Below the pieces are notes generated by a model. It was given only the letters and a program-made list of their open reading frames with translations, searched no databases and was not told the origin of the DNA. Shown in pieces: positions 1 through 25,945 of a stretch of DNA of 25,945 bases. Numbering within the stretch: the first letter of the stretch is position 1; the number at the start of each line of letters is the position of its first letter. The stretch is from Citrobacter sp. NCU1. GTDB taxonomy: Bacteria; Pseudomonadota; Gammaproteobacteria; Enterobacterales; Enterobacteriaceae. The stretch spans positions 1-25,945 of the forward strand of contig NZ_NRDO01000048.1 of the NCBI RefSeq assembly GCF_010231475.1. Reading direction: 5' to 3'. The position numbers and the translations under genes were made by a program.

Positions 1-70
1 AGCCACTGGAGCACCTCAAAAACACCATCATACACTAAATCAGTAAGTTGGCAGCATCACCCTTCCACTG

Positions 71-1228
71 GTGCAACGGTTGAATGTTCCGGTCTTAATT
101 CTGGCGCTACAACCTGAAAAAAGCGTTCCTTGCCACACAATAAATCAACACCCTGATCGTGCCGTACGTACAGGGCAGTGGCTGGCACACTGTCAGGCCT
201 GTAGCGCACCGGAGCTGGTTAATGTGTTCCAACGCGCAGCGATTCCTCACATGCTGGTACCAGGATACCTGGACGATGACGAGGCCTGGCAGGAGGTAAA
301 TGCATGGTTGGCGGCGATTCAGGTTATTCAGTCTCTGCAAACCACGAATATTGGCGTGCTCGGTCATTATTATAATGGCATGTATGATGTTTATTCTAAT
401 ATGACGAACCTGAGCGCAAAATTTGGTGTGCGTTTTACATTGCTGGAAGTTTGCGAGCTGGTGACCTCATTATCATCAATCAGCGAGGCCGAGAGAGAAC
501 AAAAACGCCAGCACGTTTTTCAGTCGCTGCAGGTGGATCCTTCCTGTGAAGAAGCAGAATTACAACGTGCGATAAATACCGCTATCGCACTGGATAATAT
601 GACCCAACGTTATCGACTGGGTGCAATGGCATATTATTACGAGGGGGCGCCCGGTTCGCCGCAAGAAAACATAATCACCTCCGTGATTCTGGGAAATACA
701 TTGCTCACTGAAAACGGCATCCCGGTTGCAGGTGAGTGTGAAATCAAAAATGTCATCGCCATGAAAATCCTCAGCTTATTGGGTGCTGGCGGTTCTTTTT
801 CTGAGCCTTATGGCATTGATTTTGAAAATCAAACGGTACAGTGGGGCCATGATGGACCCGCGCATCCGTTAATGTCTGCGCAAAAAGTCCGGCTGGTGCC
901 ACTGCCGATTTATCACGGTAAACCCGGCAAAGGGGTCTCAATACAGATGACCGTCGCGCCAGGCCCGGTGACCTTTTTATCCGTTGTAGAACATCAGGAT
1001 GGTCGCGTCACCCTGCAATTCGCAGAAGGTGAAGCCGTTGAAGGTGAAACGCTTGATATCGGCAATACCAATAGCCATTACCGATTCCCACTCAGTGCAA
1101 AAGAATTTACCCGCCGCTGGTGCGAGGGGGGACCGGCACATCACTGCGCCATTGGTATCGGACATGTCGGTCACAAGCTGGAACTCATCGCAAATCAGCT
1201 TGGCATTCAGAGCCTACGGATTTGTTAA
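71..1228 (+). CDS. L-arabinose isomerase (AraA) family protein, C-terminal ~385 aa. The N-terminal portion upstream is interrupted by an in-frame TAA at 44-46, so this is a possible pseudogene or truncated gene; the window starts inside the gene.
   Basis: The translation aligns by eye to the E. coli AraA central and C-terminal regions (e.g. the [10 protein letters not shown]...FGVRF and GAPGS...[13 protein letters not shown]...HDGPAH blocks). The same frame stays AraA-like upstream of the stop (..TLNQ*..). There is a GTG at 71. The gene is convergent with pgi. Confidence 0.55.
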
Positions 1229-1273
1229 AGGCTGACGATAGTCCTTTCAACCTTCATCATCGGCCTGAGTAAA

Positions 1274-1301
1274 CAAAAAGGCATCGCCCAGGGGCGATGC
1301 C
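1274..1301 (-). terminator. Rho-independent terminator of pgi. Perfect 9-bp stem GGCATCGCC/GGCGATGCC with a 4-nt loop, followed on the minus strand by a U-run (A-run 1274-1279 on the plus strand).
   Basis: The hairpin is read directly from the sequence, immediately downstream of the pgi stop (1310). Confidence 0.7.
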
Positions 1302-1309
1302 AGTCACTA

Positions 1310-3013
<1,704 letters not shown>

Positions 3014-3153
3014 TCACAGAAAAGTGTGATTGTTTTAGTGCCGTAACCCTGGCATGTGTCAAACGCGGATGAAAAGCAGCAAAAAGTATAGCTGTTATAA
3101 GCACCATTACTCAGAGCCTGGACAGCATGAAAAATCCGCATAATCCCGTCGTT

Positions 3154-3189
3154 GACAGTGCCCTCCACACATTTTATTTATAAATACGG
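3154..3189 (+). promoter_or_regulatory. Putative sigma70 promoter for lysC. TTGACA at 3154-3159, a ~17-bp spacer, then an AT-rich -10 (TATTTA/TATAAA).
   Basis: Read from the sequence; ~80 nt upstream of the lysC ATG. Confidence 0.35.
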
Positions 3190-3264
3190 TATTTGCGCCT
3201 GCACCGGTTTTTGTTTCGCCCTTGTGCCATGGTCGCTCTTTTCATTCCCTGACACGAGGTTGTA

Positions 3265-4614
3265 ATGACAAATATTGTTGTCTCCAAATTTGGTGGTACA
3301 AGCGTAGCCGATTTTGATGCCATGAACCGTAGCGCCGACGTGGTGCTTTCCGATACCAGCGTCCGTTTAGTGGTCCTTTCCGCCTCTGCCGGGATCACCA
3401 ACCTGCTGGTTGCACTGGCCGAAGGTCTGGAGCCGACAGAACGTTTCGAGAAACTCGACGCTATCCGTAAAATTCAGTTCGATATCCTGGAACGTTTACG
3501 TTATCCCAACGTGATCCGCGAAGAGATCGAACGCCTGCTGGAAAACATCACCACGCTGGCAGAAGCCGCCTCGCTGGCGACCTCAACAGCACTGACCGAC
3601 GAACTGGTCAGCCACGGTGAACTGATGTCCACCCTGCTGTTTGTGGAGATTCTGCGGGAGCGCAATGTCCAGGCACAGTGGTTTGACGTGCGTAAAGTGA
3701 TGCGCACCAACGACCGTTTTGGTCGCGCAGAACCGGATATCGCGGCGCTCTCCGAACTGTCAGCACAACAACTGGCTCCGCGTCTGAATGAAGGATTAGT
3801 GATTACCCAGGGCTTTATCGGTAGCGAAAGCAAGGGCCGCACCACCACGCTCGGCCGTGGCGGCAGCGATTACACCGCCGCACTGCTTGCAGAAGCGCTG
3901 CACGCGACGCGCGTTGATATCTGGACCGACGTTCCGGGCATTTACACCACCGATCCACGCGTCGTCCCTTCCGCACAACGCATTGATGAAATTGCCTTTG
4001 AAGAGGCGGCGGAAATGGCCACCTTCGGCGCGAAAGTGTTGCACCCGGCAACGCTGCTGCCCGCCGTGCGCAGTGATATTCCTGTCTTTGTCGGCTCGAG
4101 CAAAGATCCAAAAGCAGGCGGTACGCTGGTGTGCAACCAGACGCAAAATCCGCCATTGTTCCGCGCGCTGGCGCTGCGTCGTAAACAAACCCTGTTAACG
4201 CTGCATAGCCTGAATATGCTGCACTCCCGCGGCTTCCTCGCAGAAGTCTTCGGCATTCTGGCGCGCCACAATATCTCCGTCGATTTGATAACCACCTCTG
4301 AAGTGAGCGTAGCATTGACGCTGGACACCACCGGTTCCACCTCGACAGGCGATACGCTGCTGACCCAGTCACTGCTGATGGAGCTGTCCGCACTGTGTCG
4401 GGTAGAAGTCGAGGAAGGTCTTGCTCTGGTTGCGCTGATTGGCAACGATCTGTCAAAAGCCTGCGGTGTGGGTAAAGAGGTCTTCGGCGTACTGGAGCCG
4501 TTCAACATCCGTATGATTTGCTATGGCGCCTCCAGCCATAACCTCTGTTTCCTGGTGCCCGGTACCGAAGCAGAGCAAGTCGTGCAGAAGCTGCATTATA
4601 ATTTGTTTGAATGA
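3265..4614 (+). CDS. lysC: Lysine-sensitive aspartokinase III.
   Basis: The 449-aa product is near-identical to E. coli LysC (SKFGGTSVADFDAMNRSAD..., C-terminal ...CFLVPG.EAEQVVQKLH.NLFE). The RBS GAGG lies 7 nt upstream. Confidence 0.97.
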   Translation: MTNIVVSKFGGTSVADFDAMNRSADVVLSDTSVRLVVLSASAGITNLLVALAEGLEPTERFEKLDAIRKIQFDILERLRYPNVIREEIERLLENITTLAEAASLATSTALTDELVSHGELMSTLLFVEILRERNVQAQWFDVRKVMRTNDRFGRAEPDIAALSELSAQQLAPRLNEGLVITQGFIGSESKGRTTTLGRGGSDYTAALLAEALHATRVDIWTDVPGIYTTDPRVVPSAQRIDEIAFEEAAEMATFGAKVLHPATLLPAVRSDIPVFVGSSKDPKAGGTLVCNQTQNPPLFRALALRRKQTLLTLHSLNMLHSRGFLAEVFGILARHNISVDLITTSEVSVALTLDTTGSTSTGDTLLTQSLLMELSALCRVEVEEGLALVALIGNDLSKACGVGKEVFGVLEPFNIRMICYGASSHNLCFLVPGTEAEQVVQKLHYNLFE

Positions 4615-4625
4615 TCGCCAATACA

Positions 4626-4654
4626 ATGGCCCGGTCTGCATTGCCCCGGGCCAT
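4626..4654. terminator. Bidirectional hairpin terminator between convergent lysC and the NTase gene. 9-bp stem ATGGCCCGG/CCGGGCCAT with an 11-nt loop.
   Basis: A perfect inverted repeat seen in the 42-bp convergent intergenic region. Confidence 0.55.
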
Positions 4655-4656
4655 GT

Positions 4657-5451
4657 TCAGTTTCTCATCACCGTTTCATAAAGCAGCTGATCCAGTGCCT
4701 TCACATCGCCTTCCCGGCAATCCGGTAGCGTCGGCGGTATCTGGCCTCGCGCCAGTTCGGCGTGAATAAACGCATGCAGCAACGGACGCCGTAAACCATA
4801 TTCCACTTCTCCGGCACGCTGTTTACGCGCCAGCAGTTCCTCTATCTCCTGGCGTAATGGCGCATCCAGCTCACTGCCTGCCAACAGCTCGGCAAAACGC
4901 ATCGGAGGTACTCCTTTTCCCGCTTCAATCCAGCGAGCCGCCAGCAACGGGCGCAGAACGTAGAAGTACTTTTTCAACCGCACCTCTTCCCCCTGCAAAT
5001 AACCGCGAAAGTTTTTTTGCGCCATTGAGTAGTAGTGCCAGCGCGCGCGAATCGGTGAAAACCACTGTGGTATCATCGCCTTAAGCGCAATTACCGTTGC
5101 ATCATCCTGCTGATAGACCACGGGAGAGCCCAGCCACTCGATCAGCGTCGGGTTTGCCCCTTTCAGCAACCCCAGCGCTTTGCGCCACTCCCAGCCGCAC
5201 ACGTCCAGCTCATCGTCTATCGGCAGTTCGATCACGTCCCGCGCTGCTTCAACCCGCATATACCATTCCAGCGGATGGACATACAAAAAACGCACATCGT
5301 AATCGCTATCCGGCGAGGCAAAACCCCAGCCGCGACTTCCCGATTCACAGGCATACAGCACTCGAACGCCGTAGCGCGCCTCCACTTCTTTTAACTGCCG
5401 CGCGACCCGTTCGCGCATCGTGACACTCACTGAATTTTTCGTCATCTTCAT
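4657..5451 (-). CDS. Pol-beta-superfamily (minimal-type) nucleotidyltransferase, 264 aa. Last gene of the RtcR-controlled operon; it sits where rtcA lies in E. coli.
   Basis: It carries the hG[GS]-x10-DhD motif (CESGSRGWGFASPDSDYDV) in the N-terminal half. The C-terminal half is helical and contains RRPLLH (an R-x4-H, HEPN-like signature). Its ATG directly abuts the rtcB stop (TAAATG), and an AAAGGA RBS lies inside the rtcB 3' end. Confidence 0.8.
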   Translation of the reverse strand: MKMTKNSVSVTMRERVARQLKEVEARYGVRVLYACESGSRGWGFASPDSDYDVRFLYVHPLEWYMRVEAARDVIELPIDDELDVCGWEWRKALGLLKGANPTLIEWLGSPVVYQQDDATVIALKAMIPQWFSPIRARWHYYSMAQKNFRGYLQGEEVRLKKYFYVLRPLLAARWIEAGKGVPPMRFAELLAGSELDAPLRQEIEELLARKQRAGEVEYGLRRPLLHAFIHAELARGQIPPTLPDCREGDVKALDQLLYETVMRN

Positions 5452-6678
5452 TTATCCTTTGACGCACACGACCTGCCGCAGCGTATGAACGACCTCCACC
5501 AGCGAAGACTGCGCCGACATCACGGCGTCTATATCCTTGTAGGCCATCGGAATCTCATCGATCACCTCGCTGTCTTTACGACATTCAACATGAGCCGTCG
5601 CGCGAATCTGATCCGCCACGGTATAACGTTTTTTGGCCGCCGTTCGGCTCATCGTCCTTCCCGCCCCATGGCTACAGGAACAGAAGCTCTCTTCATTCCC
5701 CAGTCCACGCACGATGAAGCTTTTCGCCCCCATAGACCCCGGGATAATCCCCATTTGGCCTTTCTGCGCAGAGACGGCGCCTTTACGCGTCACCAGTACC
5801 TCTTCACCGAAGTGATGCTCTTTCTGCACATAGTTATGGTGGCAATTCACCGCTTCCTGCTGGGTGATAAAGGGTTTACTCACGATGCGCGACAGTACGG
5901 TCAGCACACGAGACATCATCACCTCCCGGTTCTGCCGGGCAAAATCCTGCGCCCATTCCACAGCTTCGATGTAGTCGTTGTAGTGTCGGCTCCCTTCCTG
6001 AAAATAGGCCAGGTTTCGGTCCGGGAGATTCGCGATATGCTGCTGCATATCCTGCTGCGCCAGCGTGATAAAGATATTACCGATGGCATTCCCCACGCCA
6101 CGCGATCCGCTGTGCAGCATTATCCAGACACGCTGTTGTTCATCCAGACACACCTCAATAAAGTGGTTACCGGTTCCCAGTGTTCCGAGATGTTGATGGT
6201 TATTGGTTTTCAGCAACGACGGATACTTGTCGGTCAGACGCGTAAAGCGCGGCACCAGATCCCCCCAGTGAGCACTCACCTCTTCTGGCGGCGTTTCCCA
6301 CGCGCCTTTATCCCGACGGGAGCGCGTATTAGTGCGCCCATGTGGGACGGCCTGCTCAATCGCGTTACGCAGCCCGCTAAGGTTATCCGGCAAATCGTCC
6401 GCCAGCAGAGAGGTGCGCACCGCAATCATCCCGCAACCGATATCCACACCCACAGCCGCCGGAATAATCGCCCCTTTGGTCGGGATCACACTACCGATGG
6501 TCGACCCCTTTCCCAGATGCACGTCCGGCATCACCGCCAGGTGTTTAAAAATGAAGGGCATCTTCGCCGTATTCAGCAGTTGCTGGCGCGCCTCGGGTTC
6601 TACCGGTACGCCGTGCGTCCACATTTTCACGGGCGCCGCATTCTGCGTCGCCAACAACTCATAGTCGTCATGCGCCAT
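5452..6678 (-). CDS. rtcB: RNA-splicing ligase RtcB (3'-phosphate/2',3'-cyclic phosphate to 5'-OH RNA ligase).
   Basis: The product is 408 aa, the same length as E. coli RtcB, and shares conserved blocks with it (MPDVHLGKGSTIGSVIPT, GTLGTGNHFIE, HNY, SCSHGAGR, MAYKDIDAVM, LRQVVCVKG). Confidence 0.95.
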   Translation of the reverse strand: MAHDDYELLATQNAAPVKMWTHGVPVEPEARQQLLNTAKMPFIFKHLAVMPDVHLGKGSTIGSVIPTKGAIIPAAVGVDIGCGMIAVRTSLLADDLPDNLSGLRNAIEQAVPHGRTNTRSRRDKGAWETPPEEVSAHWGDLVPRFTRLTDKYPSLLKTNNHQHLGTLGTGNHFIEVCLDEQQRVWIMLHSGSRGVGNAIGNIFITLAQQDMQQHIANLPDRNLAYFQEGSRHYNDYIEAVEWAQDFARQNREVMMSRVLTVLSRIVSKPFITQQEAVNCHHNYVQKEHHFGEEVLVTRKGAVSAQKGQMGIIPGSMGAKSFIVRGLGNEESFCSCSHGAGRTMSRTAAKKRYTVADQIRATAHVECRKDSEVIDEIPMAYKDIDAVMSAQSSLVEVVHTLRQVVCVKG

Positions 6679-6682
6679 ATTC

Positions 6683-7810
6683 TTATCCTTTAATATTCAC
6701 TAAGCCGTGGAGAACCTGGTCCAGTCCACCGAAAACCGAGATTTTATCGATACGTTCCGCCACTCTTTCAAGGGTTTCCATTTCCTTAAGCCGCAACGCG
6801 ATCGGGTTGTTTTCCATCACTTTGGCTGTGTTCAACAGTGAGCGTGTTGCCGCCGTCTCTTCTCGTCGGCGGACAACGTTCGCCTGAGCCGATTTCTCTG
6901 CTTCCACAACCTTCGCCAGGATGGTTTTCATCTCACCCGGCAGCACAATGTCCTTCACACCCAACGAGGCAATTTCAATACCAAAGGGCATCATGCGTTT
7001 TTTCACCTGCGCACTTACTACTTGATCAATCAACTGCTTATCCTCCAGCAATTCATCGAGAGTGCGTGTTCCCACGGCTTCACGTAGAGCGAATTGCAGC
7101 TCGCGGTAAAGGTGATCCAGCGGTTTCGCCAGTTGCCCAAAAGCCTGTAAAACATCCTGATAACGCCAGTTAGCCGCCAGATTCAAACGCAGATTCACTT
7201 TGTCTTTTGTCAGGATCTCCTGCCCCCCCACTTCCAACACCTGCAGTCGGGTATCGACCGCTTCGGCCTCCACAAGATGATTCACCTTCCAGTAAGCACT
7301 CAATCCTGGCGGCAGTAACGTCTGAGTTTCGCCATCGACTTTTAAAACGCCTACATGCCAGGCAGCAATAGACACGGTGAGAATAATATCGCGACCTTTT
7401 ACTACCCCACTGCGGCGGGGTTGCAACACGGCATTCATTACGTCTGCTGGAACCTGCACCTGCCGTGTATCCATACGCATCAGGTGCATGTTCTCAACCG
7501 ATTTCCAGTACAAACGACGTGTTGAGGGCGCAAGAATTTCTTGCAATACACCATTGATATACAGCGCACCCGCTTCAAAATCGGTTAAATCAGCGATGAT
7601 GCAATAGCGCTCAACCCATTCAGGCTGAAAACGGCGTAAATAGTCAGCCAACGCTTCCGGCACTTCACTGCCGTCCAGGTTAACGACCAGCACCTCAGGT
7701 GTATTGAACCACCACAGACGGCACTCACCCGCCTCCAGAACCTGATAGTAGTCACCATTCTTCGCTAACAGACCTAATTGCCCTTTTCGTATTGTAATTT
7801 TCTTCGTCAT
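6683..7810 (-). CDS. SPFH/band-7 (stomatin/prohibitin-like) domain protein with a ~145-aa N-terminal extra domain and no obvious N-terminal TM helix. First gene of the operon.
   Basis: The C-terminal half shows the classic SPFH core (LLPPGL..WKV..VDTRLQVLEV.GQEILTKDKV.L.LN...WRY, then the coiled-coil AEKSAQANVVRRREETAATR...). The ORF track extends to 7966. An internal ATG at 7808-7810 has a strong SD (AAGGAAAAGAGAA-ATG), whereas the ATG at 7966 has none. The stop lies 4 nt before the rtcB ATG. Confidence 0.8.
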   Translation of the reverse strand: MTKKITIRKGQLGLLAKNGDYYQVLEAGECRLWWFNTPEVLVVNLDGSEVPEALADYLRRFQPEWVERYCIIADLTDFEAGALYINGVLQEILAPSTRRLYWKSVENMHLMRMDTRQVQVPADVMNAVLQPRRSGVVKGRDIILTVSIAAWHVGVLKVDGETQTLLPPGLSAYWKVNHLVEAEAVDTRLQVLEVGGQEILTKDKVNLRLNLAANWRYQDVLQAFGQLAKPLDHLYRELQFALREAVGTRTLDELLEDKQLIDQVVSAQVKKRMMPFGIEIASLGVKDIVLPGEMKTILAKVVEAEKSAQANVVRRREETAATRSLLNTAKVMENNPIALRLKEMETLERVAERIDKISVFGGLDQVLHGLVNIKG

Positions 7811-8105
7811 TTCTCTTTTCCTTGTCAATTCAGGTGCGGGTGCAGAGGTGACGTCACAGGGAATTCCCTTTTGCCTACGACGCGGCATCATTACCGGCAA
7901 CCTGTTTTGGGGTGTGCTGACTGCGCAATACCCGTTTTTATTTCTATGATTAACAACCATTTTCATTGGAAAAATGAATCGGGAATCGAACCCATTGTTC
8001 AGGTGTCATTCGGTTGACGGAACACCTCAGGAAAACAACCGCTGCCGTTCCTGACGTGCCGGCGGGGTTTAACCCCCTGCGCTTTCAACGTGTTGACAAG
8101 AGAGT

Positions 8106-8124
8106 TATTGCCAGAAGCGTGCCA
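8106..8124 (-). promoter_or_regulatory. Predicted sigma54 (RpoN) promoter driving the SPFH-rtcB-NTase operon. Minus-strand reading: ccTGGCACGcttcTGGCAata.
   Basis: Perfect -24 element TGGCACG, a 4-nt spacer, and the -12 GC retained (TGGCA vs the TTGCA consensus). It is correctly oriented toward the operon and upstream of the AT-rich UAS-like region next to rtcR. RtcR is a known sigma54 enhancer-binding protein. Confidence 0.55.
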
Positions 8125-8129
8125 GGATG

Positions 8130-8258
8130 AAAAAAAGATGAAATTATTTTTAATTAATTGATTAATAAGGTATTAATTTTTACATTAATAATGATAATTG
8201 CAGATGCCGATTATATTTTTTATCTTTAAATATCGACATTTATCTTTTTGGATAAGCA
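8130..8258. promoter_or_regulatory. AT-rich divergent control region holding the rtcR promoter and likely the RtcR UAS/IHF sites. It contains ATTAAT motifs phased at ~10-11 bp.
   Basis: ATTAAT occurs at ~8153, 8162, 8173 and 8186. The region is extremely AT-rich compared with its flanks. Confidence 0.35.
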
Positions 8259-9839
8259 ATGAAAAAAAGGCGAGTAGTCATTGGCGTTCTGGGTACGGTA
8301 CTGGATAAACGCGGTAAGCGGGCAAATCGTTTAAAAAAATGGCGACCCACGGTCGGTCTGTGCCAACAGCCGGATTTTCCTGTTGACCGACTGGAACTTA
8401 TCCACCAGCCACGCGACGCCGGGATGTGCCAGCAACTGGCGGAAGATATCCATTTACTCTCGCCTCATACAGAGGTTCGTCCACACGCTATCGCCATTGC
8501 GAACCCGTGGGATTTCGAAGAGGTCTATGCCGCGTTCCTCGATTTTTCCACCCACTACACGTTCGATACTGCAAACGAAGAGTATTTGGTGCACATCACC
8601 ACCGGCACCCATGTAGCGCAAATTTGCTGGTTCCTGCTGACGGAAGCGCGTTATCTGCCCGCCAGTTTGCTACAAACTGGGCCTGCGGCGAAGGGCGTTC
8701 CGGAGGAGATGATTGCCCCCGGCACCTGTTCGGTCATCGATCTCGATTTAAGCCGCTATACCACGCTCACCAGTCGCTTCCAGCGCGAGCAACAGCAGTC
8801 CGTCTCATTTCTCAAAGCCGGTATCGATACGCGCAATGCCACGTTCAATAAACTGATTGACCGCATCGAGCGCGTGGCCCTGCGTTCTGGCGACCCTATT
8901 CTGCTTACCGGCCCCACGGGTGCAGGAAAATCCTTTCTCGCGAAGCGGATTTTTCAGCTTCGTCAGTCGCGGCACCGGGTTGACGGTAAACTGGTGGCGG
9001 TCAACTGCGCCACCCTGCGCGGCGATAACGCAATGTCTACGCTGTTTGGTCATGTGAAAGGGGCGTTCACGGGCGCACTGACGCCACGAACAGGTCTGTT
9101 ACGCGAAGCCAACGGTGGTGTGCTGTTTTTGGATGAAATTGCCGAACTGGGGCTGGATGAGCAAGCTATGCTGCTAAAAGCGATTGAGGAAAAAACCTTT
9201 TTCCCGTTTGGCTCCGATAAAGAGGTGCAGAGTGATTTCCAATTGATTGCGGGCACCCATCGCGATATGCCGCAATGGGTCGCCGAAGGGCGGTTTCGTG
9301 AAGATCTCTATGCACGTATTAATATGTGGAGTTTTGCCCTGCCCGGCCTCGCACAACGACGTGAAGACATCGCCCCCAACATCGAGTATGAGCTCCAACG
9401 TTTCTCCAGCAGTAGACAGCCCCAGATCCGCTTTGACAAAGAAGCGCGCGAGCGCTATCTGGCATTTGCCTGTTCACCTCAGGCGCAATGGCGCGGCAAT
9501 TTTCGCGAACTGAGTTCGTCCGTCGCGCGAATGGCAACGCTGGCCGAGCAAGGGCGTATCACCCTGGATCTCGCTGAAGAAGAGATTGCGCTGTTGCAGG
9601 AAACCTGGCGGGACACGGCGTCGCAGCCGGAACTGGAGATGGACATCGATCTCTTTGATCGCCACCAGTTGGAAACCGTGCTTGAAGTCTGCCGCCGCAG
9701 CGCGTCGTTGTCTGAAGCCGGGCGCGAACTCTTCGCCATTTCGCGGCAGAAGAAAACGAATCCTAACGATGCTGACCGCCTGCGTAAGTATCTGGCGCGT
9801 TTTGGCCTGAGCTGGGAAAGCCCCAAAGTCAGAACATGA
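8259..9839 (+). CDS. rtcR: RtcR-type sigma54-dependent transcriptional activator (N-terminal CARF domain, AAA+ sigma54-interaction domain, C-terminal HTH).
   Basis: The 526-aa product shares N-terminal (GTVLD..G.....W.KWRPT..LCQQ, NPWDFEEVYA, HITTGTHVAQICWFLL.EARYLPA) and central AAA+ (GPTGAGKSF, GAFTGA, ESELFGH-like region) blocks with E. coli RtcR. Confidence 0.92.
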   Translation: MKKRRVVIGVLGTVLDKRGKRANRLKKWRPTVGLCQQPDFPVDRLELIHQPRDAGMCQQLAEDIHLLSPHTEVRPHAIAIANPWDFEEVYAAFLDFSTHYTFDTANEEYLVHITTGTHVAQICWFLLTEARYLPASLLQTGPAAKGVPEEMIAPGTCSVIDLDLSRYTTLTSRFQREQQQSVSFLKAGIDTRNATFNKLIDRIERVALRSGDPILLTGPTGAGKSFLAKRIFQLRQSRHRVDGKLVAVNCATLRGDNAMSTLFGHVKGAFTGALTPRTGLLREANGGVLFLDEIAELGLDEQAMLLKAIEEKTFFPFGSDKEVQSDFQLIAGTHRDMPQWVAEGRFREDLYARINMWSFALPGLAQRREDIAPNIEYELQRFSSSRQPQIRFDKEARERYLAFACSPQAQWRGNFRELSSSVARMATLAEQGRITLDLAEEEIALLQETWRDTASQPELEMDIDLFDRHQLETVLEVCRRSASLSEAGRELFAISRQKKTNPNDADRLRKYLARFGLSWESPKVRT

Positions 9840-9886
9840 ACATAATTTGTTTGAATAAAATTCAAACAACATATAAATAATAACAA

Positions 9887-9912
9887 TAGCCGGGCTCGAA
9901 CCCGGCTTTTTT
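9887..9912 (+). terminator. Rho-independent terminator of rtcR (stem AGCCGGG/CCCGGCT, loop CTCGAA, then TTTTTT).
   Basis: Hairpin plus T-run read directly from the sequence. Confidence 0.75.
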
Positions 9913-9950
9913 ATAACAAGCAAACACAACATTATCGCAAGGAAAACACT

Positions 9951-10892
9951 ATGCTCGCCGTTATCACAAGGCTGTTCCCGTTATGGGCGCTGCTGCTCTC
10001 TGTTATTGCGTATTATACGCCAACCCCCTTTACCGCCATCGGTCCGTGGGTCGCCACGCTGCTGATGCTGATTATGTTCGGTATGGGCGTTCACCTGAAA
10101 ATTGACGATTTCAAACGTGTGCTCTCACGCCCCGCGCCGGTTGCCGCAGGGATATTCCTGCATTATCTGGTCATGCCGCTCGCCGCCTGGCTGCTGGCGC
10201 TGTTGTTTAAGATGCCCCCGGAACTCTCCGCCGGGATGGTATTAGTCGGTAGCGTTGCCAGCGGAACCGCATCCAATGTCATGATTTATCTTTCGAAAGG
10301 CGATGTTGCCCTGTCGGTGACCATCTCTTCCGTTTCCACCCTGGTCGGTGTCATTGCCACCCCCTTGCTGACACGCCTGTATGTCGATGCGCATATTCAG
10401 GTGGATGTGATGGGCATGCTGCTCAGCATTCTGCAAATCGTGGTGATCCCGATTGGCCTGGGGTTGATTGTGCACCATCTCTTCCCCCGCGTAGTGAAAG
10501 CGGTGGAACCGTACCTGCCCGCCTTCTCAATGGCCTGTATTCTGGCGATCATTAGCGCAGTGGTTGCCGGTTCCGCATCGCATATTGCTTCGGTCGGTTT
10601 TGTGGTGATTATCGCCGTTATCCTGCATAACACCATCGGCCTGCTCGGCGGTTACTGGGGCGGGAAATTGTTCGGATTTGACGAGTCCACCTGCCGCACG
10701 CTGGCCATTGAAGTCGGGATGCAAAACTCCGGTCTCGCGGCGGCACTGGGCAAAATCTACTTCGGCCCGCTCGCGGCGCTGCCTGGCGCGCTGTTTTCCG
10801 TCTGGCATAATCTTTCCGGCTCGCTGCTGGCCGGGTACTGGTCAGGAAAGCCGATTGATGAGAAGCCGCGTGACCCGGTAAAAGTGAATTAA
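9951..10892 (+). CDS. panS: Bile acid:sodium symporter (BASS) family transporter, similar to Salmonella PanS (a CoA-precursor/pantoate transporter).
   Basis: The 313-aa polytopic membrane protein has BASS-family blocks ([39 protein letters not shown]). The gene has no counterpart at this position in E. coli K-12. Confidence 0.75.
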
Positions 10893-10923
10893 AAAAGTGC
10901 CGGGTGGCTCGCGCTTACCCGGC
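10889..10923. terminator. Hairpin (GCCGGGT/ACCCGGC, 11-nt loop) immediately after the panS stop. The U-run is on the minus-strand side (A-run 10891-10896), so it likely also terminates rluF/antisense-yjbD transcription.
   Basis: Read from the sequence. Confidence 0.4.
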
Positions 10924-10987
10924 ATACCCTATCAGATTGCACCACATTACCGTACACTGGGTCATCTGGCTGACTGAGGGTACACCT

Positions 10988-11260
10988 ATGGCACTCCCCC
11001 GCATTACCCAAAAAGAGATGACTGAACGCGAACAGCGTGAACTGAAAACGCTGCTGGACCGCGCCCGTATTGCGCACGGTCGTCCGTTGACTAACGCGGA
11101 GACTAACAGCGTGAAAAAGGAATACATCGACAAACTGATGGCGCTGCGGGAAGCAGAGGCAAAAAAAGCCCGCCAGTTAAAGAAAAAGCAGGCTTATAAA
11201 CCGGATGCCGAGGCATCTTTTTCCTGGTCGGCCAATACGCCAACGCGCGGCAGACGCTAA
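10988..11260 (+). CDS. yjbD: DUF3811 family small protein YjbD.
   Basis: The 90-aa product is near-identical to E. coli YjbD (MALPRITQKEMTEREQRELKTLLDRARIAHGRPLTN...). The ORF track starts earlier (10904), but the ATG at 10988 matches the E. coli N-terminus and has a GAGGG RBS. Confidence 0.9.
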   Translation: MALPRITQKEMTEREQRELKTLLDRARIAHGRPLTNAETNSVKKEYIDKLMALREAEAKKARQLKKKQAYKPDAEASFSWSANTPTRGRR

Positions 11261-12130
11261 CTAGCGCCCTTTCTTCTTACGTCCCGGCGCAGTAAAACGT
11301 TTACCGTTTGACGCCGGGCGTGCTTTCTCGTTCGTTTTTTCCATCTTCACGACCGGGCGTTTGATACCCGCCGTTTTCGGCTTTGCTTTCGCTTTTGGCT
11401 TCGCCTCGGAAGAGGAATTTTCGATAAGCTTGAAGAGGTCAATCAGTTCGTCATCGGTTAAATCACGCCATTCACCCAACGGAATGCCGCTTAAGCTGAC
11501 GTTCATAATTCGCGTACGTTCCAGCTTTTTGACTTCGTAGCCAAAATGCTCGCACATACGGCGGATCTGGCGGTTCAGCCCCTGCACCAGCGTGATACGG
11601 AAGACAAACGGGGCTTCCTTTTTCACTTTACACTTCTTCGTGACCGTCCCGAGAATCGGTACGCCTGCCGCCATCCCACTGACAAACTCATCCGTCACCG
11701 GTTTATCCACCGTGACCAGATACTCTTTTTCGTGATCGTTACCAGCGCGCAGGATTTTATTGACCAGATCGCCGTGGTTGGTGAGGAAAATCAGTCCCTG
11801 CGAGTCTTTGTCCAGACGACCAATCGGGAATACGCGTTTGCTATGGTTTACAAAGTCGACGATGTTGTCACGCTCGCCGTCTTCCGTGGTGCTGACAATA
11901 CCGACCGGTTTGTTCAGGGCGATCAGCACCAGATCTTCTGCTTCGCGCGGCTCAATCAACTGACCGTTTACTTTTACAACGTCGCCAGGTTTTACCTGAT
12001 CGCCAATGGTGGCGCGTTTACCGTTCAGGAAAACGTTGCCTTGTTCGATATAGCGATCGGCTTCACGACGGGAGCAAATTCCACTTTCGCTGATGTATTT
12101 GTTTAATCGGATAGATGAGTCGGGCAGCAT
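11261..12130 (-). CDS. rluF: 23S rRNA pseudouridine(2604) synthase RluF.
   Basis: The 289-aa product is near-identical to E. coli RluF ([31 protein letters not shown]...; Lys-rich C-terminal tail). The ATG at 12128-12130 has an AGGAG RBS. The ORF track's longer N-terminus is spurious. Confidence 0.93.
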
Positions 12131-12256
12131 AAATTCTCCTGTAAAAGCGAAATATACCTCACCTTGCCGACGATAAAAAATAATCGTGGCGCAACACACT
12201 GGCGATAGATGTGATCTACCGCGCTTTTCAGGCATGGGAGGTTATACGTGTGTGAG

Positions 12257-12298
12257 CCGGAAACCTGACGGCGCGATGCGTATCAGGTTTCCGGTTTT
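12257..12298 (+). terminator. Orphan hairpin (perfect 12-bp stem CCGGAAACCTGA/TCAGGTTTCCGG, 14-nt loop) followed by TTTT on the plus strand. It lies where the pepE 3' end and convergent terminator would be.
   Basis: Read from the sequence. It directly abuts the yjbB stop at 12300. Confidence 0.4.
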
Positions 12299-12299
12299 A

Positions 12300-13931
12300 T
12301 CAATATTCATCCCGCTCGTCGTCTTCATCCGGCTGCTCCAGCACACTATACGCGACCGAACAGAACAGTGAATTGAGACGCTGCATATCACCCAGCAGAC
12401 CCAGATGCAGTGAGCTGGTTTCAATGCTTTGTACGTTCTGCTGATGCAGACGATCAACGTGAGCATGCGAGTAACGGCGATTGAGGATACGAAAACGATG
12501 TTTACTTCGGCGCAAACGACGCGCAGTTGTCACGTCTCCAGAGAAGAAGACCGACATCGCCAGTTGCAGATTGCTGAGCAACTGGTCGTACAGCGCATCC
12601 AGCTCCTTCAACCCTTCCACGGAGAAGGCCCGGCGCACCGCCAGTGATTTGTCGGCAATCTCGCTGCCCATCCGTTCGACGATATCAGAGGCTTGTTCCA
12701 GGTTGAGTGACATTTCGATGATTTCAGCCCAGCGACGCGACTCTTCTTCCGCCAGTTCCTCTTTTGGCATCCGCGCCAGATAGAGCTTGATCGCGGTATA
12801 TAGCACGTTGATATCATCCGCCATCTTGCGAAGCTCTTTCTCTTCGCGCGGCTCACCGTGCATCACTCGCTTAAGCCCTTCCATCATCTGTTCCATGGCG
12901 TCGCCAATACGCAGCGCTTCACGCGCGGCATTCGCCAGTGCGAGGGTCGGCGTGTCCAGGGCGCTGACATCCAGATGTTTCGGTTTCAGATGGGCATCCA
13001 GCTCCGGTTCGTCGCGAATAATACGCTTACAAAATCGCGCCATCGGTTCGGCAAAGGGCACCATCGCCAGACAACGCACCAGGTTGTAAAAGACGTGGAA
13101 GTAGATCACCAGTTCAGATTTTGGCAGCGGCAGTTCGTCCATGGCGTTCGCCAGCATGTGAACAAACGGCAGAATCAGCAGACTCCCCACCAGCTTGAAT
13201 AACAAACTGCCGAGCGCCACACGCCGCGCCGCCGCGTTGGCCGCGCTGTTGTTGAGCATCGCCAACAGGCCGGAGCCGAGGTTGGCGCCGATCACCAGAC
13301 AGAGTGCCACCGGGAACGAAATAATTCCCGCCGCCGTCAGGGTTGCCGTCAGCAGCACAGCCGCCAGGCTGGAATAACTGATAATGGCGAACAACGCGCC
13401 GATCAGCGCATCCAGCAGGATATCGCCGGTTAACGAGGCAAATATTACCTGCACCCCGTTAGCCTGAGTGATCGGCGTCACCGCCTGCACAATCAACTCC
13501 AGTGCGAGCAGAATCAGACCAAGGCCAATCCCGACCCTCCCCAGTTGCCCGACCCGGGACTGTTTACGCCCCAAAAAGAAGATGACGCCGATGAAAATCA
13601 GTAGTGGCGACAGCCAGGACAAATCGAAGGTCAGGATCCGCGCCATCAGCGCGGTCCCCACATCAGCCCCTAATACAATGACTAATGCGGGCGTCAGGGC
13701 GACAAGATCCTGGGCGACAAATGAGGTCACCAGCATGGTGGTGGCGTTACTGCTTTGTACCAGCGCAGTCACGCCAATCCCCGCACAGAAGGCGAGCGGT
13801 TTCTTTTCAACGCTACGGCTGAGAACGGTGCGCAGGCGCGCGCCAAAAACACGCATCACGCCGGTACGCACAATGTGAGTGCCCCACACCAACAGAGCAA
13901 CCGCAGAAAGCAGGTGTAACAGAGTTAACAC
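12300..13931 (-). CDS. yjbB: Na+/Pi-cotransporter family protein with a PhoU-like domain (YjbB).
   Basis: The 543-aa product has a membrane N-terminal half and a PhoU-like helical C-terminal half, and is highly similar to E. coli YjbB. Confidence 0.9.
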   Translation of the reverse strand: MLTLLHLLSAVALLVWGTHIVRTGVMRVFGARLRTVLSRSVEKKPLAFCAGIGVTALVQSSNATTMLVTSFVAQDLVALTPALVIVLGADVGTALMARILTFDLSWLSPLLIFIGVIFFLGRKQSRVGQLGRVGIGLGLILLALELIVQAVTPITQANGVQVIFASLTGDILLDALIGALFAIISYSSLAAVLLTATLTAAGIISFPVALCLVIGANLGSGLLAMLNNSAANAAARRVALGSLLFKLVGSLLILPFVHMLANAMDELPLPKSELVIYFHVFYNLVRCLAMVPFAEPMARFCKRIIRDEPELDAHLKPKHLDVSALDTPTLALANAAREALRIGDAMEQMMEGLKRVMHGEPREEKELRKMADDINVLYTAIKLYLARMPKEELAEEESRRWAEIIEMSLNLEQASDIVERMGSEIADKSLAVRRAFSVEGLKELDALYDQLLSNLQLAMSVFFSGDVTTARRLRRSKHRFRILNRRYSHAHVDRLHQQNVQSIETSSLHLGLLGDMQRLNSLFCSVAYSVLEQPDEDDERDEY

Positions 13932-13980
13932 GGAATCGGGTTCTCCTTATATTTATATGTTCCTGAGACTCATGAATGAC

Positions 13981-14059
13981 CGTAGGCCTGATAAAACGCG
14001 TCAGCGTTGCCATCAGGCATCATACCAATGCCGGATGGCGTTACGCTTATCCGGCCTAC
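13981..14059. repeat. BIME made of two REP elements (GTAGGCCTGATAAAACGCGTCAGCGTTGCCATCAGGC ... GCCGGATGGCGTTACGCTTATCCGGCCTAC).
   Basis: Canonical enterobacterial REP palindromes read from the sequence, lying between the yjbB promoter and the metH 3' end. Confidence 0.75.
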
Positions 14060-14104
14060 GATGATCCCGAACCTTCTTCCAGTATAAGGGTTTACACGCA
14101 ATAA

Positions 14105-14140
14105 AGAGACAGGGCACTCATTGAGCGCCCTGTTTGTTAT
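14105..14140 (-). terminator. Probable metH terminator hairpin (ACAGGGC/GCCCTGT) with a T-rich tract on the minus strand.
   Basis: Read from the sequence, ~55 nt downstream of the metH stop. Confidence 0.45.
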
Positions 14141-14188
14141 AAGTAAAGATGACACATCTGTGACACTGACCGTCGGCGGCGCAGATGG

Positions 14189-17100
14189 TCAGTCTGCGTC
14201 ATACCCCAGATTTGGCGCTAACCAACGCTCGACCTCGGCAACCGGCATACCTTTGCGCAGCGCATAATCCTCCACCTGATCGCGTTGAATTTGCGCGACG
14301 GCGTAGTATTTGCTGTCTGGGTGGCTGAAGTACCAACCCGATACCGATGCCCCCGGCCACATGGCGAAAGATTCGGTGAGCTTCATGCCGGTGTGTTTTT
14401 CCACCTCCAGCAGTTCCCAGATGGTGCCTTTTTCCGTGTGTTCAGGACAAGCCGGGTAGCCCGGTGCCGGGCGGATACCCTGGTAATTTTCGCGGATCAG
14501 TTCCTCATTGCTGAGATTCTCGTGTGCCGCATAGCCCCAGTAGACTTTACGCACGCGTTCATGCAGATATTCCGCGAAAGCCTCTGCCAGACGGTCGGCA
14601 ATCGCTTTCACCATAATCTTGTTGTAGTCGTCGTGTTGGGCTTCAAATGCATCGGCCAGCGTATCTTCTTCCAGCCCGCCAGTGACCGCAAAGGCACCGA
14701 TGTAATCCGCTTTACCACTCAGTTTCGGCGCCACAAAGTCAGACAAGCAGTAGTTGGCAAAACCCACTTTCTCGGTTTGCTGGCGGAGATGATGGCTGAC
14801 CGCCAACACATGAGTACGCGTCTCATCACGGTAGATTTCGATGTCATCACCGATGCGGTTCGCCGGGAATAACCCCACCACGCCGCGCGGGTTAAGGGAT
14901 TTTTCCGCACTTAGCGTATCGAGCATATCGTTGGCATCTTTAAACAGACGCTTCGCTTCCTCACCCACCACCTCATCTTCGAGGATGCGCGGATATTTAC
15001 CGGCCAGCGACCAGGTCATAAAGAATGGCGTCCAGTCGATGTAGTTGCGCAGGGTTTCAATACTGGTTTCAACGCACTGTACGCCCAGACGATGCGCCAC
15101 TGGCGGTGTGTAGCTTGCCCAGTCGAACGCCAAATCGTTGTCACGCGCTGCCGCCAGCGTGACCGGCGGCGTGCGCGGTTTCTTGCGCCCGTGCTGGATA
15201 CGCACGGTTTCGTACTCTTTACGGGTGCGGGCGACAAAGTCATCACGCTGGGTGTCTGAGAGCAAGGCCGCCACCACGCCAACGGTGCGCGACGCGTTCT
15301 GCACATAGACTGTCGGACCGCTGTAGTTCTGCTCGATTTTCACTGCCGTGTGCGCTTTCGAAGTGGTCGCGCCGCCAATCAGCAGCGGAATAGTAAAGCC
15401 CTGGCGCTCCATCTCCTTCGCCACGTTGACCATCTCATCGAGCGACGGGGTGATCAGCCCGGAAAGCCCTATCAAATCCGCATTCACTTCTCTGGCGGTT
15501 CTGAGGATTTTCTCTGCCGGAACCATCACACCGAGATCGATAATCTCGTAGTTATTACACTGCAACACCACGCCGACGATGTTTTTACCGATGTCGTGCA
15601 CGTCACCTTTTACGGTGGCGATGACCATTTTGCCGTTGCTGGAACCTTTCTCTTTGCTGGCCTCGATATACGGTTCAAGGTAAGCCACCGCTTGTTTCAT
15701 CACGCGGGCGGATTTCACCACCTGCGGCAGGAACATTTTCCCTTCACCGAACAGGTCGCCGACCACATTCATGCCATCCATCAGCGGGCCTTCAATGACT
15801 TCAATCGGGCGTGCCGCCTGCTGGCGCGCTTCTTCAGTATCCAGCTCAATGAACTCGGTGATCCCTTTCACCAGTGAGTATTCGAGGCGTTTTTTTACGT
15901 CCCAGCTACGCCATTCGGCCTGCTGGGCGTTAGCAGAATCATCCGTTTTGCTGCCGCGATACTTCTCGGCCAAATCCAGCAGACGTTCGGTGCCGTCGTC
16001 ACGACGGTTGAGGACAACATCTTCCACCGCATCGCGCAGCTCGGCAGGCAAGTCGTCGTAAATCGCCAGTTGCCCGGCGTTGACGATCCCCATGTCCATG
16101 CCGTTACGAATGGCGTAATAGAGGAATACCGCGTGGATCGCTTCGCGTACCGGGTCGTTGCCGCGAAACGAGAACGAAACGTTTGAGACGCCACCGGAGA
16201 TCAACGCATGCGGCAATTCGCGTTTGATGTCTTCGCAGGCGCCGATAAAGTCCTGCGCATAGTTGTTGTGCTCTTCAATGCCGGTCGCCACCGCAAAGAT
16301 ATTCGGGTCAAAGATGATATCTTCTGGCGGGAAACCGACCTCTTCGGTGAGGATGTTGTACGCCCGACGGCAGATCTCGATTTTGCGCGCGCGGGTATCG
16401 GCCTGGCCCTGTTCATCAAAGGCCATCACCACTACCGCCGCCCCATAACGACGCAGCAGTTTGGCGTGGTGGATAAAGGTTTCCACTCCCTCTTTCATCG
16501 AGATCGAGTTAACGATGCCTTTGCCCTGAATGCACTTCAGCCCTTTTTCGATGACCTCCCATTTCGAGGAGTCGATCATGATTGGCACGCGCGCGATGTC
16601 CGGTTCACCGGCGATCAGGTTGAGGAAACGCACCATCGCCGCTTCGGCGTCAAGCATCCCCTCATCCATGTTGATGTCGATAATCTGTGCGCCGCTTTCG
16701 ACCTGCTGACGCGCGACATCCAGCGCTTCGCTGTATTTCTCTTCTTTAATCAGGCGTTTGAATTTTGCGGAACCGGTAACGTTAGTACGCTCGCCCACGT
16801 TGACAAACAGGCTGTCGTCGCCGATGTTCAGCGGCTCCAGACCGGCAAGACGGCAGGCCACCGGAATTTCCGGAAGCTGGCGTGGCGGCAAACCCGCCAC
16901 CGCACGACTCATCGCCGCAATATGTTCCGGCGTGGTGCCGCAGCAGCCGCCGACAATATTCAGGAAGCCCGCTTGCGCCCATTCGCGAATCTGAGCCGCC
17001 ATCGTGTCGGCATCAAGATCATATTCGCCAAAAGCGTTCGGCAGTCCGGCGTTCGGGTGCGCAGTGACGTAGCATTCGGCAATACGCGACAGTTCCTGCA

Positions 17101-17872
17101 CATACTGGCGCAGTTCGTCCGGTCCCAGCGCACAGTTGAGACCAAAGGTGAGCGCTTCAGCGTGGCGCAGGGAGTTATAAAACGCCTCCGTCGTTTGACC
17201 GGAGAGCGTGCGCCCGGAAGCGTCGGTGATGGTGCCGGAGATCATAATCGGCAGGTCGACGCCCAGCGCTTCAAACTCCTCTTTCACCGCAAAAATAGCA
17301 GCTTTGGCGTTGAGCGTATCAAACACGGTTTCAATCAGGATCAGGTCCGCACCGCCTTCCACCAGCGCTTTGGTGGATTCACGGTAAGCCGCAACCAGCT
17401 GATCAAAGGTGATATTACGGAATGCCGGATCGTTCACGTCTGGCGAAATGGACGCCGTACGGTTGGTTGGACCGAGAACGCCCGCAACATAGCGTGGTTT
17501 TTCCGGCGTACGCGCCGTCCACTCGTCAGCGCAGGCACGGGCAAGTTTGGCTGCGGCGAAGTTGATCTCCGCAGACAGGGATTCCATCTGGTAATCCGCC
17601 ATCGCGATGGTCGTGGAGTTGAAGGTGTTAGTTTCGATGATATCCGCGCCCGCTTCAAAGTAGGCGTCATGAATCGCGGTTATCACTTCCGGTTTGCTCA
17701 GCACCAACAGATCATTGTTGCCTTTGAGGTCGCACGGCCAGTCGGCAAAACGCGCGCCGCGAAAGTCTTGCTCGCTTAAACGGTAGCTCTGGATCATCGT
17801 GCCCATGCCGCCATCCAGCACCAGAATACGTTCATTTAACTGCGCACGCAGTTGTTCAACTTTGCTGCTCAC
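14189..17872 (-). CDS. metH: Cobalamin-dependent methionine synthase.
   Basis: Near-identical to E. coli MetH over its full length (1227 aa). The ORF track starts at a TTG (17887). The GTG at 17870-17872 gives the E. coli N-terminus [11 protein letters not shown] and has a GGGAG RBS. Confidence 0.96.
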
Positions 17873-18031
17873 ACTTGCTCCCGACAACGCTCAACCCAGA
17901 CCCAAAATGGCCAACAAACCATACTGGCACAAACTGATGTGACGGAAAAGCAAACAGCGGGCAACATGAGACATGTTCAGCTTCACTCCTCCGATCAGTA
18001 CAGGAATTCTTGCATTATAATTAAATAAAAC

Positions 18032-18046
18032 GAAAATGATTTCCAC
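18032..18046. promoter_or_regulatory. IclR-box-like half-palindrome (TGGAAATCATTTTC on the minus strand) in the iclR promoter region, a candidate autoregulation site.
   Basis: It resembles the TGGAAAT-N-ATTTCCA IclR operator and lies ~25 bp upstream of the iclR ATG. Confidence 0.3.
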
Positions 18047-18067
18047 GATACAGAAAAGGAGACAGCT

Positions 18068-18892
18068 ATGGTTGCCCCCGTTCCCGCAAAACGCGGAAGA
18101 AAACCCGCTGCTGCCACGACCCCCGCGACCGGACAGGTTCAGTCTCTCACCCGTGGCCTGAAGCTGCTGGAATGGATTGCAGAGTCTAACGGCAGCGTCG
18201 CGCTGACCGAACTGGCGCAACAGGCGGGTTTACCTAATTCAACCACTCACCGTTTATTGACCACCATGCAGCAACAGGGATTTGTGCGCCAGGTCGGTGA
18301 ACTGGGCCACTGGGCAATAGGCGCTCATGCCTTTATTGTTGGCAGTAGTTTCTTACAAAGCCGGAATCTGCTGGCGATTGTCCACCCGATCCTGCGCAAG
18401 TTGATGGAAGACTCCGGCGAAACAGTCAATCTGGCAGTGCTTGACCAGAGCGACCATCAGGCGATTATCATCGACCAGGTACAGTGCACCCAACTGATGC
18501 GCATGTCTGCGCCTATCGGCGGCAAATTGCCGATGCACGCGTCCGGCGCGGGTAAAGCATTTTTATCGCAGTTGAGCGAAGAACAGGTCACCGGCTTACT
18601 TCACCGTAAAGGGCTACATGCTTATACCCATGCCACGCTGGTGTCGCCTGTGCATCTTAAAGATGACCTTGCCCAGACGCGTAAGCGCGGCTATTCGTTT
18701 GATGATGAAGAACATGCGCTGGGTTTACGCTGCGTGGCAGCGTGTATTTATGACGAACATCGCGAGCCGTTTGCCGCGATTTCTATCTCCGGGCCTGTTT
18801 CGCGCATCACCGATGACCGGGTAACGGAGTTCGGTGCCATGGCGATTAAGGCCGCAAAAGAAGTGACGCTGGCGTATGGCGGTTTCCGCTAA
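18068..18892 (+). CDS. iclR: Glyoxylate-bypass operon repressor IclR.
   Basis: The 274-aa product is near-identical to E. coli IclR (MVAP.PAKRGRKPA...TGQVQSLTRGLKLLEWIAESNG...). Confidence 0.96.
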   Translation: MVAPVPAKRGRKPAAATTPATGQVQSLTRGLKLLEWIAESNGSVALTELAQQAGLPNSTTHRLLTTMQQQGFVRQVGELGHWAIGAHAFIVGSSFLQSRNLLAIVHPILRKLMEDSGETVNLAVLDQSDHQAIIIDQVQCTQLMRMSAPIGGKLPMHASGAGKAFLSQLSEEQVTGLLHRKGLHAYTHATLVSPVHLKDDLAQTRKRGYSFDDEEHALGLRCVAACIYDEHREPFAAISISGPVSRITDDRVTEFGAMAIKAAKEVTLAYGGFR

Positions 18893-18932
18893 GGTGAGTA
18901 AAGCATTTTACGCCGCCATCCGTCGATGAAAT

Positions 18933-20712
<1,780 letters not shown>

Positions 20713-20721
20713 TTATCTGTT

Positions 20722-20796
20722 GCCGGATGGCGGTGCAAGCACCTTATCCGACCTACGGTTCAGAGTAGGCCGGATAAGCGTAAGCGCCATCCGGCA
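20722..20796. repeat. BIME made of two inverted REP elements between aceA and aceK.
   Basis: GCCGGATGGCGGTGCAAGCACCTTATCCGACCTAC and GTAGGCCGGATAAGCGTAAGCGCCATCCGGC, read from the sequence. Confidence 0.75.
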
Positions 20797-20800
20797 TGGA

Positions 20801-22105
20801 TCAGAACTGAGATTCTTCAGTGGATCCTGTCAGTGCGGTGACCGAAGAGGCGCCCCCCTGAATAATGGTGGTGACTTTATCGAAGTAACCGGTACCCACT
20901 TCCTGTTGGTGCGAGACGAAGGTATATCCGTCTTTGCCTGCGGCGAACTCCGGTTGCTGGACCTTCTCGACGTAGTGCTTCATACCTTCGCCTTGCGCAT
21001 AGGAACGCGCGAGGTCGAACATGTTGAACCACATGCTGTGGATGCCTGCCAGCGTGATGAACTGATATTTGTAGCCCATATCCGACAACTGCTGCTGGAA
21101 GCTGGCAATCGTTTTGTCGTCCAGATTCTTCTGCCAGTTAAACGACGGAGAACAGTTGTAAGCCAGCAATTTGCCCGGATACTTCGCGTGAATGGCATCC
21201 GCAAAACGTTTAGCCAATTCGAGGTCCGGCGTGGAAGTTTCGCACCACACCAGATCCGCATACGGCGCATAGGCCAGGCCACGGCTGATCGCCTGTTCGA
21301 TACCGGCGTGCGTGCGATAGAAACCTTCGCTGGTACGTTCGCCGGTAATGAATTCGCTGTCATAGGGATCGCAGTCAGAGGTGATAAGATCCGCTGCGTC
21401 CGCATCGGTACGGGCAATCACCAGCGTCGGTACGCCCATCACGTCGGCTGCCAGACGCGCGGCCACCAGTTTTTGAATCGCTTCCTGCGTCGGCACCAGT
21501 ACCTTACCGCCCATGTGGCCACATTTCTTCACTGACGCCAGCTGATCTTCGAAGTGAACAGCCGCTGCACCGGCCTCAATCATCGATTTCATCAGTTCAA
21601 ATGCGTTCAGCACGCCGCCAAAGCCGGCTTCTGCATCGGCGACGATCGGCAAGAAGTAGTCCACGTAACGCGGATCGTTGGGTTCAATACCAGTAGACCA
21701 CTGGATCTGATCCGCACGGCGGAAAGTGTTGTTGATCCGATCCACCACCGCCGGGACGGAGTTCGCCGGGTACAGTGATTGATCCGGGTACATGCTTGAT
21801 GCCAGGTTAGCATCCGCCGCCACCTGCCAACCAGACAGATAGACCGCTTCAATACCGGCTTTCGCCTGCTGCAACGCCTGACCACCGGTCAGCGCGCCGA
21901 GGCTATTGATGTAGCCTTTTTTCGATTCACCGTGCAGCAGTCGCCACATTTTGGCGGCGCCCAACTGTGCCAGCGTGCATTCCGGGTTGACCGAGCCGCG
22001 TAATTTCACCACTTCCTCCGCGCTATAGGGGCGACGAATGCCTTCCCAGCGCGGTTGTGTCCATTCTTGCTGTAATTCTTCGATTTGTTGAGTACGGGTT
22101 TTCAT
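20801..22105 (-). CDS. aceA: Isocitrate lyase.
   Basis: The 434-aa product is near-identical to E. coli AceA ([22 protein letters not shown]..., KKCGHMGGK). The ORF track adds 5 spurious N-terminal residues. Confidence 0.96.
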
Positions 22106-22136
22106 GTGCAGATGCTCCATATTGTTATGTGGTGAT

Positions 22137-23738
22137 TTACGCTAACAGGCGGTAGCCTGGCAGAGTCAGAAAGTCGATAAGGTCGTCGGATGTGGTGATC
22201 TGCTCCATCAGACGGGCGGCTTCATCGAAACGCCCGCTGCTGAAGCGGTGCTCGCCGAGTTCCTCCTGGATCACTAACATCTCTTCAGCCAGCATCTGGC
22301 GGAACAGCGCTTTAGTGACGGCTTTGCCGTTGCTCAGGGTTTTCTCGTGATGGATCCACTGCCAAATGGAGGTACGGGAGATTTCCGCCGTCGCGGCATC
22401 TTCCATCAGGCCGTAAATCGGTACACAGCCATTGCCGGAGATCCACGCTTCGATGTACTGCACCGCGACGCGAATATTGGCGCGCATCCCCTCTTCGGTA
22501 CGCTCTCCTTCACAAGGCGCCAGCAGGTGTTCGGCGGTAATCGGCGCATCGTCATCACGCGTGACGAACAACTGGTTTTTATGTTCACCGAGGATTTCAT
22601 CAAACACCGCCATCGCGGTATCCGCCAGACCCGGGTGGGCAACCCAGGTACCGTCGTGGCCGTTATTGGCTTCCAGCGATTTGTCCGCTTTTACCTTATT
22701 GAGTACCTGATTATTGCGTGCGGTATCTTTGCTCGGAATGAATGCCGCCATGCCGCCCATCGCAAATGCACCGCGCTTGTGACAAGTTTTGATCAGCAGA
22801 CGCGAGTAAGCGCTGAGGAACGGTTTGTCCATCGTCACCACCTGGCGATCGGGCAGTACACGATCCGGATGATTCTTCAACGTTTTGATATAGCTGAAAA
22901 TGTAATCCCAGCGACCGCAGTTGAGGCCAACAATATGATCACGCAACGCATGCAGGATTTCGTCCATCTGGAACACCGCCGGCAGCGTTTCAATCAGTAA
23001 CGTCGCTTTGATGGTGCCCCGTGCCAAATTAAAACGATCTTCGGCGTAGCTGAACACCTCGCTCCACCACGCCGCTTCCTGCCAGGCCTGGGTTTTCGGC
23101 AAGTAGAAATAGGGGCCGCTGCCTTTTGCCAGCAACGCTTTGTAGTTGTGGAAGAAATAAAGGGCAAAATCAAACAGGCTGCCCGGAATTGCTTCACCGC
23201 GCCAGGTGACATGTTTTTCAGGTAAATGCAGGCCGCGCACGCGGCAAATCAGTAACGCGGGATCGGGTTTGAGCTGGTAGATTTTTCCGGCTTCATTGGT
23301 ATAGCTAATGGTGCCATTGACCGCGTCGCGCAGGTTAATTTGGCCATCAATCACTTTATCCCAGTCCGGCGCCAGAGAATCCTCAAAATCCGCCATGAAG
23401 ACCTTCACGTTAGCATTCAGGGCGTTAATCACCATTTTGCGCTCAACAGGACCGGTAATTTCTACGCGCCTGTCTTGTAAGTCTTCGGGAATTCCACGAA
23501 TTTTCCAGTCGCCATTACGAATGGAAGCCGTTTCCGAAATAAAATCAGGCAACTTTCCATTGTCGATATCCTGCTGCTGCTGGATACGTGCGGCCAGCAG
23601 TTTATTACGCTTCGGCGTAAACCGCGTCACCAGTTCGGTCAGAAACTCTACTGCTTCTGCGGTCAGAACGTGCTTCTCTTGCTCACCATATGGCCGGGTA
23701 AACAGCAATTCGTCAGTTGTCGTTGCCTGTTGATTCAT
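22137..23738 (-). CDS. aceB: Malate synthase A.
   Basis: The 533-aa product is near-identical to E. coli AceB ([20 protein letters not shown]..., ...[10 protein letters not shown]). The start at 23738 has a GAGGAG RBS. The ORF track's longer N-terminus is spurious. Confidence 0.96.
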
Positions 23739-23838
23739 CGTGCAGCTCCTCGTCATGGATCCGAATACTTCCCCAATGCGAACGAAGGATCGTTGTGTGG
23801 TTTTCGTTCAGCACCACTAAGACTACTCAATTAAAAAT

Positions 23839-23865
23839 CAAAATCAAAAACAATTTCCATTTTTA
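23839..23865 (-). promoter_or_regulatory. IclR operator of the aceBAK promoter (minus strand AAAAATGGAAATTGTTTTTGATTTTG), in an AT-rich promoter region.
   Basis: It matches the E. coli aceB IclR box TGGAAATTGTTTTTGATTTTG as I remember it. It lies ~100 bp upstream of aceB. Confidence 0.45.
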
Positions 23866-23937
23866 ATTTAATTTGCAATTAACCTATTGATAACAATAAA
23901 AATAAAATTTAATTACACGATGAGGTGCGTTTCGGAA

Positions 23938-23963
23938 ATAAAAAAGGCACCCGAAGGTGCCTG
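23938..23963 (-). terminator. metA Rho-independent terminator (AGGCACC-CGAA-GGTGCCT followed by a U-run on the minus strand).
   Basis: Hairpin and T-run read from the sequence, 45 nt downstream of the metA stop. Confidence 0.75.
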
Positions 23964-24006
23964 ATTCAACATGCTGAAACGCTTTAGGATCGCCAGCTAC
24001 AGAAGA

Positions 24007-24936
24007 TTAATCCAGCGTTGGATTCATGTGACGCAGATCATATGGCGTGATCTGATAGACGTAATAGTTGAGCCAGTTGATGAACAACAAATTGCCATGG
24101 CTACGCCATGTTGCGCGTGGTCTGTTTTGCGGATCATTTTTCGGGAAATAGTTGTACGGTACATCCGGGTTTAATCCTGCTTCAGCATCCCGAAAATATT
24201 CACTGCCCAGCGTATTCGCATCGTATTCCGGATGACCCGTCACAAAGGCGATACGCTTATCTTTACTGGCAAACAGGTAAGCATCTCCATCCTCCGTTTC
24301 AGCCAGGATCTCAAGATCGGTATAATCACGGATCAGCACCGCCGGGAAATCGGCATAGCGTGAGTGCGGGGCGAGGAACGAATCATCGAATCCGCGAGTC
24401 AGTAAAGCATGAGGATGAAGAATATGGTGCTCATAAACACCAGAAAGTTTATCTGTGCGCGTCTGCTTCGGGATCCCGTAAAGGATATTCAGCGCGGCTT
24501 GCACCGCCCAACAGACAAACAACGTCGAAGTGACGTGGTCCTTCGCCCACTCCAGCACTTGTCTTATTTGCGGCCAGTAAGCAACATCATTAAATTCAAC
24601 CAGCCCCAGCGGCGCGCCGGTCACAATCAGGCCATCAAAGTTCTGATCGCGGATATCCTCAAAGTTACAGTAAAAATTATTCAGATGTTCCGCTGGCGTA
24701 TTACGCGACTCACGAGCATCAATGCGCAGTAATTGAACATCAACCTGAAGCGGTGAGTTCGACAACAGACGCAGGAACTGGTTTTCCGTTTCAATCTTCT
24801 TCGGCATCAGGTTGAGAATAAGTACCTTCAGCGGACGAATTTCCTGACCGGAAGCGCGAGATGTCGTCATCACAAAGACGTTTTCCTCACGCAAGAAATT
24901 GACGGCGGGCAGCTCGTCCTGTACGCGAATCGGCAT
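24007..24936 (-). CDS. metA: Homoserine O-succinyltransferase.
   Basis: The 309-aa product is near-identical to E. coli MetA ([27 protein letters not shown]...). Confidence 0.96.
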
Positions 24937-24961
24937 AACCTGATAACCTCACTACATACGT

Positions 24962-24985
24962 TTAAACGTTTAGACATCCAGATAG
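24962..24985. promoter_or_regulatory. Tandem 8-bp MetJ-box-like repeats (AGACATCC AGATAGCT GAAGATAC) in the metA promoter/leader.
   Basis: They resemble the AGACGTCT met-box consensus. E. coli metA is MetJ-regulated. Confidence 0.3.
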
Positions 24986-25092
24986 CTGAAGATACCCAGA
25001 AATAACACGGATGTCGAGCCTGCATGCTAAAAGTGAGAAAGTTTCACGACCATATCTACGATAAAATATAAGCATAAATAAAAGGAGAAGAT

Positions 25093-25536
25093 ATGGTTAT
25101 TAACATTCGCCGGTCGCGGCGTGATGAAGGCGAGAAATTGATTTCCCTCTGGTGTCGCTCAGTCGATGCCACCCATGATTTCCTGTCAGCGGAATATCGC
25201 GTTGAACTGGAAGAACTTGTCAGTTCGTTTTTACCTGAAGCACCATTATGGCTGGCCGTGACAGAGCAGGATGAACCTGTAGGATTCATGCTGCTCACCG
25301 GCGAACATATGGATGCATTATTCGTCGATCCTGATGTTCGCGGCTGTGGTGTCGGGAAAAGACTGGTCGAGCATGCGCTGACGCTGGCTCCCAGGTTAAC
25401 GACCAACGTTAATGAGCAAAATGAACAAGCCGTTGGGTTCTATAAAAAGATGGGATTTAACGTAACGGGACGTTCAGGAGTTGATGATCTTGGAAAACCG
25501 TATCCATTATTGAATCTGGCGTATACCGGAAAATAA
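25093..25536 (+). CDS. yjaB: GNAT-family N-acetyltransferase YjaB.
   Basis: The 147-aa product carries the GNAT motif (..VDPDVRGCGVGKRLVEHAL..) and is highly similar to E. coli YjaB. A strong RBS (AAAGGAGAAG) precedes it. Confidence 0.92.
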   Translation: MVINIRRSRRDEGEKLISLWCRSVDATHDFLSAEYRVELEELVSSFLPEAPLWLAVTEQDEPVGFMLLTGEHMDALFVDPDVRGCGVGKRLVEHALTLAPRLTTNVNEQNEQAVGFYKKMGFNVTGRSGVDDLGKPYPLLNLAYTGK

Positions 25537-25635
25537 GAGATCCAGTACGGTTTTTATTGCCGGAGATCGCTGTGTCTGTGATTCTCTGTAACCCGGATAA
25601 AGTGTGTAAAAGTCACCCTCCGGTATATTTGGATT

Positions 25636-25668
25636 GCCTGATGGCGCTGCGCTTATCAGGCCTGCACG
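25636..25668. repeat. REP element (GCCTGATGGCGCTGCGCTTATCAGGCCTGCACG).
   Basis: REP palindrome read from the sequence. Confidence 0.7.
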
Positions 25669-25722
25669 TCGGATATGGACTGATAAAATCTGCTCAATCC
25701 GGCATTTCCCCGGACCACAGAC

Positions 25723-25760
25723 GCAAAAAAGCCCATCCGTCAGGATGGGCTTCTTCACGT
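25723..25760. terminator. Hairpin terminator (GCCCATCC-GTCA-GGATGGGC). An A-run precedes it and a weak T-rich tract follows, so it is probably bidirectional, or belongs to a minus-strand gene beyond the window.
   Basis: Read from the sequence. Confidence 0.5.
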
Positions 25761-25945
25761 GTTTTATACCTGGCCGTTTATGGCTGGCGTCCTACCCCCT
25801 CCGGGCCGTTGCTGTGCAACGTTTAAATCCGCTCCCGACGAATAGGTCCTGTTCCGGAGAGTGCTCGCCATTAAGCAACAGATGACTAGTCCTGATATAG
25901 GTTGACAGTTTTTTGTCTGTAAAACGCCTGATGAACATCATCAGG

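Follow-up and report, generated by a model that had tools for sequence, protein, structure and literature searches.

The locus lies on the chromosome of Citrobacter sp. NCU1 between lysC and an SBF transporter gene, within a stretch of 25,945 nucleotides that was analysed as a whole (the window). An rtcR gene stands divergent from a three-gene operon, and the 448-nt gap between RtcR and the Band-7 gene holds a conserved structured RNA that was overlooked in an earlier note on this DNA. The features are as follows.

8259..9839, forward strand: rtcR, 526 aa, activator with CARF, sigma54-AAA+ and HTH parts, divergent from the operon
8109..8124, reverse strand: sigma54 (-24/-12) promoter, TGGCACGCTTCTGGCA
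8013..8089, reverse strand: 5' leader RNA module of three helices: P1 (GUUGA/UCAAC), which closes it, and two hairpins, P2 (GGGG..CCCC) and the long P3
7972..8011, reverse strand: apparent reduced tRNA-like element, consisting of a T-arm hairpin (7980-7994, GGGUUCGAUUCCC) enclosed by the acceptor-like pairing GAAUGA/UCAUU
7831..7904, reverse strand: second conserved leader stretch, directly upstream of the Shine-Dalgarno sequence, probably structured
6683..7810, reverse strand: Band-7/SPFH ('slipin') gene, 375 aa, cytosolic; the ORF spans 6683-7966 and the start is ATG 7810
5452..6678, reverse strand: rtcB, 408 aa, 3'-phosphate/5'-OH RNA ligase
4657..5451, reverse strand: rlaP, 264 aa, RNA-ligase-associated Pol-beta-superfamily nucleotidyltransferase
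4626..4654, no strand assigned: GC-rich hairpin (AUGGCCCGG..CCGGGCCAU) in the gap where rlaP and lysC converge, seen in the sequence itself

Gene calls and family profiles, the latter scoring far over the curated cutoffs, agree with the gene identities and the divergent RtcR given in the earlier note. RtcR scores 813 bits against NCBIfam RNA_repair_RtcR (cutoff 650) and 857 bits against PADLOC RtcR--CARF_AAA_HTH, and the profile search finds in it PF06956 RtcR (aa 3-188) and Sigma54_activat (aa 192-357). RtcB matches PF01139 over its full length (E 1e-131) and contains the motifs GCGM, GTGNHF, HSGSRG and HGAGR (aa 337-341). The third product, previously called a Pol-beta-type nucleotidyltransferase, is identified by profile search as PF10127 RlaP (312 bits, profile positions 1-248 of 249). 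It carries the motif GS-x10-DxD at aa 38-52 and is 54-56% identical to RlaP of Pseudomonas RtcR/Band-7/RtcB/RlaP(/RtcA) loci; no solved structure in the PDB copy was matched to it by sequence. All four ORFs are intact, and all four products already have names in the NCBI annotation. The tight packing described before is seen at both junctions, where only 4 nt (GAAT) separate the Band-7 stop TAA from the rtcB ATG, and rtcB and rlaP abut with a gap of 0 nt (TAAATG). The three genes are predicted to be co-transcribed and RtcR-dependent. The hairpin at 4626..4654 is likely a terminator common to rlaP and lysC, which a simple terminator scan did not list because of its weak U tract. As the earlier note held, RtcA is absent from the window, and neither TROVE/Ro60 (Rsr) nor archease was found among the other large ORFs that were scanned, all of them housekeeping genes (pgi, the SBF transporter, a Na/Pi cotransporter, metH, iclR, aceK, aceA, aceB and metA); lysC, yjbD and rluF were named via synteny with annotated relatives.

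The Band-7 protein matches Band_7 PF01145 with 89 bits and is built of three tandem beta modules of ~55 aa, an SPFH alpha/beta core and long C-terminal helices. The third beta module is part of the SPFH domain. What had been taken for a novel N-terminal domain of ~145 aa is instead ~140 aa made of two extra copies of this SPFH-initial module. The 375-aa start is supported, since the Shine-Dalgarno sequence and ATG 7810 align across 30 loci and the between-species indels in the 52-codon extension upstream have lengths not divisible by three. Matching SPFH relatives of known structure form large homo-oligomers or cages, with 16-64 chains per entry. In P. aeruginosa, the Band-7 gene within the rtc locus is PaFlo8, whose deletion gave no phenotype in general assays, RNA damage not being among them.

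The sigma54 promoter that had been placed ahead of the operon holds up well, being the sole match in the window, where chance alone would give 0.12. An equivalent site is found in 8/8 enterobacterial loci scanned (L002-L007, L060 and the E. coli locus L001, where it reads TGGCACGCTTCTCGCA), and the block TGGCACG..T.GCAA is invariant in nine enterobacterial leaders. Most other RtcR-linked loci scanned also have a site upstream of Band-7; the scan gave no match in L011, L026, L032 and L041. From the usual sigma54 spacing, transcription is predicted to start near 8098, and the operon has a structured leader of ~290 nt.

The 5' module of this leader is flanked by the conserved sequences CCGCCGGYRC...RUKCCGC. 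In nine enterobacterial sequences, compensatory changes affect 22 of the 31 pairs, and the share of paired cells is 95%, compared with 40-50% in slid controls; the observed values were reached in 0/500 shuffles. Among 20 diverse loci, compensatory changes occur in 15 of 18 pairs. This preservation of helix pairing indicates selection. The covariance model R2 gives the window 67.2 bits and finds exactly one match upstream of Band-7 in 47/85 sources, with none in the canonical E. coli rtcBA locus (L082) or in cyanobacterial Band-7-only loci, and no Rfam family matches the module. The second stretch is highly conserved in sequence among the nine enterobacterial leaders, and its sequence is not conserved outside Enterobacterales. 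RNAalifold predicts that it forms a long, imperfect helix in which some pairs show compensatory changes, a weaker support than that for the 5' module.

Between these two stretches lies what looks like the reduced tRNA-like element, a T-arm/acceptor minihelix whose acceptor-like pairing was read by eye. Relative to the Band-7 ATG, its T-loop motif stands at -182, a position shared by all enterobacterial loci, and other loci have one or two full tRNA-like genes at the corresponding position. The b7a-tRNA model R1 matched the T arm alone in the window (11.8 bits, E 0.39), and aligns the acceptor and T-arm minihelix in Providencia (18.4 bits) and Mangrovibacter (15.5 bits). ARAGORN gave no tRNA-type match in the window, and by both programs the canonical b7a-tRNA cloverleaf is absent from the locus.

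The closest known system is the Band-7/b7a-tRNA/RtcB/RlaP class, for example the P. aeruginosa PA14 rtc locus (rtcR, paFlo8, rtcB, rtcA); in P. aeruginosa, RlaP lies between RtcB and RtcA. The Citrobacter locus has in common with it the divergent RtcR, the sigma54 promoter, the 5' leader RNA module and the three-beta-module Band-7 architecture, with identities of 53-59% for Band-7, 73-79% for RtcB and 54-62% for RlaP. Unlike that class, it has no RtcA, its b7a-tRNA is reduced to the minihelix, and RtcB begins 4 nt after Band-7, where other members have spacers of 80-1000 nt or extra small ORFs. E. coli rtcR/rtcBA shares the RtcR with CARF, AAA+ and HTH, the sigma54-dependent divergent promoter and an rtcB of ~73% nucleotide identity, but has RtcA, lacks Band-7, RlaP and a long structured leader, and has an rtcR-rtcB gap of just 188 bp. 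Salmonella rsr-yrlBA-rtcBA (Ro60 and Y RNAs) is likewise RtcR-regulated and encodes a putative scaffold and a tRNA-mimicking ncRNA ahead of RtcB; it has been proposed that Band-7 and its RNA are the functional counterpart of Ro60 and YrlA. In Citrobacter, however, the scaffold is SPFH and not TROVE/Ro60, RtcA is absent, RlaP is present, and Rfam gave no Y-RNA-like match even at E<=10. The eukaryotic vault particle (major vault protein and vault RNA) is also listed among the closest known systems.

In a census of 80 related loci ('<>' marking a divergently transcribed RtcR), the arrangement RtcR<>B7-RtcB-RlaP-RtcA occurs in 10, RtcR<>B7-RtcB-RtcA-RlaP in 5, RtcR<>B7-RtcB-RlaP in 3, RtcR<>B7-RtcB in 8 and RtcR<>B7-RlaP in 6. 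Sets of RtcR, Band-7, RtcB and RlaP, some including RtcA and some not, turn up repeatedly in Pseudomonas, Burkholderiales and Rhodocyclales. In contigs of the Citrobacter amalonaticus group, the same site next to lysC is occupied by the identical trio. C. portucalensis, Klebsiella, Mangrovibacter and Lonsdalea have the module without RtcB. Among 5,426 complete E. coli genomes, 1,625 have the leader, Band-7 and RlaP but no RtcB; E. coli also lacks an adjacent RtcR. Loss of RtcB from the module in sister lineages implies that the parts can work, or persist, separately.

The earlier note was right about a likely RNA-repair role. Its further suggestion, a previously unrecognised RNA-end-remodelling or anti-ribotoxin/defence system differing in kind from known Rtc modules, is very improbable. 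The gene set is unlike the textbook cases of E. coli rtcBA and Salmonella rsr-yrlBA-rtcBA, our literature search yielded no experimental work on a role of Band-7 in RNA repair, and no PADLOC defence model covers Band-7, RtcB or RlaP. However, the combination of SPFH/Band-7, tRNA-like RNA (b7a-tRNA) and RtcB is credited to the paper in which Burroughs and Aravind named the RlaP family for its linkage to RNA ligases (Nucleic Acids Res 2016), RlaP biochemistry was reported in 2025, and annotation names every product. The neighbourhood census that the note had proposed finds the trio or near-trio frequent across Proteobacteria, including Pseudomonas and Burkholderiales, and within Citrobacter. This is largely what the note had set against its own view: a common, known arrangement with a named nucleotidyltransferase. 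It is also unlikely, if less so, that the locus is a decaying enterobacterial remnant of a full RtcR/leader/twin tRNA-like/Band-7/RtcB/RlaP/RtcA system, non-functional or accessory to another rtc locus after losing RtcA and the canonical b7a-tRNA. All parts are kept in Pseudomonas and Burkholderiales, and relatives show a stepwise loss, the window lacking RtcA and b7a-tRNA #2, the RtcB-less lineages above lacking RtcB too, and E. coli lacking both RtcB and an adjacent RtcR. Against decay stand the intact ORFs with their catalytic motifs, the compensatory changes in the leader, the invariant enterobacterial sigma54 site and the retention of the reduced E. coli module at >=90% identity in the 1,625 genomes.

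A more serious alternative, which we regard as possible though not the favoured reading, concerns the leader, which could be a cis-acting regulatory element and not a trans-acting RNA cofactor or decoy, for example sensing tRNA or tRNA fragments or controlling the stability or translation of Band-7 mRNA. It forms the very first part of the predicted mRNA, directly past the promoter and always on the Band-7 strand, and the second conserved stretch abuts the Shine-Dalgarno sequence. In addition, by eye, the enterobacterial hairpin directly past the T arm and the acceptor-like pairing use the same 3' strand, so that two folds appear possible. On the other hand, the leaders of most loci hold complete tRNA-like genes, whose RNAs the tRNA-processing enzymes would presumably cut out and leave to accumulate separately, and the module also occurs behind tRNA gene arrays in loci without RtcR or a sigma54 site.

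We therefore consider it likely that the locus is a chromosomal RtcR/sigma54-controlled RNA-repair operon of the Band-7/tRNA-like RNA/RtcB/RlaP class, working as follows. By analogy with Salmonella RtcR, whose ligand is 5' tRNA halves with a 2',3'-cyclic phosphate end, the CARF domain would bind such halves, and RtcR would oligomerise and open the promoter at 8109-8124. The transcript would begin with the three-helix module and the minihelix left from the tRNA-like element, followed by three translationally coupled genes. RtcB would join 3'-P or 2',3'-cyclic-P ends to 5'-OH ends, and RlaP may extend trimmed 3'-OH ends by one or two nucleotides, which would allow RNAs missing bases to be restored. 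The soluble Band-7 protein is probably a large ring or cage, like other SPFH proteins, and might serve as a scaffold or an enclosure for the repair reaction, perhaps with leader-derived RNA bound to it.

Two RlaPs, from P. fluorescens and P. aeruginosa, add 1-2 NMP to RNA 3'-OH ends, and both originate from RtcR-regulated RtcB-RlaP-RtcA operons (Carruthers, Fatma and Huang, bioRxiv 2025, preprint). Band-7 is also present in Pseudomonas rtc loci of this type. The predicted Citrobacter enzyme belongs to the same Pfam family with a full-length match. The RlaP product is a 3'-OH, not joinable by RtcB, as the authors of that study flagged (Carruthers, Fatma and Huang, bioRxiv 2025). In an operon without RtcA or a kinase, the pathway is incomplete on paper. 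For ligation as such RtcA is dispensable, because RtcB takes 3'-phosphate ends directly. In Salmonella, RtcA contributes to RtcR ligand production under some conditions; its absence from the operon may alter induction, or rtcA may be located elsewhere in the genome. Since comparative genomics had already described this gene combination in 2016, and since it is common, the only fresh point of the locus is the conserved structured leader RNA.

By its gene content, the operon divergent from rtcR is an ordinary member, reduced in composition, of a class of RNA-repair operons that Burroughs and Aravind predicted in 2016. Its genes and the elements around them are arranged as follows.

4626-4654: GC-rich hairpin that closes the operon against lysC
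4657-5451, minus strand: rlaP, nucleotidyltransferase; full-length match to PF10127 ('RlaP, RNA repair pathway DNA polymerase beta family'), 312 bits
5452-6678, minus strand: rtcB; PF01139, E 1e-131; HGAGR motif at aa 337-341
6683-7810, minus strand: Band-7 (SPFH) gene
7972-8011, minus strand: T-arm/acceptor minihelix of the leader RNA
8013-8089, minus strand: P1-P3 module of the leader RNA
8109-8124, minus strand: predicted sigma54 -24/-12 element
8259-9839, plus strand: rtcR; PF06956, PF00158 and AAA_lid_14 (Pfam); NCBIfam equivalog, 813 bits against a cutoff of 650

Gene calls, Pfam and NCBIfam searches and reading of the sequence bear out the open reading frames, the divergent RtcR, the RtcB and the tight junctions described in the earlier note. 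The HMM searches proposed there put names to the other two proteins, a Band_7/SPFH protein and an RlaP (PF10127) nucleotidyltransferase. As in RtcR-regulated operons, RtcR has a CARF-like RtcR domain at its N-terminus, an AAA+ domain of the sigma54-interaction type and an HTH at its C-terminus. RlaP contains the Pol-beta-superfamily motif GS ... DxD (GSRGWGFASPDSDYD, aa 38-52), and a PDB sequence search with it returned no match. Four nucleotides separate Band-7 from RtcB (TAA-GAAT-ATG), and the RtcB-RlaP junction reads TAAATG. An SD and ATG kept across 30 loci, together with upstream indels that break the frame, support a Band-7 start at 7810 (375 aa); an extended ORF of 427 aa was rejected on the same grounds. 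RtcA is missing from the operon and no RtcA family turned up among the window ORFs scanned, nor did any window ORF scan give Ro60 (TROVE) or archease, in agreement with the absences first claimed. The module has a GC content of 0.55-0.56, the same as its flanks, and it sits among core chromosomal genes. On one side are pgi and lysC; on the other come an SBF transporter, yjbD and rluF, followed by a Na/Pi cotransporter, metH, iclR, aceK, aceA, aceB and metA (lysC, yjbD and rluF named by synteny with annotated relatives). PADLOC recognised RtcR alone in the window.

The operon shares RtcR, the predicted sigma54 promoter and RtcB with the RtcR-regulated Rtc operon, but lacks RtcA. With the Band-7/b7a-tRNA/RtcB system of 2016, it shares Band-7 adjoining RtcB, plus RlaP as a frequent accessory gene. 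Kinship with the Ro60 (Rsr)/Y RNA module was rejected because ORF scans and Rfam gave neither a TROVE protein nor a YrlA/YrlB-type RNA.

The arrangement is not confined to the window. At E<=1e-30, 50%-identity clusters contain 531 representatives of the Band-7 architecture (N-terminal extension plus SPFH, ~375 aa). A genome scan gave at least 597 loci; 80 of them were retained and scored by tblastn with the window proteins and E. coli RtcA.

Gene orders around Band-7 in the 80 census loci ('<>', divergently transcribed RtcR)
Band-7 alone within the flank: 29/80 (includes cyanobacterial loci and several truncated contigs)
Band-7-RtcB: 11/80
RtcR<>Band-7-RtcB-RlaP-RtcA: 10/80
RtcR<>Band-7-RtcB: 8/80
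RtcR<>Band-7-RlaP: 6/80
RtcR<>Band-7-RtcB-RtcA-RlaP: 5/80
RtcR<>Band-7-RtcB-RlaP (window order): 3/80 (a Burkholderia, P. entomophila with a short flank, a Burkholderiales MAG)
RtcR<>Band-7: 3/80
RtcR<>Band-7-RtcB-RtcA: 3/80
Band-7-RtcB-RlaP-RtcA: 1/80
Band-7-RtcB-RlaP: 1/80

Band-7 adjoins RtcB in 42 of the 80 loci, plus the window, and RtcA lies downstream of Band-7 in 20 (tblastn, E. coli RtcA as query). Contigs of the C. amalonaticus group have RtcR<>Band-7-RtcB-RlaP between SBF and lysC, as in the window. RtcB is cleanly absent from RtcR<>Band-7-RlaP loci in C. portucalensis/freundii, Klebsiella, Superficieibacter, Mangrovibacter and Lonsdalea, so Band-7 and RlaP persist together without an operon ligase. 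The distance from the Band-7 stop to the RlaP start in such RtcB-less loci (L002-L006, L060, L083, L084) is a few to ~45 nt. A still smaller form, consisting of leader, Band-7 and RlaP by yjbD/rluF with no adjacent RtcR or RtcB, is present in 1,625 of 5,426 complete E. coli genomes (~30%), counted with the E. coli copy as query. Megablast of the Citrobacter Band-7 and leader against E. coli found nothing, owing to divergence. The canonical RtcR at malT-glpG may control this module as a second target in such strains. E. coli A37 (L001:7989-10300) combines the leader, a slipin (Band-7) and RlaP with a sigma54 site, TGGCACGCTTCTCGCA. Plasmids gave one weak Citrobacter match only. The recurrence in the census, in Citrobacter and in E. 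coli shows that the arrangement is common, and existing annotation calls its products slipin family protein, RtcB family protein and nucleotidyltransferase domain-containing protein. Thus, the neighborhood census proposed in the earlier note finds the SPFH-RtcB-nucleotidyltransferase set to be frequent, with or without RtcA. The claim of a distinct system fails as to novelty, since this kind of operon is known from the 2016 comparative genomics, while the RNA-repair function assigned to it is judged right.

Some loci carry additional genes. The ORFs between Band-7 and RtcB vary, with a 132-aa basic, zinc-ribbon-like protein (CxxC...CxxC) in Pseudomonas sp. 21 (L008:7169-7567) and a 281-aa ORF in Delftia (L049:7202-8047). 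Right beside rtcR, C. portucalensis has a Gp49 (PF05973) and HTH_37 (PF13744) gene pair (L083:3259-3950, L084:3259-3950), which resembles HigB/HigA-type toxin-antitoxins. By this resemblance, a potential RNA-cleaving toxin may adjoin the repair regulator.

The Band-7 protein has the SPFH fold. An AlphaFold2 model from a 69-sequence alignment (pLDDT 92) gives five strands plus helices in each of residues 1-69 and 70-129, and the strand pattern appears again in residues 143-186, which run into the SPFH core. Profile-profile comparison matches the three segments to each other with 98.8-98.9% probability. Therefore, what had been described as a novel ~145-aa N-terminal domain is instead two added copies of the beta module that opens the SPFH domain. 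Homologs of 500-560 aa in Providencia, Gilliamella and P. soli bear further copies. Several (L007:6001-7530, L027:3304-4869, L046:6001-7521, P0122, P0125, P0127 and others) are ~150 aa longer and match the N-terminal region of the query twice, so the number of N-terminal beta modules differs among lineages. Judged by hydropathy, the protein has no membrane anchor of the type found in stomatin, HflK/C and QmcA: the Kyte-Doolittle(19) maximum of 1.46 falls inside a predicted beta strand, and the beta modules take the N-terminal place. In this the window protein differs from its membrane-bound SPFH relatives, whose solved structures are 16- to 26-mer rings or cages. Cyanobacterial homologs (L066, L070, L072-L080; Nostoc, Calothrix and others) have the same architecture at 44-46% identity. 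Within 6 kb of these genes there is no RtcB, RlaP, RtcR, tRNA-like element or leader module, so the family is not confined to rtc contexts. A scan of viral contigs for Band-7 relatives found none.

The sigma54 promoter postulated in front of the operon is supported by a predicted element, TGGCACGCTTCTGGCA, which is the sole match in the window. All eight enterobacterial loci that were scanned have an equivalent site, as do most of the remaining RtcR-linked loci; L011, L026, L032 and L041 gave none in the scan. Between this element and the rtcR start (8125-8258) lies a strongly AT-rich stretch in which TTAAT/ATTAA motifs recur. It presumably contains the rtcR promoter and the sites that RtcR binds.

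A structured leader RNA of ~290 nt, 5' of Band-7, was overlooked in the first reading. In an alignment of nine enterobacterial leaders, four helices have compensatory changes in 22 of 31 pairs with 95% of cells paired, although a single Providencia sequence supplies many of the double changes, so that there are fewer independent events than these counts suggest. Slid-partner controls were 40-50% paired, and none of 500 shuffles matched the observed values. The P1-P3 module (8013-8089), which starts ~10 nt past the predicted transcription start, extends beyond enterobacteria: with the invariant CCGCCGGYRC...RUKCCGC that flanks P2 and P3, it aligns in 20 diverse loci, with compensatory changes in 15 of 18 pairs. 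In 47 of 85 sources R2, a covariance model of this module, matches exactly once, on the Band-7 strand and upstream of that gene, with ~27 of these matches outside its training set; some of the 47 have no RtcR or sigma54 site. The window, a training sequence, scores 67.2 bits, and the relatives C. amalonaticus (L085), C. portucalensis (L083) and E. coli (L001), all outside the training set, score 59.8, 53.6 and 41.9 bits. Neither the canonical E. coli rtcBA locus nor the cyanobacterial Band-7-only loci have an R2 match. Rfam 15 holds no family for the leader, giving chance-level matches both at gathering thresholds over the whole window and at E<=10 over 7750-8300. The single-sequence fold is no better than shuffles (z -1.2); the structure is apparent solely through comparison with relatives. 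A later description of the 2016 work does not mention the P1-P3 module, which the 2016 paper itself may already describe.

The leader also contains tRNA-like elements. In most non-enterobacterial loci, ARAGORN places one or two tRNA-like genes on the Band-7 strand, 240-420 nt upstream of that gene; these are the b7a-tRNAs. Their anticodons are variable or nonsensical. By eye (e.g. L020:5678-5749, L010:5652-5724, L029:5675-5746), many have D and T arms close to the canonical form. On the anticodon stem, a stable UUCG or GAAA tetraloop often stands in for the anticodon loop, so these tRNA mimics are without the site that anticodon nucleases usually attack. ARAGORN made no tRNA call in the window or in the other enterobacterial loci, and the Rfam tRNA model has no match in the leader region at E<=10. 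One T-loop motif, near -180 to -220, is retained in these loci, the window included. R1, a covariance model of 45 b7a-tRNAs, aligns an acceptor and T-arm minihelix in Providencia and Mangrovibacter; in the window it aligns the T arm alone (11.8 bits, E 0.39). Around that T arm (7980-7994), at the homologous position, GAAUGA/UCAUU makes the equivalent pairing, which gives a minihelix and no cloverleaf. An alternative cloverleaf, which would pair the 5' strand of P1 with a strand 3' of the T arm, has 3-5 bp only and is lost in Superficieibacter, Mangrovibacter and Providencia. P1 is preferred for this reason. The overall order in these loci is promoter, P1-P3, tRNA-like element 1, cloverleaf b7a-tRNA 2, structured spacer and Band-7. 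The first tRNA-like element is a full cloverleaf in Pseudomonas and a minihelix in the window, and the second is absent in Enterobacterales.

Ten loci without RtcR (L009, L016, L019, L023, L024, L034, L045, L048, L053, L058) have 5-16 ordinary-looking tRNA genes arrayed directly upstream of the leader module. The order in such loci, on one strand, is tRNA array, leader module, b7a-tRNA, Band-7 and mostly RtcB (e.g. L045:1530-5583). Long tRNA arrays adjoining rtcB are documented in cyanobacteria (PMC8421152). We found no description in the literature of a link between tRNA arrays and Band-7 in betaproteobacteria. The 2016 abstract reportedly speaks of SPFH/Band-7 modules with 'a novel tRNA-like molecule'.

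Published work bears on several components. A 2018 preprint from the Wolin laboratory notes that certain bacteria encode RtcB beside a Band-7 protein and a predicted tRNA-like b7a-tRNA; it credits the 2016 paper for the link and describes b7a-tRNA as not yet validated by experiment. A 2026 paper gave the name PaFlo8 to the Band-7 gene within the P. aeruginosa rtc locus and reported no phenotype in assays of growth, virulence factors, motility, biofilm and oxidative stress (RNA damage was not among them). The CARF domain of Salmonella RtcR binds 5' tRNA halves with 2',3'-cyclic phosphate ends, and Salmonella RtcA aids induction under some conditions. Burroughs and Aravind predicted that RlaP puts back nucleotides that RNA ends have lost, ahead of ligation. 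According to a December 2025 preprint, P. fluorescens and P. aeruginosa RlaP, both encoded between rtcB and rtcA under RtcR control, add 1-2 NMP to RNA 3'-OH ends, preferring damaged RNAs. Its authors point out the clash between this 3'-OH chemistry and the need of RtcB for a 3'-phosphate.

In the best-supported reading, RtcR and sigma54 would induce the operon on cleaved tRNA, RtcB would ligate RNA ends, RlaP would repair trimmed 3' ends, and Band-7 would be an oligomeric scaffold that may use leader-derived RNA. A bolder proposal, which we regard as unlikely, is that the leader is a distinct, uncurated structured RNA (three-helix 5' module plus T-arm minihelix) rather than a degraded tRNA gene, and the specific partner of soluble triple-beta-module SPFH proteins. 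The pair would form a vault-like RNP shell organising RtcB/RlaP repair, or a nuclease decoy or sensor, with the minimal enterobacterial form working without RtcA and the cloverleaf b7a-tRNA.

The interest of these operons lies mainly in the conserved 5' RNA module and the experimental ease of the enterobacterial versions. Their value is practical, as Citrobacter has a compact version and ~30% of complete E. coli genomes the smaller leader/Band-7/RlaP version, and both offer easy genetics for probing the roles of the SPFH protein and of its RNA. The RNA module, for which there are now a covariance model and a set of helices open to mutation, provides a handle on two questions: whether Band-7 serves as a scaffold that binds RNA, and how a nucleotide-adding RlaP that leaves 3'-OH ends works with an RtcB that needs a 3'-phosphate.

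What the first reader, a model, noticed from the sequence alone, without database searches (positions are those of the whole stretch)
4657..5451. The nucleotidyltransferase occupying the rtcA slot has an R-x4-H (HEPN-like) motif in its helical C-terminal half.
The N-terminal half carries a minimal-NTase signature (GS-x10-DxD: GSRGWGFASPDSDYD), typical of Pol-beta superfamily enzymes such as aminoglycoside/kanamycin NTases, MNT antitoxins and AbiEii/MenT tRNA-modifying toxins. The C-terminal half is helical and contains RRPLLH, which fits the HEPN R-x4-6-H motif (KNTase-like fused NTase+HEPN architecture). RtcA is itself a nucleotidyl (AMP) transferase acting on RNA 3'-phosphate ends. A different NTase fold in the same operon position therefore suggests functional substitution, e.g. 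adenylylation or nucleotide addition to damaged tRNA/RNA ends that RtcB then seals. Alternatively it could make a nucleotide signal sensed by the RtcR CARF domain (a positive-feedback idea, speculative).
Basis: inference. Interest (0 to 1): 0.6.

Follow-up and report, generated by a model that had tools for sequence, protein, structure and literature searches.

The report
RlaP RNA-tailing enzyme beside RtcB
The gene after the RNA ligase gene rtcB is an ordinary member of the known RlaP family, enzymes that add one or two nucleotides to broken RNA ends; its "HEPN-like" R-x4-H motif is a chance string that the family does not conserve.

Summary
The ORF at 4657-5451 (minus strand, 264 aa; NCBI start probably 5445) matches Pfam PF10127 RlaP end to end (E 3e-93). 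Burroughs and Aravind named this family in 2016 for its link to RNA-ligase operons. A December 2025 preprint showed that two Pseudomonas members add 1-2 NMP to RNA 3'-OH ends, prefer Mn2+ and do not act on 3'-phosphate ends.

The NTase signature (G38-S39 ... D50-x-D52, plus D83) is real and invariant. RRPLLH is present, but 70% of shuffles of this protein contain an R-x4-6-H. Only 8 of 120 diverse family members have both the R and the H.

RlaP does not replace RtcA. Related loci, and Pseudomonas, have the order rtcB-rlaP-rtcA.

The local operon is a sigma-54 promoter, a structured leader RNA with a T-loop, a Band-7 gene, rtcB and rlaP, with rtcR divergent. This arrangement was also predicted in 2016.

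Already known; low interest.

The parts
4657..5451 (-). rlaP: RlaP-family (PF10127) nucleotidyltransferase, 264 aa from the first ATG. The likely true start is 5445 (262 aa).
   Evidence: ORF list. Pfam RlaP E 3.3e-93, profile positions 1-248 of 249. 100% identical 262-aa protein from Citrobacter sp. NCU1.
5296..5340 (-). NTase catalytic signature G38-S39-x10-D50-x-D52.
   Evidence: G38, S39 and D50 are 100% and D52 is 99% conserved in 119 diverse representatives.
5203..5205 (-). D83, inferred to be the third catalytic carboxylate.
   Evidence: 100% conserved. [quoted passage not shown]
4747..5103 (-). C-terminal helical domain (aa 117-235) with a HEPN-like four-helix fold. It carries family-conserved H139, Y140, K160, Y164, R167, K210 and E215.
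4774..4791 (-). Not a conserved motif.
4666..4704 (-). C-terminal helix (aa 250-262). In the PfRlaP crystal structure the equivalent helix packs back onto the NTase domain.
   Evidence: Secondary structure of the model. Preprint description. The packing was not checked here because no coordinates were available.
5452..6678 (-). rtcB RNA ligase. Its stop codon abuts the rlaP ORF.
   Evidence: Pfam RtcB E 1.3e-131. Sequence.
6683..7810 (-). Band-7/SPFH (slipin-like) gene. The mechanical ORF runs up to 7966, but the conserved start is M53 (ATG at 7810).
   Evidence: Pfam Band_7 E 4.8e-25. The tblastn matches in relatives were made with the query cut at M53, so they show conservation from that residue on but do not test the upstream codons. 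The upstream 52 codons lie in the covarying leader RNA. PGAP calls the E. coli homologue a 'slipin family protein'.
7811..8097 (-). Structured leader RNA, about 287 nt, with an invariant T-loop-like GGGTTCGATTCCC at 7981-7993. Probably the enterobacterial counterpart of the predicted 'band 7-associated tRNA-like' RNA.
   Evidence: RNAalifold on 25 loci gives 48 pairs, 27 with compensatory changes. 95.8% of cells are paired against 41-51% when partners are slid, and 0 of 500 shuffles reach the observed values. Present in 25 of 25 Band-7 loci and in 0 of 11 without Band-7.
8109..8124 (-). Sigma-54 promoter-like element TGGCACGCTTCTGGCA.
   Evidence: The only match in the window, against 0.08 expected. 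The pattern matches in 27 of the 36 intergenic regions tested (window plus 26 loci): all Band-7 loci plus L023 and L024. It does not match in the Serratia, Erwinia and Pantoea loci or in L054.
8259..9839 (+). rtcR, divergent. CARF-type RtcR domain plus sigma-54 AAA+ activator.
   Evidence: NCBIfam RNA_repair_RtcR, 812.9 bits against a cut-off of 650. Pfam RtcR plus Sigma54_activat.

Best explanation
The gene encodes an RlaP-family template-independent RNA 3'-nucleotidyltransferase. D50, D52 and D83 would hold two divalent ions (Mn2+ preferred in the characterised homologues), and G38-S39 would position the NTP. The cleft between the NTase domain and the HEPN-fold helical domain would bind an RNA 3'-OH end, which receives one or two NMPs.

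The gene is the last one in an RtcR/sigma-54-controlled operon: structured T-loop leader RNA, Band-7, rtcB, rlaP. It is probably translationally coupled to rtcB.

The proposed role is to restore nucleotides lost from nuclease-damaged RNAs such as tRNA halves, around the ligation step.

Shown here: family membership, an intact catalytic signature, the fold and the operon context. Taken from homologues about 55% identical: the activity. Inferred: the physiological role. The helical domain is a substrate-binding module, not a HEPN RNase.
For: - Pfam RlaP E 3.3e-93 over the whole profile.
- 5171 family representatives; the catalytic residues are invariant.
- PfRlaP and PaRlaP add 1-2 NMP to RNA 3'-OH, not to 3'-P ends or DNA. 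They prefer Mn2+ and favour the nicked anticodon-loop end. Their crystal structure shows the same domain layout (PMC12776372).
- A Pseudomonas RlaP cluster is 56% identical to this protein, E 7.6e-86.
- rlaP directly follows rtcB (or the Band-7 gene where rtcB is absent) in most of the full-length related loci.
- Unique sigma-54 promoter plus divergent rtcR.
Against: - No assay exists on this protein or on any enterobacterial member.
- The RlaP product ends in 3'-OH, whereas RtcB needs a 3'-phosphate or cyclic phosphate. The preprint's authors flag this mismatch as unresolved.
- 11 related loci keep the Band-7 gene and rlaP after rtcB was cleanly lost; the 10 of these tested also keep the leader RNA. 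So a strict 'prepare ends for the neighbouring RtcB' role is not required.
- The biochemical evidence is a single preprint.
Confidence: 0.72

Rival explanations
1. Functional substitute for RtcA. The NTase would adenylylate or otherwise activate RNA 3'-phosphate ends so that RtcB can seal them, replacing the missing cyclase.
For: rtcA is absent from the window and from all Enterobacterales loci examined, and rlaP is the gene after rtcB.
Against: Characterised RlaPs do not act on 3'-phosphorylated RNA. The gene order is rtcB-rlaP-rtcA in L051, L053 and L054 and in Pseudomonas, so the two enzymes coexist rather than alternate. There is no similarity to the RtcA fold or Pfam families. E. coli strains carrying rlaP also hold a canonical rtcBA locus elsewhere.
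Confidence: 0.04
2. Bifunctional NTase plus HEPN RNase. The C-terminal R-x4-H would form a HEPN-type ribonuclease site.
Against: R and H are both present in 8 of 120 diverse members; D or N is commoner at position 226. The motif is expected by chance. No HEPN Pfam match appears at E<=0.01. NTase-fused HEPN-fold domains such as those of KNTase, GlnE and DrrA serve in substrate binding (established knowledge of those families).
Confidence: 0.03
3. Signal-making NTase. It would synthesise a short oligonucleotide or nucleotide second messenger, sensed by the RtcR CARF domain or by the Band-7 protein, as HalB does in the Hailong system.
Against: rlaP occurs without a detectable rtcR in Photorhabdus loci and in E. 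coli A37. It also occurs in phage T4 and with other ligases. The known RtcR ligand is a 5' tRNA half ending in cyclic phosphate. The assays show primer-dependent addition of 1-2 nt to RNA. No PADLOC defence model matches.
Confidence: 0.05
4. Antibiotic-modifying NTase of the ANT/KNTase/Lnu type.
Against: Sequence identity is 9-15% and TM only 0.38-0.46. There is no Pfam or NCBIfam resistance-family match. The chromosomal RNA-repair operon context is conserved across Enterobacterales. In the preprint the homologues labelled only RNA, not DNA or protein; small molecules were not tested.
Confidence: 0.02

Closest known systems
RlaP (RNA ligase-associated Pol-beta NTase, Pfam PF10127); characterised members PfRlaP and PaRlaP of Pseudomonas
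   Same: Full-length profile match. Same catalytic residues. Same layout of NTase domain, helical domain and terminal helix. Same placement directly after rtcB under RtcR control. About 56% identity to a Pseudomonas member.
   Different: Here no rtcA follows, whereas Pseudomonas has rtcB-rlaP-rtcA. Here the operon starts with a structured T-loop RNA and a Band-7 gene. No biochemistry exists for this clade.
Band-7 / b7a-tRNA / RtcB RNA-repair operon type predicted by Burroughs and Aravind 2016 (as cited in bioRxiv 10.1101/312249)
   Same: A Band-7 gene next to rtcB, with a tRNA-like element upstream.
   Different: The enterobacterial RNA is not recognised as a tRNA by ARAGORN or by the Rfam tRNA model. 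Only a 3-bp stem with an invariant T-loop is tRNA-like, set within a two-domain RNA of about 290 nt. A true tRNA-like gene sits before the Band-7 gene in L054. I could not read the 2016 paper, so the equivalence is inferred.
KNTase/ANT(4'), ANT(3'')(9), GlnE, DrrA, Hailong HalB (two-domain NTases with a HEPN-fold helical domain)
   Different: 9-15% identity and no profile-level sequence match. Different substrates (antibiotics, proteins, dATP only) and a different genomic context.
HEPN domain RNases/toxins (e.g. SO_3166, Csm6, HEPN-MNT)
   Different: No conserved R-x4-6-H and no Pfam HEPN match. The domain is fused to an active NTase rather than acting as a stand-alone dimeric nuclease.
RtcA RNA 3'-phosphate cyclase
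   Same: Both are nucleotidyl-transfer enzymes encoded next to rtcB.
   Different: Unrelated fold and family. RtcA acts on 3'-phosphate ends through a His-AMP intermediate (established knowledge), whereas RlaP acts on 3'-OH ends. The two co-occur in the same operons.

Membership tests
RlaP (PF10127) | Sequence match to the family profile above the curated threshold, over the full length. | tested here: met
   312.4 bits against a cut-off of 23; profile positions 1-248 of 249. phrog_14344 E 2.8e-114.
RlaP (PF10127) | Pol-beta NTase catalytic signature: G-S, then DxD, then a third acidic residue. | tested here: met
   G38, S39, D50, D52 and D83 are present and 99-100% conserved in the family.
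RlaP (PF10127) | N-terminal NTase domain, C-terminal helical domain, and a terminal helix that returns to the NTase domain (PfRlaP crystal structure). | tested here: inconclusive
   The order of secondary structure in the model agrees with the preprint's description. The packing of the last helix could not be inspected, and the PfRlaP structure is not in the PDB copy.
RlaP (PF10127) | Gene neighbourhood with an RNA ligase. | tested here: met
   Abuts rtcB. The same arrangement is seen in most related loci.
RlaP (PF10127) | Adds 1-2 NMP to RNA 3'-OH ends; Mn2+-dependent. | not testable with these tools
   Known only for PfRlaP and PaRlaP.
HEPN nuclease superfamily | Conserved R-x4-6-H catalytic motif. 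| tested here: not met
   R221 is 42% and H226 is 17% conserved; both occur in 8 of 120. The motif is at chance level.
HEPN nuclease superfamily | Alpha-helical HEPN bundle fold. | tested here: met
HEPN nuclease superfamily | Profile-level sequence match to a HEPN family. | tested here: not met
   No HEPN, DUF86 or KNTase_C Pfam hit at E<=0.01. The family profile finds no HEPN or KNTase chain in the PDB at E<=10.
KNTase / aminoglycoside NTases | Two-domain NTase plus helical-domain fold. | tested here: met
KNTase / aminoglycoside NTases | Sequence membership in a resistance NTase family. | tested here: not met
   No Pfam or NCBIfam hit other than RlaP.
RtcA cyclase | RTC cyclase domains. | tested here: not met
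   Only RlaP matches. tblastn with an RtcA from L054 finds nothing in the window; best E 0.18.
AbiEii/MenT (DUF1814) and MNT antitoxins | Profile match to those NTase families. | tested here: not met
   No such Pfam hit at E<=0.01. No PADLOC hit.

The most novel reading that the evidence does not exclude
In Enterobacteriaceae the conserved working unit may be the T-loop leader RNA, Band-7 and RlaP, not RtcB and RlaP. RlaP's physiological substrate would then be the operon's own structured RNA, for example tailing or repairing its 3' end to build a Band-7-bound RNP, rather than broken cellular tRNAs. This would explain two things: why rtcB has been cleanly lost from 11 related loci while the Band-7 gene and rlaP stay (with the leader RNA in the 10 tested), and why RlaP's 3'-OH product does not fit RtcB's chemistry.
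Probability: 0.08. Interest if true: 0.6.

Novelty: already known. Interest (0 to 1): 0.18.

Why it matters
As filed, the finding adds little. The gene belongs to a named family whose link to RtcB operons was described in 2016 and whose activity and structure were reported in a 2025 preprint. The one new claim, a HEPN R-x4-H motif, does not hold.

The remaining value is practical:

- RefSeq still labels these genes only "nucleotidyltransferase domain-containing protein" and "slipin family protein", and the leader RNA has no Rfam family. The operon can be annotated better.
- The enterobacterial variant has no rtcA and often no rtcB. It is a natural test case for the open question of how a 3'-OH-producing tailing enzyme cooperates with a 3'-phosphate ligase.

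Tried and rejected
- A PDB sequence search with the protein and with a 101-sequence family profile found no RlaP, KNTase or HEPN chain. The only hits were spurious helical matches to FtsY and NKP2. The PfRlaP crystal structure is therefore not in the held PDB copy, and I could not superpose the model on it.
- Burroughs and Aravind 2016 (tried as PMC5062991) is not held. What I say about it rests on papers that cite it and on my memory of its abstract.
- The preprint's supplements, which hold the sequence alignment of PfRlaP and PaRlaP, are not held. Identity to the assayed enzymes is therefore estimated from a Pseudomonas cluster member.
- NCBIfam has no model for the protein, and PADLOC has none for it or for Band-7.
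- Rfam at gathering score over the whole window, and at E<=10 on 7700-8300, gave nothing credible for the leader RNA. ARAGORN found no tRNA in the window or in any enterobacterial Band-7 locus. The 'tRNA-like' label therefore rests only on the T-loop.
- The sigma-70 promoter and terminator scan of 4550-8300 gave fewer hits than shuffles did.
I could not measure where R221 and H226 lie relative to the catalytic cleft, or check how the last helix packs.
- I did not build a covariance model of the leader.

Full report
**What is at the coordinates**

Window 4657-5451 holds one ORF on the minus strand, 264 aa from the first ATG. The identical database protein, from Citrobacter sp. NCU1 on a contig of 25,945 bases, has 262 aa. 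This implies a start at the ATG at 5445, which has an AAGGA 9 nt upstream.

The rtcB stop codon (5452-5454) abuts the ORF, so the two genes are very probably co-transcribed and translationally coupled.

On the same strand upstream lie rtcB (5452-6678) and a Band-7/SPFH gene (6683-7810). rtcR is divergent at 8259-9839. The flanks are lysC, pgi, a transporter gene and rluF. Related Citrobacter, Klebsiella, Enterobacter, Kosakonia, Phytobacter and Leclercia genomes carry the operon at the same chromosomal site.

**Family**

The protein matches Pfam PF10127, 'RlaP, RNA repair pathway DNA polymerase beta family', with E 3.3e-93 over profile positions 1-248 of 249. It also matches a phage NTase family, phrog_14344, at E 2.8e-114.

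The family is large. 5171 cluster representatives at 50% identity score E<=0.001.

Its history is as follows, according to papers that cite the original work:
- Burroughs and Aravind named it in 2016 because it sits next to RNA ligases of several kinds.
- They proposed that it repairs RNAs which have lost nucleotides after an initial cleavage.

A preprint of December 2025 (PMC12776372) characterised two Pseudomonas members:
- Only RNA is a substrate.
- One or two NMPs, or dNMPs, are added to a 3'-OH.
- Ends carrying a 3'-phosphate are not used.
- Mn2+ or Co2+ works better than Mg2+.
- The 3' end at a nicked anticodon loop is preferred.
- A 2.1 A crystal structure shows an N-terminal NTase domain, a C-terminal helical domain, and a last helix that returns to the NTase domain.

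A Pseudomonas RlaP cluster is 56% identical to the window protein, at E 7.6e-86. That is far above the preprint's 1e-30 clustering cut-off, so transferring the activity is reasonable. It remains an inference.

**The NTase signature**

GSRGWGFASPDSDYD is at aa 38-52. In 119 diverse representatives (40-60% identical), G38, S39, R40, W42, S49, D50, D83, G86, W87 and K91 are invariant and D52 is 99% conserved. A second alignment of 101 sequences agrees.

**The 'HEPN-like' R-x4-H**

RRPLLH is at aa 221-226. Three tests speak against it:
- **Chance.** The protein has 25 Arg and 4 His. 70% of 20,000 shuffles contain at least one R-x4-6-H (mean 1.1; observed 2, the other being RFLYVH inside the NTase domain). 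33% contain an R-x4-H.
- **Conservation.** In the diverse set the column of R221 is R in 50 of 120 sequences. The column of H226 is H in 20 of 120, with D in 31 and N in 21. Both residues occur in 8 of 120. Even among relatives at least 69% identical, both occur in only 35 of 52, with variants such as AAMPRIH, LPMPRLH and RRPLLQ. In contrast H139, Y140, K160, Y164, R167, K210 and E215 in the same domain are 95-100% conserved.
- **Sequence families.** No HEPN, DUF86 or KNTase_C Pfam family matches at E<=0.01. The family profile finds no HEPN or KNTase chain in the PDB at E<=10.

**The fold**

The full-length AlphaFold model is confident (pLDDT 88.5, pTM 0.85).

- Foldseek places KNTase/ANT(4') first (E 7.6e-6, TM 0.38-0.45), followed by 3c18, Hailong HalB, AadA and GlnE.

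The protein is therefore a KNTase/GlnE-type fusion of an NTase with a HEPN-fold helical domain. As in those enzymes, the helical domain lacks the nuclease motif and most likely helps to bind substrate.

**Not an RtcA substitute**

- No rtcA is in the window; the best tblastn E is 0.18.
- No rtcA is in any Enterobacterales locus examined.
- In L051, L053 and L054 the order is rtcB-rlaP-rtcA. The same order is reported for P. fluorescens and P. aeruginosa.
- Desulfovibrio-type loci have a long RlaP fusion protein next to rtcR and rtcA-rtcB.

The two enzymes coexist and have different chemistry. RtcA acts on 3'-phosphate ends, and RlaP does not use them.

E. coli strains that carry rlaP also have the canonical rtcBA locus elsewhere in the genome, so RtcA and RtcB can be supplied in trans. 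Whether this Citrobacter has a second locus cannot be told from the window.

**The CARF-signal idea**

rlaP occurs with no detectable rtcR in the Photorhabdus loci and in E. coli A37. It also occurs in phage T4 and beside other ligases.

The known RtcR ligand in Salmonella is a 5' tRNA half ending in 2',3'-cyclic phosphate, and RtcA contributes to making it (PMC7790460). Nothing here points to a product of RlaP as the signal. The fold similarity to the oligo-dA synthase HalB keeps the idea from being formally excluded.

**The surrounding system**

A sigma-54 promoter-like element, TGGCACGCTTCTGGCA, lies at 8124-8109 on the minus strand. It is the only match in the window against 0.08 expected. 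The pattern matches in 27 of the 36 intergenic regions tested (window plus 26 loci): all Band-7 loci plus L023 and L024.

About 287 nt separate the promoter from the Band-7 start codon. They form a conserved structured RNA:
- On 25 loci RNAalifold predicts 48 pairs, 27 of them with compensatory changes.
- 95.8% of cells are paired, against 41-51% when the 3' partners are slid by 1-3 columns.
- The covariation score is 0.335, against 0.05-0.09 for the slid controls.
- 0 of 500 shuffles reach the observed values.
- An invariant T-loop-like GGGTTCGAnTCCC is present in all 25 loci that have the Band-7 gene, and in none of the 11 rtcR-rtcB-rlaP loci that lack it.

The enterobacterial RNA is probably its counterpart, but it is not a cloverleaf. 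ARAGORN and Rfam find nothing. In the Burkholderiales locus L054, by contrast, a true tRNA-like gene, called tRNA-Thr(CGU), sits about 230 nt before the Band-7 gene.

**Variation in the operon**

Among the Band-7-containing loci, 15 including the window have rtcB. In 11 the Band-7 gene is followed directly by rlaP with rtcB cleanly absent: L003-L005, L007-L011, L013, L015 and L040. Ten of these were checked and keep the leader RNA.

E. coli A37 keeps only a slightly degenerate leader, the slipin gene and rlaP. It has no rtcR or rtcB at the site.

The preprint's unresolved point is that RlaP leaves a 3'-OH which RtcB cannot ligate. Taken together, these facts leave room for a role of RlaP that does not run through the neighbouring ligase. 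I give that a low probability.

**Verdict**

The ORF, the NTase signature and the helical HEPN-fold domain are real; the R-x4-H is chance.
RNA-end nucleotide addition fits; RtcA substitution, a HEPN catalytic site and CARF signalling do not.
- The gene is a typical member of an already named and recently characterised family, in an operon type already predicted.
- Interest is low.

Noticed in passing
window 7811-8097 (minus strand); T-loop at 7981-7993: Between the sigma-54 promoter and the Band-7 start lies a conserved structured RNA of about 287 nt with an invariant T-loop-like GGGTTCGATTCCC. 27 of 48 predicted pairs show compensatory changes, and 95.8% of cells are paired against about 47% in slid controls. 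It has no Rfam family and is not called as a tRNA. It is probably the enterobacterial form of the predicted, unvalidated 'b7a-tRNA'.
   Followed up: partly
window 7811-7966 (minus strand): The mechanical 427-aa Band-7 ORF is over-extended by 52 codons. Those extra codons lie inside the covarying leader RNA, and the Band-7 protein cut at M53 (ATG at 7810) aligns from its first residue in the related loci.
   Followed up: partly
L003, L004, L005, L007-L011, L013, L015, L040 (about 6860-8790 in each); L064 3989-5913: In 11 related species-level genomes rtcB is cleanly missing, and the Band-7 gene is followed directly by rlaP. Ten of them keep the leader RNA. E. coli A37 keeps only the leader, the slipin gene and rlaP at this site, with no rtcR, and has a canonical rtcBA locus elsewhere.
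   Followed up: partly
L053 50-1914; L054 10828-12348: Two rtcR / rtcB-rlaP-rtcA loci are flanked by tRNA gene arrays: 18 tRNA genes in L053 and 6 in L054. The last one in L054, tRNA-Thr(CGU), sits about 230 nt upstream of a Band-7 gene. tRNA arrays next to an RNA-repair operon could be spare tRNAs or the b7a-tRNA itself.
   Followed up: no
L055 6852-8798, L056 4696-6837, L057 6861-8795, L059 1374-3305, L060 6228-8801: Desulfovibrio-type loci encode long proteins of 640-860 aa whose C-terminal part is the RlaP match. Their N-termini also start with an NTase-like 'LFLTLFGSTLYGTE' motif, which suggests tandem NTase modules. In L055 and L059 they lie next to rtcR and rtcA-rtcB.
   Followed up: no
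L006 8847-16157, L015 8797-16725, L064 1-3960: In several genomes P2-like phage tail and baseplate genes are inserted directly beside rlaP, between it and lysC. The site therefore also serves as a prophage or tail-cluster insertion point.
   Followed up: no
window 4626-4654: A 9-bp inverted repeat, ATGGCCCGG ... CCGGGCCAT, with an 11-nt loop lies between the convergent stop codons of lysC and rlaP. It may be a bidirectional terminator, but it has no T-run and the terminator scan did not call it.
   Followed up: no
window 4657-7810 and E. coli L064: Public annotation is uninformative. rlaP is labelled 'nucleotidyltransferase domain-containing protein' and the Band-7 gene 'slipin family protein'. 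NCBIfam has no model for RlaP.
   Followed up: yes

Follow-up and report, generated by a model that had tools for sequence, protein, structure and literature searches.

A conserved structured leader RNA with a tRNA-like module precedes the slipin gene of an RNA-repair operon in Citrobacter

What fills the long interval between the sigma-54 promoter and the first gene of the RNA-repair operon of Citrobacter sp. NCU1? The window, by which we mean the whole analysed stretch of 25,945 nucleotides, carries on its minus strand the genes for a slipin (SPFH or Band-7 protein), the RNA ligase RtcB and the nucleotidyltransferase RlaP, and next to them the divergent activator gene rtcR (Table 1). RlaP extends the 3'-OH ends of damaged RNAs by one or two nucleotides (PMC12776372), and PaFlo8 is the slipin of the P. 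aeruginosa locus that carries the tRNA-like element PA4581.1 (PMC13086221). By sequence comparison, residues 155-373 of the window's slipin are stomatin-like; its N-terminal 150-residue part gave no Pfam, NCBIfam or solved-structure match by sequence, and no transmembrane segment is evident in the protein (maximum Kyte-Doolittle 19-residue average of 1.46). An initial annotation had suggested that the leader of this operon is long enough to hold a structured non-coding RNA, perhaps an analogue of the Y RNAs of the Salmonella RtcR-controlled operon. Here, we report covariation evidence that about 270 nt of the leader form a conserved structured RNA with three modules.

The sigma-54 promoter on the minus strand, as annotated initially, is well founded. 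TGGCACGCTTCTGGCA is the single match to TGGCAC-N5-TKGCW in the 25.9-kb window, against a chance expectation of 0.08. Its -24 GG and -12 GC are correctly spaced with one deviation from TGGCAC-N5-TTGCW (G for T at -14), the same element stands at the equivalent position in related loci with enough upstream sequence, and rtcR adjoins it divergently both here and in relatives. Reading from the -12 element only, we predict transcription to start near 8098, which is taken as nt 1 of the RNA (window coordinate = 8099 minus nt). The promoter lies opposite rtcR, about 288 nt upstream of the slipin start codon at 7810. This start codon has an AGGA Shine-Dalgarno sequence at 7819-7822 and fits the 375-aa length common to nearly all of the best 120 database homologues. 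The E. coli rtcBA operon shares the RtcR/sigma-54 promoter type and a similar Shine-Dalgarno region (GAAAAGAGAAA), but its leader is only about 28 nt long and it has no slipin, no RlaP and no match to R1, our covariance model of the 5' part of the leader. Given the single promoter match, the agreement of the start with 375-aa homologues and the short leader in E. coli, we conclude that the leader is indeed about 288 nt long and that this length is peculiar to the slipin-type operon. Because neither an intrinsic terminator nor a sigma-70-like promoter was found within it, we place the leader as the 5' part of a predicted slipin-rtcB-rlaP transcript that starts at the RtcR/sigma-54 promoter. It is non-coding: the in-frame ATG at 7966, already doubted on initial annotation, is not conserved as a start, and a stop 1-7 codons ahead of the annotated start closes the frame in most of 29 distinct relatives.

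Table 1 Coordinates of genes, promoter and leader RNA elements in the window.
Feature	Position	Strand	Basis or remark
rlaP, Pol-beta family nucleotidyltransferase	4657-5451	-	PF10127 at 3.3e-93
rtcB, RNA ligase	5452-6678	-	PF01139 at 1.3e-131
Slipin/SPFH (Band-7) gene	6683-7810	-	375 aa; PF01145 at 2.9e-25
P5, long irregular hairpin	7831-7904 (nt 195-268)	-	R2, covariation, MFE fold
P4 hairpin, loop GCAGUCA	7909-7933 (about nt 166-189)	-	part of R2
A/U-rich single-stranded linker UUAAUCAUAGAAAUAAAAAC	7934-7951	-	unpaired in all folds
Conserved AA(C)UGGUUGUU, D-arm-like mini-hairpin with GG-containing loop	7952-7961	-	weak evidence
Hairpin H, UUCAUU-UUUCC-AAUGAA	7962-7978 (nt 121-137)	-	directly 3' of T-arm
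tRNA-type T-arm, GGG UUCGAUU CCC at 7993-7981 plus U.G pair	7980-7994	-	motif uniqueness, invariance
Linker from P0 to T-arm, conserved GAC(A)	7996-8012	-	alignments; no pairing partner established
5' domain, three-way junction	8013-8089	-	R1 covariance model, covariation, MFE fold
Sigma-54 (RpoN) promoter TGGCACGCTTCTGGCA	8109-8124	-	sole window match; kept in related loci
rtcR, divergent sigma-54 activator with RtcR/CARF and AAA+ domains	8259-9839	+	PF06956 at 2.8e-78; PF00158 at 2.7e-48

The 5' domain is predicted to fold into a three-way junction of P0 (nt 10-14, GUUGA, with nt 82-86, UCAAC; that is, 8089-8085 with 8017-8013), P1, a hairpin with a bulged A (nt 19-37; 8080-8062), and P2, a long hairpin (nt 38-81; 8061-8018) in which a closing CGG/CCG is followed by a UU bulge and then CAC/GUG. 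Double-sided changes are found in 24 of its 27 pairs, and the covariation score is 0.42 compared with 0.18 in shuffled alignments (0/500 shuffles reach 0.42) and 0.05-0.10 in slid controls. The isolated 5' segment has a minimum-free-energy (MFE) fold with the same P0, P1 and P2 helices (z = -1.98). The model R1 rests on 29 non-redundant leaders and gives the window 89.5 bits and the Enterobacterales loci 60-96 bits; in the alignment of its hits 91.8% of cells pair versus 78.2% after shuffling. At the other end of the leader, the 3' domain consists of the hairpins P4 and P5. All eight P4 pairs show double changes, with register shifts limiting the paired cells to 72%; P5 carries a conserved GGCAAAA bulge and an apical GGG-AAUU-CCC, and its three helices, with which the MFE fold agrees, are paired in 91-93% of cells and have double changes in 18/22 pairs. 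For the 3' domain as a whole, 86.7% of cells pair versus 69.9% shuffled, 26/30 pairs have double changes and the covariation score is 0.51 versus 0.22 shuffled, with slid controls at 0.09-0.13. With its covariance model, R2, the window reaches 94.2 bits, the Enterobacterales loci span 57-117 bits and Providencia has 25-30 bits; R2 has no match in the distant loci outside Enterobacterales; the 3' hairpin domain is thus far seen as specific to Enterobacterales. That these alignments merely mirror very recent ancestry is argued against by slipin identities as low as 52%.

RNAalifold drew 52 pairs on the first alignment, 29 of them with compensatory changes. The MFE of the whole leader is not unusually low (z = -0.99), and stability alone would therefore have missed the RNA. 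The initial annotation had proposed folding the leader and looking for covariation, and the double-sided changes in both domains bear out a leader that is conserved and structured. The one hairpin that it had singled out, AGGUGU/ACACCU (8027-8022 with 8006-8001), did not survive: it pairs in 53% of cells, shows no compensatory pattern and overlaps P2. GGUUG (nt 141-145) was considered as a partner first for the 5' GUCAAC and then for CAACC (nt 83-87), and both pairings were likewise rejected, as UCAAC covaries with GUUGA (nt 10-14) to form P0.

Between the two domains lies a module that resembles parts of a tRNA. Its T-arm GGGUUCGAUUCCC (7993-7981) is canonical, with a UUCRANY loop and the G53-C61 closure. 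The GGTTCGAWTCC 11-mer occurs once in the window versus 0.04 expected and is invariant in the aligned Enterobacterales leaders, and the sole Rfam similarity of the T-arm is to the tmRNA T-arm. Since the T-loop sequence is identical to that of a tmRNA T-arm, a T-loop elbow is likely in the window RNA, in which respect it recalls the tRNA-like domain of tmRNA and viral tRNA-like structures. In contrast to these, it has no 3' CCA or aminoacylatable acceptor end, and its match to the tmRNA model ends at 13 nt, with a different context. Hairpin H takes the position expected of a closed acceptor-like stem-loop. Of the 29 distinct leaders, nearly all have a hairpin of 4-8 bp at this position with differing sequences (UCACC/GGUGA, UUCAUC/GAUGAA, UCACU/AGUGA and UUUUAC/GUAAAA), and in a few leaders it is missing from the minimum-energy fold of the segment; the pair counts of covariance model R3 understate hairpin H, as two pairing registers are left unseparated in it. 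An upstream AAUGA/GAUGA was rejected as the partner of the UUCAUU strand, given that loci L030, L032, L034 and L045 and Phytobacter keep H and lose that pairing.

The AA(C)UGGUUGUU element is conserved in Enterobacteriaceae and may form a D-like hairpin with a 3-bp stem and a UGGUU loop. A single A-U to U-A swap (8 versus 8 sequences) accompanies it, and Phytobacter has a 6-bp version, GAACAC/GUGUUC. The A/U-rich linker that follows would be a candidate processing site. A stem formed from the flanks of the tRNA-like module was looked for by alignment inspection, with no conserved pairing of nt 87-103 with nt 148-165; AUGA/UCAU flank pairing is confined to the Citrobacter and Klebsiella types. 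Overall, the middle module is, as judged from its motifs, tRNA-derived and appears here in reduced form, with only a T-arm, a closed acceptor-like hairpin and a small GG-loop hairpin left. A structured RNA in the position that Y RNAs hold in Salmonella, as the initial annotation envisaged, is thus supported by covariation across three domains together with a T-loop that is unique in the window.

The RNA is not a member of a described family. Rfam release 15 gave 0 matches in the window at the gathering threshold, a permissive scan of 7700-8300 returned only chance-level MtlS, NsiR8, U2 and SAM-III hits and the 13-nt tmRNA T-arm, and the Rfam tRNA model had no match in the window even at E up to 10. 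ARAGORN found 0 tRNA genes in the window and none in any Enterobacterales locus. When Rfam was run on 20 genome-derived loci, it reported only tRNA and the Lysine riboswitch, neither of them in Enterobacterales leaders. The covariance models R1-R3 are therefore offered as working models for a family absent from Rfam.

The Y RNA proposal stands as an analogy and fails as a family assignment. YrlA and the window RNA share an RtcR/sigma-54 promoter ahead of rtcB (in Salmonella the rsr-yrlBA-rtcBA operon) and a T stem-loop followed directly by a closed acceptor-like stem-loop, both well supported in the window. The third element of the circularly permuted tRNA order, a GG-containing D-like loop, is a candidate in the window, with a stem of only 3 bp. 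In the YrlA crystal structure the three elements span nt 33-49, nt 50-64 and nt 67-81 (the D stem-loop), and the comparison is one of published motif and element order rather than a direct sequence comparison. However, no rsr gene accompanies slipin, RtcB and RlaP in a scan of the operon and its flanking ORFs. The Rsr-binding motif near the Y RNA 5' end, GNCGAAN0-1G (PMC4201824), is not conserved, the window having ACCGAAUG and relatives GCCGAUG, GCGGAAAG, GCAGAGAG and GUGUAUAG. The window RNA also lacks a terminal stem joining the sequences on either side of its tRNA-like module, which in YrlA is the anticodon-like, Rsr-binding stem, and has additional 5' and 3' domains. Because the scanned ORFs include no rsr gene, and a conserved GNCGAA(N)G motif and an Rfam match are absent, we reject membership in the Y RNA family; the Rfam scan that had been proposed on initial annotation found neither a Y RNA nor another family in the window.

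[quoted passage not shown] Wang et al. describe it as interchangeable with YrlA and the prediction as not validated, and according to 10.1101/312249 it "strongly resembles an authentic tRNA". Both RNAs occupy the slot from the rtcR/sigma-54 promoter to the Band-7/slipin gene of an RNA-repair operon, and the window RNA has a canonical T-arm. The P. aeruginosa b7a-tRNA, annotated as PA4581.1 ("tRNA-Arg4"), sits between rtcR and PA4582-4585, has no CCA and is detectable by qRT-PCR at a level that did not track rtc induction (PMC13637947); it was upregulated in a late cystic-fibrosis isolate (PMC8743555). Unlike the b7a-tRNA, the window RNA is unrecognisable as a tRNA, with neither an anticodon arm nor an open 7-bp acceptor stem, and has a closed hairpin after the T-arm. 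It is also embedded in a fold of about 270 nt, whose 5' and 3' domains are described neither in Rfam nor in the accessible literature, in which Burroughs and Aravind 2016 is represented through the citing paper.

Related loci were collected in a genome scan (20 loci, slipin identity 92% down to 40%) covering Pseudocitrobacter, Citrobacter, Klebsiella, Enterobacter, Superficieibacter, Phytobacter, Kosakonia, Xenorhabdus, Providencia, Thorsellia and a gammaproteobacterial MAG, and in a metagenome scan that added 80 loci with slipin identities of 86-52%. These approximately 100 loci (slipin identity 92-40%) preserve the arrangement rtcR, promoter, leader, slipin, (rtcB), rlaP, and many Klebsiella and Pseudocitrobacter loci have leader, slipin and rlaP without rtcB. 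In distant slipin loci the leader position holds one or two cloverleaf tRNA-like genes, which correspond to the predicted b7a-tRNA, and the equivalent slot usually has two T-loops spaced by about 75 nt. One unit or both register in ARAGORN as tRNAs whose anticodons are odd or vary (aaa, att, gat, cat, aat, agt, cgt and others), some with 2-nt or 4-nt "anticodons", and the Rfam tRNA model matches the units of locus L020. Resemblance to an authentic tRNA is seen in L020 and many of L055-L100 and is missing in the window and in all Enterobacterales loci. Intermediates with an acceptor stem and T-arm minihelix occur in L006, L043, L046, L047, L053 and Xenorhabdus and give continuity between the two extremes. 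The T-loop is absent in Providencia, in X. hominickii (L015) and in two Pseudomonas-like loci (L062 and L064).

The 5' junction follows a different course. R1 matches about 22 distant loci at 17-30 bits (E 1e-5 to 0.07), on the slipin strand and upstream of the tRNA-like units, with only two matches elsewhere; the cloverleaf loci thus share the window's junction directly upstream of their tRNA-like genes. Where the promoter is recognisable, these matches start roughly 35-50 nt after its first base, and in nearly all lineages examined the junction lies about 10 nt from the predicted transcript start. Its signature is GGGG-loop-CCCC-GCCGGYRC ... GYRUKCCG. The domain is present in nearly all slipin-type forms examined, including most loci without a T-arm: L012, L015, L062 and L064 retain a match (18-70 bits), and L011 is without one. 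As a side result, a search of viral contigs with the 5'-domain pattern gave more than 120 GC-rich chance matches, and the one viral match with a weak R1 score was rejected because it falls within a coding region and has neither slipin nor RtcB in its vicinity. Because loci without a T-loop mostly still match the 5' domain, the tRNA-derived module is, across the loci compared, evolutionarily labile and the 5' junction nearly constant.

Such gradual loss of the module across lineages, from two units to one, to a minihelix and to none, is what would be expected if the leader were a functionless tRNA-gene remnant or insertion scar, and the in-frame 427-aa ORF in the window would suit unannotated coding sequence, whether as an N-terminal extension beginning at ATG 7966 or as a small ORF. 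We nevertheless regard both as highly improbable, given that compensatory changes maintain more than 50 base pairs, that the T-loop is invariant, that stops close the upstream frame in most relatives and that the homologues are 375-aa proteins.

The anticodons of the distant units bear on another possibility, namely that the RNA is a decoy or sensor: it would act as bait for tRNA-targeting ribotoxins, and either its cleavage products with 2',3'-cyclic phosphate ends would feed back on the CARF domain of RtcR or the nuclease would be titrated. Highly variable and often non-standard anticodons would suit elements that do not decode or that take part in an arms race. tRNA fragments ending in a cyclic phosphate activate RtcR, and a competitive-inhibitor role has been suggested for YrlA (PMC7790460). 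However, the window RNA has no anticodon arm, its most conserved part, the 5' junction, is not tRNA-like, and the Salmonella nuclease did not cleave YrlA (PMC7790460). A decoy or sensor is therefore improbable as the main role.

A purely cis-acting 5' UTR has somewhat more in its favour, and we still consider it unlikely. The structure would then protect the 5' end of the mRNA against RNase E or tune slipin translation, for example if the GGAAAAG Shine-Dalgarno region paired with UUUCC in the loop of H or with the UUUUCC strand in P2, and there would be no trans-acting RNA. Consistent with this, the RNA has neither a promoter nor a terminator of its own, its structure begins about 10 nt from the predicted 5' end, and leader after leader has, in hairpin H, a pyrimidine-rich UCC loop with complementarity to the Shine-Dalgarno sequence. 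An expression platform, either a terminator or a Shine-Dalgarno sequence within a conserved helix, was not found in the leader: P5 stops about 8 nt before the Shine-Dalgarno sequence, which lies outside every conserved helix, and there is no terminator/antiterminator pair. The Shine-Dalgarno sequence is invariant, which makes covariation uninformative on a loop pairing with it. Stabilisation of an mRNA would moreover need neither an invariant T-loop nor the whole tRNA-like genes of relatives, and a conserved three-domain fold of 270 nt is excessive for such a role.

The best overall explanation, to which we assign a probability of roughly 0.55, is a structured, tRNA-derived leader RNA that serves as a partner of the slipin/RlaP(/RtcB) repair module. 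The RNA would be the cognate partner of a cytoplasmic slipin oligomer, of RlaP and, where present, of RtcB, in the role that YrlA and YrlB have for Rsr by analogy with the Salmonella operon. Its tRNA-mimicking module would offer tRNA-recognising factors a T-loop/GG-loop elbow with a stacked helix, and the conserved 5' junction would serve as a family-specific protein-binding platform. The RNA might act as part of the mRNA or once it has been cut free at the A/U-rich linker. We favour this explanation because of the covariation in the 5' and 3' domains, the retention of hairpin H through sequence change and the unique, invariant T-loop, and because synteny extends over about 100 loci with tRNA-like genes behind the same 5' domain in the distant slot. 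The b7a-tRNA prediction, the detection of PA4581.1 without CCA and the apparent YrlA-like element order point the same way, as do the slipin-less E. coli rtcBA operon, which has no such leader, and the persistence of RNA and slipin with RlaP where rtcB is absent. The leader would on this account be a degenerate, so far unvalidated relative of the predicted b7a-tRNA, in the place that Y RNAs hold in the Salmonella operon, and by analogy would belong to a predicted, little-studied kind of RNA, the b7a-tRNA as functional analogue of YrlA.

Some observations count against a tRNA-derived partner RNA. tRNA mimicry cannot be its universal function, because the tRNA-like module is degenerate here and absent in Providencia and some Pseudomonas-like loci. 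The 3-bp D-like stem with its single swap and the PA4581.1 level that does not follow rtc induction also weigh against it. Operons that have the leader, slipin and RlaP but lack rtcB suggest a functional core made up of the trio of RNA, slipin and RlaP. As a more speculative possibility, which we hold tentatively and rate below the tRNA-derived partner, the 5' junction rather than the tRNA mimic would be the constant element: an undescribed RNA class forming the specific docking site for the cytoplasmic slipin oligomer, which with the interchangeable tRNA-like and 3' modules would make up a vault- or Ro-like RNP that organises RNA repair.

Rtc RNA-repair operons affect the survival of antibiotic and toxin stress. 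An RNA supported by covariation in Citrobacter, Klebsiella, Enterobacter, Phytobacter, Xenorhabdus and many uncultured bacteria gives a genetically tractable handle on the roles of slipin and RlaP, and the finding ties the predicted b7a-tRNA to a larger fold. It also provides a second system, independent of Ro and Y RNA, in which to ask why RNA-repair modules carry tRNA mimics.

Many loci of Klebsiella, Pseudocitrobacter and relatives carry an RtcR-controlled operon without rtcB, made up of the leader RNA, slipin and RlaP, with a convergent aspartokinase gene directly after rlaP. In the window, whose operon occupies the same chromosomal site as the rtcB-less ones, rtcB is an insertion that separates slipin from rlaP. 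A Lysine riboswitch precedes the orthologous aspartokinase gene in three related loci (L001, L003 and L004; 85–91 bits), and none was detected upstream of the aspartokinase of the window, in positions 2700-3400, even at E up to 1.

The window slipin lacks the kind of hydrophobic segment that membrane-anchored stomatins typically have, and its N-terminal region (residues 1–150) matched nothing in Pfam, NCBIfam or PDB sequences. Xenorhabdus slipins (L013-L017) and one database homologue, P0015 (522 aa), exceed the 375-aa form by approximately 146 residues, and the extra residues look like an internal or N-terminal insertion.

Coordinates of features in the window and in related slipin loci (L numbers)
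Feature	Position	Strand
Slipin gene	window 6683-7810	-
Aspartokinase gene	window 3265-4614	+
Antisense ORF	window 7778-8017	+
GGAAAAG at slipin Shine-Dalgarno sequence	window 7816-7822	
Loop of hairpin H, UUUUUCC	window 7969-7975	
P2 strand, UUUUCC	window 8030-8035	
P4/P5 junction	window 7890-7912	
Xenorhabdus slipin match	L013-L017 3001-4563	
rtcB-less operons	L001-L004, L006, L021, L023-L031, L033-L041, L044, L051; example L003 3001-6311	
Lysine riboswitch	L001 6403-6596; L003 6492-6725; L004 6491-6724	
Leader lacking T-arm and hairpin H	L015 ~2776-2837	
Tandem tRNA-like genes preceding distant slipin genes	L020 2543-2695; L055-L100, ~240-450 nt upstream of slipin start	
CCCGCCGGUGC copies	L055, L057, L062, L071, ~-500 and ~-250 relative to slipin start	

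Two pyrimidine-rich leader segments, one in the loop of hairpin H (directly 3' of the T-arm) and one in a P2 strand of the 5' domain, match the Shine-Dalgarno region of slipin by base complementarity and may make an anti-SD contact with it. Hairpin H loops containing UCC recur in most relatives. A 79-aa ORF with a TTG start runs antisense to the leader and overlaps its conserved RNA structure; this ORF is probably spurious.

The T-arm and hairpin H have been lost from the leaders of X. hominickii (L015) and two Providencia loci (L011 and L012). L012 and L015 keep both the 5'- and 3'-domain matches, and L011 keeps the 3'-domain match only. The leader evidently tolerates loss of the tRNA-like module. 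Among the distant loci, the anticodons of the tandem tRNA-like genes are highly variable and often non-standard (AAA, AUU, AAU, AGU, AGC and others), and other such genes have an anticodon loop of abnormal size, which suggests that these genes are non-decoding.

The motif CCCGCCGGUGC runs from the 3' strand of P1 into the beginning of P2, and four distant loci have a second copy just 3' of the tRNA-like units. The window P4/P5 junction (ACCCC...GCCGGUAAUGAUGCCG), in the leader 3' domain, is similar to this motif. The 3' domain of the leader may have arisen from the 5' domain by duplication and divergence.
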